From NCBI GenBank assembly GCA_965242965.1, contig OZ251518.1:5120001-5184000 (forward strand): DNA of 64,000 bases. Reading direction: 5' to 3'. Positions 1 to 64,000 of the stretch are shown here, in pieces; the first letter of the stretch is position 1, and each line of letters begins with the position of its first letter. The notes beneath the pieces were generated by a model. The model was given only the letters and a program-made list of their open reading frames with translations. It did not search any database and was not told the DNA's origin. A program made the position numbers and the translations under genes. Source of the stretch: Candidatus Poribacteria bacterium. GTDB lineage: Bacteria; Poribacteria; WGA-4E; WGA-3G.

Positions 1-21
1 GACGCTAACCCCGAGCGGGTT

Positions 22-672
22 TTACGGTGCCCGGTCTTTTTCGGTGGAGAAAAATTTGTCGATACGCGGATCCGCCTTTTTCCAACTGAAGATAGTCAGG
101 TTATTCTGCGTGACACTATCCAGTTGCTGAATTAACCACTCATCCCCTTTCTTTACGAAATAGAGGTGTGTCTCGCCGGGAAACGCGCCTTTGTAGCAGT
201 TGTAGCCGACTGCGCTGGCTTCCTTCCGGCGAATCCAAAAGTCAGTTAACTGGGGAGACGTGCCCCATTTGGCACCTTTCGTTCCGATGCCGATCCACAA
301 TCCTTCGATACCGATTTTGACATCGTTCCAGCCTGCGGCAACAGGCACAGGCTCGTTCCCTGCGAAGATGGTGCCAAAGACAATGGAGCCGGTATCAAAC
401 GTTTCGGCGATTGCCTTGATGTCGTTATCGTTAAATGCCTCATAGAAGGCAGTGAAAACTTCTTGAAGCGCGGCTTTCTCCGCCTCAAAATCGATCGGTC
501 TGCTCGCAACAATCGGTCCCTCATCGTCGGAACTCGTCGCTGCGGGAGTCGCTGTCGGTGACTCGGCGGTTTCCTCTGCATCGTCGCTACCGCAGCCGAC
601 GATGCCGACGCTCATAATGCCCATCGCAAATAGGGCGATCAGAAGCGATGTAAACATGAATCGCAATTGCAT
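22..672 (-). CDS. Predicted lipoprotein, NTF2/SnoaL-like domain
   Basis: 216 aa; hydrophobic signal with lipobox IVGC, acidic linker, 'AFYEAFNDND...W.I' NTF2-like pattern; GGAGG RBS. Confidence 0.6.
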   Translation of the reverse strand: MQLRFMFTSLLIALFAMGIMSVGIVGCGSDDAEETAESPTATPAATSSDDEGPIVASRPIDFEAEKAALQEVFTAFYEAFNDNDIKAIAETFDTGSIVFGTIFAGNEPVPVAAGWNDVKIGIEGLWIGIGTKGAKWGTSPQLTDFWIRRKEASAVGYNCYKGAFPGETHLYFVKKGDEWLIQQLDSVTQNNLTIFSWKKADPRIDKFFSTEKDRAP

Positions 673-699
673 TTTTGCAAATTCCTCCTATTAAATTCA

Positions 700-794
700 C
701 TTGTCACATCTAAAAAGACGTAGTTAAACCCGTTTGCGCTCAGGCGAGCGCAAACTACAGAATGGCTTGTCACATCTAAAAAGATGCAGTTAAA
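700..794. repeat. GTAG-type palindrome flanked by a ~29 bp direct duplication (period 66)
   Basis: CTTGTCACATCTAAAAAGA at 700 and 766 around hairpin GTTTGCGCTC-AGGC-GAGCGCAAAC-TAC. Confidence 0.8.
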
Positions 795-823
795 TACTAT
801 TATACTTTATTTCCAAAAAAATG

Positions 824-2026
824 TCAAGTTAATCTTTTATCCCGAAGATCGATTGCCTGAATCACATCTGCAACCTGAATCTCCGACATGCATCCTTCCC
901 CACCAAATCGGCACGTGGTACCGAGGCACGGTGGACAGTCCGGCTTCTGTCGGAGTGTTTGACATTGCGCGCCGACGGGCCCAAACCGTCCCGGGTCACC
1001 GGGCCCGTAAAGTCCAATCGTCGGGATGCCAACCGCTGCGGCGAGGTGCATCGGACCGCTGTCGTTACCAATGAACAATTGACATAGTTGCAAGATTGAT
1101 GCCAGCTGTGTGAGACTGGTTTTTCCTGCGATATTGAATGACTTCTCTCGCATCAACGCTTGAATTTCCGCAATTATCGGCATTTCCGCATCGACACCCA
1201 CGAAAATAATTTTTGCACGTTTTTGTGCAACTAACCAATCCGCGAGTTTGGCATAGCGTTCGGGCCGCCACCTCTTCAGTGCAACCGGAGAGCCTGGGTG
1301 AATAGCAACCAGTGTTTCCCTCGTAGGAGGAGGCCCTGTCCCTCGCCGTGCCGCATGAACCTGTGGTTCCACCGTAGGGCGAGGGCCTGTCCCTCGCCAT
1401 GCCACATGAACCCCGCGCGCCGCAAGAAAATCCGCCGCCCATCTCTTATCTTCTGCCGTTACAGGAAACGTCGGCGTTTGCACCGGCGTTGGAATGCCTG
1501 CACGGTTGAGGACATCAAGGTTACGCGTAGTCTCGTGCGTGCCGCTAAATCGGGAAAATCCCAACTTATTAGCAACCTGCAGGGCGGCACGTCCGATCTG
1601 CTTCGGGGCAACCCGTAAAAGCGCGAAACAGACAATGCGCCAATCACCGCGGAGTTCCACTACCAACTCATATTTTTCGTGGCGCAGGCGGCGATAGAGT
1701 TGAACAGCCTCTAGCAACCGCGTCGGTTGTTCTCCCGTGCGACAAAAGAACGGTGAATTATATTCAATTACTTCATCTACCGCCGGTTGGTTCTCCAAAA
1801 CAACGCGGCTCCATTTGCCGGCGAGCGCGTGCAGTTCGGCGTTTGGATACGCCTGACGTAAATTGTCAAACACCGGTGTTGCGAGTAGGACATCGCCGAC
1901 GTGGTCCAACTTGATCACAAGGATGCGCTTGGGGATCCAGTCTTTCGGCATCCCTTTGCGATAGAATAGCCATTGCACAGCGGCGGCGGTTATCAGTGTG
2001 AGGGTTTCAAGCACATTCCGAAGCAC
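824..2026 (-). CDS. Glycosyltransferase family 9 (heptosyltransferase-like) with in-frame REP insertion
   Basis: RILVIKLDHVGDVLL, HPG..KRW, GNDSGPMHLAAA, GLYGP motifs. Confidence 0.9.
   Translation of the reverse strand: MLRNVLETLTLITAAAVQWLFYRKGMPKDWIPKRILVIKLDHVGDVLLATPVFDNLRQAYPNAELHALAGKWSRVVLENQPAVDEVIEYNSPFFCRTGEQPTRLLEAVQLYRRLRHEKYELVVELRGDWRIVCFALLRVAPKQIGRAALQVANKLGFSRFSGTHETTRNLDVLNRAGIPTPVQTPTFPVTAEDKRWAADFLAARGVHVAWRGTGPRPTVEPQVHAARRGTGPPPTRETLVAIHPGSPVALKRWRPERYAKLADWLVAQKRAKIIFVGVDAEMPIIAEIQALMREKSFNIAGKTSLTQLASILQLCQLFIGNDSGPMHLAAAVGIPTIGLYGPGDPGRFGPVGAQCQTLRQKPDCPPCLGTTCRFGGEGCMSEIQVADVIQAIDLRDKRLT
1323..1412 (+). repeat. Two REP copies (51 bp period) inside the GT9 CDS
   Basis: GTAGG(A/G)..AGG.CCTGTCCCTCGCC.TGCC.CATGAACC at 1323 and 1374; same family as the intergenic copies. 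Confidence 0.9.
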
Positions 2027-2039
2027 GTTCTATTTCCTC

Positions 2040-2645
2040 TTATGCCTCCTGTCTCACCATGCTGGCGAGAACGCCGAGAATCCTGTCGCACCGCTCCAGC
2101 GTGTAGATTCTCATATCAATGTGGAGAGTTTTGTCAACTAGTTTGAGGAAAAGCCAGTCTGTCCCGGATGTGATGGCCCCATAGATACGCGGGATGCTAT
2201 TTCCTTGTTCGGCGTTAAAGCGTTGCGCTGCTACCATCTCCGCAGCACACTGGGCAACGCCCAACTTCACGTCTGAGTTTTTTGCCGCAACAAGCGCGAT
2301 GACAGGTGCTTCCAACTCAAACGCCTCCGGCGACAAACTCACCAGAAAATCACATACCCCTGTCAATTCTTTGCTGGCATCGACATTGAAATCAATCCCC
2401 GAAAAAAGGCTGACACGATTGTCAAAGTGGATGCAAAGTTCAACGAGCACTTCGGAGATAATCAGTTCGGACTTCGCCTTCTCCGTGCCCATGGCGAGGG
2501 CGAAAGGCATATTTCGCTCTAACACCGCGGTGAGCAGCGCGCTCGGCTCAACCGGTTCAATGTCAGCGAAAATGCCCCACTTCCGGACCGTGTCAAGTTC
2601 AAACGTCTTCCGCACTTGTCCTAAGGTAAAGTTGCTATACGCCAT
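2040..2645 (-). CDS. Hypothetical protein, PD-(D/E)xK-like fold, paralogue 1 (ExK replaced by AAK)
   Basis: 201 aa, colinear with 2789..3394; GVCDF...VAAKN...AQCAAEM. Confidence 0.65.
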   Translation of the reverse strand: MAYSNFTLGQVRKTFELDTVRKWGIFADIEPVEPSALLTAVLERNMPFALAMGTEKAKSELIISEVLVELCIHFDNRVSLFSGIDFNVDASKELTGVCDFLVSLSPEAFELEAPVIALVAAKNSDVKLGVAQCAAEMVAAQRFNAEQGNSIPRIYGAITSGTDWLFLKLVDKTLHIDMRIYTLERCDRILGVLASMVRQEA

Positions 2646-2658
2646 GATGAGAACCTCA

Positions 2659-2779
2659 TGTTCGGAATGGAATTTTGACGTAGCGCGGGGGCCTGTCCCC
2701 CGCGAACCTCGCTACAAAGCATTCTGTTCGGAATGGAATTTTGACGTAGCGCGGGGGCCTGTCCCCCGCGAACCTCGCT
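2659..2779. repeat. Tandem 55 bp REP-containing duplication (period 66)
   Basis: TGTTCGGAATGGAATTTTGAC-GTAGCGCGGGGGCCTGTCCCCCGCG-AACCTCGCT at 2659 and 2725. Confidence 0.95.
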
Positions 2780-2788
2780 TACAGTGCT

Positions 2789-3394
2789 TCACGCCTCCTG
2801 TTTCACCATACTCGCAAGGATGCCGAGAAGCCTGTCGCACCTATCAATGGAATAGGCTGTCATGTCAATGGAGAGCTGCCTGCCTTCCAACTTAAGGAAT
2901 AGCCAATTCATCCCGGAGGTAGTCGCGCCGTAGACGCACGGAATGTCATTCCCGTGTTCGGCATTAAAGCGTTGCGCCGCCACCATCTCCGCAACACACT
3001 GCCCAAGCCCATCTTTGAGACTGTCTTTTTTTGCCTCCACTAGGACGATAACCGGTGCTGTCACAGAAAATTGATTCGGTGACAGGCTCACTAAAAAATC
3101 GCAAACCCCAGTCAACTCGTTTTTCGCATCAACGTTGAAGTCAACCCCCGAAAAGAGACTGATACGGCCTTCAAAATGCTCGCGGAGTTCAACCAGAATA
3201 TCGGTAACAATCATCTCCGATTTCGCCTTCTCGGTGCCAATCGCAATGGCGAGCGGGGCCTTTTTTGCCAATCCCGCGGAGAGATACTCACTCGGCACTA
3301 CCGGTGCCGCTTCGGCAAAAATACCAATAACCTGCAGGATTCCCAGGTCAAACGTTTCCTGCACAGAATCGAAGGTAAAACTGCTATATGGCAT
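2789..3394 (-). CDS. Hypothetical protein, PD-(D/E)xK-like fold, paralogue 2
   Basis: 201 aa; GVCDF...VEAKK...GQCVAEM...TTSG..W.F. Confidence 0.65.
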   Translation of the reverse strand: MPYSSFTFDSVQETFDLGILQVIGIFAEAAPVVPSEYLSAGLAKKAPLAIAIGTEKAKSEMIVTDILVELREHFEGRISLFSGVDFNVDAKNELTGVCDFLVSLSPNQFSVTAPVIVLVEAKKDSLKDGLGQCVAEMVAAQRFNAEHGNDIPCVYGATTSGMNWLFLKLEGRQLSIDMTAYSIDRCDRLLGILASMVKQEA

Positions 3395-3518
3395 TATGAG
3401 AAAACCTCCCAGATACTATCTCATTTTTAGTATACCTGATTTTTCAGCGAAATGCAAGGAAATTAATAGTGCCTGATTTTTTCTGTGAAAATCAATATTG
3501 TTCCGCGAGAAAACTACC

Positions 3519-3547
3519 TTGCATCAACTGACAAAATTTGCTATACT
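3519..3547 (+). promoter_or_regulatory. Sigma70-type promoter
   Basis: TTGCAT-N17-TATACT with TG extended -10, 21 nt before ATG 3569. Confidence 0.6.
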
Positions 3548-3568
3548 ATCTGCAGGCGGGAACGAAAT

Positions 3569-6118
3569 ATGCAGTTTATCAAACACTTTTCAGAAATTAT
3601 GGACGAAGACCTCGGGCATGTCGGCGGAAAAGCACTCAACCTCGGCAAATTGACGCGCGCCGGATTTGCTGTCCCTAACGGGTTCTGTCTCACAACAGAT
3701 GCCTATCGGTTTTCGGTGAAAGACGTGCCAGAAGTTGCAAAAGACATCGCGTTGGCACCCGCACTTATCGCCGCAATTCAGGACGCGCGCGCGCGGTTGC
3801 AGACAGATACCGTCGCAGTCCGTTCCAGTGCAACCGCCGAAGACCTGGGGGATGCTAGCTTCGCCGGACAACAGGATACATTCCTCAACGTTACCGACGA
3901 CACGCTATTGGATGCTGTGAAGGCGTGCTGGGCATCCCTCCGCTCTTCACGTGCAATCGCCTATCGGCAAACACAAGGCATCTCCGAGGAAGACTTGGCG
4001 ATGGCGGTTGTCGTGCAAGAGATGTGTCCTGCCGAAGTTGCCGGCGTGCTGTTCACGGTAAGTCCTTTTGACGAAAATGTCTGCATCATTGAATCCAATT
4101 GGGGACTCGGCGAATCGGTCGTCTCCGGCGAAATTACGCCTGACAACTTCCATGTCGCGCGGGAAACAGGTGAGGTTATCAAAAAAACGGTTGCGAAAAA
4201 AACGGAGATGGTCAGCGCGTTTTGTAAGCGCGCCCCAGTGCCTCTTGCGAAACAGGACATACCGAGCCTCACAGACGCACAACTGAAATCCCTCGCTAAA
4301 CTCGGCATGCAGGTAGAGGCATTTTACGGACAACCGATGGATGTTGAATGGGCTTTTGCTGACAGCGAATTGTTCTTGCTGCAGGCGAGAACTATTACAG
4401 GACAGAAAAAAGCGGCGCGCTTGCAATGCATGTCTATGGGAACTACGGAAGCTGTGGAAAAACTGCGCCAAGAGGAAATCCGCCGCCTAGAAAAACGCGC
4501 CGATAAACACGGCACCGTCTGGTGTCATCACAACATCGCCGAGGTTCTGCCCGCGCCGTTGCCGATGACATGGGAAATCGTCAAGGAATTTATGTCGGGC
4601 AACGGTGGCTTAGGCATTGCGTATCGCAATTTAGGTTACTATCCCAGCGCGCGCGTGGATACAATGGGCATCCTTGACTTGGTTTGCGGCCGCATCTACG
4701 TCAACCTAAACCGAGAAACCGAACTCTATTTTGACGGCTACCCCCTCGCGCACGATTTTGAAACACTGAAACGGGAACCGCAAAAGGCGATGTACGCGCA
4801 AGCCGCACCGAATATCCGTCACAGCTCCGCTTCGTTTTGGTTCAAACTCCCGATACACCTCGTGCGGATGAGTAGTGCGGAATTACGTCTACGCAAACAA
4901 CGTCTCGATTTTGACAGGCGGTTGACAGAGCAAGTATTCCCGCAGTTCCAAGCGACAGTTAAAACGGAGTGGAACATCACCTATCCCCACCTGTCCGATA
5001 CGGAAGTGGTGGAGAAGTTCCAGGAATGGCGCACCAAAACCTTGCGCGAATTCGCACCACAGGCACTGATGGCGACGCTCCTCGCAGGATTTTCACTGCA
5101 GCGGCTAGAGACAGGATTCGCAAAGTGTCTCGATGAAACCGAAGCGAAGGGACTCACACAACAACTCATCACCGGTTTATCGGGCAACCTCACCGTCGAA
5201 ACGAATGAAAAATTGTGGCAAGTAGCAGTGGGAACCCTTTCTCTTAACGAATTCTTGGCGGAGGCCGGACATCGCGCTGTCGGTGAATTTGAATTGGCGC
5301 AACCGCGCTGGCGCGAGGATACGAGTTATCTTGAGCAGATTATCGCTTCTTTTCGGACGCGCTTGAAAGATGATAGAAAGAACGCGCGCGTTGCAAACGG
5401 TGAAGGTGCCTCTCAACAACGCGAAGAAGCAGAAAACCGCCTCGCCGAGTTGCTGAAAAATAAAAAGAACTTGTGGAAACAGATTGGGGAAGAACTCGCG
5501 TTCACACGCCGTTATATGCCGTTTCGCGAAACGGCGAAATTTTATCTCATGCTCGGTTATGAGCAAATTCGGCGCGCTTTAGTAGAACTTGACAGGCGGT
5601 ATCAACTCAATGGCGGCATTTTCTATCTGGTGCCAGATGAATTAACTCGGCTTATCAACGGTGAAGATTTTAGCCGCATCATTGCAGAACGCAAATCACA
5701 GCGAGATGCCTTGCTACAGATTGAACTTCCCGATGTCCTCTTTAGCGATTCCCTAATGGAAAAGTTGTCTGATGAAGAGACAGCGCAAACCTCGCCTACG
5801 CATGCGTATACCGGCGTGGGCATCTCCGCGGGCGTAGCGACAGGCCCCGCGCGTGTGCTTTTGGACCCGGGGGATGTCCATCCGAAAGACCGGGGATACA
5901 TTCTGGTGTGTCCCTCGACAGACCCGGGGTGGACACCGCTCTTTCTGCACGCCGCGGGGTTAGTCATGGAGCGCGGCGGTATGTTATCGCACGGCGCGGT
6001 AGTAGCACGAGAATACGGCATTCCCGCCATCGCCAACATCCCGAACGCAACCCGAAACATCGCTGATGGACAGCAACTCCACATCGATGGAAACCGAGGC
6101 ACTGTATCTATTGGCTAG
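3569..6118 (+). CDS. PEP-utilising phosphotransferase (PPDK_N ATP-grasp + central domain + C-terminal swivelling His domain; rifamycin phosphotransferase-like architecture)
   Basis: VGGKA, AVRSSATAED, SFAGQ, DVEWA, LLQAR; TDPGWTPLF, SHGAVVAREYGIPA; start moved to ATG 3569. Confidence 0.85.
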   Translation: MQFIKHFSEIMDEDLGHVGGKALNLGKLTRAGFAVPNGFCLTTDAYRFSVKDVPEVAKDIALAPALIAAIQDARARLQTDTVAVRSSATAEDLGDASFAGQQDTFLNVTDDTLLDAVKACWASLRSSRAIAYRQTQGISEEDLAMAVVVQEMCPAEVAGVLFTVSPFDENVCIIESNWGLGESVVSGEITPDNFHVARETGEVIKKTVAKKTEMVSAFCKRAPVPLAKQDIPSLTDAQLKSLAKLGMQVEAFYGQPMDVEWAFADSELFLLQARTITGQKKAARLQCMSMGTTEAVEKLRQEEIRRLEKRADKHGTVWCHHNIAEVLPAPLPMTWEIVKEFMSGNGGLGIAYRNLGYYPSARVDTMGILDLVCGRIYVNLNRETELYFDGYPLAHDFETLKREPQKAMYAQAAPNIRHSSASFWFKLPIHLVRMSSAELRLRKQRLDFDRRLTEQVFPQFQATVKTEWNITYPHLSDTEVVEKFQEWRTKTLREFAPQALMATLLAGFSLQRLETGFAKCLDETEAKGLTQQLITGLSGNLTVETNEKLWQVAVGTLSLNEFLAEAGHRAVGEFELAQPRWREDTSYLEQIIASFRTRLKDDRKNARVANGEGASQQREEAENRLAELLKNKKNLWKQIGEELAFTRRYMPFRETAKFYLMLGYEQIRRALVELDRRYQLNGGIFYLVPDELTRLINGEDFSRIIAERKSQRDALLQIELPDVLFSDSLMEKLSDEETAQTSPTHAYTGVGISAGVATGPARVLLDPGDVHPKDRGYILVCPSTDPGWTPLFLHAAGLVMERGGMLSHGAVVAREYGIPAIANIPNATRNIADGQQLHIDGNRGTVSIG

Positions 6119-6166
6119 CACCGCCATCAACGTAGGACGAGGAGATGCCCCTCGCAGACTAGAACC

Positions 6167-7288
6167 ATGAACATCAACCACAGCGAATTTGTTGGCAATT
6201 GGAGCCGAGATTCCCGCTACACAACCGAAACCTACACCCGCAAACGCCAAAGCATTCGGCAAAAGACGCGGAAATCGTTCCTCATCTCCCTCATCATCCA
6301 CGCCATCGCGCTCGGCGTGGTGAGTTTCAGTTACATCCGGTGGTATCATCCCGTGCAGCCTTCTGAACCGCTCGTCTCTGAGGCAATCGAGGTGACGAAT
6401 GTCCCGCGCTTTCACGTGACGAGTCCCCAGAAACGCTCAATGTTTACGGCGAGACGTTCCACACCTACCTTACCCACCGTGACTGCCGGCGCAGATGCGC
6501 CTATGCGGCCGACCCCGGCATCTAGTAGTTCTCGGATGCTGATGCCTGGCACAGACGCGCGACTCCCGATGGCAGAAACATCGCTGAGCGAACAGACGAC
6601 AAAAACACCGGCGTGGAAATCGCTTGGCACCTCCTCGGCGCAAGTGCCTACCCTGCAGCGTAATCCTGTCCATCGGCGCGGGCAACAGCGCGCAACTGTC
6701 ACAGCCGAACCCGCAAGCGCGGCAGCACCCGTTGACAGAGATGCAGAAATGGGCGAAGCACTAGAGGGCATCGCCGAAAGCATCGCGGACAGCAACGGTG
6801 AGCCTGTCACTGTCGACATTGTTTTTTTGCTTGACATTAGTGGCAGTATGATAGATAATATCCGTGCTGTCGGTAGACAACTGAGTCAGATGGTAGAGGT
6901 ATTTGAAAAGAAAAACGTTGATTTCACCCTCGGCATCGTGATTTTCAGATACCTTGAGGACGATACCATTATCCACCCGCAAACGCGGGATGTGGAGAGA
7001 TATAAGCGGCTGTTGACTTCGCACGTCGTCGCGGCGGCGGGAGATGAGCGCGCGCATAACGCCATCATCAAAACAATTCGTCGCGTCAATTTTCGTCAAG
7101 GCGTAAATCGCCGATTCGTCCTCGTCACCGATGAAGCGAGCAAAGGTTCTTACTCGCTATCCGATGTGCTGGTGCAGTGTTTGCAACAGAAAATTGTCGT
7201 TGATGTCATCGGCATTAACCACACGACGCACAAGGCTTTAACCGTTAAAACTGGGGGACTCTGGTTTCCCATTCCAAAACAACTGTAA
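6167..7288 (+). CDS. Membrane-anchored vWA domain protein
   Basis: SLIIH TM anchor, P/T/A-rich linker, MIDAS DISGS, LVTDE. Confidence 0.85.
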   Translation: MNINHSEFVGNWSRDSRYTTETYTRKRQSIRQKTRKSFLISLIIHAIALGVVSFSYIRWYHPVQPSEPLVSEAIEVTNVPRFHVTSPQKRSMFTARRSTPTLPTVTAGADAPMRPTPASSSSRMLMPGTDARLPMAETSLSEQTTKTPAWKSLGTSSAQVPTLQRNPVHRRGQQRATVTAEPASAAAPVDRDAEMGEALEGIAESIADSNGEPVTVDIVFLLDISGSMIDNIRAVGRQLSQMVEVFEKKNVDFTLGIVIFRYLEDDTIIHPQTRDVERYKRLLTSHVVAAAGDERAHNAIIKTIRRVNFRQGVNRRFVLVTDEASKGSYSLSDVLVQCLQQKIVVDVIGINHTTHKALTVKTGGLWFPIPKQL

Positions 7289-7321
7289 GCGCGCCCTTCC
7301 GGGCTCAAAGGAGAATCATCA

Positions 7322-8089
7322 ATGAAATGGTCACTGAATACGTATCAAACGTGCCAAGATTGGGAACTTGAACAGATACTTGAAACCGCTGAGGCTACCG
7401 GGTATCACGGCGTTGAATTCTTAATGGATTACAAACAGAAGCACGGCTTTGAGTGGGACACGCCGCGCGCCGAATGGGGCCGCTTAAAGGCACACGTTGA
7501 CGTTAGCGGCGTGGTTATCTCATCGCTGACGAGCTGCCAGAATTTCCACGCCGAAGCCCCCGAAGACAGGAAAGAGAGCGTCCGTCGTATCACACGCGTC
7601 ATTGACATGGCGGAATTTATGGGCTGTGCTCATGTCCGTGTCCTTGGCGATAGATATACCGATGAAACGAAGGAAGCCGTCATCGGTTATGTCACTGAAG
7701 GGTTGAAGCAACTCGGTAACCACGCCGGCCCGAAGGACATTACCGTCTCTATTGAGATGCACGGCTCTTTCACCGACCCGGGTTCGGCGATGCGCGTCAT
7801 TGAGGCGGTGAACCTGCCGAACGTCGGCTTCGTCTTCAACTCACAATTTGTCGGATGCGAGGCGGGCAGCATTGAACCGCTGTTTTCGCGCGTGGCACCG
7901 CATATCACTGCCGTGCATACGCACCGCGTCGAAGAACCAGCGACGTTTGAGCTCTATCGACAGATGTTTGAATGGCTCAACCGCATCGGTTTTTCGGGTT
8001 ACATTTCCAACGAGTGCGCGTATACAGGGCCAGACCCGGAGAAGGTCCTCGCGCTTTATGTTGGACTGTTCAAAGCGTTTATCCCGTAG
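7322..8089 (+). CDS. Sugar phosphate isomerase/epimerase (xylose isomerase-like TIM barrel)
   Basis: GYHGVE, IEMHG, VHTH, GFSGYISNE. Confidence 0.85.
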   Translation: MKWSLNTYQTCQDWELEQILETAEATGYHGVEFLMDYKQKHGFEWDTPRAEWGRLKAHVDVSGVVISSLTSCQNFHAEAPEDRKESVRRITRVIDMAEFMGCAHVRVLGDRYTDETKEAVIGYVTEGLKQLGNHAGPKDITVSIEMHGSFTDPGSAMRVIEAVNLPNVGFVFNSQFVGCEAGSIEPLFSRVAPHITAVHTHRVEEPATFELYRQMFEWLNRIGFSGYISNECAYTGPDPEKVLALYVGLFKAFIP

Positions 8090-8243
8090 TGCGCGGGCCT
8101 GTCTCGCGTTCCCACAATCCGCATAATCGTAGTGCGCGGGCCTGTCCCGCGCAAGTTCATAATCCGCATACTCGTAGTGCGCGGGCCTGTCCCGCGCAAG
8201 TTCAGAATCGGATACCCGTAGTGCACTAGGCCTGTCCCGCGCA
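8086..8243 (+). repeat. Four tandem REP copies (43-46 bp period)
   Basis: GTAGTGCGCGGGCCTGTCCCGCGC-like units at 8086, 8129, 8175, 8218; first GTAG contains the upstream stop codon. Confidence 0.9.
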
Positions 8244-8261
8244 AACTCACAATCGAAAAAA

Positions 8262-9611
8262 ATGCATCACCCACAACCCGCGCACCTCTATCAACGCGTC
8301 CCGATTCCAGAGGCGTTTCTAAACGAAACGTGGGGCGGCGACATCCGCATCGGCGATTTGACAGGGGATGGTAACGTCGATTTTCTCGTTTACAAATCAC
8401 TGGGCGGCATTCATCCCTGTTTTCTCGGCGCGTTCACACTGGAAGGCGAACCCCTCTGGTCCCGCGGCGACAAGCATCTGACTATTCCAGATGCAGATGC
8501 CGCGGGAACACATTTGGAAACGCTTTCTCCGGACAGGCCTGGTCCCGTCGCGATTTACGATATTGATGCCGATGGACAAGCCGAGGTTATCTGCTTTTGG
8601 GTGGATGCAGATGCAACAACGGTAAGCAAATGGAATCTCGCCGAAATTCGCCTGCTGATATTAGACGGCGCGACCGGCGAAATTAAACGCACTGCCGCGC
8701 CCGATGCACTCCAACAGTGCAACGCTTACGCCGAAGGCGAACTGCACATCCCTAATTACGTGCATCAGCGGTTGATGATTGCCAATCTCACAGGAAACAC
8801 GCAGCCGCAGGACTTCGTCGTCAAAGTCGGGGTGAAGGTGCTTGCATTTAACCACAAACTTGAGCTCCTGTGGCAGTATACCGATAAGTGGTTCCGTTAT
8901 CCAAAACACTCGGCGTATATTCCCGCTGTCGGCGACTTGAACGGCGATGGCCTTGATGAGGTTAATGGCGGCAACTTCGGACTCGCCGCCGATGGGACGG
9001 TGCTGTGGGATACCTACTTCAGCGATAACATGGACTCTGTTTTAGTTGAGGAATGGAACAACGAAAAAGCCGCCATCCTCTCCGGCGGCGGACAGGTGCT
9101 AGATAGTAGCGGCACGCCGATTCTTTCATTAGGCTCTGAAACAGTGCCACATGGACAAGAAATTCGGTGCGGTAACCTCCTCCCGGGTTCCCCGGGGCGA
9201 GAGCTCGTTATCCGCTATAACGGGCATCATCCAGAACTGATGGTAGTGGATAACAGCGGACAGATTCGGAGCAGATTTCGCGTTGATGAATCGCCGAACA
9301 ATACCGGGTTAGAGGTAATCCGCTGGCATGGACATGGTAACGCCGAACTGATTTATAGTCCCGCCGCCCTTTACGATGGCGATGGAAATAAGGTGGTGAC
9401 GTTCCCTGAACTTCCGCCGCCGAGTGGCGGTAAGATGGGATGGTATCACTGCTTCCCTGCCGATGTGTGCGGCGACGAACGCGAAGAGGTTATCCTCTAT
9501 GAGCCCTATAGTGATGCGATTTATATCTACACACCGAACCCCTTTAACCCGAGTCAGTTTCGCGGCTATACGCATACAGCACGGCAATACAACGCACGGC
9601 TCATGGATTAA
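8262..9611 (+). CDS. FG-GAP/Ca-binding repeat beta-propeller protein (rhamnogalacturonan lyase 11-like)
   Basis: GDLTGDGNVD, YDIDADGQAE, GDLNGDGLDE, ADVCGDEREE repeats. Confidence 0.7.
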   Translation: MHHPQPAHLYQRVPIPEAFLNETWGGDIRIGDLTGDGNVDFLVYKSLGGIHPCFLGAFTLEGEPLWSRGDKHLTIPDADAAGTHLETLSPDRPGPVAIYDIDADGQAEVICFWVDADATTVSKWNLAEIRLLILDGATGEIKRTAAPDALQQCNAYAEGELHIPNYVHQRLMIANLTGNTQPQDFVVKVGVKVLAFNHKLELLWQYTDKWFRYPKHSAYIPAVGDLNGDGLDEVNGGNFGLAADGTVLWDTYFSDNMDSVLVEEWNNEKAAILSGGGQVLDSSGTPILSLGSETVPHGQEIRCGNLLPGSPGRELVIRYNGHHPELMVVDNSGQIRSRFRVDESPNNTGLEVIRWHGHGNAELIYSPAALYDGDGNKVVTFPELPPPSGGKMGWYHCFPADVCGDEREEVILYEPYSDAIYIYTPNPFNPSQFRGYTHTARQYNARLMD

Positions 9612-9681
9612 AGGAGTCGTAAGGGAGGATTTCTATATCCGTTCGCCTCTACAAACACACTGAATTCGGAATCAAAACATC

Positions 9682-10953
9682 ATGGCCACCTCAACCATCA
9701 ATAAATTCCTGCTCATCTCAATCGATTGCTGGCGGTTTGACGCGCTCAGCCGCACCAATCCGTCCTTCAATACGCCCAAGTTTGAGCTCCTGACGAAAGA
9801 CTTCTCCCTCGCCGAGAAGTTCTTCGTCACCGCGCCTGCGACGCGTCCATCGCATACCTCCTATTTTACCGGGCTCTATCCGTTTGAGCACGGCGTTTAC
9901 GGGCAAACCTATCTGAAGATGTTTGAGGGCATCCCGAACCTCTTTCAGATTTTTGCCGATGCCGGGTATCATATCACGGGCCGTTCGGAACGGCATGAAG
10001 TATTCCGCTTCCTCGATTTTGAGCCGTTCATCACACCGCTTGACCCGGGTGCTACGGCGCAACACCTCGGTTCGCTTGAAGATTGCATCCGGCACCTCGC
10101 GCAACCCTCAGATACGCCGCAGTTCTGCTTCCTCCATTTTTGGTATACGCACGGCGGCTACGGTATGTCAGGCATCCCATCCGCACCTAATTTCAAGACG
10201 CTTGTGGAGAGCGGTAGAACCGATGAAGCACTATGCTTCTATTACGCCGCCGTGACGCACGTGCTGGAGTTCAAATTGGTCGAAATCCTGAAACACCTGC
10301 GCCTTTCCGAGTGGGCAGTCTTCATCTTCGGAGACCACGGTGAAGGCATCTGTGAAGAAATCATCGCGCACGGCGACACGCTGAATCAGAATGTGTTGCA
10401 TGTCCCGCTGTTGATGCATATTCCGAATGTTGGAAAATTGGATTTTCCGAATGCCCCGCTGTGCTCCCTCGATCTTTTTCCGACAATCACCAACCTCGCT
10501 GGCATTGACATTGACGTGGACTATCACGGCTATGGGAAAAACCTACTCGCGCCGGAAGCAATTGACGAAAACCGACTTGTGCTATCGGAATTAGATAGTC
10601 TATACGGCATTGGATTTCTGAGTCGGAGCAACCTGGAAATGCCGCACCACCGCGTCACCTCTCGCATATCGGTTGACAACGTTGAGATTCATCGGTATGC
10701 AGAAGGCGTTCGACTCTGGTCCCTCACCGATGGCGAGCATCTCTATCGCGAAGATGAGAAAACGGGTGAGTTTGTTTACCGAGAGGTGCTGAGTGGCGAG
10801 GATTTGCCGTGCGATGAGTCGGAACGTTTCCGCGCGGCTTATGACGACATCCTGATGAATTCCCATTACCAGCACCTCCAATTCCAAGAGACGACTGCGG
10901 AGGAGACAGAGATTCTGGAAGGGCGGCTGCGGGATTTGGGGTATGTGGAGTAA
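9682..10953 (+). CDS. Sulfatase-like hydrolase/transferase (alkaline phosphatase superfamily)
   Basis: ISIDCWR.D, TRPSHTSYFTGLYP..HG, GDHGE, HVPL, C-terminal LRDLGY. Confidence 0.85.
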   Translation: MATSTINKFLLISIDCWRFDALSRTNPSFNTPKFELLTKDFSLAEKFFVTAPATRPSHTSYFTGLYPFEHGVYGQTYLKMFEGIPNLFQIFADAGYHITGRSERHEVFRFLDFEPFITPLDPGATAQHLGSLEDCIRHLAQPSDTPQFCFLHFWYTHGGYGMSGIPSAPNFKTLVESGRTDEALCFYYAAVTHVLEFKLVEILKHLRLSEWAVFIFGDHGEGICEEIIAHGDTLNQNVLHVPLLMHIPNVGKLDFPNAPLCSLDLFPTITNLAGIDIDVDYHGYGKNLLAPEAIDENRLVLSELDSLYGIGFLSRSNLEMPHHRVTSRISVDNVEIHRYAEGVRLWSLTDGEHLYREDEKTGEFVYREVLSGEDLPCDESERFRAAYDDILMNSHYQHLQFQETTAEETEILEGRLRDLGYVE

Positions 10954-11089
10954 GTGTTCGCGGGATTTACGAATCCCGCGAGCCGACTTTATGCATTGAT
11001 TGCGGTGAATCGCTTCACCAATTCCTTCTTCACCGCTTTCACCAGTTTGCTGTCATCTACCTCACACCCGGAACGATTCCGTTTCCCCG

Positions 11090-11153
11090 GTAGGAGAGAC
11101 CTCCCAGTCTTGATTTTTCCTCCCGGTAGGCGAGACCAGGAGGTCTCGCCTAC
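11090..11153. repeat. REP cluster between convergent genes
   Basis: GTAGGAGAGACCTCCC at 11090; palindrome GTAGGCGAGACC-AGGA-GGTCTCGCCTAC 11126-11153 overlapping a stop codon. Confidence 0.85.
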
Positions 11154-12859
11154 CGAGCGGGTAAGGTTGTCAACACAATCTGCGCCTCGTCTTGCTGGAT
11201 GTCAGGCGGGAGCGGTTTGTAGGTGCCGTCAGGCAGCCGCTGCATCCCGCGGACCTTATCTGCTGCGAGTTGCGCATCCTTCTCTGCCAAGTAGAAGTAT
11301 CCGTCCTCTTCGTAAGTTTCAATGTCCGGAAACGGTTTCGTTCGCGCGGCAACCACCAAGAGCTCAACGCCAAACGGGGGTGTGCAGCGAAACTCGCCAA
11401 TCTCAACGTCGGTATTGGCTTGAGACGCGTCAATATAGTAGTCGTCTTGGAGGAGCGTGTATCTGCCGGTTTCAACCGGGCCCCTAAGGTTTCCACGTTC
11501 TCTTTCATCAGCGAGGATATAGAGCAGCCGGAGGTGGGCTGGTTGATTCACCCGCACAAAGACTTTCATTCTCTCGTCTTCGGTGTAAAGCACGGGGCCG
11601 CTACCTTTGTTTGTCCGGGCTTCAACCTTTAAACGGCCGTCGGTGAAAACCCGCCGTTCAACGAAAACTTTTGGATCGAACTGTTCCATTCCTCGCTCGC
11701 CGAGGGCATAGTCTGGCGGCGCGAAAGTTTCCTGTTCAGCACGAGCTGGCTGATAACCGGGTGGTTCAAAAGCAATCGGCGGACTGTAGCGGAGCTCCGA
11801 CTTGCGAAATGGCACGACAGTCGCTGCCAGAAATTCCCCTGTTTTTACATCGCGTAGGGCAGCCCGGAGGGTGAGTTCATCTCCGTTCTTCCAATAGGCA
11901 CCGTAAAGTTTTAACTGAGGATTCGGGCGGCGGATATTGGCATTTTCTTCCGTGGAGCCGCGCATTCTTTCAACAGTATCCCACTCAATTTTTTCCCGAA
12001 AGCCGTCGACGAAAATGAGATGAGATGGGCTGCACATCCCAGAATCTTCATAGGGGAACGGTTCTACCCAGACTTTGCGCCCAGGGCGGGGCACTTGCCG
12101 TAACAGTTGAGACGCAGCGACATAGGCTACATCCTCAAGAGAAACAATCGGTTTTTCCTCTAGTTCCGCAACGCGCTTAACGACGTGCCTGAACGAACTT
12201 TTATCAGTTGCTGTTGCAGCCTGCGCCATTTCCGCGAACGCTTGCGTCAAATGCGTCGAATGAGGATAATATGCCGCGCCTAGTTGAATGAGTTGCGCCT
12301 CTCTCAACGCTTCGTAAAGCGGATAGGTGCTCAAGTATTTCTGCACCGCGCTGGGGATGTCAAGATTGTCCTCCGCGGCTTGAGCTTTGTCAAGGATGCG
12401 GCGAATCTTTCGTTGCAGCTCTGATTCACGTTCGGCATAGATAACCTTGAGTTCGGCGCGGTTGACATAAGCGATGGCGTAGGTATCCAAATCTGTGCGC
12501 GCCCTATCTACCGTCAGGTTCCTGTTATGGAGCCCCGAGAGTTTCATTGATTCTGAACTCACGAGGACTGTGCTGTAGTGTTCCACTACCATGTTGTATT
12601 GCAAGTTATTGCTGTTGGCGTTAAGAATGCACCAGACCATGGCAACAATCCGTTTCGCCGCTTCCTTTCGGGCTTCTGCGGCAGCAATCTCAAAGGATTT
12701 TTCGCCAATTCCCCGGCCTCGCCCTACGTCGAAAAGGAACGTTTCAACGGGATACCTGCTGAGCTCCGGTAGGACCCAATCCGGTAAATCTGACTGTGCA
12801 GCATGCGCTGTTGCAGTTGCCGCAAACACAATCAGCAAGCAAACAAAAAATCTTTTCAT
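11150..12859 (-). CDS. Exported protein, LPP20-like N-terminus and C-terminal DUF4384-like domain
   Basis: Signal peptide (AHA), 'PDWV...GRG...A...AR..AA'; 'Y..DERM.V.VRVNQPAHL.L.Y...TPPFGVE.L.V.A'. Confidence 0.65.
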   Translation of the reverse strand: MKRFFVCLLIVFAATATAHAAQSDLPDWVLPELSRYPVETFLFDVGRGRGIGEKSFEIAAAEARKEAAKRIVAMVWCILNANSNNLQYNMVVEHYSTVLVSSESMKLSGLHNRNLTVDRARTDLDTYAIAYVNRAELKVIYAERESELQRKIRRILDKAQAAEDNLDIPSAVQKYLSTYPLYEALREAQLIQLGAAYYPHSTHLTQAFAEMAQAATATDKSSFRHVVKRVAELEEKPIVSLEDVAYVAASQLLRQVPRPGRKVWVEPFPYEDSGMCSPSHLIFVDGFREKIEWDTVERMRGSTEENANIRRPNPQLKLYGAYWKNGDELTLRAALRDVKTGEFLAATVVPFRKSELRYSPPIAFEPPGYQPARAEQETFAPPDYALGERGMEQFDPKVFVERRVFTDGRLKVEARTNKGSGPVLYTEDERMKVFVRVNQPAHLRLLYILADERERGNLRGPVETGRYTLLQDDYYIDASQANTDVEIGEFRCTPPFGVELLVVAARTKPFPDIETYEEDGYFYLAEKDAQLAADKVRGMQRLPDGTYKPLPPDIQQDEAQIVLTTLPAR

Positions 12860-12954
12860 CTGTTAAGGATTCCTTATTTTAGTTAGTAGGTTGATAGTTT
12901 GGCTGACTTGATGCCGAAGCATCAAAGTCAGCGGATTCTCTCCGATTTGCGATG

Positions 12955-15165
12955 TTACTTTGCGATGAACAGGAAATCGCTCCCTGTCTCATCGCTTCCG
13001 AATCTACCGTAGCGCGGTTGAGGGCTCACCTCCTTGATGTAACCGAAAAGTTCGTCAAGGGTTAAGACGCTGTCTTCGCCGCCACCACTGCGTAGTGCCT
13101 CAAGGAATTTGCTGACAAACGGTGATGGGCCAGCCTCCTTTCCACTGAACGTGAGATACCGACGACTCCCGGCATCCCTACCCCTTTCGTCTTCGCGCAA
13201 GGAATTGGATGTTCCACTGAAGCGCGCATCTATCATCAGTAAGATATGTTGACACTGGGCACCGTCAAGAAGTTCCCAGAGAGATTCCTGGGAGACATAA
13301 CTGGTTAGCCCCGGGTCATCCGCTTCAAGTTTTGTGTCTTGAGCGACGATGTAGTCTTTTCCGAGGGACACATCAAAATACCCGCGTCCAGCGAAGAAAA
13401 CGAGGAGCTGATCTTCAGCGTCGTACTGCCGTATTGCATATTCATTGAGTTTTTCCAAGAGTTCGGTTCGCGCTGGATTTTCGACGAGTTCAACGTCAAA
13501 ACCGTAGGTTTGCTCCAGTTCCGTCTTGATTTTCATCGCATCAGGAATTGGATTGACGAGCTCTTCCCAATGTTCATAGGCATTGGTGGCGAACACTAGC
13601 GCGTTACCTTTTCTTATCGGCGGTGGTGGAGGTTCAACAATTGGCAATTCAATTGTCGCTCGCACATCCGCGCCGCCGAATTTATCAGTGATAGACACGT
13701 TCAGTATTAGGATTTGTGTCGTGCTGTTCTGTCTGATACCAACGTTGAAGGTATCCTTTTTGGACGCACCGGGGATGATGTCGCCGAGGTTTCTTGAGGG
13801 TTCTCCGAACAATTCAATCCCTTGTTCACCTTCTACCTCTATGCGGACAGTGACATCTTCGGCGTTTCCCTCGCCACTGTTTGTAACAGTTATCGAGAAA
13901 TCAATGGATTCACCCGGTTGAATAACCCCATCGCCATTGCCAACATCCTCAACGTAGGAATAATGGTAATCAAATTTTGGCGGTGGTGCGCCCACGATGT
14001 GCAGTCGCCTCTCCTTATCAGGCGGCGCGTAATTGTTATATTCCGCGAAACGCAGCGGGATTGTGAGAGTCTGTGTTTTCATAGAGGCCTCTGTTTTGAC
14101 AGGCAATTTCAACGTTCGCGATGCCCCTACGGCAATCTTTCCAAACTCCAACTTCTTGTTTTTGAACGCGGACTCGGTGCTCACAGTGTGAGTGGTGAAA
14201 CGGTAAAGAGCCCCTTTGCCGCTATTTTCGACAGTGACGCTTAATGTTGTCGTGTCTCCTGCACGCACCGGGTTGGGTTTCCAACGGGCTTCAACAACTT
14301 TCGCTAACGGTTTTCCCACCGGTTGGCCCGTTGAAAACATATCAATGCCTTCAACAACTTTGAGCGCGTGCCACCGAAACGGTTTTAATTGTTCCCATCC
14401 CTCAAGAGTGAGGGTTTCTTCGCCTGTTTTTCCATCAACCTTTGTGGAAGCGTGCACGTCAATAGATGAAAGGTTCAAGAAAGGCTTTGGTTCTTCGAGT
14501 CCATACAAGAATCCATGAATTGGGACTGTTTCATCGCCGGATGTCGTTCGGTACTGCTTGCTAAAATCGTAGGTTGGCAGTTCAATGCGATAATCCTGTT
14601 GTCTGATGCCTTGCAGTGAGCCCGCCTCTTCGCCTGTCTGCGCCCAACCTGTCCGGTGGGTTCGCCTAATGCTTCCGATGAGCCGATAAAGGACGATATC
14701 CACCGGCACACCTATCATTATCGCTTTGTTCCAGAAACTGGTTCCCTCCCAGTCAAACCGGAAATCATAGGGCTCAAAGTTGTCCCAGTCGACCTGGGTA
14801 TCCGCCAACTTTTCCTCCTTATATAACCACGTATCGTAGATTGCCTTACCCCAAAGTGCGGTGGTAGCGAGTCCAACCGCCAAATCGAGAAGTGTGGATT
14901 CGGGACGGTATTTGATGATGTCGCGCTGTTCAATTTTGTAATGGGGGACATATTGCAATTGAAACCGGAAGTCAGTTTCTGTTGCACCGAATTGAATCTG
15001 GAAGTCGCGGGGGTGCACCTCATTTCGGCGTTCTTCGGTATCAACGACAGTCGTCCTGTCGATGCCGTATCCAAAACTATTTTCCACGAGTCTGACTGCA
15101 GAGCATCCTGCTGTGCTCAGCACAATCACGCTGAACACCAAGACGTTGATGAGTTTGTGTTTCAT
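12955..15165 (-). CDS. Lipoprotein with CARDB/Ig-like domains and a catalytically dead caspase-like (C14) domain
   Basis: Lipobox TAGC; V.NSG.G Ig repeats; ALVFATNAY, NPIPDA, FFAGRG, MIDARFSG; start ATG 15165. Confidence 0.8.
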   Translation of the reverse strand: MKHKLINVLVFSVIVLSTAGCSAVRLVENSFGYGIDRTTVVDTEERRNEVHPRDFQIQFGATETDFRFQLQYVPHYKIEQRDIIKYRPESTLLDLAVGLATTALWGKAIYDTWLYKEEKLADTQVDWDNFEPYDFRFDWEGTSFWNKAIMIGVPVDIVLYRLIGSIRRTHRTGWAQTGEEAGSLQGIRQQDYRIELPTYDFSKQYRTTSGDETVPIHGFLYGLEEPKPFLNLSSIDVHASTKVDGKTGEETLTLEGWEQLKPFRWHALKVVEGIDMFSTGQPVGKPLAKVVEARWKPNPVRAGDTTTLSVTVENSGKGALYRFTTHTVSTESAFKNKKLEFGKIAVGASRTLKLPVKTEASMKTQTLTIPLRFAEYNNYAPPDKERRLHIVGAPPPKFDYHYSYVEDVGNGDGVIQPGESIDFSITVTNSGEGNAEDVTVRIEVEGEQGIELFGEPSRNLGDIIPGASKKDTFNVGIRQNSTTQILILNVSITDKFGGADVRATIELPIVEPPPPPIRKGNALVFATNAYEHWEELVNPIPDAMKIKTELEQTYGFDVELVENPARTELLEKLNEYAIRQYDAEDQLLVFFAGRGYFDVSLGKDYIVAQDTKLEADDPGLTSYVSQESLWELLDGAQCQHILLMIDARFSGTSNSLREDERGRDAGSRRYLTFSGKEAGPSPFVSKFLEALRSGGGEDSVLTLDELFGYIKEVSPQPRYGRFGSDETGSDFLFIAK

Positions 15166-15190
15166 ATGCCGTTCCTTTTCGGTTTTTGAA

Positions 15191-15219
15191 ATGATACCAA
15201 AATTCACGAAAAAAGTCAA
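15191..15219 (-). promoter_or_regulatory. Sigma70-type promoter
   Basis: TTGACT-N17-TATCAT with TG extended -10. Confidence 0.6.
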
Positions 15220-15236
15220 CTGTGTGCTGCTGACAC

Positions 15237-18200
15237 TTACTTCGTGATGAACAGAAAATCACTCCCGGGTTCATTGCGATGTCCGAATTTGCCTTGGTGA
15301 GGTTGGGGTTTCGCCTGCTCAACGTAACTGAAAAGCTCATTGAGGGTTAAGATTCCATCTTCGCCGCCTCTATCGCGGAGTGCCTCAAGCACCCAGTAGG
15401 CAAATTCTGATTTGTCGGGAACGTATTCGTTGCCGCCGGAAGTCATGTAGCGACGTGTCTTATACCCCATCACACGTTCAACGTTCACGGGCTTATCCTC
15501 ATTCTCCGCGCCTCTATGCCCGAGGAGTTCGTGATCGAGTGTTCCACCGAAGCAGGCATCTATCATCAGAAAGATATGTTTGCACGCAATATTGTCAATG
15601 CGTTCCTTGAGCAGCGGATAGGAAATATAACTGATGTGTTCTCTGTCGTTATCAGGCAGCTCCGTATCACGGGCGACGAGGTATCCGATTGGGAAAATCT
15701 CATCGAAATAGCCGTGCCCGGCGAAGAATATCATCACCTGGTCTTCGGGGTGATACGTCTTGGCTGCGTATTCACGGAGTTTAGCGAAGACCTCCTGCAT
15801 CGTCGGGTTGAGAATCAATTCAACTTCAAAACCGTAGGTATCCACTAATTCCGTTTCAATTTTCATCGCGTCAAGGCTTGGATTGTGGAGTTTCTGCCAG
15901 TGTTCGTATTCATTCACAGCAAACAACAGTGCGTAATCCTTTCCCTTCCTTTCATATCCATTCGGCACAACCGGCACACCACAATCGATGATGAGATTCT
16001 TGACTGCCTCGTTCCCCAGGGTATCCGTTGCCGTGATATGAATGCGGTTCTCCCCAAGGACAAGCGTGATATCTTTCACGAATTGCCCTGTTTCTGAAAC
16101 CTGCACCCGTTCGCCGTTGACGCGAACTTCGGCAATCCCACTCCTGTCATGGGCCCTGCCAATGAGAGGCAACTCCTTCTCCGTGACAACGATTATTGGT
16201 TGGAAGCCGCGGACCCCCGGCGGCGAGTCAATGAAAATCTCGGGGCCTTCATCATCTGGCTCTTCTGGTTCTGGCCGTGTGATGGTAAGTGTCGTAGTCG
16301 CCGTGAGCCCCCACTCATCTGTTGCCATGACAGAGATTGGGTTTTCACCATAGTTCAGCGGGACTTCTGCCTTGAATGCACCGGTTTTCAAGACTCGCAC
16401 CGGTTTCTCGTTGACGGTAACATCACGAATTCCGCTAGCAGGGTTGACGGTCCCGGCGATAATTATCTGCTTGTCCCTCTCTTCAACGGTGAAAGGTGAA
16501 CGGCGCGGATAGTTGATGTCAATCGTAAGGGACGGATTGCGAATGAAGGTGACTACCTCGGATGCTTCGTTTCCCCACCTATCGGTTGCCGTGATAGTGA
16601 TGTGATTTTCACCGGGGACGAGCGAAACTTCTGCCTTGAATGCACCGTTTGGCAAAACCCGCACCGGTTCCTCGTTGACGGTGACTTTAGGGATTTCACC
16701 ACTGTTATCAGTGACGTTCCCCGTGACAATTTTCTTGTCGTCATCCGGTGCAACCATAAAAGGCGATTCGGGAGGGAAATTGATGACAATCTCTGGCGGA
16801 ATGTCATCTACGCGAGTGACTAGAACTTCCTCAGTTTTTCTGTTGCCCCAGGTATCTGTTGCCGTGATGAGGATGCGATTTTTACCAAAGTTCAGGGCGA
16901 ATTCTTCCTGAAATGCGCCGACTGGCGAAACCTGCACCCGTACGCCATTGACAGTCACTTCCGAAATCCCGCTAGCATCTACGGCTCTGCCTGAAATCGG
17001 CAGCATCTCCGCCGAGGTAGTTGGTGGTATCGGCGGGTTAATGACAATTTCGGGTGGTGTATTATCGCCACCGCGGTTGATTATGAGTTCCTTCTTCGCT
17101 GGATTTCCCGCCATGTCTATTGCGACAATGCTGATGCTATTCGCGCCCGAGTCAAGAGCGACTTCTGCTTTGAATGCGCCGGTTTCCAAAACCCGCACCT
17201 TTTTCTCGTTGACGCTGACCTCGGCAATCCCACTAGAGTCCATCGCACTCCCGGATACGACAATCTTTCTCACATCCGCTTTGACGGTAAAAGGCGAACT
17301 GGGAGGATAATGGATAGCAATTTCGGGTAGCACCGTATCCCGAAGCGGAGGCGGTATTGGAACTACATCGCGCAGATTCCAGATTAAAACAGTGCTATCT
17401 CGGCTTCCGGTAGCGAGCATCGTTCCCATCGGTGAAAAGGCTACTGAAGTCACCCCATCAGTGTGCCCTTCAAGGGAAGCGAGTTTCGTTCTAGATGAAA
17501 CATCCCATAGGTTCACATTATCGCTAACACTTGTCAATCCTGTGGCGAGCATCTTCCCATCAGGCGAAAAAGTTAGTGCCTCTACATAGCCAATGTGTTC
17601 AAGGGTTGCAACGGCTTGCCCGGTAGAGACATCCCAGAACTTTACGGCATTGTCACTACTGCCACTTGCGAGCATTTTGCCATCGGGTGAAAATGCAACC
17701 GCGTACACAGAATGGCTGTGCCCGTTTAAGGGCCTGATTTCAGGTTCGGCACTAACAGTCCAGAGTTTGACAGTGCCATCATAACTTCCCGATGCAAGGG
17801 TATCTGCATTTGGGGAAAATGCAATGGAAGATACAGCCCCTCGGTGGCCTTCAACGGTGAAATTTTCGTTTATTCTTATCCCGAACCGCCGGCGGGATGT
17901 TGTGTCAACAGACCAGGTTCTTATTTTGCCATCGTAACTCCCGCTAGCGAGCGTCTGTCCATCGGGCGAAAACCGAACCGTCTGGACCCAATTTCTGTGC
18001 TTCAGCGTCTCAATTTCATGCCGGCTATCCACATTCCACAATTTGACAGTTTTATCGGCACTTGCCGAGGCGAGCAACTTTCCATCTGGTGAAAACGCTA
18101 CCGACTTCACCCAGTCTTTGTGCCCGGTGAGCGGCGAGAGTTCGCGATGGGCAACAGTATCCCACAGTTGGACGGTGTTATCACTAACGCCGCTGACGAG

Positions 18201-19400
18201 CAACTTTCCATCTGGCGAAAATGCAACAGCATACACTGGGCTGCTGTAGTCAATCTGCGTTATCGCGTTTTCGGGGAGAGCGCGGGAGAGTGGCACCTGC
18301 CTTAAAGGTTGCGGTGCAGCGTCGGAATTATCTTGCACTACGAGACTGATTTCGGAATTTGGAGATTGCGGTGCAGCGTCAGAATTATCTTGCACTACGG
18401 GACTGATGTTGAACTCGGAGAGATTCCAGAGAAAAATTGTCCCGTCCTCGCTACCACTTGCAAGGATATTTCCATCGGGAGAAAATGCTACCGCCTTCAC
18501 ATCTTTGCGGTGGCCCGTAAGGGTATCAATTTCGCGCCCGCTTTCCACATCCCACAACTTGATTGTGTCATCCCAGCTTGCCGAGGCAAGCGTCTTTCCA
18601 TTAGGTGAAAAAGCGACAGAAGAAATAGCGTGCCGATGTCCTTTGAGTGTCGCGATGTCATTCCAATTTTCAGCAGTCCAGAGTTTAACCGTGTTATCTT
18701 CGCTCGCGGATGCGAGCATCTTCCCATCAGGCGAGAAAACGATAGCGGACACATCCTCGCGGTATCCCCAGAGCGCGCCGATATCACGCTTTTCAGCGAC
18801 ATCCCAGAGTTTGACAGTCGCATCGCTTACCGAATTGAGGATATCACCGGCTGACACGAGCGTCTCCCCGTCCGGCGAAAACGCCACCGACTTCACATCC
18901 TTGTTGTCATCACGGAGAGTGGCGATTTCGCGCCGGTTCTTCACATCCCACAACTTAACCGTGTAATCCCGGCTGCCGCTGGCGAGCGTCTTCCCATCAG
19001 CAGTAAATGCAACGGAATTGACACCCCGGGTGTGTCCCTTGAAGGTATAGATTCCCTCGCGTTTGCCTTTAACAGTCCAGAGTTTAACGGTGTTATCTTC
19101 ACTTGCAGAAGCAAGAAAATCCGCATTAGGCGAAAAGGCAACCGAATTGACAGTGTCTCTGTGTCCTTTGAACTCAGTTATGCCGCGCCGATTCTCAATA
19201 TCCCACAATTTGATAAGCGCGCCACTTGCCGAGGCGAGGAACCGTCCATCGGGAGAAAATGCAACGGACGTTACGCTGTCGCTGAGTCTCCCCAGTTGCG
19301 TTCTCGTGTCATCAGGGAGTGCCGCCTTGGGATAAACCAAACTCGTTAGATGGATGAGGAGTGTGAACCCGAGGAGAATGGAATGGTTTTTGAATCGCAT
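15237..19400 (-). CDS. Exported WD40 (two propellers) + Ig-like repeats + caspase-like peptidase C14
   Basis: ~14 GH..V.SVAFSPDG..LASGS.D.TVKLW repeats; ~5 D..PPEI.I...G...D.SGI.EV.VN repeats; FFAGHG and MIDACFGG dyad; start 19400 or 19424. Confidence 0.9.
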   Translation of the reverse strand: MRFKNHSILLGFTLLIHLTSLVYPKAALPDDTRTQLGRLSDSVTSVAFSPDGRFLASASGALIKLWDIENRRGITEFKGHRDTVNSVAFSPNADFLASASEDNTVKLWTVKGKREGIYTFKGHTRGVNSVAFTADGKTLASGSRDYTVKLWDVKNRREIATLRDDNKDVKSVAFSPDGETLVSAGDILNSVSDATVKLWDVAEKRDIGALWGYREDVSAIVFSPDGKMLASASEDNTVKLWTAENWNDIATLKGHRHAISSVAFSPNGKTLASASWDDTIKLWDVESGREIDTLTGHRKDVKAVAFSPDGNILASGSEDGTIFLWNLSEFNISPVVQDNSDAAPQSPNSEISLVVQDNSDAAPQPLRQVPLSRALPENAITQIDYSSPVYAVAFSPDGKLLVSGVSDNTVQLWDTVAHRELSPLTGHKDWVKSVAFSPDGKLLASASADKTVKLWNVDSRHEIETLKHRNWVQTVRFSPDGQTLASGSYDGKIRTWSVDTTSRRRFGIRINENFTVEGHRGAVSSIAFSPNADTLASGSYDGTVKLWTVSAEPEIRPLNGHSHSVYAVAFSPDGKMLASGSSDNAVKFWDVSTGQAVATLEHIGYVEALTFSPDGKMLATGLTSVSDNVNLWDVSSRTKLASLEGHTDGVTSVAFSPMGTMLATGSRDSTVLIWNLRDVVPIPPPLRDTVLPEIAIHYPPSSPFTVKADVRKIVVSGSAMDSSGIAEVSVNEKKVRVLETGAFKAEVALDSGANSISIVAIDMAGNPAKKELIINRGGDNTPPEIVINPPIPPTTSAEMLPISGRAVDASGISEVTVNGVRVQVSPVGAFQEEFALNFGKNRILITATDTWGNRKTEEVLVTRVDDIPPEIVINFPPESPFMVAPDDDKKIVTGNVTDNSGEIPKVTVNEEPVRVLPNGAFKAEVSLVPGENHITITATDRWGNEASEVVTFIRNPSLTIDINYPRRSPFTVEERDKQIIIAGTVNPASGIRDVTVNEKPVRVLKTGAFKAEVPLNYGENPISVMATDEWGLTATTTLTITRPEPEEPDDEGPEIFIDSPPGVRGFQPIIVVTEKELPLIGRAHDRSGIAEVRVNGERVQVSETGQFVKDITLVLGENRIHITATDTLGNEAVKNLIIDCGVPVVPNGYERKGKDYALLFAVNEYEHWQKLHNPSLDAMKIETELVDTYGFEVELILNPTMQEVFAKLREYAAKTYHPEDQVMIFFAGHGYFDEIFPIGYLVARDTELPDNDREHISYISYPLLKERIDNIACKHIFLMIDACFGGTLDHELLGHRGAENEDKPVNVERVMGYKTRRYMTSGGNEYVPDKSEFAYWVLEALRDRGGEDGILTLNELFSYVEQAKPQPHQGKFGHRNEPGSDFLFITK
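18309..18408. repeat. In-frame 57 bp-period duplication in the inter-propeller linker
   Basis: IS(P/L)VVQDNSDAAPQ twice. Confidence 0.85.
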
Positions 19401-19505
19401 TATTTTCTGATGGGCATCACGCATGCCTTTGTCAAGCCGCCTCTGCTGCGGAACCTCGTTTTATGGTATGAGATAGTAGTTCTATCGTTGGTGTAGCGCG
19501 AACGC

Positions 19506-19795
19506 TGGCGAGGGACAGGTCCTCGCCCTACGGTGAAAGCGGGCTTTTCTCTGTCCGTAGCGCGGGGGCCTGTCCCCCGAGATCGTTGGAGTGCGCACGA
19601 TGGCGAGGGAAACCCGTTCGCCAGCGTGTGTGGAAACCTGCGAGGGCCCTCGCCCTACGATGAAGGGGGACCTTCTGCCGCGGCGGCCCCGGGAGGCGCG
19701 CCGCCCTATTGCATCGAGACCAGGAGGTCTCTCCTACGGAGACATCAATTGCATCGAGACCGGGAGGGCGCGCCAACGGATTTATGAAACACCCT
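19506..19795. repeat. REP mosaic ending in a single MITE terminal repeat
   Basis: Several GTAG palindrome families; TATGAAACACCCT at 19783-19795; no left TIR found. Confidence 0.8.
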
Positions 19796-19868
19796 GAATT
19801 AATTATACACTTTGAGTATAGCAATTGTCAAGGAGAAACCCTTAAGATTTGACACTTGACGCGCACCG

Positions 19869-21014
19869 CTAATTCCTGAAGAGAGCCAGATACTTCTCCA
19901 GCACAAAAAGGCGGTTGCGGGAGAACCCAGTCATTTCCTTTAACACCCCAAGTTTTGTTAGGGACTTGAGAAGTTGATTCGCTGTTGCATAGTTCATTTC
20001 TAACGCACTTTCAACCAATCTAACGTTGACAATTGGCGTTGCGTACATGAAACTCAGCAATTTTTGGGCGTTTTTCGCTGGACGCGAGCCAAGGTTTAGG
20101 ATTTTCGCGTCGTATTCCTGACGGAGCGAAATAATCGCTTCGAACGTTTCAATGCCGTGCCGCGCTGTTGCAGCGATGCCGTTCAAGAAAAAAGCTATCC
20201 ACTGCTCCAAGTTGTTTGACTTGCGAACCATTGTGAGTGAATCGTAGTAGGAATCCCGATGCTTATCAAAGAAAGAAGACATATAGAGCACCGGTTTATC
20301 CAGCATCTGTGCGTCAATGAGTTGCAGAACGATCAAGAGCCTTCCACACCTACCGTTCCCGTCCAAAAACGGATGGATGGTTTCAAACTGATAATGCGTG
20401 ATAGCGATTTTGATCAGCGTCGGAATCTGTAGCGACTGGTTGTGCCAGAATTTCTCTAAGTCGCTTAAAAGTTCCGGCACCTCCGCCGCGGAGGGCGGCA
20501 CAAAAAACGCATCCGAAAGCGAGGAGCCACCAATCCAATTTTGACTCCTGCGAATCTCACCAGGGGCCCTATGCTCACCGCGAACTCCAGAGAGCAAGAT
20601 TTGATGCGCTTCCCGCAGCAGACGCATCGAAAGCGGTAACACCGGAAGTTTGTCAATCGCCGAATTCATCGCTTGGATATAGTTCTGAACCTCATGCCAA
20701 TCCTCGCGACGCTCCGGGTCGATCTCCTCGTGCGGTAGCACCGCTTCGTCAAGTTCGGTTTTTGTCCCTTCAATCCGATTAGAGTCTATCGCTTCTTTCC
20801 TCACCTGCATTTGGATGAAGAAATCGACATCCGGCACGAGGCCGGCGTAGGCATTTAACTCGCCTAAAAGCCGGCCTGCCTGTTCCAAGAGAACATCTAT
20901 CTGCGAGTTTTTCCAACTAAAATGACAGTTGATAAAAGAAGGGATGAAACTCCTATATTCTCGTTGCTGCCTATATTTGCCCGCTACGAATGTTTTCATG
21001 TCCCCATCCTCCAA
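19869..21014 (-). CDS. Fic family protein (class II, N-terminal inhibitory motif, C-terminal HTH)
   Basis: [12 protein letters not shown]; SNRIEG; C-terminal TAN.LL..L...GVL.E.TG..RNR; start may be 20999. Confidence 0.92.
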
Positions 21015-21027
21015 TTTAGGACAATTT

Positions 21028-21187
21028 AGAATTCCATATTATCATTTTTCCCGATTTTTAATAATACAGAATTCCATATTATCATTTTTCCCGATTTTTA
21101 ATAATATAGAATTCCTCATTATCATTTTCGGCGATTTTTGATAACCATAAACGCTATATTATCATTTTCGGCGATTTTTGATAATCA
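21028..21187. repeat. 4 x 40 bp AT-rich tandem repeat upstream of fic
   Basis: Core ATTATCATTTT....CGATTTTT.ATAA at 40 bp period. Confidence 0.9.
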
Positions 21188-21218
21188 TAAATTGATTGGC
21201 GAACTATAAAACTCGCCT

Positions 21219-21701
21219 CTACAATTCATGAATCTTCGCCGCAAGCGTGCCCAAATCCACAATCGCGACGGTAGACTTTCCTGTCGTCCAGCCGCCTGCC
21301 TCCCCTGGATTAAGCAGAAGAGACCTCTCGTTCTGAACATCGATCTGGTGTGTGTGGCCGTAAACGACGATGTCATACACGCCGCTTTTGGCAATCGGAA
21401 TAGCGAGTTCAGGATAGTGCATCACGGCGATGCTCCTGCCGCCGACAGAAACGTTCGCTAAATTCGGGTGAACCTCGCCGACAGCTTCAAACCGCTGCGC
21501 GAGGATAACGCGCTCGCCATCGTTGTTACCGAACACACCGACGACTCGGCACTCCAAATCGGCAAGGGGTGCTATTGCAAACGGCGAAATAAAATCGCCC
21601 GCGTGGACTACCAACTCTACGCCAGCATCGTTGAAGAAGGCGACAGCGCGTTCAATCTGCGGGATGTTATCGTGACTATCGGACATTACGCCAAGTTTCA
21701 T
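21219..21701 (-). CDS. YfcE-like metallophosphoesterase
   Basis: SDSHDN, HAGD, GNND, GHTH, NPG. Confidence 0.9.
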   Translation of the reverse strand: MKLGVMSDSHDNIPQIERAVAFFNDAGVELVVHAGDFISPFAIAPLADLECRVVGVFGNNDGERVILAQRFEAVGEVHPNLANVSVGGRSIAVMHYPELAIPIAKSGVYDIVVYGHTHQIDVQNERSLLLNPGEAGGWTTGKSTVAIVDLGTLAAKIHEL

Positions 21702-24700
21702 GAGGGTTCTCCTTTTGTGTTATCGTGTCGTTGAATTCCGCGTTCATTGAGTTGTGCTAATTCTTTTTCCAAGTTGCACCGGGATTTCTTCCCACCGTGA
21801 ATGCTCGGTTCGGCAGAGAGAAGTTCCCTGAGTTTGCCTAAGGCTCGGTGGACATCGGGAGTGTGGATGTCCAGCACCTCGCGAAGCAGACGGCTGTCAA
21901 GTGTGTGACGGCCCGGGTCATCCGCAACTTCGTTAAACGGCAACATCCGTTCGTGTTTCAATTCGTGGAAAACGCGTTCGGCATTCGCTAACGCCTCATC
22001 CGAAAGACGGCGCACATCCAAGGACGGCATTCGGAGTAGGGCTCCCCTTGAACTTCTACCCCTTTTAGCCTGTTGTTTTCCACTGTGCATCCACTGGAGC
22101 ATGAGCCCAAGCGTTGAATTACCCCAGAGCGTCCAGACGTAGTCGTAATGAGAGTTTTTCAACACAACAGTCGGCAGTGAACTTATCCCAATAGCGGGTT
22201 CTTCCGTGAAGAGGACACCCAGTGAGTTTGAACTGAATCCCATACTTATGTTGAAATGGACGCGGCTGTTGAGTGCCAGTATCCGCTGTGCTTTGTCATG
22301 GCGATTGGGACGAGGAATGAGATGGCAATCGGGTTTAACCAACATGGCGCGTTGTGCAGGCGCATTCACTCGCCACAATCCGGGATAAAGGACCGGGGTG
22401 GCATAACTTTCTTCCACGTCAAACGCCCCGCGCTCCCCAGATTCATGAATATCCCTTTGATGCGCGCCGACCTCGGCAATATCGCCTACGCTGCACATAG
22501 GGATTTGTAACGGCCTCGCCTGCGTTGGTAACCACAACTCACCTGTCCCTAGGCGATACGCCGATTGGATTAACGCCATCTCCTTTATCCGAGTGGCTTC
22601 CCAGGCACCGTTCTCCTTAAGCGGACAATTGAGAACATGCCCGACAGTGCCCTCGCCGATTTTAACCAGGTCTGCGCCAATCGGGCCATCTTCCATCCGA
22701 CGCGTGCTTTTCACTCGGTGGACAGTATTTCCCACTTCGATGGCTTCTAACACGCTCCGCGGCCGATGGGTAAGCGAGACAAATGTGCCGCGCCCTGTGC
22801 ATTCCGCTTTTTCCCCTTTCGTTGCAATGACGATGCACTCCGCCATGCTTGTATCCGCCGAGAAGGCGCAGTTCTCGCCTTTCGCATCGGCGATTGTCAC
22901 CACAATCACGTCGTGGTATTCTGTCGCCCACATATCGCGGACTTTCTGCCAATGCGGTGAAACAAGGCACGTCAGCGGCAGAATGAACCCCATCTGGCTT
23001 TTCCCGTTGGGTTTTAACATCCTATCGGCAAGATCGACGAAATCGGACGCGAGCCCCGCGTTGCCGTTGCCGACGCGAAAATTTTTCCTTCTCCGCGCCG
23101 CCCGCATCTCTTGTTCTTCCTCCTTGTCCCTTCCACTCCCCTTGAAAACCGCTTTGGGCGCACCGCTACTCGCATCAGAATCCGGACGCGTAAACGGCGG
23201 ATTCTCCACGACAATATCAAAGTCTTCGTGCCTGAATTGATGCTGCGCCGTTACCGTCATGTCGTCTGCACCCCCAATCCGCTGCGCGGCTATCTCCAAG
23301 CCCATCAGGGGCAGCGGGAGGGTTTTTTCCGGCGTGTCAAGCAGCTCAAGCGAACCGAGGGCATAACTGCCATCGTCTTGTTTACCGTAAGGCAATGTGA
23401 AGATACAGGTATCCCCTATCTTGATATCCGGGGCGATGCTCGTCAGCAGTGCCGCGGTAAGATGACTGGCGTTCGGCATCACATCGCATCCGACGATGTT
23501 CTGCTCTATCATCGCCTTGTGGATGAGGTGCCCTTTACCACCTGCTTGTTCGTGCAGTTCAAGCATCCGTTGGTAGGCACCGTAGAGGAGCGAACCGGTG
23601 CCGCATGAGAAATCGGCTACCCGCAACGCGCGCACATTCGTCTGCCTTCTGGGGAGCACTAACGCCGAGAGCAAAGCAACCGATTCCAGCCGCGTATAGT
23701 TCGCTTTGATATACTTTCTGTCGACAATCAGGCGTTGGAAAACTGTCCCCGCGAGCTCATGCATCTGCGTCAGCCGCTCATCTACCAATGCTATCGCCGC
23801 ACGACATAGCAGCGCGAGCACGCTATCCACGCGTGCGTCGTCCGTGGCAATCGCCTCGATGAGCCGTTTGGCGACAGAGAAAATCGGACGGTAATTCACG
23901 TCCAGAATCACATCCCACCCCGTGAGAACCTGTTTGTAGGGCAGCCGTTCCGCATCGTCGGAGAGCAGCCGTTTCAGGGACAAGACACCTTTCACTTTCC
24001 CGGCGAGCGTGCTTTGAAACACAAGCGCGTTCGTGACGATGAGCATCGCCATCCGAGAGGTTTGCACACCCGACTTCTGGAAGAGAATCGCCTCAATTTC
24101 TGTTCCGATGTCAGGACGTTCCTGAATTGCAGCCTCCAATTGCTGCGCCGCAAACTCTATCCGTTGTTGCAACAAATCAGCAGCGGCATCAATTTGGGCG
24201 ATAGGTGTCGCGCGAACGCGAAGTACGGTTGCGATGTCGGCAACACTCCCTTGCAGCCATCCGTTTTCAGGGAAGCAGTCGGGTGACGCTAGGTTATTAA
24301 ATGTATGTGAAGGGGGGGGGGTAATTCTCCTTCTTTCAGCATCTGTTCAGGTGCCGCTTCATTGATGAACAAAGCCTGTTCGGATGCCGACGTGCCTACT
24401 GGTTTCGGCTGGCTGAGGAGCAGATAAGCGATGTCTTCCGCCTCGCGCATTTCGGATTCAATGGTGTCCTGCGGCATCGTTTTGAATCGGGCCGGCATCC
24501 GGATGCGCATCACATGCGAAACGGTATTGTAAGTGAGATAGGGAACAACGTTGGCATCGAGAAGCCTCCCGAAATGTGCTTCTGCTTGTGTCCTGCCTGA
24601 AAGATTCGGCGTATCGCCATCGATTTTCACCTCAATGACGATAGGATTCCGTCCGACTTCGGTGACGATGACATCAGGCTTTTTGGTAGCGTTGAGGAAC

Positions 24701-24804
24701 GGCTTGGTAATCTGTTCGTTCACGCTCCATGCCTGCCGCATCGGACGAAGCACGTTGACGAATGCGGTAGTGATAGTATTTTCGCTGTTTGACATCATTT
24801 CCAT
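21698..24804 (-). pseudogene. Type IIG restriction-modification enzyme, frameshifted at a G10 tract (ORFs 24289..24804 + 21698..24175)
   Basis: PDVIV...IEVK nuclease motif in the 5' ORF; DFSCGTG and ENPPF MTase motifs in the 3' ORF; downstream frame open back to the tract at 24312-24321. Confidence 0.8.
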
Positions 24805-24818
24805 CCCGTGGGAACGTT

Positions 24819-25691
24819 TTAGCCTGAAACGTCTGAATCAGCCAATTTCCCAAAGAGTTTCACATCGGGTTGCCCGCGATAGAGGACAACAAAATAGCGC
24901 AACTTCAACATCTCATCAGAAGCAAGATGGAGCGGCTCATAGTAGACAAGCGACGGATGGATGAGGCAATATTTCTCCCGATTGCGCACCCACCACGTCG
25001 TCGGATAGCGCGGATTCTTAACGTTATCGACGATAGCGGCACCGTAAATCTGGCCATCAGCGGGATGCCGCGACGTGAAACTGCACCATTGACTCTGCTG
25101 GCCAAAGATGTCCATCGGTTCCGTGCGGCCATCTGCATCCAACAGACTGCCCGGCGTGAGGACATTATCAAATCGGATAGCCAGCCCGCTGTAAAACCGG
25201 CCGTCTGCACCCGGCTCGCCGCGCCGCAAATCTAAAACCACCTCGCGTTCATTTGGCAGAAACTCAAGTTCCACGAGAATCTTCAGCGTGTCAGGCGTTG
25301 TCGGTTCGCCGAGGGTTATCTGCCGGCGTTCCGTGAGATGCGTTACGCCTCGCCAATCGAGCCATGCGTTTTCAGCGATGATTCGCGCCAGCCTGGTTCC
25401 CGCGGTGCGTTCAACGATGCGCTGAGGGACGATTTTCCCGAAACCAGTGGCATCCTCGCCAGGGGCAGGCTGCTCCCAAAAATTAACTCCGTTAACCTTC
25501 TTCCACGCCACCCACATTCCCTGATGATGCACGTGATCTCCCGGTTCATTCATTGTTAACGGCGGCCCACCGGGCAGGCGCAGCGGATGACAATAAGGAC
25601 GGTTACCATCCTCAGGAAAATGGTAACCTAAAACCTCTTGGCCGTCCCAATTGACAGTTAAACTGTCTTGGGTTTCAGATATTGAAAACAT
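24819..25691 (-). CDS. DUF6807/'PmoA family' beta-sandwich protein
   Basis: RPYCHPL, PGDHVHHQGMW, VNFW, YSGL.IR, NPRYPT.W. Confidence 0.75.
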   Translation of the reverse strand: MFSISETQDSLTVNWDGQEVLGYHFPEDGNRPYCHPLRLPGGPPLTMNEPGDHVHHQGMWVAWKKVNGVNFWEQPAPGEDATGFGKIVPQRIVERTAGTRLARIIAENAWLDWRGVTHLTERRQITLGEPTTPDTLKILVELEFLPNEREVVLDLRRGEPGADGRFYSGLAIRFDNVLTPGSLLDADGRTEPMDIFGQQSQWCSFTSRHPADGQIYGAAIVDNVKNPRYPTTWWVRNREKYCLIHPSLVYYEPLHLASDEMLKLRYFVVLYRGQPDVKLFGKLADSDVSG

Positions 25692-25717
25692 AGTCTTCTC
25701 CGTTGCGGGTTTCAGCC

Positions 25718-26542
25718 TTAGTTGAGGTAAAGATTCACAACCTCGCGCTCTAGCGACAAACCTTCCCATTCGTCATCCCCGGGTCCGTCGTAGATGAGGG
25801 TGTGCGGACCGGAAAAACCTGCGTCACGGGTAAGCTCCAAGCATTGGACATAATCGTCCCGCTCCATTTCGCGAGGTGCAGTGAAACGCGCTTTCGTATG
25901 GCAAGACTCTGCCAAAGAGGCAATTGCACCCAGGTCATCGTATTTCGTATCGCCGTGCCAGTTGCCGAAGTCAAGGCAGAGTCCGACTTTGCCATCTAAT
26001 CGGCTTAAAATAGTATTGACATTCTCAGGCGTGGAGAAGATAGAGAACCAGTTCTCGCTCATCAAGCGGATGCCCGCTGTTTCCGCGCGTTCAGCGAGTT
26101 TGGCGAGGACATTACGACTCTGCGCGAGGGTGGCTTCAGATGGTTCTGCTTTCCCGCCGATGACGCGCGCACACGTCGCGCCGAGCTCTCCCGCAATATC
26201 AATCCACGTCTCAATCCAAGCGATATCGCGTTCTGCTTCAGACGGATGCGTGATGTCGCCATCGTCAATCAACAGAGAAAAGAGTTCAACATCGGCATCC
26301 GCAATGGCTGCGCGGAGTTCCGATAGGTATGCCTTCTCCACAGAAGGCAAGTGGAAATGGCAGAGCTCCAGGGTATGAATACCAAATTCGGCAATGCGTC
26401 CCGGCAATTCTAGCAGGGAAATGGGGCCGTTGTGATGCGTTTCAACGGGAATGTGCATCCCATCCGCGGGACCGGTAAAGCCCGGTTTCCCGAGTTGCCG
26501 ATGCAAACTCCACGTTGAAACCGAAAGACGAGGGGTTGACAT
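25718..26542 (-). CDS. Xylose isomerase-like TIM barrel protein
   Basis: VSTWSL, ENW, LDFGNW, HTK; start ATG 26542 with GGAGG RBS. Confidence 0.85.
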   Translation of the reverse strand: MSTPRLSVSTWSLHRQLGKPGFTGPADGMHIPVETHHNGPISLLELPGRIAEFGIHTLELCHFHLPSVEKAYLSELRAAIADADVELFSLLIDDGDITHPSEAERDIAWIETWIDIAGELGATCARVIGGKAEPSEATLAQSRNVLAKLAERAETAGIRLMSENWFSIFSTPENVNTILSRLDGKVGLCLDFGNWHGDTKYDDLGAIASLAESCHTKARFTAPREMERDDYVQCLELTRDAGFSGPHTLIYDGPGDDEWEGLSLEREVVNLYLN

Positions 26543-26655
26543 AGTTGTTATCCTCCAAATAGTCCGATGCAATTCGGAAAGTTACGACGGTAATAGCGGG
26601 CCGCGCGGTTTTCTTCTCACCAAGCCGAAAGGCAACCGCGTGTGCCTTTATAGGT

Positions 26656-26775
26656 CTACTTTTTGTTCGCGTTCCAGATGGCTGTTCCTATGACGTAACA
26701 CAGCGTCGCGATGAACGCTACCAACAAACCGAGGATTACCCATTCTCTCCAGTCCATCACAAACCAGTCCATCAT
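26656..26775 (-). CDS. 39-aa single-pass membrane protein (below the ORF-track cutoff)
   Basis: GGAGG RBS; MMDWFVMDWREWVILGLLVAFIATLCYVIGTAIWNANKK*. Confidence 0.6.
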   Translation of the reverse strand: MMDWFVMDWREWVILGLLVAFIATLCYVIGTAIWNANKK

Positions 26776-26792
26776 AATTCCTCCAATTCATT

Positions 26793-27327
26793 GAGGGTGT
26801 TTCATATCACGATGGCTTCCCGGTAGGCGAGCCCTCCCGGTCTCGATGCCTCAAACGTCCGTAGTTCGTAGCGCGGGGGCCTGTCCCCCGGTGCATCAAA
26901 AACTGCTGCTTATGACGTAGCGCGGGGGCCCTCGGATGCCATACGCGCATCCGAGCGGGTTTCCCCCGCGAGTTTAATAGTCTGAAGCAGGATTTCCAAG
27001 ATTTTCAAGATTTTCAAGATTAGGAACCTCTTGGCGAGGCAAATCATCTTTCTACCGTAGGGAGGCCCCCCTCGGATGCCATACGCGCATCCGAGCGGGT
27101 TTCCCCCGCGAGCTGCCGACCTCCGCGAAAAACGCCCGCAGCCCACCACGGATGGTTGCTACTCAGACCTGGGCATGGCGAGGGACAGGCCCTCGCCCTA
27201 CGGTGACCGGGAACGATTGCACGGCGAGGGACAGGCCCTCGCCCTACGGTGACCGGGAACGATTTCTTAGTTGTTACCGTAGCAGGGGTCTGTCACCGCG
27301 ACGTTGAACGAATTATGAAACACCCTC
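26793..27327. mobile_element. MITE (14 bp TIR GAGGGTGTTTCATA) filled with REP units
   Basis: TIRs 26793-26806 and 27314-27327; AATTCATT duplicated at 26785 and 27328. Confidence 0.85.
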
Positions 27328-27402
27328 AATTCATTTGTAGTTCGGGGAGTCAAACCGCATGAGACGATAACGAATCCCCGAACACAGCCAGTTGTCTGAG
27401 AA

Positions 27403-28158
27403 CTACTCCACTTCGTTCAGGTGCCGGTCCAACCACTTCACGACATCTGCTGTCATGTGTAGAAGCGATTGATCTGAAAAAACGTGATCGGCGTTCATGA
27501 GTTGAACGAGCTCTACCCCTTCATTAGCGTGACGCAGGATGTCACGACTATCCTGAACCGGAACGACATCGTCTTCAAAACCGTGAACTAATAGCCACGG
27601 CACGGTAATGTCACTCGCGTGTGGGACAACGCTGTCAATCTCCGCCAAGTCACTCATATAGGCTTGGGAGAGCGGACAGTCAGGTTCGTCCCACATAAAG
27701 CCTTCGTCCGGTGTGACTTCGCCGAACTCGCGTTGCGCGAACGCTTGCGTATGCACCATCCCCGCTAACGAGACAAGGAATCGGATGCGTTCATCGGCGG
27801 CGGCGCGCAGCACACCGACAGCACCACCCATGCTATGCCCAATATAAGCGACGGTATACCCATCGAGCATGTCAAGCACGCTACCCAGGTCTGCTACCTC
27901 TTTAGTGATAGTGGAATCGGTGAATTCGCCTTCTGATTCTCCGTTACCAGAGAAGGAGAAGCGCAGCACAGAGATGCCTGCCTCGGCAAGATTCTCCGCT
28001 AAATGAACGAGGAAAGGTCTGTCTTTATTTCCGGTAACGCCGTGCCCGATGACGACGATTTGGTTGGTATCGTTTGCGTTACCCGTGTAACCCAAGTCGC
28101 CTTCGTGAAAGGAATAGTCAAGGCGCTCGCCGTGTTCGTTTCTAATTTCGCCAAACAT
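27403..28158 (-). CDS. Alpha/beta hydrolase
   Basis: HG, GNGESEG, GHSMG, HG..D..V, ADH. Confidence 0.9.
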   Translation of the reverse strand: MFGEIRNEHGERLDYSFHEGDLGYTGNANDTNQIVVIGHGVTGNKDRPFLVHLAENLAEAGISVLRFSFSGNGESEGEFTDSTITKEVADLGSVLDMLDGYTVAYIGHSMGGAVGVLRAAADERIRFLVSLAGMVHTQAFAQREFGEVTPDEGFMWDEPDCPLSQAYMSDLAEIDSVVPHASDITVPWLLVHGFEDDVVPVQDSRDILRHANEGVELVQLMNADHVFSDQSLLHMTADVVKWLDRHLNEVE

Positions 28159-28228
28159 ATTTGTTGTATTCCAAATGAGAAAGATGGGACAGCACCAGTG
28201 CCGTCCCATCCATCGATTGCGCGCAAAA

Positions 28229-30526
28229 CTAATGTCCGTTGCTTTGCAGCGCAGTCACAACCTTTTCCGGTTTGATCGGCAGTTCGTTAACCCGAATACC
28301 GACAGCATCGCGGACAGCGTTCGCCATTGTCGCCAAAGTCGGCGTAATCGGCGGCTCCCCGACACCCTTGGCCCCGTAAGGACCATTCGGCGCGGGCACT
28401 TCAACGATGACTGACTCCACCGTCGGCAAATCGGCGGAGGTGGGAACGCGGTAATCGACAAAGCCGGGGTTGACGTTGCCGTTCTCGTTATACTGCATCT
28501 CCTCCATCATTGCCCAAGCATAGCCTTGCACCACGCCGCCCTCAATCTGCCCCTCAACCGTCATCGGATTAATCGCGAATCCGACATCTTGAGAAGCAAC
28601 AAGTTTGAGAACTCGCGTGCGGCCAGTTTCCGCATCTACCTCAACTTTCGCAATCTGTGCAGCGAGTGCCGGGGTGCTCGGCTGACGCGCAAAGGAGCCT
28701 TTCCCTACAACCGGACCGCCGGTGGTGGACAGACTATACGCTGCCAACTCGCCTAACGAAATAGACTTCGGCGGTTCGGCGGTGATAACATGCACAGCCC
28801 CTTCGCGGAGTTCTAAGTTATCCACGTTGGTATTGAGCCGTTCGGACGCGAGTTCCAAGATGCGTCGATGCGTATCTTCCGCCGCCAATTTCGCAGTGTT
28901 GCCCATCGTGAACGTCACGACGCTGCCCCCGGAACCCGTGGAATACGGCGCGGAATCGGTGTCGCCGCGCGTAATCGTCACGCTTTCGTAAGGCACCGTC
29001 AAGATTTCGGCGATAATCTGCGATATCGAGGTATCTGTCCCCGTGATGTCCATAGAACCGTGGAAAACTCGAACGCTTCCATCTTCATGGACAGAGACAT
29101 AAACACCGCCGGGTCCGCAGCCGTTTGTCCAATCGCCGACAGCCACGCCCCAGCCTTGGTTTTCGTCCTTCTCACGTTCCCACCAGCCTGCAGCATCGGC
29201 GACAGCCTCCAAAGTCTCCTTGTAACCCACTTTTGGTTCCTTGCCGCCAGCGGGGACTTCGTCGCCTTCTTCACGCATGTTCTTCAGCCGAAATTCAACT
29301 GTATCCATGCCGATGCGGCGCGCAATCTCGTCAAGCTGAGATTCGCCGGCAAAGATGGCTTGCGGCGCACCCGGTGCCCGATAGGCAGCCGTCCCAGATT
29401 TGTTCGTGTGAACACCGTAAGCATCTATCTTGAGGTTCGGAATCTTATAGACACCGCGCACCCGAATCGTGCTACCGATAGAGGCACCAGAGACAGAACC
29501 TGAATCCCAGAAAGCGAGTGCTTGGCGCGCGAGGATGCGGCCGTCGTTCGTCGCACCCGTTTTCAACTTGATAACGCAACCGGGTGCGGGCCTGCCATCA
29601 AGAAATTCCTCTTCGCGCGTCATCTGCACACGCACCGGACGGCCCGTCTTCTGCGAGAGCAACACGGCGGGAACGTGTGTAATAATCACACCAAAACGCC
29701 CCCCGAAACCGCCGCCCATCGTCGTGCCGATAACGTTCACCTGTGTGAGCGGAATGCCGAGGGTGCCCGCAATACCGGAACGGATAGCGAACGGTCCTTG
29801 CGTAGATGCCCACACCGTCACCTTGCCAGATGAATCCGCACTCGCGACAGAGACGTGCGGCTCCATGTAGGTTTGATGAACGCGGGGGACAACGTAGGTA
29901 TCCTCAACGACGACATCCGAGTCGGCAAACCCCTGTTCCACATCGCCTGCTTCGCTATGGCTTTCGGCAGAAATGTTGTAGTAAACTTCATCAGGATACT
30001 TCTCTAATTCTGCTTCCAGCGCGCGAATCTCGTCACCGTGGTCTGCCTCTTCGTCGCGCGAAAGTTTCCGAATTTGTGCAGCGATGCCGCGCCGGTTCGG
30101 GCCATCCTTCGTCGCGTCACCGTGCAAACGGGGTGCTGACGGTTTAATGGACTCCATGACATCCTGCACAACCGGCAGGACTTCGTATTCAATGTGAATG
30201 AGTTCAGCGGCCTCCTCGGCGATATCCGCATCCGTCGCGGCGACGGCGGCGAGGGGTTCACCGAGGTAAAGCACCTTATCCGTAGCGAAAACGCGACGGC
30301 CGCTTGGCACGTCTGCCTGCGTGATAATCGCCCGGACCCCGGGAAGTTTCTCCGCCTCGCTGGTATCAATACTCAGAATGTTGGCATGGGCATGCTTGCT
30401 ACGGACGATTTTGCCGTAGAGCATTCCCGCGGGGTGGACATCCGCGCCGTATTGCGCGGTACCTGTCACCTTTTCAATGGCATCGACCCGAGGCACTTTT
30501 TGGCCGACAACAGTATAATCTGACAT
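28229..30526 (-). CDS. Xanthine dehydrogenase-family molybdopterin-binding subunit
   Basis: RVDA.EKVTG, MEPH, GGGFGGR, AYRAPG, GQIEGG, KGVGE. Confidence 0.93.
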   Translation of the reverse strand: MSDYTVVGQKVPRVDAIEKVTGTAQYGADVHPAGMLYGKIVRSKHAHANILSIDTSEAEKLPGVRAIITQADVPSGRRVFATDKVLYLGEPLAAVAATDADIAEEAAELIHIEYEVLPVVQDVMESIKPSAPRLHGDATKDGPNRRGIAAQIRKLSRDEEADHGDEIRALEAELEKYPDEVYYNISAESHSEAGDVEQGFADSDVVVEDTYVVPRVHQTYMEPHVSVASADSSGKVTVWASTQGPFAIRSGIAGTLGIPLTQVNVIGTTMGGGFGGRFGVIITHVPAVLLSQKTGRPVRVQMTREEEFLDGRPAPGCVIKLKTGATNDGRILARQALAFWDSGSVSGASIGSTIRVRGVYKIPNLKIDAYGVHTNKSGTAAYRAPGAPQAIFAGESQLDEIARRIGMDTVEFRLKNMREEGDEVPAGGKEPKVGYKETLEAVADAAGWWEREKDENQGWGVAVGDWTNGCGPGGVYVSVHEDGSVRVFHGSMDITGTDTSISQIIAEILTVPYESVTITRGDTDSAPYSTGSGGSVVTFTMGNTAKLAAEDTHRRILELASERLNTNVDNLELREGAVHVITAEPPKSISLGELAAYSLSTTGGPVVGKGSFARQPSTPALAAQIAKVEVDAETGRTRVLKLVASQDVGFAINPMTVEGQIEGGVVQGYAWAMMEEMQYNENGNVNPGFVDYRVPTSADLPTVESVIVEVPAPNGPYGAKGVGEPPITPTLATMANAVRDAVGIRVNELPIKPEKVVTALQSNGH

Positions 30527-30770
30527 GCATTTCTCCTATCAATTGCAATCTGAATGAAGTTTCAGGATTAAAACGGATAACGTGCCGCCACCGAAGGCTC
30601 AGTAGGAGCCCCCCGGTCTCAATGCAAGTGTAAGCAGGACAAGGATGTCCTTCCTACTGCAATTACCCGTTTATTTCTTTAGCACTTCATGCAGACTGCG
30701 GGAAGTGAACTGTAGGAGACAACTCTGCTCCCAATGCGTGCAGGAAGTCGCTCCTACCTTCCACAAAACA

Positions 30771-31001
30771 TTAAGTGCTTGCAACGAGTTGGTGGAGTTT
30801 ACCGCGCCCGATAGCAGTGTTGCATCGCTTGCAGACGTTCACGGTATCCTCACCGACTTCTCGGCTATAAAGCACTTTCACGCCGGTGCGCCCACAGACA
30901 GGGCAAGTGCCGCGGCCGTTATTATAGGTGCCGGGATGGGTGTTGCCCTTTGGATCGACGTAGAGGTGCTTTATGCCTTTTCCACGATGTGTTTTCGCCA
31001 T
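30771..31001 (-). CDS. Small basic putative Zn-ribbon protein
   Basis: 76 aa; GAGGAGG RBS; CPVC...CKRC. Confidence 0.75.
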   Translation of the reverse strand: MAKTHRGKGIKHLYVDPKGNTHPGTYNNGRGTCPVCGRTGVKVLYSREVGEDTVNVCKRCNTAIGRGKLHQLVAST

Positions 31002-31079
31002 TCTTCCTCCTCTTTTATGAGAGTCATTCGTAACTCAACTTGGTATAACATGGCGAGGGACAGGCCCCCGCCCTACGAA

Positions 31080-31559
31080 CTAAGCGGTTGCCTGAACTTC
31101 TTCGGCGGCTTGCATCACCGCTTCCAGAATCTTGGTATAGCCGGTGCATCGGCAGATGTTCCCACCGAGGTCGTGACGGAATTCTTCTTCCGTCCGATTT
31201 GGATTTTCATCAAGCAACGCCTTCGATGCCATGATGAAACCAGGGGTGCAGAACCCGCACTGGTAGCCGCCCGTATCAATAAACGCTTGTTGCAACGGAT
31301 GAAGTTCGCCATTGACAGCGAGGCCTTCAATCGTCGTAATCTCTTTGCCCGCGGCGGTAACGCCGAGAACCATGCACGACGTGACAGCTTTGCCATCAAC
31401 GATAACGGTGCATGCACCGCAGTCACCCGTGCTACATCCCTCTTTGGTGCCTGTCAACCCGGTCGTGTCGCGAAGCACCGCGAGCAGCGTTTTGCGCGGT
31501 TCAATGAGTAAATCGTAACCGTCGCCGTTGACGGTGAGAGTGACAGGAAGTTTTGTCAT
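31080..31559 (-). CDS. XDH-family (2Fe-2S)-binding subunit
   Basis: GCSTGDCGAC, QCGFCTPG, GNICRCTGY. Confidence 0.95.
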   Translation of the reverse strand: MTKLPVTLTVNGDGYDLLIEPRKTLLAVLRDTTGLTGTKEGCSTGDCGACTVIVDGKAVTSCMVLGVTAAGKEITTIEGLAVNGELHPLQQAFIDTGGYQCGFCTPGFIMASKALLDENPNRTEEEFRHDLGGNICRCTGYTKILEAVMQAAEEVQATA

Positions 31560-31610
31560 ATTTTTCTCCTAAAATTGCGCCGGGACCGGAATGTCCCGCC
31601 GACAAAGTGC

Positions 31611-32462
31611 TTAAACTTGTGCCCTCGCGACAGCCTCTTGCACCGTGCGTCTCGTGAGGACATCTACCATCTCTCTGCGGTGTGCCGCGGAACAGCGTAA
31701 ATCGGATATCGGACTGCAGTTGGCAGCGGCGGCTTCACCCGCCTCAGCCAGAAGCGCGTCTGTGAGGGACTTGCCCGCCAACAATGCCTCGGCTTCCCTC
31801 GCGCGAATCGGTGTCGGCGCGACAGCGGCGAGGCCAATCCGCGCCCCGGTAATCGTGCCGTTATCCATATCCACGGCGGCGGCAACGCCGATAAACGCCA
31901 GATCCATCACTTCGCGGATTTTATGCTTGATATAGTGCGAACCGGAAGCTGGGCTCGGCAGCCGAAACCGCGTAATAATCTCACCCGCCTTTAAAACAGT
32001 CTGCCCGGGTCCCGTGAAAAGGGTATCAATCGGCACGGAACGTTCACCGTCTGCACTCGCGATGTCCACCTGTGCGTCCAATGCGAGCAAGGCTGCAACC
32101 GTATCGGCAGCCGGCGAGGCGTGAGCGATGTTACCGCCAATCGTCGCCAGATTGCGAATCTGGATAGAACCGATTTCCTCGGCACCTTCCGCCAAGGCGG
32201 TATAGCCGTTCTGAATTTCATCGGACAATTCAATATCCCGCACTTTCGTCATCGCGCCGATGGATACCCCGCCGGCGTAGTTTGTGATACCCGCGAGGCC
32301 GGCAATTTTCTGCAGACTGATGACAGATTGCGGCGTTTCGGTAAGTGCCTTCATACCGATAACCAGGTCTGTCCCACCGGCGAGGAGTTGTGCATGCTCC
32401 GCCGCGAACAGGCGCGATGCCTCCGCAAGCGTGGTGGGTTCAAAAAACTCAAAACTTCTCAC
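31611..32462 (-). CDS. XDH-family FAD-binding subunit
   Basis: AGGTDL, QIRNLATIGGN, ASP.AD, PISD.R. Confidence 0.95.
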   Translation of the reverse strand: MRSFEFFEPTTLAEASRLFAAEHAQLLAGGTDLVIGMKALTETPQSVISLQKIAGLAGITNYAGGVSIGAMTKVRDIELSDEIQNGYTALAEGAEEIGSIQIRNLATIGGNIAHASPAADTVAALLALDAQVDIASADGERSVPIDTLFTGPGQTVLKAGEIITRFRLPSPASGSHYIKHKIREVMDLAFIGVAAAVDMDNGTITGARIGLAAVAPTPIRAREAEALLAGKSLTDALLAEAGEAAAANCSPISDLRCSAAHRREMVDVLTRRTVQEAVARAQV

Positions 32463-32513
32463 ATTTAATCCTCCGTTTTATTCTGTTCTGCGCGGTTTTT
32501 CCGCCCAATAATT

Positions 32514-32542
32514 ATGATACCCTATTCGCGCGTGTTTGTCAA
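32514..32542 (-). promoter_or_regulatory. Sigma70-type promoter of the xdh-like operon
   Basis: TTGACA-N17-TATCAT. Confidence 0.7.
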
Positions 32543-32561
32543 CCTTAATGTGCATGCCACA

Positions 32562-33806
32562 TTAGGGAATCGGCCAACCCGGTGTCGGTTCAGCGCGGAG
32601 TGCCTCAAGTTCGTAAAGTTCATCGACGGTGATCTCGCGGCCAAGTTTGGCCGATAAGAGCGAACCGCTCATAATCTCCGCGACCTTCACGCCCAAATCG
32701 CCGTTGCTGACAGGTTGCGCGTCGCTGTTACAAGCATTGAGGAAATCAAGGAACTTATCCGGGAATTCCCGTGCCGGCAGTTCCAACGGCGTTTCCACGA
32801 GTTTGCCCTGATAACGGCGGCGATTCCCCTGTGCATCGGTATCCCACGTTCCGTTCTCAAGAAAGAGTGCATCGTTGCTGAACGCGCCCTTGGAACCGAA
32901 AATAAAGATACCTTGCGGCTGCCCGCTCATATTACTGGCCCAGCCGTTTTCATAGGTAAACGACATGCCGTTGGTAAAGCGGACAAACGCCGAGGCGTGC
33001 TCCTCAACATCGTTAATCTCCTCGCCGGTGTATTCAGGTAACATGCCGCGATAGGCGATGCCGCTAATCGTAGCAGGCTGCGGCGAACCCAGCAGATAGA
33101 GGGAACGGTTGATGAGGTAGACACCGGTGTCGTAGATAGTGCCGCCGCCGCTGTAAACCGAATTGAGGAACCACCTGCCGAAACCAAACATATCCACATT
33201 CGGGCGGCCGCGCGTGCGGTAACTGGTGAGTCTGCCATAGTAGACATCGCCCAGTTTGCCGCCGGTAATGTAGTCCCTGATAGCGTAACTTTTGGAATCA
33301 AGGCAGGTGCCGCCACTTTGGTAAGCGAGTTTCACGCCTGCCTTATCGCACGCGTCGCGCATGTTCCTTGCCTCTGTCGCTGTGCGCGCCATCGGTTTCT
33401 CGCAGAAAACGTGCTTACCGGCGTTTGCTGCCGCTACGGTGGCAGGTTCATGGACGAACGGCGGCGCGGCGATGCTGATAGCATCAAGTTCACACTCCCG
33501 CAACATCTCGTTGTAGTCACTGAAGATTTTGACACCGTTGTCCTGATATGCCGCCAAGCGCGCGCTTCGTGCAGTAAGTAATTCGCGTGTTTCGGCGGTA
33601 TCTGCCTTCTCTGCTTCCTCTTTTGCGGATGCCGCGCGGGAGGCCGCGCTAGAAAACACCTCGGCGTGCCGCCGTTTGGCATTCGCGTCCACCGTATCGC
33701 AGACAGCGACGATTTCCGCGTGTTCCGGATGCGCAAGGTAGCCGTTGATATGTGAACCGGATATCATGCCGCACCCAATCAGTCCGAGCTTAATGCGTTT
33801 CGCCAT
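32562..33806 (-). CDS. Gfo/Idh/MocA oxidoreductase
   Basis: GLIGCG, GKHVFCEKP, GGG.IYD.GVY. Confidence 0.9.
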   Translation of the reverse strand: MAKRIKLGLIGCGMISGSHINGYLAHPEHAEIVAVCDTVDANAKRRHAEVFSSAASRAASAKEEAEKADTAETRELLTARSARLAAYQDNGVKIFSDYNEMLRECELDAISIAAPPFVHEPATVAAANAGKHVFCEKPMARTATEARNMRDACDKAGVKLAYQSGGTCLDSKSYAIRDYITGGKLGDVYYGRLTSYRTRGRPNVDMFGFGRWFLNSVYSGGGTIYDTGVYLINRSLYLLGSPQPATISGIAYRGMLPEYTGEEINDVEEHASAFVRFTNGMSFTYENGWASNMSGQPQGIFIFGSKGAFSNDALFLENGTWDTDAQGNRRRYQGKLVETPLELPAREFPDKFLDFLNACNSDAQPVSNGDLGVKVAEIMSGSLLSAKLGREITVDELYELEALRAEPTPGWPIP

Positions 33807-33860
33807 GGTAATGCTCCTATAGCCGTTGAACGCCGCTAAAGTTCGCAATTCGTCCCGGCT

Positions 33861-34526
33861 TTACAGGTATCCTGTCGGGGTATGTCCCGCCCCAACTTTG
33901 ACGTGGGTATCTGCCAACTGTGCTTGCACGTGTTCAATGCACTCTTGGAGATTCTTGAACGGCGAGCGCGGATAGGATTCAATGCTAAAATTCAGATCAT
34001 TCTCGCCGAAGGTTACCATATCCACGCCGGGCTTCGCCAACTTGCGGACGTTAATGACAGCATCCACCGACTCAATTTGCAAGATGAGGATACCGTTATT
34101 GTTCCACCACTCGGCGTATTCCAAACGGCCCATCCCGCTCTGGATGCCGTAGCCGTTGCTCGGCCCCCAACTTCGTTTGCCGATTTGCGGATAGTAGAAA
34201 GCATCGACTGCCTCATCCACCGTTTCGACGCTCTCCACTTGCGGAACGACAATCGCGAGCGGTCCCAAATCCAGCAGATTGCCGATGAGATAGGCGTGGC
34301 GCGTATGCTTAATCCGGAGTTGCACGCCAACGCCGAGTTCCGCCGCCATTTTGCAGTAATCCACCAGCAGCACTTCGTCTGCAGCTGCATGCTGATGGTC
34401 TGCCCCGATAAGCGCGTAGTCGTCTCGGCTGAGAACGGCCGCCATTTCGTCTTGAGTGCAACCGAAGGGAACGCCGCTTGCAACTTTGATCGCCTCTTTA
34501 TTGCGAATTCGCTGTTTCAAAGACAT
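33861..34526 (-). CDS. HpcH/HpaI aldolase family protein
   Basis: D.QH, LDLG...IVVPQVES, YYP..G.RS, LQIES, G.NDL; AGGAG RBS. Confidence 0.85.
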   Translation of the reverse strand: MSLKQRIRNKEAIKVASGVPFGCTQDEMAAVLSRDDYALIGADHQHAAADEVLLVDYCKMAAELGVGVQLRIKHTRHAYLIGNLLDLGPLAIVVPQVESVETVDEAVDAFYYPQIGKRSWGPSNGYGIQSGMGRLEYAEWWNNNGILILQIESVDAVINVRKLAKPGVDMVTFGENDLNFSIESYPRSPFKNLQECIEHVQAQLADTHVKVGAGHTPTGYL

Positions 34527-34557
34527 TGGGCTCTCCTCCTGAGGTGATATGACATCT

Positions 34558-34585
34558 ATTATAGCGATTTTTTGTTTTTTGTCAA
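34558..34585 (-). promoter_or_regulatory. Sigma70-type promoter
   Basis: TTGACA-N16-TATAAT. Confidence 0.7.
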
Positions 34586-34630
34586 GTTTTTTAAGTATTC
34601 GCATATTTTGCATCATCTCAGTCCTCCCCA

Positions 34631-34683
34631 GTAGGAGAGACCTCCCGGTCTCGATGCAGGACTCCCGGTCTCGATGCAGGACT
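34631..34683 (+). repeat. REP with partial tandem duplication
   Basis: GTAGGAGAGACCTCCCGGTCTCGATGCAGGAC followed by TCCCGGTCTCGATGCAGGAC. Confidence 0.8.
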
Positions 34684-34744
34684 TGAAAATTTTCCGAAAT
34701 TTTGATATGCTATATGACATTACGAAGGTAGGGGAGAATAACGC

Positions 34745-35569
34745 ATGCACACTATCCATTCCACTTTGACTGAGGAAGAAAAGTGGTATTTCGATTTACA
34801 CGGATTTCTCGTTTTACGGGATGTCATCCCGAAAGACGAAGTCGCGGAGATGCTCAAGGTGCTTCGGCACTGGCTAACGATTGACGAGGCAGACATCCCA
34901 CCGCCGTTAAAACGGAGCCGACAGGAACCGTGTAAAACGCACATCGATCATGTTCAATACGGACATCCATTGTTTGAAGAATTGGCGATGAATCGTGAGA
35001 TTATGCGGGTTGTGGCGGGGTTAACGATGAACGCGCCGCGCTTATTCCACTGCAATTTCACGATGATGACGAAGCACGATTCACCACAGCACTTCCATCG
35101 CGATGACAGCGGGTTTAAGTTCCCACCGGGCTTCCGCAATCCGCACAACGATTATCAGGCCGCCGCAGGACATATCTACTGTAGCCATATCGCAACGTGG
35201 GTTGCGCTCGTGGATGTGCCGCCGGACACCGGTTTCTGTCTCGTCCCCGGCAGTCATAAATCCGAGTTTTCGACACCGGCGGATTTGCCCGTGAAACATG
35301 CGCCGCCGACATCCATCACGCTGCCGATGAACGCAGGCGATGTCGCAATCTTCTCTACGAATCTCCTCCACGATGCAAGCCCGTGGACAGAAGAAAGCCC
35401 GCGCATGAACATCTTTCAACGTTATCAACTGAGTGCCTATTTCAACGAGACAGGGAAGGGCGGCTATCCGCTAGACGAACATCGCGATAAAATCTCGGCG
35501 GCACAATATGAATTGGAATCTCTCTCAAAAGAGGTGAAAGTCGCGGTAAAACGCATTTTGCCAGATTGA
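34745..35569 (+). CDS. Phytanoyl-CoA dioxygenase family (PhyH) Fe(II)/2OG enzyme
   Basis: FD..GFLVL, HRD, VPGSH, AGD..IF...LLH, R. Confidence 0.9.
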   Translation: MHTIHSTLTEEEKWYFDLHGFLVLRDVIPKDEVAEMLKVLRHWLTIDEADIPPPLKRSRQEPCKTHIDHVQYGHPLFEELAMNREIMRVVAGLTMNAPRLFHCNFTMMTKHDSPQHFHRDDSGFKFPPGFRNPHNDYQAAAGHIYCSHIATWVALVDVPPDTGFCLVPGSHKSEFSTPADLPVKHAPPTSITLPMNAGDVAIFSTNLLHDASPWTEESPRMNIFQRYQLSAYFNETGKGGYPLDEHRDKISAAQYELESLSKEVKVAVKRILPD

Positions 35570-35621
35570 TAAAAACCCACAGTCGCGGTTGAAAACCGCG
35601 CTTCCTCAACGGAGGTAAACA

Positions 35622-36386
35622 GTGAATTTAAACGAACAGGTATGTATCATCACAGGCGGTGGCAGCGGCATCGGCCGCGGTGCCGCCATCAGACTCGCAC
35701 AAGACGGTGCCACGATTGTCATTGCCGGTAGAACAGCAGCGAAATTGGATGCCGTCGCCGCCGAAATCGAGGCAGTAGGTGGAACCGCTGCAGCCTATAT
35801 CCTCGATGTGGCAGATTACCCGGCTGTCCAAAAAATGGCAGACGACGTGCTTGAGAAATTCGGACGCATCGATGTGTTGGTAAACAACGCCGGGCACAGT
35901 TCGCTGCATCGGCGGCTCCTCAACACTACACCCGAAGAGGTGCGTTCAGTCATTGATTCAAACCTCATCGGCACATTTTTCTGCACCCAAGCAGTCGTCC
36001 CTGCGATGCTGAAAGCAAAATCGGGCACAATCATCAACATCTCGTCGCTCGCAGCGGTTACGCCGGGCCCATTTAGCGGCTTTCCGTACGGCGCGGCGAA
36101 GGCGGCAGTTATCAACTTCACCGAGTTCCTTAACACGGATTTGAGGAACACAGGGATTCGCGCGAGCGTTATTATCCCAGGTGAGGTAGTCACGCCGATT
36201 TTGGATAACCGTCCGGTCCCGCCAGATGCCGAAGCACGCAAAATGATGGTAGACGTTGACGAAACGTCCGCCGCGATTCACCTCATCGTGTCGCTACCGC
36301 AACGGAGCAACATCCCCGAGCTGGTCATCCGTCCGACGATGCATCGGAGCACCGCAGGAGAACTCGTTCAGTTCAATGAACCTTAG
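35622..36386 (+). CDS. SDR oxidoreductase
   Basis: TGGGSGIG, NNAG, NISS, YGAAK. Confidence 0.95.
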   Translation: MNLNEQVCIITGGGSGIGRGAAIRLAQDGATIVIAGRTAAKLDAVAAEIEAVGGTAAAYILDVADYPAVQKMADDVLEKFGRIDVLVNNAGHSSLHRRLLNTTPEEVRSVIDSNLIGTFFCTQAVVPAMLKAKSGTIINISSLAAVTPGPFSGFPYGAAKAAVINFTEFLNTDLRNTGIRASVIIPGEVVTPILDNRPVPPDAEARKMMVDVDETSAAIHLIVSLPQRSNIPELVIRPTMHRSTAGELVQFNEP

Positions 36387-36397
36387 GGAGGACGCGC

Positions 36398-37393
36398 CTA
36401 CCGGTAAATTGACGTTTCAGGGTGATAACGCGCCCAAGCGAACCAATAAATATTGACAGCCGGCAGCCGCTCTAATTTGCGGTTGTCGGCTGTCGCTTTA
36501 CCGGTGATGAGATTCCATTGCGTGCCCGAGTCGTCTTGCGCAAAATAGCCGCTGTTATCTCCGTTTGCAAAGGATAGGACGGTATCCTCCAAAGTCCGCG
36601 CGAAAACCGCCGTTGCAAACGAATCTTTATCATGGAAGACGAGAAGCGGCACCCCATCAACGTCATCGTTAATGAACGAGGTTTCTGTAAACAGCGTCAG
36701 CGGATAAGCGCGATAAGTATCCGCAACCTGAACGCCGATAACAAGCGACTTATTAGGAAGCCTATCGTCGGTGTAGTCCATCCCGCTCACGCCGGCGTGT
36801 TGACTGGCGTGGTAGTCTGCATAGACATCGCGACTTTTATCCTCCTGCCTTCCGTTCCTTGATAGGACAGAGAGCACGCGCGTCTCCGGATAGTTCATCC
36901 GCCACGTCTTCCACGCAATTTGTGGCATGGAAGCGAGCATTTTTAACCGCTTGCCCTTGAGCGTGCCTCGTATCGCCTCTCCCGTAATGTGGGACCAGAG
37001 GGATTGCGTCCCGTGGTCATACATTAAAAGCGCGTCTCGCCACAACTTGCCGCTGACACCGAACGTATAGGTTTTACCATCCAATTCCCGGCTATACACG
37101 ATAGCGGTTTTGCAAAGCGGTCACCACGTCGTCGCAATGTTCTCTCCGCCGACGCTGTCGTTAACAATTTCGTGCCCATTGAGCAGATAGAGCGAATAGG
37201 CGCGGCTTTCGCCGTTGATTGCCACCCCGATGACAGGCGCATCGGGGGCCAACTTCGCTTCATCGGCAGAAACAAATTGCGGTTCGGTGATGGCAGGAAT
37301 GGCATCAAAAGGCAGCAATGTCCGAACCGGGTCTTCGGCATCAGCAACGGCCGAGAAAAGTAGCAATGAGAGAATAAGAAGGTAATTTTTCAT
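36398..37393 (-). CDS. DUF3179-family exported selenoprotein (331 aa, Sec at in-frame TGA 37121-37123)
   Basis: Two listed ORFs are in the same frame: ...IATTW-TGA-PLCKTAIVYSR...FGVSGKL...LMYD..T.SLW...YWFAW. Confidence 0.85.
37088..37107 (-). promoter_or_regulatory. Candidate bacterial SECIS hairpin
   Basis: CCGCTAT-CGTGT-ATAGCCGG starting 14 nt 3' of the UGA. Confidence 0.6.
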
Positions 37394-37519
37394 GATTAAA
37401 TGAAAGGCAATTGTAGGCTATCCTTTTTATCTATACCAGTTTGCTTTTGATGCCCTGGCTTTTTATGGGCGGAATGCGGACTTTCATTCGTGTCCCCAGA
37501 GACTGAAGCAAGAGAGGAG

Positions 37520-38410
37520 CAGGATTTGCAGGATTAGCAAGAGTGGAGCAAGTGACTGTAGTTCGGGAGCGCCTGATCCCGAACGGTGCAAGAGCAAGGT
37601 CGCCTCACCTACCGTAGCGCGGGGGCCTGTCCCCCGCGATCGCACCCGTGAAAAAAATCTCTTCAGGGCCTTTAGGTCCTGCATGTCTATAGAAACCCCG
37701 ACCCAAAAAAACTAAGGTCCTTTAGGTCCTTAATACGCAGCAGATGCATCGCCGCGGGGAACATTAAGGTCCTAAAGGACCTTGAGGACTTAGCGGGCCG
37801 CGTATACTATAGACATTAAGGTCCTACGGACCTTGAGAAGACCGTAGTTCGGGATCGCCTGCTCCCGAACGGATGCATGGCGAAGAGAATCCCTTCCTGG
37901 CCCGTAGCGCGGGGGCCTGTCCCCCGCGATCGCCCGATCTACGCGAAAACCGAACGCCAGCCAAAGCCGTTTCCCTCTCGATCGCGGCACGGCGAGGGAC
38001 AGGCCCTCGCCCTACGGGAGAACGACACCTCTTCAGGTCCTTTAGGTCCTGCATGTCTATAGAAACCCCGACCAAAAAAACGCTAAGGTCCTTTAGGTCC
38101 TTAATACGCAGCACACGCAACGCTGCAAGAAAACATTAAGGTCCTAAAGGACCTTGAGGACTTGGCTGTCTGCGTATACTATAGACATTAAGGTCCTAAA
38201 GGACCTTGAAGAGACAGAAGCCGTTCATCTTGAAAATGCTCGGATGCGGCCCTCTTTGTAGGGCAAGAGCACCTGCTCTTGATCCGTTCGGGAGCGGGCG
38301 CTCCCGAACTACAGATGTCGGCAGGTCGAGCGATCGCGGGGGACAGGCCCCCGCGCTACGGTGCATCAAAAAAACGCGCGGGCGACACCCAAAGGCACCG
38401 CCCGCGCGAG
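37520..38410. repeat. Large repeat mosaic (REP families plus a duplicated ~180 bp AGGTCCT/AGGACCT module)
   Basis: Module at ~37660-37836 repeated at ~38030-38208; GTAGTTCGGGA.CGCCTG.TCCCGAAC and GTAGCGCGGGGGCCTGTCCCCCGCG units. Confidence 0.9.
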
Positions 38411-38431
38411 ATATGAAAACAACAGCACGAA

Positions 38432-41400
38432 TTACTCCCGCTGCTTGACTTCGCCAAACGTTGTCAACGAACGATTCGCCGGCGAGACGGGACCCGGTAA
38501 GTAACGCCTCCGCAACACCTCCGGCCGCCCACCTAACGAAACCTCTTCGATCTGGTAATAATACTCGACACCAGGCTTCGCAGAGGTATCGGTGAACGTG
38601 TAAGTTTGACGCTCGCCGGTAGTGCCGGCACCGGCGATGAGGACTGGATTCAAGAGCGTGAATCCACTCTCGCGTTTCAGGCTGCGACGCAGGTTAAACC
38701 CTGCATTGTCGACTTCCGATTCGGTTGTCCAAGTGACCACAACCGGACCGGCATCGGTACGCGTGAGGGTGAAACTCGACAACTCCACGGGCAAGGCTCC
38801 GCCTTGACGATACCCCGGCGTGCCGATGTCCTCGGCATGACCATAATGCAGCGACTCAACTTTAAATTTATTGAAATGCGCCGCTAATGCCCAATTGGAC
38901 TTCAACATGCCATCGCGCGCCACCGCGCCTTTGTCATAACGGCGGACGACCGAACTGCGCGCGCCGTCCCGACGATTCGTGGGCCACACCCACACCGGCG
39001 CGTCATCGGTGCGACGATTGTCATCGATGTTCCCGACCTCGTCTATCTTCGTGCCGTTTCGATCGGATAACTTCAGATAGAACCCCTCGCCGCTCAAGAA
39101 GGTATCTCGCGCCGTTTTGATGCGGAGATTCTTCTCGTGGAGTTCGAGGAGATTGTAGACACGGTCTTCAGGGAAAACATCCGCCGATGAAGCGCGGGCA
39201 TCGCCGGCCACTATCAAGAGGGTCTGATTCGGTTGAATCACTTTCTCTTGCAGCGTCAACGTGACAATCGGTCTGCCGACCAAGTCGTGGGAATTCCGAT
39301 TCTGGATCTCCAACTGCCACCGATTCAGATTCAGTGCTTCTGTCTTGGACTTATTGTAGAGTTCGATCCATTGCGGCAATGTGCCACCTTCAGAATCAAA
39401 CATGATTTCGCTGATGGTCACAGCACCTTTTGGCGTAGATGCCTCCGTTTTGACGGCACCATTCGGATAACCCGGCGTGCCGGCTGTCGCCGCCGATTTG
39501 GAGACCTGCCTGTCATAGCCGATACCGGTAAACGCCGCCTCTGCCCAGGCATCTCGATGATACCCAATAATGTCCGCTTTCGCGCGCTGCCAGACCTTGC
39601 CGGAACTTAGCGCGTCCTCAGTGGCATCACCGGGAGCTTCAAGCACCTGCAAGGGCCAGACATGCGTATCGTAGTCACCGGTTTCATCGCGGACAAACGC
39701 ATCCGTATCACTGCCGCCGCCACCGGCGACATCGATGAACGCCTCATCCAAGCCGAGTTTTTCCTTTGCATTGCGGAGAATCAGGAGGAATTTGCCATCA
39801 TCGGGAAGTGAAAGGCCCGCATCCACTAAAGAGGCATGCGATAAGCCTTTATTCTGTCCACCTGCGAGTGGCGTTTTGTCCGAAGGCATGTTGGTAATGA
39901 GCAACAGCCCATTCGCCGGCACACTCACATCGGGGAAGACGATGAGCGAGGTATCCTCTTTCTTGCCATCGGCGACAACGGAGAGCTCCCAGTCTTTCAG
40001 GGAGACATCTGAACCGCTGACATTGCGGAATTCTAGCCAGTCCTCGGTATCCCCGCTACCGTTGCCGAGTTCGTTGAAAACAATCGGAGAACGCGGCACA
40101 GCCGATGCAACCGCCTTCGGATCCGTCTCTACCGGCGGAAGGTAAATCACAGGCTCCGGCGGCACCGGCACATCGAGCGTAACGGGCCCCAGTTCACTCC
40201 CCGACGCATCCTGCAGCGACAATCCACCCTCAAGCGGCGGCGCAACGACACCCGCACCTACCGCCACCCTATCGCTACCCTGAAGCGCGAGACCCGCTTC
40301 ACGATCCACTAGCCGCGTCCCGGCCGGAATACCTAAACGACTCTCCGGATGCACCGTTTGATCTGCCGGATCCAACGCTTGCAAAATAGCCACATCCGAC
40401 GCTTGCAAAACATAAACGAACGGCACAATCGTGGAACCCGAACGCTCCTCGCCTTGCTGCCAAATCGCATCCCGCGCATTCTCGGCAACCTGTTCGCCCA
40501 GATATATCCGCACATACGGCGGATGCTCGCCTTCATACGTCAAACCGGTTGTTGCAAACGGTAACTCAACGGTGAGCTTATCGCCGGCGTTATACACATC
40601 CGCTTCGGGAGCAACAATCTCCGGCGCGCCCACTTCCAACGCCGGCAGCGTCGTGTCTATCGGCACCGTGAAGGTGGCCTCAAGATTGCCGAGGTTGCTA
40701 TTCGCCGCAACCACCGTATCAGCCGGCACTTGGAGCGTCAACTCACCTTTAAAACCGATCTCAGGCACTAACGTCACCTGATACCGCGTGGCATTATCCG
40801 CAATGCCGAGACGGCTAAGCCCTGTCACCGTGCCGTTCTCAACATTCGCCGCCAGCGCGGCTTGCAACGTCGCAAGGGCATCCTCACTTGTGTCATGGAG
40901 CGGCGCGACTTGGAAGTCACTGTAGTCCTCCTGGAACCGCAATGTCACCATAAACGTGCCGGCTTGTGGCCCCGAGGGCACATCGACTATCTCTGTCATC
41001 GCGGCGACATACGCCGCCACTATCCGCGGATAGTGGATAGCCCCCTTCGCGGTATCATACGTGGGCGGAAAGTGGTGAGGAAACTCCGTCCCTATCTGCG
41101 CATAAAACGGTCTCCGGACCATATAGTGAGCTACGGTCCGCGAAAGGCTTTGGTCATCAATGAGTGGGAGGTAGTCAAGAAGACCGTCGTTGTTTCTGTC
41201 AAGCAGCGCTCGATCAACGACGAAAGTCCCGGCGTTATTGTCATCAGCGTTACCGTAGCGACGATACCGCCGCCTATTGACGAGGACGGCGTTTCCCGGG
41301 TCGGGGTCGTATGGTGCGTTCGCTAAAAACTTAGACACGTCGTGAAATTCGTACCATCCATTACCCCAGTCGTCGTTCGGCGCACCAAATGGCACGGCGA

Positions 41401-42711
41401 ATCCAAACTCCCCAATGTGCTCGCCTTGGATTTGCTGGTATGTGAGACCGGCGACAGACGGGAAATCAGCGTATTCGTAATTAGCACCGGCCCCCCAAAG
41501 GTATGGGACATTGAACGGGTTTACGTGAGCGCCATCCCCATCCAACCACTCGCCCAAGTTATTCAGGGAATCATGGTCCGCTCTCACCTTAAATTGGTAG
41601 ACGATGGTATGGTAACCATCCTTTCCCTTATGCCCCCACTCCTCATGGGTGACGGCGGTGTCAACATCCAGATAGGTTATTTGAAGATCCGCCGGTCGGA
41701 ATGTCTCCCCATCCTGCAGTATCCGTTCCAATGGATAATTGGGGTTCAGGATGCCTATCCCCGGAATGCCCACGGCTGCAACGACCGACCCGCCGGCGAG
41801 TTTATCAAGTCGATCCGTGGGGTAATTGCGCGCCCAGACATCGCCTGGCTCGGGGCCCTTTTGACCGGGCTTGAACCATAAGGGCAAATACGGATCGACC
41901 GAGTTGTCCCAGTCGGCGGTACGGGCATTGGCACTGAACGTCCTATCCGCAGGATTCATGAATTCCTTTGCCGCTTTATAGTAAGTCAGTTTGACGTTGA
42001 TGGCAATGGCGACGGTATCCCCGGGGACTACCGTTGTATGTTCCGAGTCGGTGACAAGTCCACTGTTGCCGGATTTGCTCCTATCTTCCACCAGTTCGCC
42101 CGTATCGGGATGGATATCAACCCAGAAGTAGTCGTCATCCACGGCAGCCAGGGTAGTGTCGCCGTCTAGGATTTCCTCATATTCTTTCCATAAGGACGGG
42201 AACAGCCGCGCGCGCCTTTTTTCAAAACCGGGCGGCGTAATAACATGATTCGTGGTGGTGTTTACTTTTTTATAGTCACTGACTATGGTAAGTTCCGCCA
42301 GCGGCGTGGTTTTCGGATTTTTATAGATGCGTATCCACGCAATATCAAAATGATCTGGATGGATAGCGGTCCTATCGCCACCAAAGAAGTTGTCAGGACT
42401 TAAAGCATGCGTGTGCCCGTGGGCTGAATTCGCATCCAGTGTCATACCTCCCGCTGGCAACGGATGGGCTCCCGGGTCGTGGCTTTCTACTGGGGGTGTG
42501 AGCAGCGTCAGCATTCCGAGGGTGAGCAGCAGGCAGCCTGTCAAAACGTGCCGGATGGCGGAGGTTAACGGATATAGAGGACGGGGGGGGTAAACCGGGC
42601 CAGTGTGTCATCGGCACGCGCAAGCACTCGGCATCGCCGCAATAACGCGGTGACGGTGGGTTTCAAGCGGACAGCAATGCCCGCGAAAATGATAGAGAAC
42701 AGGATTCTCAT
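38432..42711 (-). CDS. Large exported protein with Ig-like and two lamin-tail domains; N-terminus frameshifted at a G8 tract (open ORF 38432..42544)
   Basis: IVFNE...DWLEFRN...V.LKDW.L and TISEIMF...QWIELYN LTD motifs; LPVELSSF...WTTESEVDNAGFN tail; AAGGAG RBS + ATG 42711. Confidence 0.8.
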
Positions 42712-42770
42712 TTGCTTTTTCTCCTTTTAAGTTGACGTAAAAAATGAAATTGGAATTAAACGTTGTATTA

Positions 42771-42799
42771 ATTATACCATTTTTTCGCGTTTTTGTCAA
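42771..42799 (-). promoter_or_regulatory. Consensus sigma70 promoter
   Basis: TTGACA-N17-TATAAT with TG extended -10. Confidence 0.8.
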
Positions 42800-42809
42800 A
42801 TTAAAAATG

Positions 42810-43290
42810 CGAGCAGGATTTACAGGATTATCACGATTAGGAGCAGGATTTACAAGATTATTATGATTAGGCAAGATTATAGACGCTGATGCATCGAATA
42901 CCCCGTGGCAGGCCACAACCGCGCCGATGCACCAGAGCCCTAATCTTGTGAAATCTTGTAAATCTTGTAAATCCTGCTTCAGATGATTGGCATGGCGAGG
43001 GACAGGCCCTCGCCCTACGGTATGCAGCACGTTTTTTTCACCGTAGCGCGGGGGCCTGTCCCCCGCGATCGTTCGACCCGCGCGAAAAACGCACGCCAAC
43101 CAATGCCGTTTTCCCGATCGAGGCATGGCGAGGGACAGGCCCTCGCCCTACGGTATGCAGCACGTTTTTTCACCGTAGCGCGGGGGCCTGTCCCCCGCGA
43201 TCGTTCAATCTACACGAAAACCGCGCGCCAGCCAGGGCCGTTTCCCTCTCGATCGAGGCACGGCGAGGGACAGGCCCTCGCCCTACGGTG
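42810..43290. repeat. 9-mer short tandem repeats plus tandem back-to-back REP doublets
   Basis: CA(G/A)GATT(T)A and AAATCTTGT runs; GGCGAGGGACAGGCCCTCGCCCTAC...GTAGCGCGGGGGCCTGTCCCCCGCG unit at ~133 bp period. Confidence 0.9.
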
Positions 43291-43321
43291 AAAAAGGAAA
43301 CCATCGAGGTCGGAAATTTTG

Positions 43322-43351
43322 TTGACAATATCTTCGCGGATGTGATAAACT
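43322..43351 (+). promoter_or_regulatory. Sigma70-type promoter
   Basis: TTGACA-N18-TAAACT with TG extended -10. Confidence 0.6.
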
Positions 43352-43381
43352 TTTTAAAAATAAAAAAGTAAGGAGTTTCCA

Positions 43382-44269
43382 ATGCTTAATATAAATCCTT
43401 TTCAACAGCCAGGACAGTGGTATCGCGGCAATACGCATACGCATAGCACCGAATCCGATGGGAAGCTGCCCATCGCTGACCGGTTCGCCGCATACCGCGA
43501 GAAAGGCTACGACTTCCTCGTGCTGACAGATCATCGGAAAGTGAACGATGTGCAAGATTACAGCACCTCCGACTTTTTGGCGATATCCGGAAGCGAAGTG
43601 CATCCCCCAAATCCATACGGCGGCGCGACATACCACATCGTCGCAATCAATATTCACGAACCAGTGAATTGCGCGAAGATGCACCCGAACGCCGTGCTTG
43701 ATGACATCAAGGCGCAGGGCGGTGAGGCGGTCCTCTGCCATCCTTATTGGTGTGGGCACACGGTGTCAGACTTCCTGCCGTTGCGCGGCTATTTCGCCGT
43801 CGAGGTTTACAACGATACCTGCATGGGCATCGGCAAGGGGTTCTCGGAGCAGGCATGGGATGACCTGCTGGATCGAGGCGGTCCGGTGTTCGGCATCGCC
43901 GCAGACGACGCGCACGGCGTAACCCACGACTGCTTCCACGGCTGGGTAATGGTGAAATCACCGGATCTCACGCTTGAAGGTATCATGGAGGCACTCCGCA
44001 CCGGCGCGTTTTACTCAACACTCGGGCCCGAAATCTCGGACATCACCGTCAACCCCGCCGATAAAAAAATCACTGTGAAGTGCTCCGCCGCGCAATCTAT
44101 TGTCTTCAAGGCGGAGTGTCATCGAGGACGGCGCGTCCTCGCACCGGAAGGGGCAACGTTGACAGAAGCAACGTATCAAGTCCCCGAAGACGCGAAATAC
44201 GTCCGCGTTGAGGTAACGGATGAAACAGGGAAGAAAGCCTGGTCGAATCCGTTCTTTTTCCATTTGTAG
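43382..44269 (+). CDS. PHP-domain metallohydrolase (CehA/McbA-like)
   Basis: GNTHTHSTESDG, LTDH, CHP, EVYN, DDAH, AWSNP. Confidence 0.88.
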   Translation: MLNINPFQQPGQWYRGNTHTHSTESDGKLPIADRFAAYREKGYDFLVLTDHRKVNDVQDYSTSDFLAISGSEVHPPNPYGGATYHIVAINIHEPVNCAKMHPNAVLDDIKAQGGEAVLCHPYWCGHTVSDFLPLRGYFAVEVYNDTCMGIGKGFSEQAWDDLLDRGGPVFGIAADDAHGVTHDCFHGWVMVKSPDLTLEGIMEALRTGAFYSTLGPEISDITVNPADKKITVKCSAAQSIVFKAECHRGRRVLAPEGATLTEATYQVPEDAKYVRVEVTDETGKKAWSNPFFFHL

Positions 44270-44272
44270 CTT

Positions 44273-45373
44273 GTGAAACCGACGATACGGCCGATACAGA
44301 AAATCCTTGTGTGCCAAACGGGCGGCTGGATAGGCGACATGGTGCTGCTGACCCCGGCGTTGCGCGCTCTGAAAAAGGCATATCCAACGTCGCAACTTAC
44401 CTTCTGGCTGCGGCCCCGCGTCGCTGATGTGATGGAAACGCATCCTTATGTTGACACGTGCCTTGTGGATACGAAAGCCGAAGGTAGACTCCGTTCGCTA
44501 AAGCCTTTCGTCAATCAGATTCGCCAAAGTAATTTTGATCTGGCGGTTGTTTTGCATCCTACCTCATTTCGGAACGCGCTCCTCCCGTTTCTGGCGCGCG
44601 TGCCGATACGTATCGGGAGTAACGTCAGCGGACGCGGGATGTTGCTTACCACAACCTATCGCGAGAGCAGCGATGTGCATGAGGTGTCCGGGAAAGGAGG
44701 CATCGAGACCAGGAGATCTCTCCTACAGCGCAATACGAGCGATGTGCATGAGGTGCAACGCTACCTGCGCGTCCTACAACTACTTGGCGATGACATCACT
44801 ATGCCAGACGACGAACTCGGCTTTTGGCATACTGACGCTGATCGGCGGGCAGTCCAACGACTCTTGCCGCAGCAAACACACGAGCAGTTCATCGGCATCA
44901 ATTTAGGCACGACTTGGGAAACAAAACGGTGGCATGTGGATAACTTCGCCGCGGTCATCCGGCAGATTTCACGGCAGGTTCCGAACGTAAAGATCGTTTT
45001 AACGGGTTCCGCGGCGGAACGTGACATCGCAGCGGCGTTGCACTGTCCTGAAACTACCGTAAATCTCGCCGGGAAAACGACGATTCTTCAACTCGGCGCG
45101 CTCATCGAACGGTTTCGTGTGTATCTAACGTGTGATAGCGGCCCGATGCACATCGCCGCCGCGGTCGGCACGCCGACGGTGTCGCTATTCGGTCCCACGG
45201 CACCAGCGCGCCACGGGCCCTACGGAAATACTGAACATATCGTGCTTGAGAAACCGGTATCGTGTCGGCCCTGCTATAAACGGGTCTGTCACCGAAAAGA
45301 CGCGCCGCACCTCTGCATGACGGAAATCCGCGCCGCGGAAGTCGCGGCCGCTTTAACACAATTTTTAGTTTAG
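44273..45373 (+). CDS. Glycosyltransferase family 9 (WaaF-like) with in-frame REP insertion
   Basis: WIGDMVL.TP, KRW, NLAGKT, DSGPMHIAAA, FGPT. Confidence 0.9.
   Translation: MKPTIRPIQKILVCQTGGWIGDMVLLTPALRALKKAYPTSQLTFWLRPRVADVMETHPYVDTCLVDTKAEGRLRSLKPFVNQIRQSNFDLAVVLHPTSFRNALLPFLARVPIRIGSNVSGRGMLLTTTYRESSDVHEVSGKGGIETRRSLLQRNTSDVHEVQRYLRVLQLLGDDITMPDDELGFWHTDADRRAVQRLLPQQTHEQFIGINLGTTWETKRWHVDNFAAVIRQISRQVPNVKIVLTGSAAERDIAAALHCPETTVNLAGKTTILQLGALIERFRVYLTCDSGPMHIAAAVGTPTVSLFGPTAPARHGPYGNTEHIVLEKPVSCRPCYKRVCHRKDAPHLCMTEIRAAEVAAALTQFLV
44669..44755 (-). repeat. REP inside GT9 flanked by an 18 bp direct duplication
   Basis: AGCGATGTGCATGAGGTG at 44669 and 44738; REP GTAGGAGAGATCTCCTGGTCTCGATGCC on the - strand, 44699-44726. 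Confidence 0.9.
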
Positions 45374-45381
45374 GAGCATGA

Positions 45382-46134
45382 ATGAAAAACATCCGCGCAC
45401 TGCTATTTGACTTCGGTGGAACATTAGATGGAAACGGCATCCACTGGCTTGAACGAACGTATCAATTCATCACCGAACATCACCCCGAAATCACGCGGGA
45501 AGCGTTTGACACGGCGGATAAGGCCGCTGTCGCCGCGTTTGCCCTCGGCGATACTTCTGTCGTCGATCCGCAGTATCAGATCGGTTCTATGGTGCCCGTT
45601 GTCGGTATGGCTTCCGATGGTGCGGCAGCGCGTTGCAGCTTGCGCGATACCAGCGATGCAATCGCGGCTGGCATTTATCAACGCCTCGGCTTACGCGCCG
45701 AATTGAAAGATAGATACGTTGAGTCGTTCTGTCAAGATGTAGCGGCGAGTCTTGAGGAAAATCGCCGATGGTTGGAAACGCTACACGGCACCTATCAACT
45801 GGGTGTCATCAGCAACAACTTCGGCAATACGCGCGGCTGGTGCGACGAATACGGACTCACGCCGCTGCTTGATGTGATTGTGGATTCCACTGCTTTCGGT
45901 GCCGCAAAGCCGGATGCACGCATCTTTCAACACGCGCTATCAGAACTCGGCGTTGCGGCAGCGGAGGCAGTGTATGTCGGCGATAGTTTCGTCCCCGATA
46001 TGAGGGGAGCGAAAGCCGTCGGTATGTGGACAGCATGGCTCATCGGGAACGAAACGAAGACGTGCCCAGACGCGTCCATGGTAGATGTGCAGTTGCGACA
46101 CCTCCATGAATTGGTGGCGTTTCTGGACGCGTAG
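45382..46134 (+). CDS. HAD-superfamily hydrolase
   Basis: FDFGGTL, ISN, KPD..IF, VGDS...D..GA. Confidence 0.9.
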   Translation: MKNIRALLFDFGGTLDGNGIHWLERTYQFITEHHPEITREAFDTADKAAVAAFALGDTSVVDPQYQIGSMVPVVGMASDGAAARCSLRDTSDAIAAGIYQRLGLRAELKDRYVESFCQDVAASLEENRRWLETLHGTYQLGVISNNFGNTRGWCDEYGLTPLLDVIVDSTAFGAAKPDARIFQHALSELGVAAAEAVYVGDSFVPDMRGAKAVGMWTAWLIGNETKTCPDASMVDVQLRHLHELVAFLDA

Positions 46135-46157
46135 GCGCGCTTTGAAAGCGCGCCTAC
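46131..46157. terminator. GTAG palindrome between convergent genes, possible bidirectional terminator
   Basis: GTAGGCGCGCTTT-G-AAAGCGCGCCTAC. Confidence 0.6.
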
Positions 46158-46166
46158 CGGTGGCGG

Positions 46167-46766
46167 TTACATTTCTCGGTGCAAGCCGATGACCTTACCG
46201 AGGATCATCACATCATCGACACCGATGATGTGCGGCTCATGCTTCGGGTCTGGACTTTCCGGCTGCAGGCGCACTATCTCGCCATCGATGGAAAGACGTT
46301 TGACAGTCGCTTCCTCTTCGAGGAGCGCGACGACAATGTCACCGGGGTCCGCGTCCGCCTGTTTTCTGACGATAACGTAATCGCCTTCGAGGATGCCGGC
46401 GTTGTGCATGCTCGAACCGATGATGCGCAGCGCGAAGCATTCGTGGTTATCCACCATGCGCATCGGGACAGGGAGTGAACCCTCAATATTTTCGGAGGCG
46501 AGGAGCGGTGTGCCGGCGGCGACGCGCCCGACTATCGGCACCTCTTTGATCTGCCGGCCCGGAATCGAAATCGCGCGCGGCTTGCCGGGGACCCGATTGA
46601 TATACTTCTTCTTCTCCAGCGCGCTGATGTGGTCATGCGCGGCTTTCTCGGAGAAGCCGAACTTCGCACCAATCTCCCGCACCGTCGGCGGGTAACCATC
46701 TTCATTGATGCATTGGCGAATGTAGGTAAGCACCTGGTCTTGCCGGGTGGTTAAGTATTTAGACAT
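46167..46766 (-). CDS. lexA: LexA repressor
   Basis: LT.RQ..VL, GYPPTVREI, GRVAAG.P cleavage site, G.SM, ATVKR. Confidence 0.96.
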   Translation of the reverse strand: MSKYLTTRQDQVLTYIRQCINEDGYPPTVREIGAKFGFSEKAAHDHISALEKKKYINRVPGKPRAISIPGRQIKEVPIVGRVAAGTPLLASENIEGSLPVPMRMVDNHECFALRIIGSSMHNAGILEGDYVIVRKQADADPGDIVVALLEEEATVKRLSIDGEIVRLQPESPDPKHEPHIIGVDDVMILGKVIGLHREM

Positions 46767-46854
46767 CGTGTAAATCTCCTTCTAGAAATTTCGCTATAAC
46801 TCTCGGAAACGCGTGCTCGCGCCCGCATTTCCGCGCTGTTAATTCTTTTCTATT

Positions 46855-46883
46855 AGTATACTATACGAAAATTTACAAATCAA
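46855..46883 (-). promoter_or_regulatory. lexA promoter candidate
   Basis: TTGATT-N17-TATACT. Confidence 0.55.
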
Positions 46884-46954
46884 GGAAAATCGGTCTTGGC
46901 GAAATTTGCAACCAAATTGCGTTTCTAACGTCTTAATATTCAGGGAAACATATC

Positions 46955-47590
46955 ATGAAGAAAATCGTTCTTATTTGCGGGCTCATCGCTGTCACCGCGC
47001 TCGCCGCCTTTAGTAAAGACAAACCGGCGACGGTGAAACTTGACCCGGCGACTGTGAAACTTGACACTATCGTCAAAAATTTTAGTCTCAAAGATGACAC
47101 CGGCAAAAGCCACGCTTTGCAAAAGTTGAGCGAGAAGAAGACAGCCGTCGTCGTGCTGTTCCTCGCCACGCAGTGCCCGATAGCCACCGATTACGCCGAA
47201 CGCATCGTCGCTTTAGTTGACGCATACGCCGAGAAGGACGTGCAGTTTGTCGGTATCAACTCAAATAGACAGGAAACGGTTGAGGAAATCGCCGAATATA
47301 GCGAAAAACACGGCTTTGAATTTCCGGTGCTGAAAGACCCGGGCAACAAAATCGCTGACTATTTCGCCGCGCGCCGAACGCCGGAGGTGTTTGTATTGGA
47401 CAAGGAACGCATCCTCCGCTACCGCGGCGCGATTGACGATAAACGGACAGAACCGACAAAGCACTATCTCCAAACCGCGTTGGATCTGGTAATCGCGGCA
47501 CAGGAGATTCCAGAAAAATCGAAAAAGACACGGGCTGTTGGATGCACCATTAAACGGGTGCGGAAAACGAGTGTGGATAGAACGCCGTAG
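46955..47590 (+). CDS. Exported thioredoxin-fold protein (AhpC/TSA-like)
   Basis: Signal peptide; F...QCP, GINSN, TPEVFV.D, YRGAIDD, GC.IK; short PATVKLD duplication. Confidence 0.88.
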   Translation: MKKIVLICGLIAVTALAAFSKDKPATVKLDPATVKLDTIVKNFSLKDDTGKSHALQKLSEKKTAVVVLFLATQCPIATDYAERIVALVDAYAEKDVQFVGINSNRQETVEEIAEYSEKHGFEFPVLKDPGNKIADYFAARRTPEVFVLDKERILRYRGAIDDKRTEPTKHYLQTALDLVIAAQEIPEKSKKTRAVGCTIKRVRKTSVDRTP

Positions 47591-47609
47591 TTACACGGAG
47601 GAGCAGAAG

Positions 47610-50084
47610 ATGCGTCGATTTTTAACTGCTATTTTTCAGGGAGTGCTCGCGCTGTTTTTCAGCGTCTGCATCCTCGTGTTCATCGTCATTTTTCTCGCTG
47701 TCGGGGTTGGATGCGGCGTGATGCTGGCATGCTGGGAAGATATCTCCACGCTGGACCTGGCGAAGTTAGAATACAAGGGAGACAAGGAGACATGGCGGCA
47801 ACACCTGGAAGTCTACTCCGCTGTCTGCGAAGTCCAGAAGGCGGATAACGTCGATTTCTTGGTGGATAAGTTGCAACGCTTGGAATACGAGAAGGTCGGC
47901 GAGATAATTCCGAGATTGAGCTCGCCGGGCGAATACGCGACAGCGTTGAACGCTGAAAAGAGCGGCACTGTCCACATCCATCTGCGCGAGTTTGAATACC
48001 CGCGCCTGACACCGGAAACAGGGCACGTTCAAGTCGCAGTGAGGACCGGGAAGATTGTTGGCATCCGTAATGCAGAAGGCTCCCCGCGCCAGCGGTTTTA
48101 TCTTGAACCGGAACTGATAGACGAATTTTCCGATGAAGAAGGCACGACGCGCCGGCTCATTCCGCTCGTAGAGATGCCGGAGAGACTCTATGGTGCCTTC
48201 ATCGCTATTGAAGACAGGCGGTTTTACACGCACTGGGGCATTGACATCATCCGTCTCACTGGGGCTGTAGGGAAAACGGTTTTGAGGGGACAACGCCTCG
48301 GGGCGACAAGCACCTTGACGCAGCAATTGGCGAGGAATGTCTACCTCGGAAGACAGCGCGACCTGCCCCGGAAAGTGCGGGAGATTTTGCTCGCCATCAG
48401 AATCGAGAAATCCTTCTCTAAAGACGAGATTTTGGAACGGTATCTCAACTACGTTGACTTGGGACGGTACGGAAAAACGCTCCACGGCGTTCAGCAAGCC
48501 GCACACGGCTATTTCGGCAAGGAGGTTTCGGAATTGGCGTTCCACGAATGCGCGCTATTGGCGGCACTGCCAAAAGCACCCAGTGGTTACTCGCCCATTT
48601 ACAATCCCGAAAATGCCAAAAGGCGGCGTAATCTAGCATTGAAGTTGATGCTCAACGAAGGCTATATCACCGATACCGAATACCTCGCCAGCATTAACGC
48701 GCCGCTCATTGAACAAAATCCGCTCCGCAGCGGCACGAGAAAGACGCGGAAGGAAGCCGGGCATTTCCTCGCTTATGTCGAAAAAGAGCTGCTCAAACTC
48801 TCTGATTTGGGAGATACCCTCTATAGTGGCGGGCTGAAAGTCTACACCCCGATAGATATGTCCATGCAAGCGGTTGCCGAGAAAGCCGTGGCAGACCATC
48901 TTCGGTATATGGATGGCAAGTGGAGCCGCCTGCCGAATTACGATGTCAATAAGCGAAATCCGCACGGGCTCAACCCGATTAAGGATTATCTGCAAGCGGC
49001 ACTCATCGCTTTTGAACCGCATACGGGGCACGTAAAAGCGATGGTAGGCGGCCGCGATTACAACATCAGAATCCCTGCGAAGACAATCGCGGATTTTAAT
49101 TCCTACAACCGCGCTTTGGGGGATGCGAAGCGGCAGCCCGGTTCCGCTTTTAAACCGATTGTGTTCGCCTCGCTGTTAGAGGGCTCCAACCCAGTCTTAA
49201 CGCCCGGAACGCCGATTATTGATGAACGGTGGGGTATTGTTCCTGCACCGGGCCAATCGGCATGGTATCCTCGCAACTACAGTAAGACGTTTCGGGGCCC
49301 GGTTAACTTGCGCGACGTTCTCACCGCTTCCATTAACGTCCCGACGGCGCGCGCTGTGTTGGAAACTCCGATGGGTGAAAATGGCATTTGGGAGGGAATT
49401 AACCGTCTCGTCTCACTCGCTAAGAAGATGGGAATTAACAGTTTCTTGGATCCGAAACCGGCACTCACGTTAGGTTCATCAGGGATAACGGTGTTGGAGC
49501 TGACCTCGGCGTATGGCATCTTCGCCAACGGTGGTATTAAGACGGAACCTGTTCACATCCAGTATATAGTTGACTCGGATGGGAATGTTATCTATCCGCC
49601 GAAGGGACATCAAGATGAACGCACACGTGTTTTAGACGCAGGCGTTGCGTATCAGATTACCTCCTGTCTGCAGAGTGTGATGACGAATGGCACAGGCAGG
49701 CGCGCGAGGAACATGGGGTTAACTCGGCCATCAGCCGGTAAAACCGGCACGACGAACGACTACGTTGATGCATGGTTCGTCGGTTATACGGCAGACATGG
49801 TTGTCGGAGTCTGGGTTGGATTCGATGAACCGATAAAACCGCATCGGCATAACTACAACCAGCAAGGTGCGTGGGCGGCACTGCCGATTTGGGCGCGCTT
49901 CATGATTGACGCATCCAGAGGCCCCGAAAAGGAATTCCCTGTCCCGGACAACATCGTTTTCCGAGAGGTAGACAAAACCACGGGCGGCTTGCGGCGCGTC
50001 GGCAAGTGCCCAGAGGAAAACGTCAGCAATGAACCGTTTATCAGGGGACAGGAGCCGCAGCATCTCTGTCCGAAACATCGGTAG
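47610..50084 (+). CDS. Class A penicillin-binding protein (transglycosylase + transpeptidase)
   Basis: EDRRF..H.G, STLTQQL, RK..E; S.FK (GSAFKP), SIN, KTGT; GGAGGAG RBS before ATG 47610. Confidence 0.95.
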   Translation: MRRFLTAIFQGVLALFFSVCILVFIVIFLAVGVGCGVMLACWEDISTLDLAKLEYKGDKETWRQHLEVYSAVCEVQKADNVDFLVDKLQRLEYEKVGEIIPRLSSPGEYATALNAEKSGTVHIHLREFEYPRLTPETGHVQVAVRTGKIVGIRNAEGSPRQRFYLEPELIDEFSDEEGTTRRLIPLVEMPERLYGAFIAIEDRRFYTHWGIDIIRLTGAVGKTVLRGQRLGATSTLTQQLARNVYLGRQRDLPRKVREILLAIRIEKSFSKDEILERYLNYVDLGRYGKTLHGVQQAAHGYFGKEVSELAFHECALLAALPKAPSGYSPIYNPENAKRRRNLALKLMLNEGYITDTEYLASINAPLIEQNPLRSGTRKTRKEAGHFLAYVEKELLKLSDLGDTLYSGGLKVYTPIDMSMQAVAEKAVADHLRYMDGKWSRLPNYDVNKRNPHGLNPIKDYLQAALIAFEPHTGHVKAMVGGRDYNIRIPAKTIADFNSYNRALGDAKRQPGSAFKPIVFASLLEGSNPVLTPGTPIIDERWGIVPAPGQSAWYPRNYSKTFRGPVNLRDVLTASINVPTARAVLETPMGENGIWEGINRLVSLAKKMGINSFLDPKPALTLGSSGITVLELTSAYGIFANGGIKTEPVHIQYIVDSDGNVIYPPKGHQDERTRVLDAGVAYQITSCLQSVMTNGTGRRARNMGLTRPSAGKTGTTNDYVDAWFVGYTADMVVGVWVGFDEPIKPHRHNYNQQGAWAALPIWARFMIDASRGPEKEFPVPDNIVFREVDKTTGGLRRVGKCPEENVSNEPFIRGQEPQHLCPKHR

Positions 50085-50123
50085 GCGTGCTTTCGGAGCG
50101 CGCACAGCAATAAAGGAAACCGC

Positions 50124-50573
50124 ATGAGAGCCGTTATTCAACGCGTCACATCTGCCAGCGTCACAGTAGCTGGCGAGCTCGTCTCCGAAATCGGGGAGGG
50201 TTTGCTCATTTTCCTCGGCATCGCCCATGACGATACTGAAGCAGAATTGGACTACATCGCGAACAAAGTTATCAACCTCCGCATTTTTGAGGACAGCGAT
50301 GGCAAGATGAACCGTTCGCTTTTAGAGACAGGCGGTGCCGCCCTTGTCGTGTCGCAATTTACGTTATACGGCGATTGCCGGAAGGGGCGGCGGCCGAGTT
50401 TTATTGATGCCGCGCGTCCGGAGCAGGCGAAGGCACTGTATGAGCAGTTTATCGACGTTCTCGCGTCGCGGAATATCCCGACACAGGGCGGCACCTTTCA
50501 GGCAATGATGGATGTGCGGTTGGTAAATGACGGCCCTGTTACGATTTTGTTGGATAGTCGTAAGCAGTTTTGA
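50124..50573 (+). CDS. dtd: D-aminoacyl-tRNA deacylase
   Basis: [25 protein letters not shown]. Confidence 0.97.
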
Positions 50574-50580
50574 AAAATGC

Positions 50581-50609
50581 TTGACATTTGCCAGAAAATA
50601 GGGTAAACT
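50581..50609 (+). promoter_or_regulatory. Sigma70 promoter for a probably leaderless mRNA
   Basis: TTGACA-N17-TAAACT, 5 nt before ATG, no SD. Confidence 0.7.
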
Positions 50610-50614
50610 AACTA

Positions 50615-51415
50615 ATGAAACGCTGGATTGACTCCATAAAACAGGGTGACTGTATTCAGTTGATGTCGGAAATGCCGGCGGAATGCATCGACCTGCTCAT
50701 CACGGATCCGCCGTTCGCCATTGACTTTAAAGCGATTCGGCATAACTACAACCGAAAAGGGGACAGCGTCCTTCAAGGTTACCACGAAATTGAAGGTAAC
50801 GATTACCTCGCGTTTACGCTTGACTGGCTATCACAAGCGACGAGGGTGCTTAAAGATTCCGGCAGCATGTATATCTTCTCTGGCTGGAATTATCTGAAGG
50901 AGCTCTTGATTGCGATTGACGTGTGCGGGCTGACGACGGTCAATCATCTGATATGGAAATATCAGTTCGGTGTGGTAACCCGGCGAAAATACGTCACCTC
51001 GCATTACCACTGTCTTTTTGTCTGTAAGAACGACCGGGAGCGACAGTTTCACCCCTTCGTCCGTTTTGACAAGGATGCCAAAACCGAAACCGGCGGTTCC
51101 GCGCACTACAGAGACAAAGAGGACGTTTGGGAAATCAAGCGAGAATATTGGCCGGGCGCGGTGAAAACGCCCACGAAACTGCCTGCCGAGCTCATTGAGA
51201 AAATTCTCGATTATTCCAGCGAAAAAGGCGATGTGGTTTTGGATCCGTTTTTAGGTTCAGGCCAGGTTGCTGTCGTGAGTAAGATGAAAGAGCGGCATTA
51301 CGTCGGATTTGAGATTGTGCCGGCGTATTACGAATTCGCACGAGATAGGCTAACATCCGGAAAATATCTCATTCAACACACAGAAAAAGCTGCAACGGAA
51401 AAAGCTGTTCAATAA
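50615..51415 (+). CDS. Orphan beta-class N6A/N4C DNA methyltransferase
   Basis: TDPPF precedes LDPFLGSG; PTKLP..L. Confidence 0.9.
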   Translation: MKRWIDSIKQGDCIQLMSEMPAECIDLLITDPPFAIDFKAIRHNYNRKGDSVLQGYHEIEGNDYLAFTLDWLSQATRVLKDSGSMYIFSGWNYLKELLIAIDVCGLTTVNHLIWKYQFGVVTRRKYVTSHYHCLFVCKNDRERQFHPFVRFDKDAKTETGGSAHYRDKEDVWEIKREYWPGAVKTPTKLPAELIEKILDYSSEKGDVVLDPFLGSGQVAVVSKMKERHYVGFEIVPAYYEFARDRLTSGKYLIQHTEKAATEKAVQ

Positions 51416-51426
51416 GGAGAAAAACC

Positions 51427-53067
51427 ATGCATAACAGACCTCCGACTATCGGCGAATATCTCTTACGAAAACTGCATCACTACGACATTGAACACATCTT
51501 CGGTATCCCCGGTGATTACGTGCTGCGGTTCTATCACCTCATCGAACAGAACCCCATCCAGCACATCGGCATGACACGCGAAGATGCCGCCGGATACGCC
51601 GCTGACGCTTACGCACGCCTCAAAGGCATGGGGGCCGTTTGTATCACCTACTGCGTCGGCGGATTGTCAATGGTGAATGCCATCGCGGGTGCCTACGCCG
51701 AAAAATCGCCTGTCGTTGTGATTAGCGGCGCACCCGGCATCAAAGAACGCGCCAAGGACGCACTGCTGCACCACAAAGTGCGCGATTTTCACACGCAACA
51801 GCGCATCTATGAGGAGATTACCGTCGCAACCGCGCTGCTTGACGAACCGTTCGCCGCTTTCAACGAGATCGACCGGGTGCTTGACGCTGTTTATCGATAT
51901 AAACGTCCCGGCTACATTGAACTCCCGCGCGATATGGTGGACATCCACGGCTCGCTCCACCAAAGGCCCTCAACAGGCGGACACCTCAGTGACCCGGCCG
52001 TTCTGGATGCTGCCGTTGCCGACGCGCTCGATTTCATCAACCATAGCAAAAATCCGGTGATTCTGGCAGGTGTTGAACTTCATCGATTCGGGTATCAAAA
52101 CAAGCTTCTCAGGTTGGTGGAAGAAAAACGCATCCCTGTGGTGGCGACGCTCCTCGGCAAATCGGTGATGCCGGAGGGACATCCGCTCTACCTAGGCGTT
52201 TATGAGGGTGCGATGGGACGGGAAGATGTCCGCCAATTCGTTGAAAACTCCGATTGCGTCATCATCCTCGGTGCCTTCATGACGGATGTAAATCTCGGCA
52301 TTTACACGGCGAATCTTGAACGCGGGAAATCCATCTACGCAACATCGGAAAAGATTGCCGTGCGCTATCGTGCCTATGAAGAAGTTATGTTGGACGATTT
52401 TATTGACGGCATCGGTTCGTCACATCTCCGGAGGCGGAAGAAACCGAACGTGGAATGGGCAAAGCAGCCCGCCGAACCTTTTGAGATATCCCCAGACGCG
52501 CCGTTAAGCGTGAAACGGCTGTTCCAGCATCTCAACGAATTCATGCGCGAAGGCCTTACGGTAATCGCCGATGCAGGCGATAGTCTCTTCGGCGCGCTGG
52601 ATTTGCGGATGCATCAGCGCAACGATTTTATCAGTCCTGCCTATTACACATCGATGGGGTTCGCTGTCCCGGCATCTGTCGGCGCGCAACTCGGCAGACC
52701 GGATACGCGGCCCATCGTTATCGTCGGCGATGGCGCGTTCCAAATGACAGGGATGGAACTTTCCACAACGGCGCGCTATGGGCTCAATCCGATTGTCCTC
52801 GTCTTGAATAACCACGGCTATGGCACGGAACGGCACCTCCACGAAGGCGCGTTTAACGACATTCGGGACTGGAACTATAGCCGATTGCCGGAGGTATTCG
52901 GCGCGGGTAGAGGCTACCATGTCCGCACCGAAGGCGAATTTGACGATGCCTTCAAAGCCGCTCTCGCAGAGACGGAGCACTTTGTCCTGATTGAAGTGGA
53001 ACTTGAGAAGTTGGACCGGTCACCGGCATTGGCACGCTTGGCGGAACGCATGTCTGATAAAATCTGA
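51427..53067 (+). CDS. ThDP-dependent alpha-keto acid decarboxylase (indolepyruvate/phenylpyruvate decarboxylase-like)
   Basis: FGIPGDY, AGYAADAYAR, LHH, GDGAFQMTG...NN. Confidence 0.92.
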   Translation: MHNRPPTIGEYLLRKLHHYDIEHIFGIPGDYVLRFYHLIEQNPIQHIGMTREDAAGYAADAYARLKGMGAVCITYCVGGLSMVNAIAGAYAEKSPVVVISGAPGIKERAKDALLHHKVRDFHTQQRIYEEITVATALLDEPFAAFNEIDRVLDAVYRYKRPGYIELPRDMVDIHGSLHQRPSTGGHLSDPAVLDAAVADALDFINHSKNPVILAGVELHRFGYQNKLLRLVEEKRIPVVATLLGKSVMPEGHPLYLGVYEGAMGREDVRQFVENSDCVIILGAFMTDVNLGIYTANLERGKSIYATSEKIAVRYRAYEEVMLDDFIDGIGSSHLRRRKKPNVEWAKQPAEPFEISPDAPLSVKRLFQHLNEFMREGLTVIADAGDSLFGALDLRMHQRNDFISPAYYTSMGFAVPASVGAQLGRPDTRPIVIVGDGAFQMTGMELSTTARYGLNPIVLVLNNHGYGTERHLHEGAFNDIRDWNYSRLPEVFGAGRGYHVRTEGEFDDAFKAALAETEHFVLIEVELEKLDRSPALARLAERMSDKI

Positions 53068-53088
53068 ATACCGAAAGGGATATTTCAC

Positions 53089-53886
53089 ATGAACCACACC
53101 GATTTAGAGCAGCTCGTCCCTGCAGGCATGGTGCTCATTCCCGCGGGGCAATTCCAGATGGGCAGCGATGACGATGAGGCGCACGAGAACGAACGGCCGG
53201 TGCATACTGTCCACTTGGATGCGTTCTTCATGGACGTATACGAAGTCACGAACGCGCAGTTCAAAGTATTTGTTGACGCAAATCCACAGTGGCAAAAAGA
53301 CAAGATTGATGCCCGGTTCCACTGGGGCTATTATCTCAACGATTGGGATGACAATAACTATCCCTCTGGGAAAGCCAACCATCCGGTAACTTTTGTGAGT
53401 TGGTATGCGGCGATGGCGTATGCGGCATGGGTTGGAAAACGGCTGCCAACGGAGGCGGAGTGGGAATATGCGGCACGCGGTGGGCTTGCTGGAAAGAAGT
53501 ATCCCTGGGGCAACACGATTTCGCCTGTCAACGCGAACTACGCGGGACATGTCGGCGATACGTCAGCGGTTGGACAGTATGCGGCGAATGGGTACGGGTT
53601 ATACGACATGGCGGGTAATGTCTGGGAATGGTGTATTGACGAATATGATTGTACTCGTGATTTCTACGCTGAGTCTCGTGACAGTCGGAATCCTATCGCT
53701 GGGGAGTGCATCAGTTGGCTCGTGAATAATTTCACAAGTATCCCGCCGAACAGCATCCGTGTGTTGCGGGGTGGAGGCTGGGGCCTTACCGAGCCCTTCC
53801 TGCGTGTCGCCTATCGCGACGATGCTTCGTCGGCGTTCACGCTCGCGCTCGTCGGTTTTCGTTGCGCGAGGACTGCTACGCCTTGA
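53089..53886 (+). CDS. FGE/SUMF1-domain (CLec-fold) protein
   Basis: F.MGS, P.H.V, EVTNAQF, RLPTEAEWEYAARGG, N.YGLYDMAGNVWEW, RVLRGG.W, GFRC. Confidence 0.93.
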   Translation: MNHTDLEQLVPAGMVLIPAGQFQMGSDDDEAHENERPVHTVHLDAFFMDVYEVTNAQFKVFVDANPQWQKDKIDARFHWGYYLNDWDDNNYPSGKANHPVTFVSWYAAMAYAAWVGKRLPTEAEWEYAARGGLAGKKYPWGNTISPVNANYAGHVGDTSAVGQYAANGYGLYDMAGNVWEWCIDEYDCTRDFYAESRDSRNPIAGECISWLVNNFTSIPPNSIRVLRGGGWGLTEPFLRVAYRDDASSAFTLALVGFRCARTATP

Positions 53887-53935
53887 CACTTAACTCCCTT
53901 GCCTATTCTGATTCGTAAACCGATCAGACCCCTTG

Positions 53936-54370
53936 GTAGGAGAGACCTCCCGGTCTCGATACGAGCGATGTCCCGGTAGGCGAGACCTCCTGGTCTCGAT
54001 GCAATAGGGCGGCGCGCCTCCCGGGGCAGCGGCGGCAGAAGGTCCCCCTTCATCGTAGGGCGAGGGCCTGTCCCTCGCCAGCGTTTTGCTGTCAGTTCCA
54101 TCCCCCCTGTAGGTCAGGATCGCCTGATCCTGACCCGTTTGTGATCAGGCGATCACAAACTACAGAGAGGGGAGAACGAAAAAAACGTCTCTTGTTCTCT
54201 TCAGGTCCGTAGGACCTTAGGCACAGCGAGGGACAGGCCCTCGCCCTACGATGGAAGGTCCTACCAGGAAGGCATCAAGACCGGGAGGTCTCGCCTACCC
54301 ACGAAAAACCTATCATCTTGGAAATCTTGGAAATCTTGGAAATCCTGCTCTAAATCCTGCTAACCCTGAC
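53936..54370. repeat. REP mosaic plus 9-mer repeats between convergent genes
   Basis: GTAGGAGAGACCTCCCGGTCTCG, GTAGGGCGAGGGCCTGTCCCTCGCC, GTAGGTCAGGATCGCCTGATCCTGAC; TCTTGGAAA x3. Confidence 0.9.
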
Positions 54371-54418
54371 AGGTGGGAAAACGACATCCGCCCTAATCTC
54401 GCCTATCGTTGTTCCAAC

Positions 54419-56701
54419 TCATTTTCGGATGAGCATTTTCCGCGTCGCCGAAAAGGCACCCGCGTGAAGAGTGTAAAGGTAAACCCCACTACTCACAGGC
54501 TCCCCCATCTCATTGCGGCCATCCCAATAGACTGCCTGCGCTGGAGAAGAATAATCCCCCGATGGCAGTATTCCCGGAGATAGAACGCGAATAAGCTGTC
54601 CTGTTGCGGCGTAGATGCGTATCGTGATAAGGCTCTCGTTCGCAAGCCGGAACGGAATCCACGTTTCTGGATTGAAGGGATTGGGAAAGTTTTGTAGCAG
54701 TTGATTATGCTTGACTTGCCCCAAGGTTACGATGCGTTTCCCGCGCGGTTCCACGGCGACAGCCCCTGAAGGTAACAGTTCCCTTCCATCCCAAATCTGA
54801 ATTTGCCCTGTGTCACTATAGGACAAGACAACCGTGCCATCTTGACTCACGGCAAAACGCGCTGGAATGGGTGAGTGGAGGACAGGTGTGTTGGTTTGCC
54901 ACTCCCAGATTTGGAGGAAGTTGTCTTGCTCGGCGAAAAGATAGCGTCCATCGGTGCTAAAATGCGCCGGACCGTCTACGTCTAACAACGTTGTTACAAG
55001 TTCCGGGGCATCTTGAGTTAATCTCCAGATTTGGAGATGCTCTCGGACGGGCACGGCGAGCACGGTTGTGCCGTCAACCTTACCAAACGCATACTTTTCC
55101 CACCATCCAACGAAAAGTTCTGGCACGTGCCAGGCATATTGGAATGCGAAGGAGTCTCCTTCGCGTTTCCACAGCAGAACCTTGTCTTCGTCGCCGCCGG
55201 TGGCCACCAAGTATGCGTCATTTTCACTGAACGCAATTCCGTCAAACCAGGTTCCGTGTTTTCCATCAGGGATGGCTCGCTGAATCTTCTCCGGATTTTC
55301 GACATCAAAGAGCAGAATTTCCCTATAACCGCGTGCGGCTACCCACCTTCCGGTCGAACTGAAGGCAATGTCAGAGTGGCCGTGTCCGTAAGGAAACTGC
55401 GTTTCAATGTCGCCGGTCTGAAGATTGTAGAGTTGAATCCACGGATCTCGGCCAACCGCCAACTTTTGTCCATCGGGAGAAATGGCGAACATGCGGAATG
55501 TCCCATCTTCCGCGGAGATAAGTTGCCGCAGCTGCTGTGAAGCAATGTCCCAAACTTTAATGAAATAAGGGGATACGGAGACGAGGGTTCGTCCATCAGG
55601 GCTCATTACCGGCGGGTAAAACCCGCTCTCAAAATCGGCCCACATCCTGAGTTGTCGCCTTGCCTCAATGTCCCAGAGGACAGTAGCATCCCAATAGTCT
55701 AGTAGCGCGGTTTTTCCATTTGGCGATAAGGCGAGAGTTTCCAATCTACGAAATTCTGTCCCGAACGTATCAAGTTGTTGTCCGGATGCAACATCCCAGA
55801 TGCGCACCTGGTCATCCCAACCTTCCCAGGTTTTACCGTCTAAGCAACGGAGCGCGCCTGTCTCAGTTGCAACGTATAAGCGTTGACTGTCAGGACTAAA
55901 GACGGCACCTGAGATGTATCCGATGCCGCTCTCTTCCCACCATAACAGTTCTCGCGTATCCAGCTGCCAGACGTAAACGCAACTTGAATGATGTCCAATT
56001 GTTGCGAGGAACTCGCCGTTTGGACTGATAGTCGCCATCTCTATCCAATTGCCGCGATGGCCCTCAAAATGCCCTTCCAAGCGGCGGGTTTTGACGTTCC
56101 ACAACTCTGGTTCCGGTCTGCCGGAGGCGACGATGAGATAATCCGCGTTTGGTGTGAAAACCAGGGCGTGCTCCCTTCGGAAATACGAGCAGGTCCCGCC
56201 GCCTGCGGTGTAGTCGCACTGTTTCCACGGCCGACGTTCACCTGTCATTGTGCTGAGCCACTCGCCGGTTTGCCAATTCCAGAGATGAATCTTATCATCA
56301 AAACCGATGGCGAACAGCGTTCCCTTCGGGCTGAATGCCCCGGCAATCGAGTAGATAGGAATTTCCCACTCGGATATTTGTTCGCGCAGTGTGACATCCC
56401 AAATAGTGACGCGAGTTGCTTTGGGACCAACGCCAGGGCGCAGAATTGCGAGATGTTCCGCGGTCGGACTCAACACCACTTCCATGATGTCGTTTCCCGC
56501 GCCGAATTCGTCGATAACTGCACCTGTCTCAGGATGGATAATCTGCAGATGTGTCCATCCAACGCGCAGGATGGTTCCATCGGAGAGAAAGGCATGTTTT
56601 TCTGGATGGGGCTCCCCAATCGTGCCGATAAGTTCATCAATAGGAAGGGCAGCACACGGCATCCAGAGAAGGCTAAAAAGCAGGACAAAAAGCGTTTTCA
56701 T
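54419..56701 (-). CDS. Exported WD40 protein with C-terminal FlgD-Ig/T9SS-CTD-like domain
   Basis: Signal peptide; degenerate FSP.G...W repeats; LLQNFPNPFNPETWIPF...YWDGRNE.GE.VSSGVY.Y...TRKMLI.K. Confidence 0.88.
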   Translation of the reverse strand: MKTLFVLLFSLLWMPCAALPIDELIGTIGEPHPEKHAFLSDGTILRVGWTHLQIIHPETGAVIDEFGAGNDIMEVVLSPTAEHLAILRPGVGPKATRVTIWDVTLREQISEWEIPIYSIAGAFSPKGTLFAIGFDDKIHLWNWQTGEWLSTMTGERRPWKQCDYTAGGGTCSYFRREHALVFTPNADYLIVASGRPEPELWNVKTRRLEGHFEGHRGNWIEMATISPNGEFLATIGHHSSCVYVWQLDTRELLWWEESGIGYISGAVFSPDSQRLYVATETGALRCLDGKTWEGWDDQVRIWDVASGQQLDTFGTEFRRLETLALSPNGKTALLDYWDATVLWDIEARRQLRMWADFESGFYPPVMSPDGRTLVSVSPYFIKVWDIASQQLRQLISAEDGTFRMFAISPDGQKLAVGRDPWIQLYNLQTGDIETQFPYGHGHSDIAFSSTGRWVAARGYREILLFDVENPEKIQRAIPDGKHGTWFDGIAFSENDAYLVATGGDEDKVLLWKREGDSFAFQYAWHVPELFVGWWEKYAFGKVDGTTVLAVPVREHLQIWRLTQDAPELVTTLLDVDGPAHFSTDGRYLFAEQDNFLQIWEWQTNTPVLHSPIPARFAVSQDGTVVLSYSDTGQIQIWDGRELLPSGAVAVEPRGKRIVTLGQVKHNQLLQNFPNPFNPETWIPFRLANESLITIRIYAATGQLIRVLSPGILPSGDYSSPAQAVYWDGRNEMGEPVSSGVYLYTLHAGAFSATRKMLIRK

Positions 56702-56856
56702 GAGAAACCTCCAAATCCTGTCCGTTTATTGCTTAATATCTAGCAATTTTCATGCCAACGGAATCGCGTTTAAAGGGAGGTTTCAACCGATTTTTCTGGC
56801 AAAAGGCGTAAAATCTGTTCAGTTTCTGAACAAGGATTAGACACTATGCAACCGCT

Positions 56857-57663
56857 CTACTGCAACGCGGCGATTTTATCACGCAAGAACCCCGTGCAAA
56901 AAGGCACCTGCGCCTCCGAAAGCCCGTGCAGTATAACCGGGCCTTCATAACCTGTCCGCTTGAGCAATCCGAGATACTGCTCGTAGTCCAGCAAGCCGGT
57001 GCCTGCGGCGAGGTGTCCCGCCTGGCCGTCTCTATCCAAGTCTTTCGCGTGTGCAAGCACGATGTCTTCGCCGAGTAGTTCAAACGCTTCGTCAAGAATC
57101 TCGCGCATTCGCGGCAATTCGCCTTTGTGGAAGATGTTCGCGCCGTCCATCACCACTTTCAGAAGCGGCGACTGCATTTCATCGATGAGGCGGCGCGCCT
57201 TCTTGGCAGAATCGACGACGTTCGCTACTTCCGGCTCAATTGCAAGCGTGACGTTGTATGCCGCTGCCACCTCTAACGCCTGCGTCATTGAGTCAACCAA
57301 GTCGTTCCATGCCGCTGCCGTATTATTATCGGGATGGGCGCGCCACATGCTGTCCGCATCGCGGCTGCCGGTGCAGAGTGTAATCACCGAAGTGCCGAGC
57401 GGTTCGCACGCCGCCGCGACAGAACGCAACATGTTCAAGCCATCGTGACGTTTCTGAACATCCGGATGAATCATGTTGTAGGTGCCTGATAACGCCGAGA
57501 CAGTTATCTGTCGAGCATCCAACGTCTGACGAATCTCTGCCAGCGGCGGTGCTGATGCAGCGACGTGATATTGTAAATGGTGGACACCGTGTTTGACGAT
57601 AGCATCCAGCGTTTCGCCGAGTGTTTCCCGGCGGATGGTGCCTTCCATCAATCCGATTTGCAT
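56857..57663 (-). CDS. Sugar phosphate isomerase/epimerase (TIM barrel)
   Basis: GTYNMIHPD, LCTG, IEPE, MDGAN, HAKD. Confidence 0.88.
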   Translation of the reverse strand: MQIGLMEGTIRRETLGETLDAIVKHGVHHLQYHVAASAPPLAEIRQTLDARQITVSALSGTYNMIHPDVQKRHDGLNMLRSVAAACEPLGTSVITLCTGSRDADSMWRAHPDNNTAAAWNDLVDSMTQALEVAAAYNVTLAIEPEVANVVDSAKKARRLIDEMQSPLLKVVMDGANIFHKGELPRMREILDEAFELLGEDIVLAHAKDLDRDGQAGHLAAGTGLLDYEQYLGLLKRTGYEGPVILHGLSEAQVPFCTGFLRDKIAALQ

Positions 57664-57666
57664 GGG

Positions 57667-58866
57667 TTATTCTCTCCTTCTTTCTTTGAGCTCCGGTTTG
57701 AGACGCATGGCTTTCTCCAGCTCTGCGATGGCCTCTTCATGTTTGCCGAGTTTTGCCTTCGTCACGCCGCGATTACGATATGCCTCAGCAAAATTCGGAT
57801 TGAGCCGCAACGCCTCGTCGTAGTTTGCCAGGGCCTCTTCGGGTTGCTGCAGGCGATTCCAGAGATTGCCTCGGTTGTTGTAGACATTGGCGAGGTTGAG
57901 AAGCGCAACCTTCGACGCACACCGCAGCCGAAGTGCCTCATCGTAAGCAGCAAGAGCCCTTTTCGTTTTGCCGCCCTCCGATAGCAAAAAGCCAAGCGAG
58001 AAAAAGGCGTGCGAGGCAACGGCGTTGATGTGCAATGCCTCTGTTTTCGGCATATCGGTTGGGCTATCTTCCGCTGGTTCTGCCAACCCCGCACCGAATG
58101 CAGGGACGAACTTTTCCTCAAAGTCTTCAATGAGCCGAAAAGTCCATTCCATTACTGAGGCTAACGGATGCTCTCCATCTACTGTATAAGCAAGTTCGAC
58201 GTGCAACGCATGCGCCCACTGATAGTCGTCTTCTGCTAACGCGAGGGGGTTGCCTTGAGAATCTTGCTTGCACTCCGAAATTGTTCCATCACGCCGATGC
58301 ACGAAATCCGTTAATCTCTCAAGCACCTCACTCAGCCAATCATAGTCATCTTCCGAGTAGGGCGGCGTTCCAAGCGTTTCCAATTGAACCGTTTGGACTG
58401 GGGCGGCACCGTCCTGCAATTGCGTCCTGCTCGGCACTATATCAACGAGTAAGGCATTGTCCTCCAATTTTGCAAGGTAGGCGGGTAAGTTATAGCCTTG
58501 CCCAACTATTAACGCCGCATCGGAGGCGGGTTGTGTGCCGGTTAACATTGTCTGAGGGTGTTTCATAACTCCGTTTCGGTATTTATCCCCCCTTGGGGGC
58601 GGGCGAATACCGAGCCCTCTGGCTAAGAAAGACCGGGAGGGCTCTCCTACCGGAAGGTATCGGGCCCACCTCTGTAGTTCGGGATCGCCTGATCCCGAAC
58701 AGTTCAGGATCAGGCGATCCTGAACTATAGGGGGATGCGGTCTGCCAGCAAAACGATGGCGAGGGACAGGCCCTCGCCCTACGTGAAGGGAAGGCGTTTT
58801 TTCACCGTAGCGCGGTGGCCTGTCCCCGCGACGTTGAGCGATATATGAAACACCCTCAGTTAACAT
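57667..58866 (-). CDS. TPR protein with a MITE-derived 106-aa N-terminal extension (ancestral start 58548)
   Basis: YNNRG...EEALANYDEALRLNP..AEAY.NRG TPRs; 'MLT' start duplicated. Confidence 0.8.
   Translation of the reverse strand: MLTEGVSYIAQRRGDRPPRYGEKTPSLHVGRGPVPRHRFAGRPHPPIVQDRLILNCSGSGDPELQRWARYLPVGEPSRSFLARGLGIRPPPRGDKYRNGVMKHPQTMLTGTQPASDAALIVGQGYNLPAYLAKLEDNALLVDIVPSRTQLQDGAAPVQTVQLETLGTPPYSEDDYDWLSEVLERLTDFVHRRDGTISECKQDSQGNPLALAEDDYQWAHALHVELAYTVDGEHPLASVMEWTFRLIEDFEEKFVPAFGAGLAEPAEDSPTDMPKTEALHINAVASHAFFSLGFLLSEGGKTKRALAAYDEALRLRCASKVALLNLANVYNNRGNLWNRLQQPEEALANYDEALRLNPNFAEAYRNRGVTKAKLGKHEEAIAELEKAMRLKPELKERRRE
58553..58858. mobile_element. MITE (TIR TGAGGGTGTTTCATA) inserted at the TPR gene start codon
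   Basis: TIRs at both ends; GTTAACATTGTC duplicated at 58541 and 58859. Confidence 0.88.
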
Positions 58867-58978
58867 TGTCTACTCCTCACGCATTCCACATTTCTATGCC
58901 CACCGAACAGGCGAATTCAAGGCGGTTAATGGGGGCGGCCATAGATAGCCGTCCCCAAATTGCGCTGACAGATTGCAG

Positions 58979-60406
58979 TTAGTTCTCTTCTTCTGCACGC
59001 TCGGCAGAGTTACCACCGAAGAGCCGTTCAATCAATTCCGCTGTCTCCGCATCGTCTGACTTGAGTTTGCGAAGGCCTTTCTCCTCACCATGGCGGTTCA
59101 AGGTTTCCATCGCACGCTGGAGACGTTCAGGTTCCAGTTCAAACTGCTCTCGGAGTTTCGCCTCAATGCTTTCGTTTGTCGGAAGTTCTGGCATCTGCGG
59201 CGTTAGCAGCTTCTCAAGTTCCGCCGCTATCTCCGCATCGCTCAGCGTCGTCCACTCGCGGGACTGTTCTTGCATCCGTTCAAATTTCTCTTGCGCAGCA
59301 CGGGCGGCTTCCTGAACCCGGTCTGGTGCTTCATCAACGGACTCGGATGCGGGTTGCCTTGAGAGCTCCAAGAGTGCCGGCACCTCTAGCGCAGCATCGT
59401 TGGATGGAACAGGTTCTGCAGTTGGCGTTGGCACGGGTTCAATCCCCAACTGTTCACGCACCGCCCCACGCGAGGGAAGGGAAGCGTCACTGAGGACATT
59501 GCCTTTCTCATCAACGTAGACAACTTCCCATCCATCCGGCACTATACCTCTGTAAAGCAGGTCAAACCGCTGTTTTTCAGAGAGTTGCGGGCCCACAATT
59601 TCCGTTATCTTCCCACTCTCATCCCTCGTTACTGAACTTGACATTGACGCGATAGATGCACCTGTTTCCGAACGCTGAACATACATTCTTCCTGCAGCAG
59701 ATGGATGAACATTTTCACCTATCGTCACCCAACTTTTCACGTCAGGGTTGGCGCGTTTTGCTTCTCGGATGCGTTGGCGCCGCTGAATTAGACTATCAAC
59801 TAACGCCGTTTGCGTTGTTCCCGGTTCATCGCCCGCGGCGCGCTGTTCCTCCCGAAACAGTTTCGAGCGCATGTTCAGGTATGCCTCGTAATCGCCAAAA
59901 TTGTCAATGGTAACCCCTTTGTCAAGGAGCATCTGAATCCACTCGGCGCGGGGATATTCCGCTTCAATGTCAGCCTGCGTCCAATTGACTTTTTGAAGTT
60001 CACCGTCACGGTTTTCTATAGAGAAACTCCCTCTCTGGGTTTCGTTCCTCATATCGTATTGGATATCAAACGCATCCATGAGTGCCGCAACGGTTTGCTG
60101 TCCGTCATACTTCTTCGCCTTGAAAAAGGAGAGCAGTGAACTCTTCTCGCGTTGAACGTCGGCGCGCTTTTCAAATTTCGCGCGCTGTTTGCTCCGGATG
60201 TCGGCTATCTGCGCGCCTGTCAGAGGTGCCGCGTCTGGGTTCTCTGTCTTGAATGTTTCAAGCATCCGCGTGACAGCAGCTTCCGTTTGCACCTCGGTCC
60301 AGTTATCCCACCACGCCTTGGAATTTTGCTCGGCGCGCCACACGAGGAAGGCGGCTCCCAAAACGAGCAAAAGTAACACGGCGATGGCAATGTGTCTGCC
60401 TTTCAT
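58979..60406 (-). CDS. Membrane-anchored hypothetical protein
   Basis: AAGGAGG RBS, N-terminal TM, charged helical C-terminus. Confidence 0.7.
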   Translation of the reverse strand: MKGRHIAIAVLLLLVLGAAFLVWRAEQNSKAWWDNWTEVQTEAAVTRMLETFKTENPDAAPLTGAQIADIRSKQRAKFEKRADVQREKSSLLSFFKAKKYDGQQTVAALMDAFDIQYDMRNETQRGSFSIENRDGELQKVNWTQADIEAEYPRAEWIQMLLDKGVTIDNFGDYEAYLNMRSKLFREEQRAAGDEPGTTQTALVDSLIQRRQRIREAKRANPDVKSWVTIGENVHPSAAGRMYVQRSETGASIASMSSSVTRDESGKITEIVGPQLSEKQRFDLLYRGIVPDGWEVVYVDEKGNVLSDASLPSRGAVREQLGIEPVPTPTAEPVPSNDAALEVPALLELSRQPASESVDEAPDRVQEAARAAQEKFERMQEQSREWTTLSDAEIAAELEKLLTPQMPELPTNESIEAKLREQFELEPERLQRAMETLNRHGEEKGLRKLKSDDAETAELIERLFGGNSAERAEEEN

Positions 60407-60538
60407 GGTAGTTTCCTCCTTCATAGTTGAGAAAAAAGCGTGTGCCTTATGAACCTGCACTTGGGTAGAGTCAATTGAACCGAAAAAGGATAGTAAAAAC
60501 TGACAAAAAAGCGTATCGCTTTATGTAACGTTCACTAT

Positions 60539-61723
60539 TTAGGATACCTCTCGCTTTTGAATTAAGAAAAGGAATTCGCGGTTTGGACGTTCCGATGCGC
60601 TTACCCATTCATGTGTCCACTTCATGCTGGCCATGACGTTTTTCTTATAATTGCGGGCAACGACATCAAGCAGTTTACCATGCTTTTGAATCACTTCATT
60701 GAGTTCTTTGGCGGTTGCCCGGCCGCCAGAACTATATGATAGAAGTATCCATCGCGCTTGCGTTACCTGAATCAGTTTGTCAATTGCATCAACGGCGATG
60801 AAGCGGCCCTCCCGGTTGCGTCGAAATTCTTCAAAAACAGAGGCAGAAACCGTATCTGATGTATCCTTACGTCGCCTTGCCTTCCCAAAAAGTGGCGGCC
60901 GGTCAAAGAGAACAACGCTTTGCCAGAGGTGGTAATATGCGGCGTATCTAACCCGGGAGGCGGGCATTTTATCATTGCTTGATCCGTACGGCGGATCAAA
61001 ATATGCGATGTCTACGGTGACACGCGGTGCTAACTCAAAAATGTCGCTCCGGAAAACTTGATGTTTTCCAGTTGCACAAGTCAGTCTCCGGTTGCCGAGA
61101 AGGTGTGAATCTGCCCTAACGAGATTCGGCACCTTCATTACAAATTCTCGATAGGAGCGAGGTGCCCATTCTCTGAGATAAGCAGAAAAGTGACCAAGGC
61201 TATTGTCAACCTTGTCTAATGCCAAAATTAGACTTGTTAACGCTACCGCTTTATCTACTGCATTGAGGTTGAGCCTTTCAATTTCCTGCCGGACTGCATC
61301 CAATTTGCGCGTGTTATGCAACTGCCATGGTCTCTTAAGCCCATCTTCTTGCATTGCGCATCCGCCGTTAGGATGCCCACCATAATGCTCAGTGAACCAG
61401 CCATCAACAGGCGGAATGGCGTTGAGATGCTCAATGAGCGGTTGATATGCCTCTTGCCGGTTTTCGGAGAGAAGATAGCATCTCCCAAAAATTTCCGACC
61501 ACGGTGCAATGTCATTGCAGAGGAATGTATAGCCCGACTTGGCGAGTGCCTGTGCGACTCGCGTCGTCCCTGAAAAGCCGTCTAAAACGGTTTTCGCCTT
61601 GACTTTCGCGGCTAGATGCAATATGTCAGGGATAAGTTTCAACTTCGATCCGACGTATTTTATGCCTTCTGTGGCAGGGGCATCAAGCCGGAAGTCATCA
61701 AAGAGTGGAAGCGTTTGAGTCAC
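60539..61723 (-). CDS. D12-class N6-adenine DNA methyltransferase
   Basis: KYVGSK, DGFSGT, ND, YFDPPY, LSYS; GTGA overlap with the endonuclease stop. Confidence 0.9.
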   Translation of the reverse strand: MTQTLPLFDDFRLDAPATEGIKYVGSKLKLIPDILHLAAKVKAKTVLDGFSGTTRVAQALAKSGYTFLCNDIAPWSEIFGRCYLLSENRQEAYQPLIEHLNAIPPVDGWFTEHYGGHPNGGCAMQEDGLKRPWQLHNTRKLDAVRQEIERLNLNAVDKAVALTSLILALDKVDNSLGHFSAYLREWAPRSYREFVMKVPNLVRADSHLLGNRRLTCATGKHQVFRSDIFELAPRVTVDIAYFDPPYGSSNDKMPASRVRYAAYYHLWQSVVLFDRPPLFGKARRRKDTSDTVSASVFEEFRRNREGRFIAVDAIDKLIQVTQARWILLSYSSGGRATAKELNEVIQKHGKLLDVVARNYKKNVMASMKWTHEWVSASERPNREFLFLIQKREVS

Positions 61724-62121
61724 GGTTTTATGCTCCTTCTCTGCTTCAGCGCAGCAATGTCTGCGACAATTGCCTCAACGGCTGACGTGTGTCCTGACTC
61801 TGAGCATACCAAAGCGTGAGAAAACAGTTTGACAAGCTGCCGGTTATGCGAATAGTGAATCCATCCACCGGTAAGGCTCTCGAAGTATTTCTGTCCTTTT
61901 GTTGTATGAGTCCACAGCCCACGTTGAAGAGCGTTTGCACTAGCACCGCCGTAGCGCACTTCGCAGACGTAGTCTTCCGAGTTGTCGTAAAAACGGTAGA
62001 CAGGATGCTTCCTACCCCGGCCCCTGTCTTCTCTGGTGATGCGGGCAGTTTCGCGCACTGCACGCTCCCAGTCAAACACAAGAATGTTGCAACGTTGATT
62101 CCTCTCATCGTAGATGAAGGG
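61720..62121 (-). pseudogene. 3' fragment of an interrupted type II restriction endonuclease
   Basis: Frame reads PFIYDERNQRCNILVFDWERA...EVRYG...ANALQRGLWTHT; coupled to the MTase. Confidence 0.75.
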
Positions 62122-62182
62122 AAAGCCGGCCGACTCGGAAAGCCGGCCGACTCGGAAAGCCGGCCAGCAAAGCCGGCCGACT
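62120..62182. repeat. Terminal direct repeats of the element
   Basis: GGAAAGCCGGCCGACTC x2, then two more AAAGCCGGCC; GGCCAGCAAAGCCGGCC recurs at 62551-62567. Confidence 0.95.
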
Positions 62183-62199
62183 ACGACCTGAACGGAAAA

Positions 62200-62526
62200 C
62201 TAACCACGACCACCACGCAAGACAACACCATAACCAAGTGGCATCTTTTCATAATAAACCTTGTCTACCAAACGCGAATTCGCCCACGCTAGCTCCTTGT
62301 CTAAATCCACACGCGCTATCTCGTCGCGCAAAGCCGCGCGCTCTTCATGAGAATTAGGACCCCCGGAAAATGCGATGCCAGACGCTTTAAGACGCGCAGA
62401 CAACTCATGAGAACGCCCAGAAAGCTCACACGCGCGATGTAGATACGCGGTCCTAAGCTCTTCCAACTGGGAAAAGGAAAGAGACCGCAAAGACGGCAAA
62501 CTCAAAACCGTCGGCAAAATTGACAT
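62200..62526 (-). CDS. Element ORF3, 108-aa helical hypothetical protein
   Basis: AGGAGG RBS before ATG 62526 (MSILPTV...). Confidence 0.7.
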   Translation of the reverse strand: MSILPTVLSLPSLRSLSFSQLEELRTAYLHRACELSGRSHELSARLKASGIAFSGGPNSHEERAALRDEIARVDLDKELAWANSRLVDKVYYEKMPLGYGVVLRGGRG

Positions 62527-62634
62527 TTCGGACCTCCTACAAATACTGGTGGCCAGCAAAGCCGGCCACCGATGGCCATATTCACCTTCTACCTGTTTTT
62601 GCAACACCGGCCCGATGCCGATGATTGCAGAAAT

Positions 62635-62663
62635 AGTATAGCATATCCGCAGACTAATTGCAA
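62635..62663 (-). promoter_or_regulatory. Element-internal sigma70 promoter facing ORF3 and the MTase
   Basis: TTGCAA-N17-TATACT with TG extended -10. Confidence 0.7.
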
Positions 62664-62885
62664 GATGGCGAACGCGCGCGCCAGCCGCCTGCATTGCAAT
62701 TTGCAATGCCAACCACGCGCGCCGCGGACAAACGTGTAAATAGAATTTTCGATGACACCGTTTACACAATCAAACAGGACAATTGTGTAAACAGAAATCC
62801 GAACAGCAAACGGTTTACACAAAAAACGCGGACAAGGAAAAAAATTTAAACGCGCGACCGCGATAAATGTGTAAAAGTTATCTGT

Positions 62886-63194
62886 CTATCGGAAAACCGA
62901 ACACCTAAACGGGAAAGGTAAATCGGGAACGATACCGTCTACCCAGCAGCCGAACGCAATCCGGCCGCGCTCATGCCGATGTGTTAAGAACTGGCCATCG
63001 GTTAACGTCTTGACTAAACGAAACGCCGAACCGCTCGGTAAACGCGAAACCGATGACAACCACCGAACCGATGCCGATGGGAAAGCATGCCAGCACTCAA
63101 TAAAAGCACGATGCCGAACATCGGGAAATTGCAACTCAAGGACTCGGTATGGGAAATGCCGACCGAACCAATGACCGCGCACTTCAGAACTCAT
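62886..63194 (-). CDS. Element ORF2, 102-aa basic/aromatic hypothetical protein
   Basis: GGAGG RBS; ATGA overlap with the ORF1 stop (MSSEVRGHW...). Confidence 0.65.
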   Translation of the reverse strand: MSSEVRGHWFGRHFPYRVLELQFPDVRHRAFIECWHAFPSASVRWLSSVSRLPSGSAFRLVKTLTDGQFLTHRHERGRIAFGCWVDGIVPDLPFPFRCSVFR

Positions 63195-63469
63195 GGGATA
63201 TCCTCCAACCGAATCCAATAGCAAGACTCGGACAAACGGGAATCCGCAATAGGGACCCCCTCGCAAATTTGACCGCGCACGTCACCGCGCTTTTCTAAAA
63301 GCCGAATTAACCGGCACGCGGTTGGCCGACTAATGCCAGCCAAACGGGAAAGACACGCGATACCCATTTCGGGAAATTGATGCCACTTGACAATAAATTT
63401 CTCTTGACACCATGACCGAACCTTGACTTCGGGAAAGAGACCCAAAGCCTCATACTGCCAATAATACAC
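63191..63469 (-). CDS. Element ORF1, 92-aa putative (winged) HTH protein
   Basis: AAGGAGG RBS + GTG 63469; IACLSRLAGISRPTACRLIRLLEKRG.V HTH pattern. Confidence 0.7.
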   Translation of the reverse strand: MYYWQYEALGLFPEVKVRSWCQEKFIVKWHQFPEMGIACLSRLAGISRPTACRLIRLLEKRGDVRGQICEGVPIADSRLSESCYWIRLEDIP

Positions 63470-63679
63470 GAAAACCTCCTTGTAGGTGGCCCACTCAACG
63501 GCCACAGCACTTGACAGAAAAAGTAGTTAAACATTATTCTGCAGAATAATGACAGCACTAAATACGATGCAACCTTGGCCATCAGAGATTGACAGAATCT
63601 CGGATTGCGGTTTTCAGAAAATGCCGACAACCCCCAAACTTGTCAAATAAATGCAAAGAACCAAGAAAACGGTGCAACG

Positions 63680-64000
63680 TGGTAACACGTTGACATCACG
63701 AAATTCAGTGAAAGCAGGAGCCTCCAGAATTTTTTGGACCGCGCTCCAGTCGCTCACTTCCGGTCCCGCTTGTTCAAGCAACGGAAACATGCGGAAGTTT
63801 TTATCGGTGGAAAGTTGGAGATGTCCTTCACCGTAAGCTTTGAGGCTGACAGGAAATTCTGAGCCCGTGATTTCATTGATAATTTGGATATCCTCCTCCT
63901 TTGACTTCGCACGGTAGTGTTCCTTGCCCACATGAATCGAACTGAAATCATACATGTATTGATTGATGAATTCAGCGATGGCTATCTCCGCCAAATCTCC
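63680..64000 (-). pseudogene. 5' part of the interrupted restriction endonuclease (continues beyond the window)
   Basis: GDLAE...EEDI...SLKAYG...LQLSTDK PD-(D/E)xK-variant pattern; ends DVNVLP at the junction. Confidence 0.75.

Follow-up and report, generated by a model that had tools for sequence, protein, structure and literature searches.

In an uncultured sponge bacterium (Candidatus Poribacteria), we observed a restriction-enzyme gene cut in two by a 1,561-bp insert, a clean polymorphic insertion that is missing from sister strains. Some 20 relatives of the insert proteins were detected in 15 billion proteins, and relatives of different types occur together on contigs of about 3.5 kb. 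Our preferred interpretation, a tentative one that we hold at a little short of even confidence, derives the insert from an undescribed mobile element or mini-replicon of about 3.5 kb, as a non-autonomous module inserted by an enzyme acting in trans. The split gene, its partner and the insert occupy these positions in the window, the whole stretch of 64,000 nucleotides that was analysed:

62118-63678, minus strand: insert of 1,561 bp, with boundaries given by the empty-site contigs of runs X5, X6 and X7
63679..64000 (within the window), minus strand: N-terminal (5') fragment of the endonuclease gene, aligning to residues 1-149 of intact homologues
61720..62117, minus strand: C-terminal (3') endonuclease fragment (133 codons, taking 62121 as the first base), with a TGA that overlaps the methylase start
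60539..61723, minus strand: intact gene for a D12-class N6-adenine DNA methyltransferase of 394 aa (Pfam PF02086, E 4.3e-16)

The N-terminal fragment is a minus-strand open reading frame that enters at the window edge and reads ..FRDVNVLP, with its ATG beyond the window at L001:8129 (window-equivalent 64129). After 149 native codons it continues through 22 foreign codons of the insert (..RCTVFL..) to a stop at 63614, and the endonuclease frame picks up again as PFIYDERNQRCNILVFDWE at 62121, ending at 61720. Placed end to end, the N fragment (149 aa once completed from L001) and the C fragment (133 aa) cover three intact homologues from related genomes, of 282 aa (L003), 282 aa (L005) and 262 aa (L004) as aligned, with a gap of 0 and an overlap of 0 (..DVNVLPLIYDEKNQRCNILVFDW..). 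The C fragment matched the intact homologues with an E value of 3.7e-61 over query residues 1-131. The endonuclease stop TGA overlaps the methylase GTG start (GTGA), and the methylase gene is translationally coupled to the endonuclease gene. The gene pair is conserved in the three relatives, where open frames of 395-396 aa with the methylase lie directly downstream of the intact endonuclease. Neither endonuclease fragment had a match in Pfam or NCBIfam, an intact homologue had none in PHROGs, and the endonuclease had none among PDB sequences; its AlphaFold2 model reached a pLDDT of 44.7, too low for a structure search. The nearest clusters in the ESM Atlas are automatically named 'SspI family protein' (score 0.98, 232/256 features), followed by the NgoPII and SmaI families. 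From their adjacency, their coupling and the conserved pair in three relatives, the two genes probably form an SspI-like type II restriction-modification system, in which the endonuclease is truncated after residue 149 and presumably dead, and the methylase gene whole.

In three of the four public runs examined (X5, X6 and X7), contigs skip exactly 1,561 bp at this site, the empty-site joint leading from position 6117 to position 7679 of L001 with 'both' = 0 in the three runs. The insert, which reads 5'-GTTGCACCG...GGCTTTCCCT-3' on the minus strand and has a GC content of 50.1% (genome, 54.2%), lies between the C and the T of ..GTTACCAC^TCATCTAC.., in the Leu codon CTC. The empty allele joins ..GTGTTACCAC directly to TCATCTAC.. 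(V-L-P-L-I-Y), and the three relatives also have Leu at the junction codon, as CTA, TTG and TTA. The empty sites belong to other strains, with flanks approximately 1-3.5% off the window (6-49 other letters per flank piece); in run X5, the empty form had a depth of 3,663 versus 76-139 for insert-bearing contigs. Run X2, which comes from another study, contains a 3,746-nt contig that crosses the whole insert with 0 mismatches; since it bridges both junctions, the occupied form is not a misassembly. Neither the empty alleles nor the repeat listing revealed a target duplication, lost target bases or bases common to the ends and the target. Terminal inverted repeats were absent: when the left 60 nt were compared with the reverse-complemented right 60 nt, the score was 4 (shuffle mean 5.0), a value equalled or exceeded by 499 of 500 shuffles.

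These results bear out much of an earlier note on this DNA, which had described a frame entering from the window edge, resuming near 62121 and ending over the methylase start. It had taken the pieces for one split gene, as the tiling confirms, and had estimated the insert at about 1.56 kb, without inverted repeats or target duplication and with three co-oriented, ribosome-binding-site-equipped ORFs (92, 102 and 108 aa) free of mobility-enzyme matches, all of which held; the empty sites that it had suggested seeking do exist, and the misassembly that it had raised is answered by the X2 contig. Its junction, 62122-63682, was 4 bp off according to the empty alleles. For the join that it had read, TTACC followed by CTTCATC (P-F-I), two further substitutions would have to fall right at the junction. 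Its GG core disappears at the corrected limits, where no base is common to the ends and the target and no GG/CC microhomology is left.

The insert carries three genes:

63191..63469, minus strand: ORF1, 92 aa, winged helix-turn-helix protein, AAGGAGG 5 nt before the GTG
62886..63194, minus strand: ORF2, 102 aa, same winged-helix core as ORF1, of which it is a paralogue (28% identity)
62200..62526, minus strand: ORF3, whose 108 aa are predicted to form an antiparallel helical hairpin, with AGGAGG 6 nt before the ATG

Ribosome-binding sites (AAGGAGG, GGAGG and AGGAGG) stand 5-7 nt ahead of the starts of ORF1, ORF2 and ORF3, respectively. The ORF1 stop overlaps the ORF2 start (ATGA), and, judged from their sequences, the two are coupled paralogous winged-helix genes of one operon. 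ORF1 showed weak HTH_IclR and MarR matches in Pfam (E 5.5e-4 and below). In its recognition helix it has a Cys where 13 of 14 family members carry a near-invariant Tyr, and because of this replacement the present copy may be decaying. The ORF2-type sequences (n=7) share 27 invariant columns, including F14-P15-Y16, W35-H36 and H74-x-R76-G77. Between ORF2 and its closest relative we counted 11 base changes and 8 amino-acid changes, a pattern that gives no sign of purifying selection at this short distance. The AlphaFold2 model of ORF3 (pLDDT 81.7) has helices at 18-51 and 57-94, and a Foldseek search with it against the PDB returned no match below E 0.35.

Between and beside these genes, the insert contains several repeats and promoter-like sequences:

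63532..63551, unstranded: palindrome CATTATTCTG/CAGAATAATG (10+10 bp, perfect), located upstream of ORF1 and overlapped by promoter-like hexamers
62734..62881, unstranded: repeat units of 26 nt that hold five TTTACAC copies of alternating orientation, together with an A+T-rich stretch
62673..62723, unstranded: G+C-rich imperfect inverted repeat with the central near-palindrome GCATTGCAA-A-TTGCAATGC, between the TTTACAC cluster and the ORF3 promoter
62635..62663, minus strand: sigma-70-like promoter TTGCAA-17-TATACT (with TG), upstream of ORF3
62120..62183, unstranded: 17-bp tandem repeats (GGAAAGCCGGCCGACTC on the plus strand), abutting the right terminus

The hexamers over the palindrome are TTGACA-18-TATTCT on the plus strand (63511-63540) and TTGCAT-18-TATTCT on the minus strand, the latter read by eye, and the 20-bp palindrome is probably the operator of the ORF1-ORF2 operon. 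The five TTTACAC copies span about 150 bp and form the densest window in the 5.66-Mb contig C1 (5 in 300 bp versus 0.074 per kb over C1); the cluster is a candidate iteron- or operator-like binding array for ORF1/ORF2. The ORF3 promoter is oriented toward the C-terminal part of the endonuclease gene and toward the methylase gene, and hairpins built on GGCCGGCTTTGCTGGCC flank ORF3 on both sides. The 17-bp repeats comprise two exact and two degenerate copies. At the right end, the minus strand can form two strong hairpins that finish 6 nt short of the terminus (-21.4 kcal/mol, z = -3.34, 0/200 shuffles fold as well). The left end gave a z of -1.95 with another sequence and has no equivalent of the right-end hairpins. 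GTCGGC occurs 6 times on one strand versus 0.64 expected, and the ends have no common motif beyond a weak GTCGGC...CCGAG resemblance.

Relatives of the insert proteins proved very few. Among 5.8 billion clustered proteins, we found three homologues of ORF1 (71-78% identity), one of ORF2 (92%) and one of ORF3 (72%); when 1.84 billion representatives were searched with a profile, 29 matched, and 17 of these, all small proteins, were counted as true ORF1- or ORF2-type members. Co-occurrence on one contig was judged by identical contig size in nucleotides. By this measure, ORF1-, ORF2- and ORF3-type proteins sit together on one 3,497-nt contig, and the ORF1- and ORF2-type pair on contigs of 4,013 and 3,588 nt as well as of 3,695 and 3,696 nt; the family proteins P0005, P0006 and P0035 are encoded on contigs of about 3.5 kb. 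Seven of the 21 distinct sizes of family contigs fall within 3,492-3,696 nt (P ~8e-8 under a log-uniform null, for a window picked post hoc), a clustering that repeat-bounded assembly can also produce. A contig of 3,159 nt from run X6, with a depth of 51.7 where the chromosome has 23.5, matches ORF2 at approximately 97% and ORF1 plus the left end at approximately 86%, the match reaching 1 nt from the insert terminus; the 291 nt past it are not the endonuclease gene. A match ending at the insert end is expected alike for a discrete element and for a larger torn molecule. Searches of GTDB species genomes, JGI metagenomes and IMG/VR returned generic IclR-like HTH proteins and no member of the family, which was not found in PLSDB either (queried with the insert DNA and the ORF1-type member P0013) or among INPHARED phages (queried with the insert DNA alone). 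It appears to be a rare and undescribed family, so far encountered almost solely in unbinned metagenome contigs.

In the interpretation that we prefer, the parents would measure about 3.5-3.7 kb and be either mini-replicons or IS-like units, perhaps circular and with termini identical to those of the insert. The insert would hold the DNA-binding core of the family, namely the ORF1/ORF2 operon, probably autoregulated through the 20-bp palindrome, whose products would most likely bind the five-TTTACAC array. The separately promoted helical-hairpin ORF3 and the terminus of 17-bp tandem repeats and hairpins would be further parts. We infer that the cutting and joining enzyme is encoded within the approximately 1.9 kb kept by full-length relatives and missing from this copy. 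Supplied in trans, it would have catalysed an end-defined insertion between the C and the T of CCAC^TCATC, at codon 150 of the SspI-like type II endonuclease gene, with the target neither duplicated nor shortened and without homology. The methylase gene may now be read from the outward-facing ORF3 promoter of the insert. Several observations are counterpoints to a module mobilised in trans: the repeats are obvious at one terminus alone, the ends resemble each other only weakly, the genome has neither a second copy nor a trans-acting candidate linked to the insert, the ORF2 changes give no sign of purifying selection, and ORF1 has its unusual Cys.

Catalysed transposition or site-specific insertion is favoured over illegitimate joining because no target base was lost, gained or shared. 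The joining alternative, in which a chromosomal break within the endonuclease gene happened to be closed with a linear piece of a small plasmid or virus that has no defined ends and no later mobility, is in our view unlikely but deserves serious consideration. It would account for a single-copy insert that lacks a recombinase and has ends without inverted repeats, target duplication or common motif; the relatives also appear to be larger molecules of which the insert makes up less than half, and ORF1 is substituted at a near-invariant residue. Against it stands the base-perfect join on both sides, with no microhomology, target deletion or filler, and a Ku gene was not found in this 94.7%-complete genome. 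Furthermore, one end coincides with the tandem-repeat and hairpin block, and the insert contains whole genes and promoters rather than a random slice.

Alternatively, the element might be autonomous and of a new kind, with one of its small proteins acting as its recombinase or transposase, or else initiating a mini-replicon able to integrate with no classical integrase; we judge this to be improbable. The ORF2 type, with invariant R12, Y16, H36, H74 and R76, would be the candidate: the ORF1/ORF2 pair is the conserved family core, with invariant Tyr, His and Arg, it adjoins repeat arrays suited to end or origin recognition, and the insert offers no other enzyme. However, ORF1 and ORF2 match generic winged-helix DNA-binding domains alone. 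At or above curated thresholds in Pfam, NCBIfam and PHROGs, ORF1-3 had no DDE, HUH, recombinase, RT or TnpB match; no Resolvase match was obtained at E <= 1 (Pfam, NCBIfam) and no Y1_Tnp match in the insert (Pfam). The insert ORFs gave only weak generic wHTH matches in Pfam and NCBIfam; PHROGs returned nothing for ORF1 or ORF2 and, for ORF3, one family of unknown function at E 0.032. No known Rep family was matched, the ORFs and their relatives giving generic wHTH domains alone (HTH_IclR, MarR_2, HTH_24). To our knowledge, about 100 aa is below the size of any known recombinase catalytic domain. The genome moreover holds just one copy, and the relatives seem to be longer by about 1.9 kb, room for an enzyme. 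There is likewise only a slim chance that very small mobile elements of a new class, marked by the ORF1/ORF2 pair, its repeat arrays and the helical-hairpin protein, insert seamlessly by a novel chemistry, free of duplication, inverted ends and homology. If so, this chemistry would be unlike that of any known transposase, integrase or HUH family, and the enzyme would be either the ORF2-type protein of about 100 aa, with its invariant Tyr, His and Arg, or another enzyme on the 3.5-kb form.

The earlier note had pointed to recombination of the IS607 type, and an IS607-family serine transposase acting in trans at a common GG (CC) dinucleotide now seems very improbable. One IS607-like TnpA plus TnpB unit does exist in the genome (C1:971.9-973.75 kb), and GG lies within 2-3 nt of both junctions. 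However, the empty alleles of three runs and the Leu codons of the three relatives put the crossover 2 nt from GG. This reading predicts ..CCCTTC.. versus the observed ..CCACTC.. and would need a pre-insertion allele ..TTACCCTTCATC.. in this strain. The resident unit, the sole one of its kind and single-copy, has ends unrelated to those of the insert (best common stretch 11 nt, E 0.66). Both the GG core and the IS607 reading fail because the insertion shows no duplication, inverted ends or shared bases. The insert and its ends are single-copy in this genome, two Y1 transposase (Y1_Tnp) matches lie elsewhere and are not linked to it, and no candidate trans-acting enzyme in the genome is linked to the insert; the further copies that the note had suggested seeking were found neither here nor in 175 other Poribacteria genomes. 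The two other origins that it had offered, a non-autonomous element mobilised in trans and the remnant of a small virus or plasmid, stay viable, and both gain support because the insert proteins recur on contigs of about 3.5-3.7 kb. Its proposal that excision would switch restriction back on is not borne out, the empty sites being those of other strains, with no circle junction among the joints listed for run contigs. Finally, a self-splicing intron or other RNA-level intervening sequence, with the endonuclease still made, is hardly credible: the insert does point the same way as its host gene and its removal is 'in frame', but it matched no group I/II intron model in Rfam at E <= 1 (a chance miRNA match at E 0.78 was the only one), brings promoters and ribosome-binding sites of its own along with three ORFs, and is absent from other strains at the DNA level.

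IS607-family elements often interrupt restriction-modification genes; their serine recombinase TnpA, which may or may not be accompanied by TnpB, joins a MerR-like HTH to a resolvase catalytic domain. In PMC6188088, they are described as having no terminal inverted repeats or target duplications, GG at the termini and in the target, and short direct repeats near the ends, with exchange across an identical 2 bp. The insert resembles them in lacking inverted repeats and target duplication, in its short direct repeats near an end and in its 1.5-2 kb size class; it differs in having no serine recombinase, a crossover that is not at GG, clear repeats at one end only, and ends unrelated to those of the resident IS607-like element. 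Non-autonomous derivatives of IS200/IS605 (PATEs) and other cassettes such as MICs also lack a transposase, target duplication and inverted repeats, have end hairpins and would need an enzyme in trans. By contrast, the insert is single-copy rather than a dispersed family, carries three expressed-looking genes, and has strong hairpins at the right end alone, with no match at the left. With phase-variable restriction-modification systems, silenced by mobile DNA or through slippage of repeats, it shares an endonuclease that is off and a methylase that is intact, but there is no evidence of reversibility here, where the empty sites are those of other strains. Compared with iteron plasmids, which combine a winged-helix initiator with iterons and can integrate into chromosomes, the insert has no known Rep, its TTTACAC repeats alternate in orientation, and it would be only a part of the presumed replicon. 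These repeats differ at 3 of 9 positions from the DnaA boxes of the host oriC, of which eight of nine read TTATGCACA and one TTATCCACA. The small helical hairpin of ORF3 may be analogous to copy-control proteins, Rop being the helical-hairpin protein on which this analogy is based. As in iteron plasmids, winged-helix proteins adjoin five repeats and an A+T-rich stretch, and relatives of the insert proteins are found on plasmid-like contigs of uniform size.

The - strand endonuclease gene at the edge of the window (G000:C1:5120001-5184000, within a 5.70-Mb, two-contig genome) is split by 1,561 bp of inserted DNA. Coordinates in L001, the locus that reaches past the window edge, equal window coordinates minus 56000. 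The 5' fragment (149 aa) starts at L001:8129 (MNNHNPYKDF...), reads ...AFTEFRDVNVLP and then runs through unrelated sequence to a stop at window 63614. The 3' fragment (133 aa; frame PFIYDERNQRCNILVFDWE...) opens at 62121 and ends at 61720, where its TGA shares bases with the GTG start of a 394-aa methylase gene matching Pfam MethyltransfD12 (E 4.3e-16). A search of 60 related genomes with the 3' fragment gave intact homologues in three of them (G015, G010 and G030; E 3.7e-61 to 2.0e-58, 68-70% identity), with open frames of 289, 271 and 288 aa, respectively, and each directly followed by a methylase homologue. When the two fragments were jointly aligned, they tiled the intact proteins with no gap and no overlap around ..DVNVLPLIYDEKNQRC.., which confirms the proposal made in an earlier note that a single gene had been split. 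The endonuclease has no match in Pfam, NCBIfam, PHROG or PDB sequences, and its AlphaFold2 model was poor (pLDDT 44.7) and unusable for a fold search. In the ESM Atlas, the clusters nearest to it carry the automatic name 'SspI family protein' (0.98, 232/256 features), followed by the NgoPII and SmaI restriction-enzyme families. Given these neighbours and the conserved coupling to a methylase, the identification as a type II restriction endonuclease is well founded. As a family name, SspI is only a lead, and avoidance of the SspI site (AATATT) was uninformative. Cut after residue 149 of about 282, the endonuclease is presumably inactive. The methylase gene is intact and faced by the ORF3 promoter of the insert, which could drive it. 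Neither endonuclease fragment has acquired a further stop or a frameshift, and the insertion is therefore probably recent. The restriction-modification pair itself (window 60539-64000; relatives' loci L003-L005) is patchy, with the endonuclease found in 3 of the 60 related genomes and not detected in either of the two same-genus genomes. The G+C content of its genes (48.9%, close to the 50.1% of the insert) is below that of the genome (54.2%), and the pair was therefore probably acquired horizontally.

Occupied and empty alleles were both recovered from independent sequencing runs. Among the 12 runs listed, five, from two studies, contain 87-100% of the sampled words; four runs were aligned to L001:4500-9500, and four of the runs containing parts of the stretch are labelled sponge metagenome. 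In X2, which comes from another study than X1, a single 3,746-nt contig crosses the insert and both junctions with 0 mismatches, which rules out an assembly error, the refutation that the earlier note had allowed for. In contrast to this occupied form, one contig in each of X5, X6 and X7 joins L001 6117 to 7679, skipping exactly 1,561 bases (255 letters on the shorter side of the joint in X6 and X7). Both forms are present in X5, where the empty form reaches a depth of 3,663 (its flanks 3,761-4,639) and the insert-bearing contigs, with 0 mismatches to the window, a depth of 76-139; in this one sample, the occupied-to-empty depth ratio is about 2-4%. The flank pieces of the empty form each differ from the window by 6-49 letters (roughly 1-3.5%), and the empty forms therefore belong to sister strains. 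The presence or absence of the insert is a polymorphism between strains, and excision is not what was demonstrated. None of the 15 joints shown was a circle ('goes back') joint, and contigs cannot reveal rare forms or excision products.

Two further observations were made in the same alignments. A second joint, L001 5407 to 7943 (window 61407 to 63943), skips 2,535 bp, with one side within the methylase gene and the other within the endonuclease 5' fragment, at a depth of 627 in X5 and 13 in X7; as just 25-28 letters lie on its shorter side, it could be an artefact or derive from another organism. Upstream of the endonuclease gene and just outside the window, L001:8174-8507 shows a summed contig depth of about 50,000 to 3,000,000 in all four runs, with dozens of alternative skips of 87-254 nt each, and is a highly multicopy, variable intergenic repeat.

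The empty-site contigs also fix the insertion point to the base. Their joint was recorded as 'both = 0', and the inserted bases are therefore window 62118-63678. The empty allele reads ..GTGTTACCAC|TCATCTAC.. (translation V-L-P-L-I-Y), and Pro-Leu is also found at the junction in the three relatives (CCC CTA, CCT TTG and CCT TTA). Judged by these alleles and codons, the junction first proposed (62122-63682) had the correct length but lay 4 bp off; the join that it implies gives P-F-I and requires two substitutions right at the join plus the chance identity of two bases. Once the limits are corrected, the flank bases (..CCAC, TCAT..) and the insert ends (GTTG.., ..CCCT) have nothing in common and there is no target duplication. 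No inverted-repeat relation was detected between the insert ends (score 4 vs. a shuffle mean of 5.0), and the description of the insert as devoid of TIRs and of a longer TSD holds. By contrast, the GG/CC 'core' has to be abandoned as the crossover point, because the corrected limits leave no base common to flanks and insert ends. An 8-mer, ACGTTGCA (- strand), is found in frame at window 63673-63680, at the left edge of the insert, and again at 62088-62095, 26 nt inside the 3' fragment, in a 22-nt stretch (73% alike); an alternative junction with a TSD derived from this repeat is incompatible with the empty alleles and with the homologues. GTTRC and GYAAC motifs, which resemble the terminal GTTGCAC of the insert, are frequent in the target region, possibly reflecting a target preference. 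On inspection by eye, neither integron-type (GTTRRRY) nor Xer-type cores were convincing.

The insert has a compact organization, as listed below.

Features of the insert (window 62118-63678), from the 5' to the 3' end of the - strand
Leader, about 210 nt, 5' end on the - strand: perfect 20-bp palindrome overlapped by promoter-like hexamers
ORF1 (92 aa; window 63191-63469) and ORF2 (102 aa), - strand: linked by an ATGA overlap
Repeat array, about 150 bp, after ORF2: five TTTACAC in alternating orientation inside 26-nt repeat units, and an A+T-rich run
Inverted repeat, G+C-rich, after the TTTACAC array
Promoter TTGCAA-17-TATACT, then ORF3 (108 aa), - strand, after the G+C-rich inverted repeat
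Tandem repeats of 17 bp, two exact and two degenerate, at the 3' terminus on the - strand

On the - strand, the 17-bp repeats fold into two strong hairpins (z = -3.34) ending 6 nt from the terminus, and GTCGGC and TTTCC occur 6 and 16 times, respectively, vs. 0.64 and 2.5 expected. The TTTACAC repeats were considered as DnaA boxes and set aside: one copy fits a relaxed consensus exactly and three fit it with one mismatch, but the boxes of the host oriC differ. The likely chromosomal oriC (G000:C1:3471399-3471655) holds nine DnaA boxes in about 260 bp, eight reading TTATGCACA and one TTATCCACA, and adjoins open frames resembling dnaA, recF and gyrB, as judged by sequence ends.

ORF1 and ORF2 are paralogous (28% identity, common core FP..V...FI..WH.FP...L), and their Pfam matches are to weak generic winged-helix families and nothing else. 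Their relatives pass the curated thresholds for MarR_2, HTH_IclR and HTH_24, and the family profile retrieved only AsnC, MarR and IclR regulators from the PDB (E at least 0.08). Residue 52 of ORF1, in the SRPTAY recognition-helix motif, is Cys vs. Tyr in 13 of 14 family members, which may be a sign of decay in the present copy. ORF3 is confidently predicted to form an antiparallel helical hairpin (pLDDT 81.7); no ESM-Atlas cluster was found at 0.9 or above, and Foldseek returned generic helical hairpins only (E at least 0.35). No transposase, integrase, Rep, relaxase, reverse transcriptase or TnpB was matched in the insert with Pfam, NCBIfam and PHROGs, in agreement with the first reading of the three ORFs, and no Rfam family, introns included, matched it.

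We then searched for relatives of the insert. Further copies or empty sites, which the earlier note had proposed to look for, were not found in the genome (blastn with the whole insert and blastn-short with its two ends hit the insert itself only), and the 60 related genomes gave only chance matches of 30-39 nt. The ORF1/ORF2 profile, run over 176 Poribacteria genomes, hit the present genome and none of the 175 others. Searches of JGI metagenomes, GTDB species genomes and IMG/VR revealed no family member, nor did those of PLSDB, with the insert DNA and one ORF1-type protein, and of INPHARED phages, with the insert DNA. Homologues were detected among 5.8 billion protein clusters: three for ORF1 (71-78%), one for ORF2 (92%) and one for ORF3 (72%). 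When 1.84 billion representatives were searched exhaustively with the profile, 29 matches at E <= 0.001 were obtained. Leaving out 12 long matches (372-680 aa; generic multi-HTH, Mos1-type N-terminus), 17 small family proteins remain, of the ORF1 type (some extended by 60-130 aa at the C-terminus) and the ORF2 type. Since 27 columns are invariant across seven ORF2-type sequences (52-92% identical to ORF2), the ORF2 type forms a real, constrained family. Loci L012-L024, examined as relatives' loci, encode generic IclR-like or multi-domain HTH proteins instead. No such element is described in the available portions of the literature on Poribacteria and mobile elements, restriction-modification or plasmids.

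The contigs encoding the family have 21 distinct lengths in cluster look-ups. With same length as the criterion, a 3,497-nt contig is common to ORF1-, ORF2- and ORF3-type proteins, and ORF1- and ORF2-type pairs lie on contigs of 4,013, 3,588 and 3,695/3,696 nt. Seven of the 21 lengths fall within 3,492-3,696 nt (P ~8e-8 under a log-uniform null, with the window chosen after the fact); two other contigs measure 18.8 and 19.7 kb. A 3,159-nt contig of X6, at 2.2x chromosomal depth, can be aligned to the insert over the ORF2 region, with 11 differences in 324 nt, and over ORF1 plus the left end, where about 405 nt contain 49 differences and 12 gaps. The alignment comes to within 1 nt of the insert terminus, beyond which the contig has 291 nt of non-endonuclease DNA. 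Because size is uniform across proteins merely 30-45% identical, these lengths and the one aligned contig suggest either complete small molecules or repeat-bounded units with a conserved architecture, of about 3.5-3.7 kb. In such a unit, the 1.56 kb inserted here would represent the DNA-binding and regulatory part, and, going by the lengths of the relatives' contigs, a replicase or recombinase would sit in the missing 1.9 kb.

Concerning the arrival of the insert, we tentatively favor a catalysed insertion at defined ends by an enzyme supplied in trans, because of the base-perfect join, the repeat-built terminus and the absence of a detectable Ku gene from the genome. The same three features weigh against chance capture of a DNA fragment, which we regard as unlikely. 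An autonomous element with a new small enzyme of its own is less probable still. The IS607 model is very improbable, as it fails both on the junction, where GG is not the crossover point, and on the ends of the only IS607-like element of the genome. This single-copy unit (G000:C1:971901-973750; L025:3900-5750), the one result of the suggested search for an IS607-like recombinase with matching ends, has ends that do not fit the insert. Its 213-aa TnpA combines an HTH at the N-terminus with a catalytic domain of the resolvase type (PF00239, E 1.9e-15) and is overlapped by a 531-aa frame read as a putative TnpB from position and size; GTAG-type REP-like repeats lie just upstream. An IS110-type gene was not found in the genome.

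The results point to a ~3.5-kb element family overlooked by binning-based genomics, absent from the 175 Poribacteria genomes, GTDB, IMG/VR, PLSDB and phage collections searched. If its full-length relatives encode an ordinary transposase or Rep, the insert becomes an ordinary non-autonomous derivative. The insert also shows mobile DNA disarming a restriction system of an uncultured sponge symbiont, with the occupied form a minority in the population, which bears on the balance of defence and gene flow in closed communities. Compared with known systems, the insert differs from IS200/IS605-type elements in lacking matching hairpins at its two ends; two Y1 transposase matches lie elsewhere in the genome. 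IS607 and IS200/IS605, its closest analogues, are prized for leaving no scar, and the insert represents a naturally occurring 'scarless' insertion, perfect to the base.
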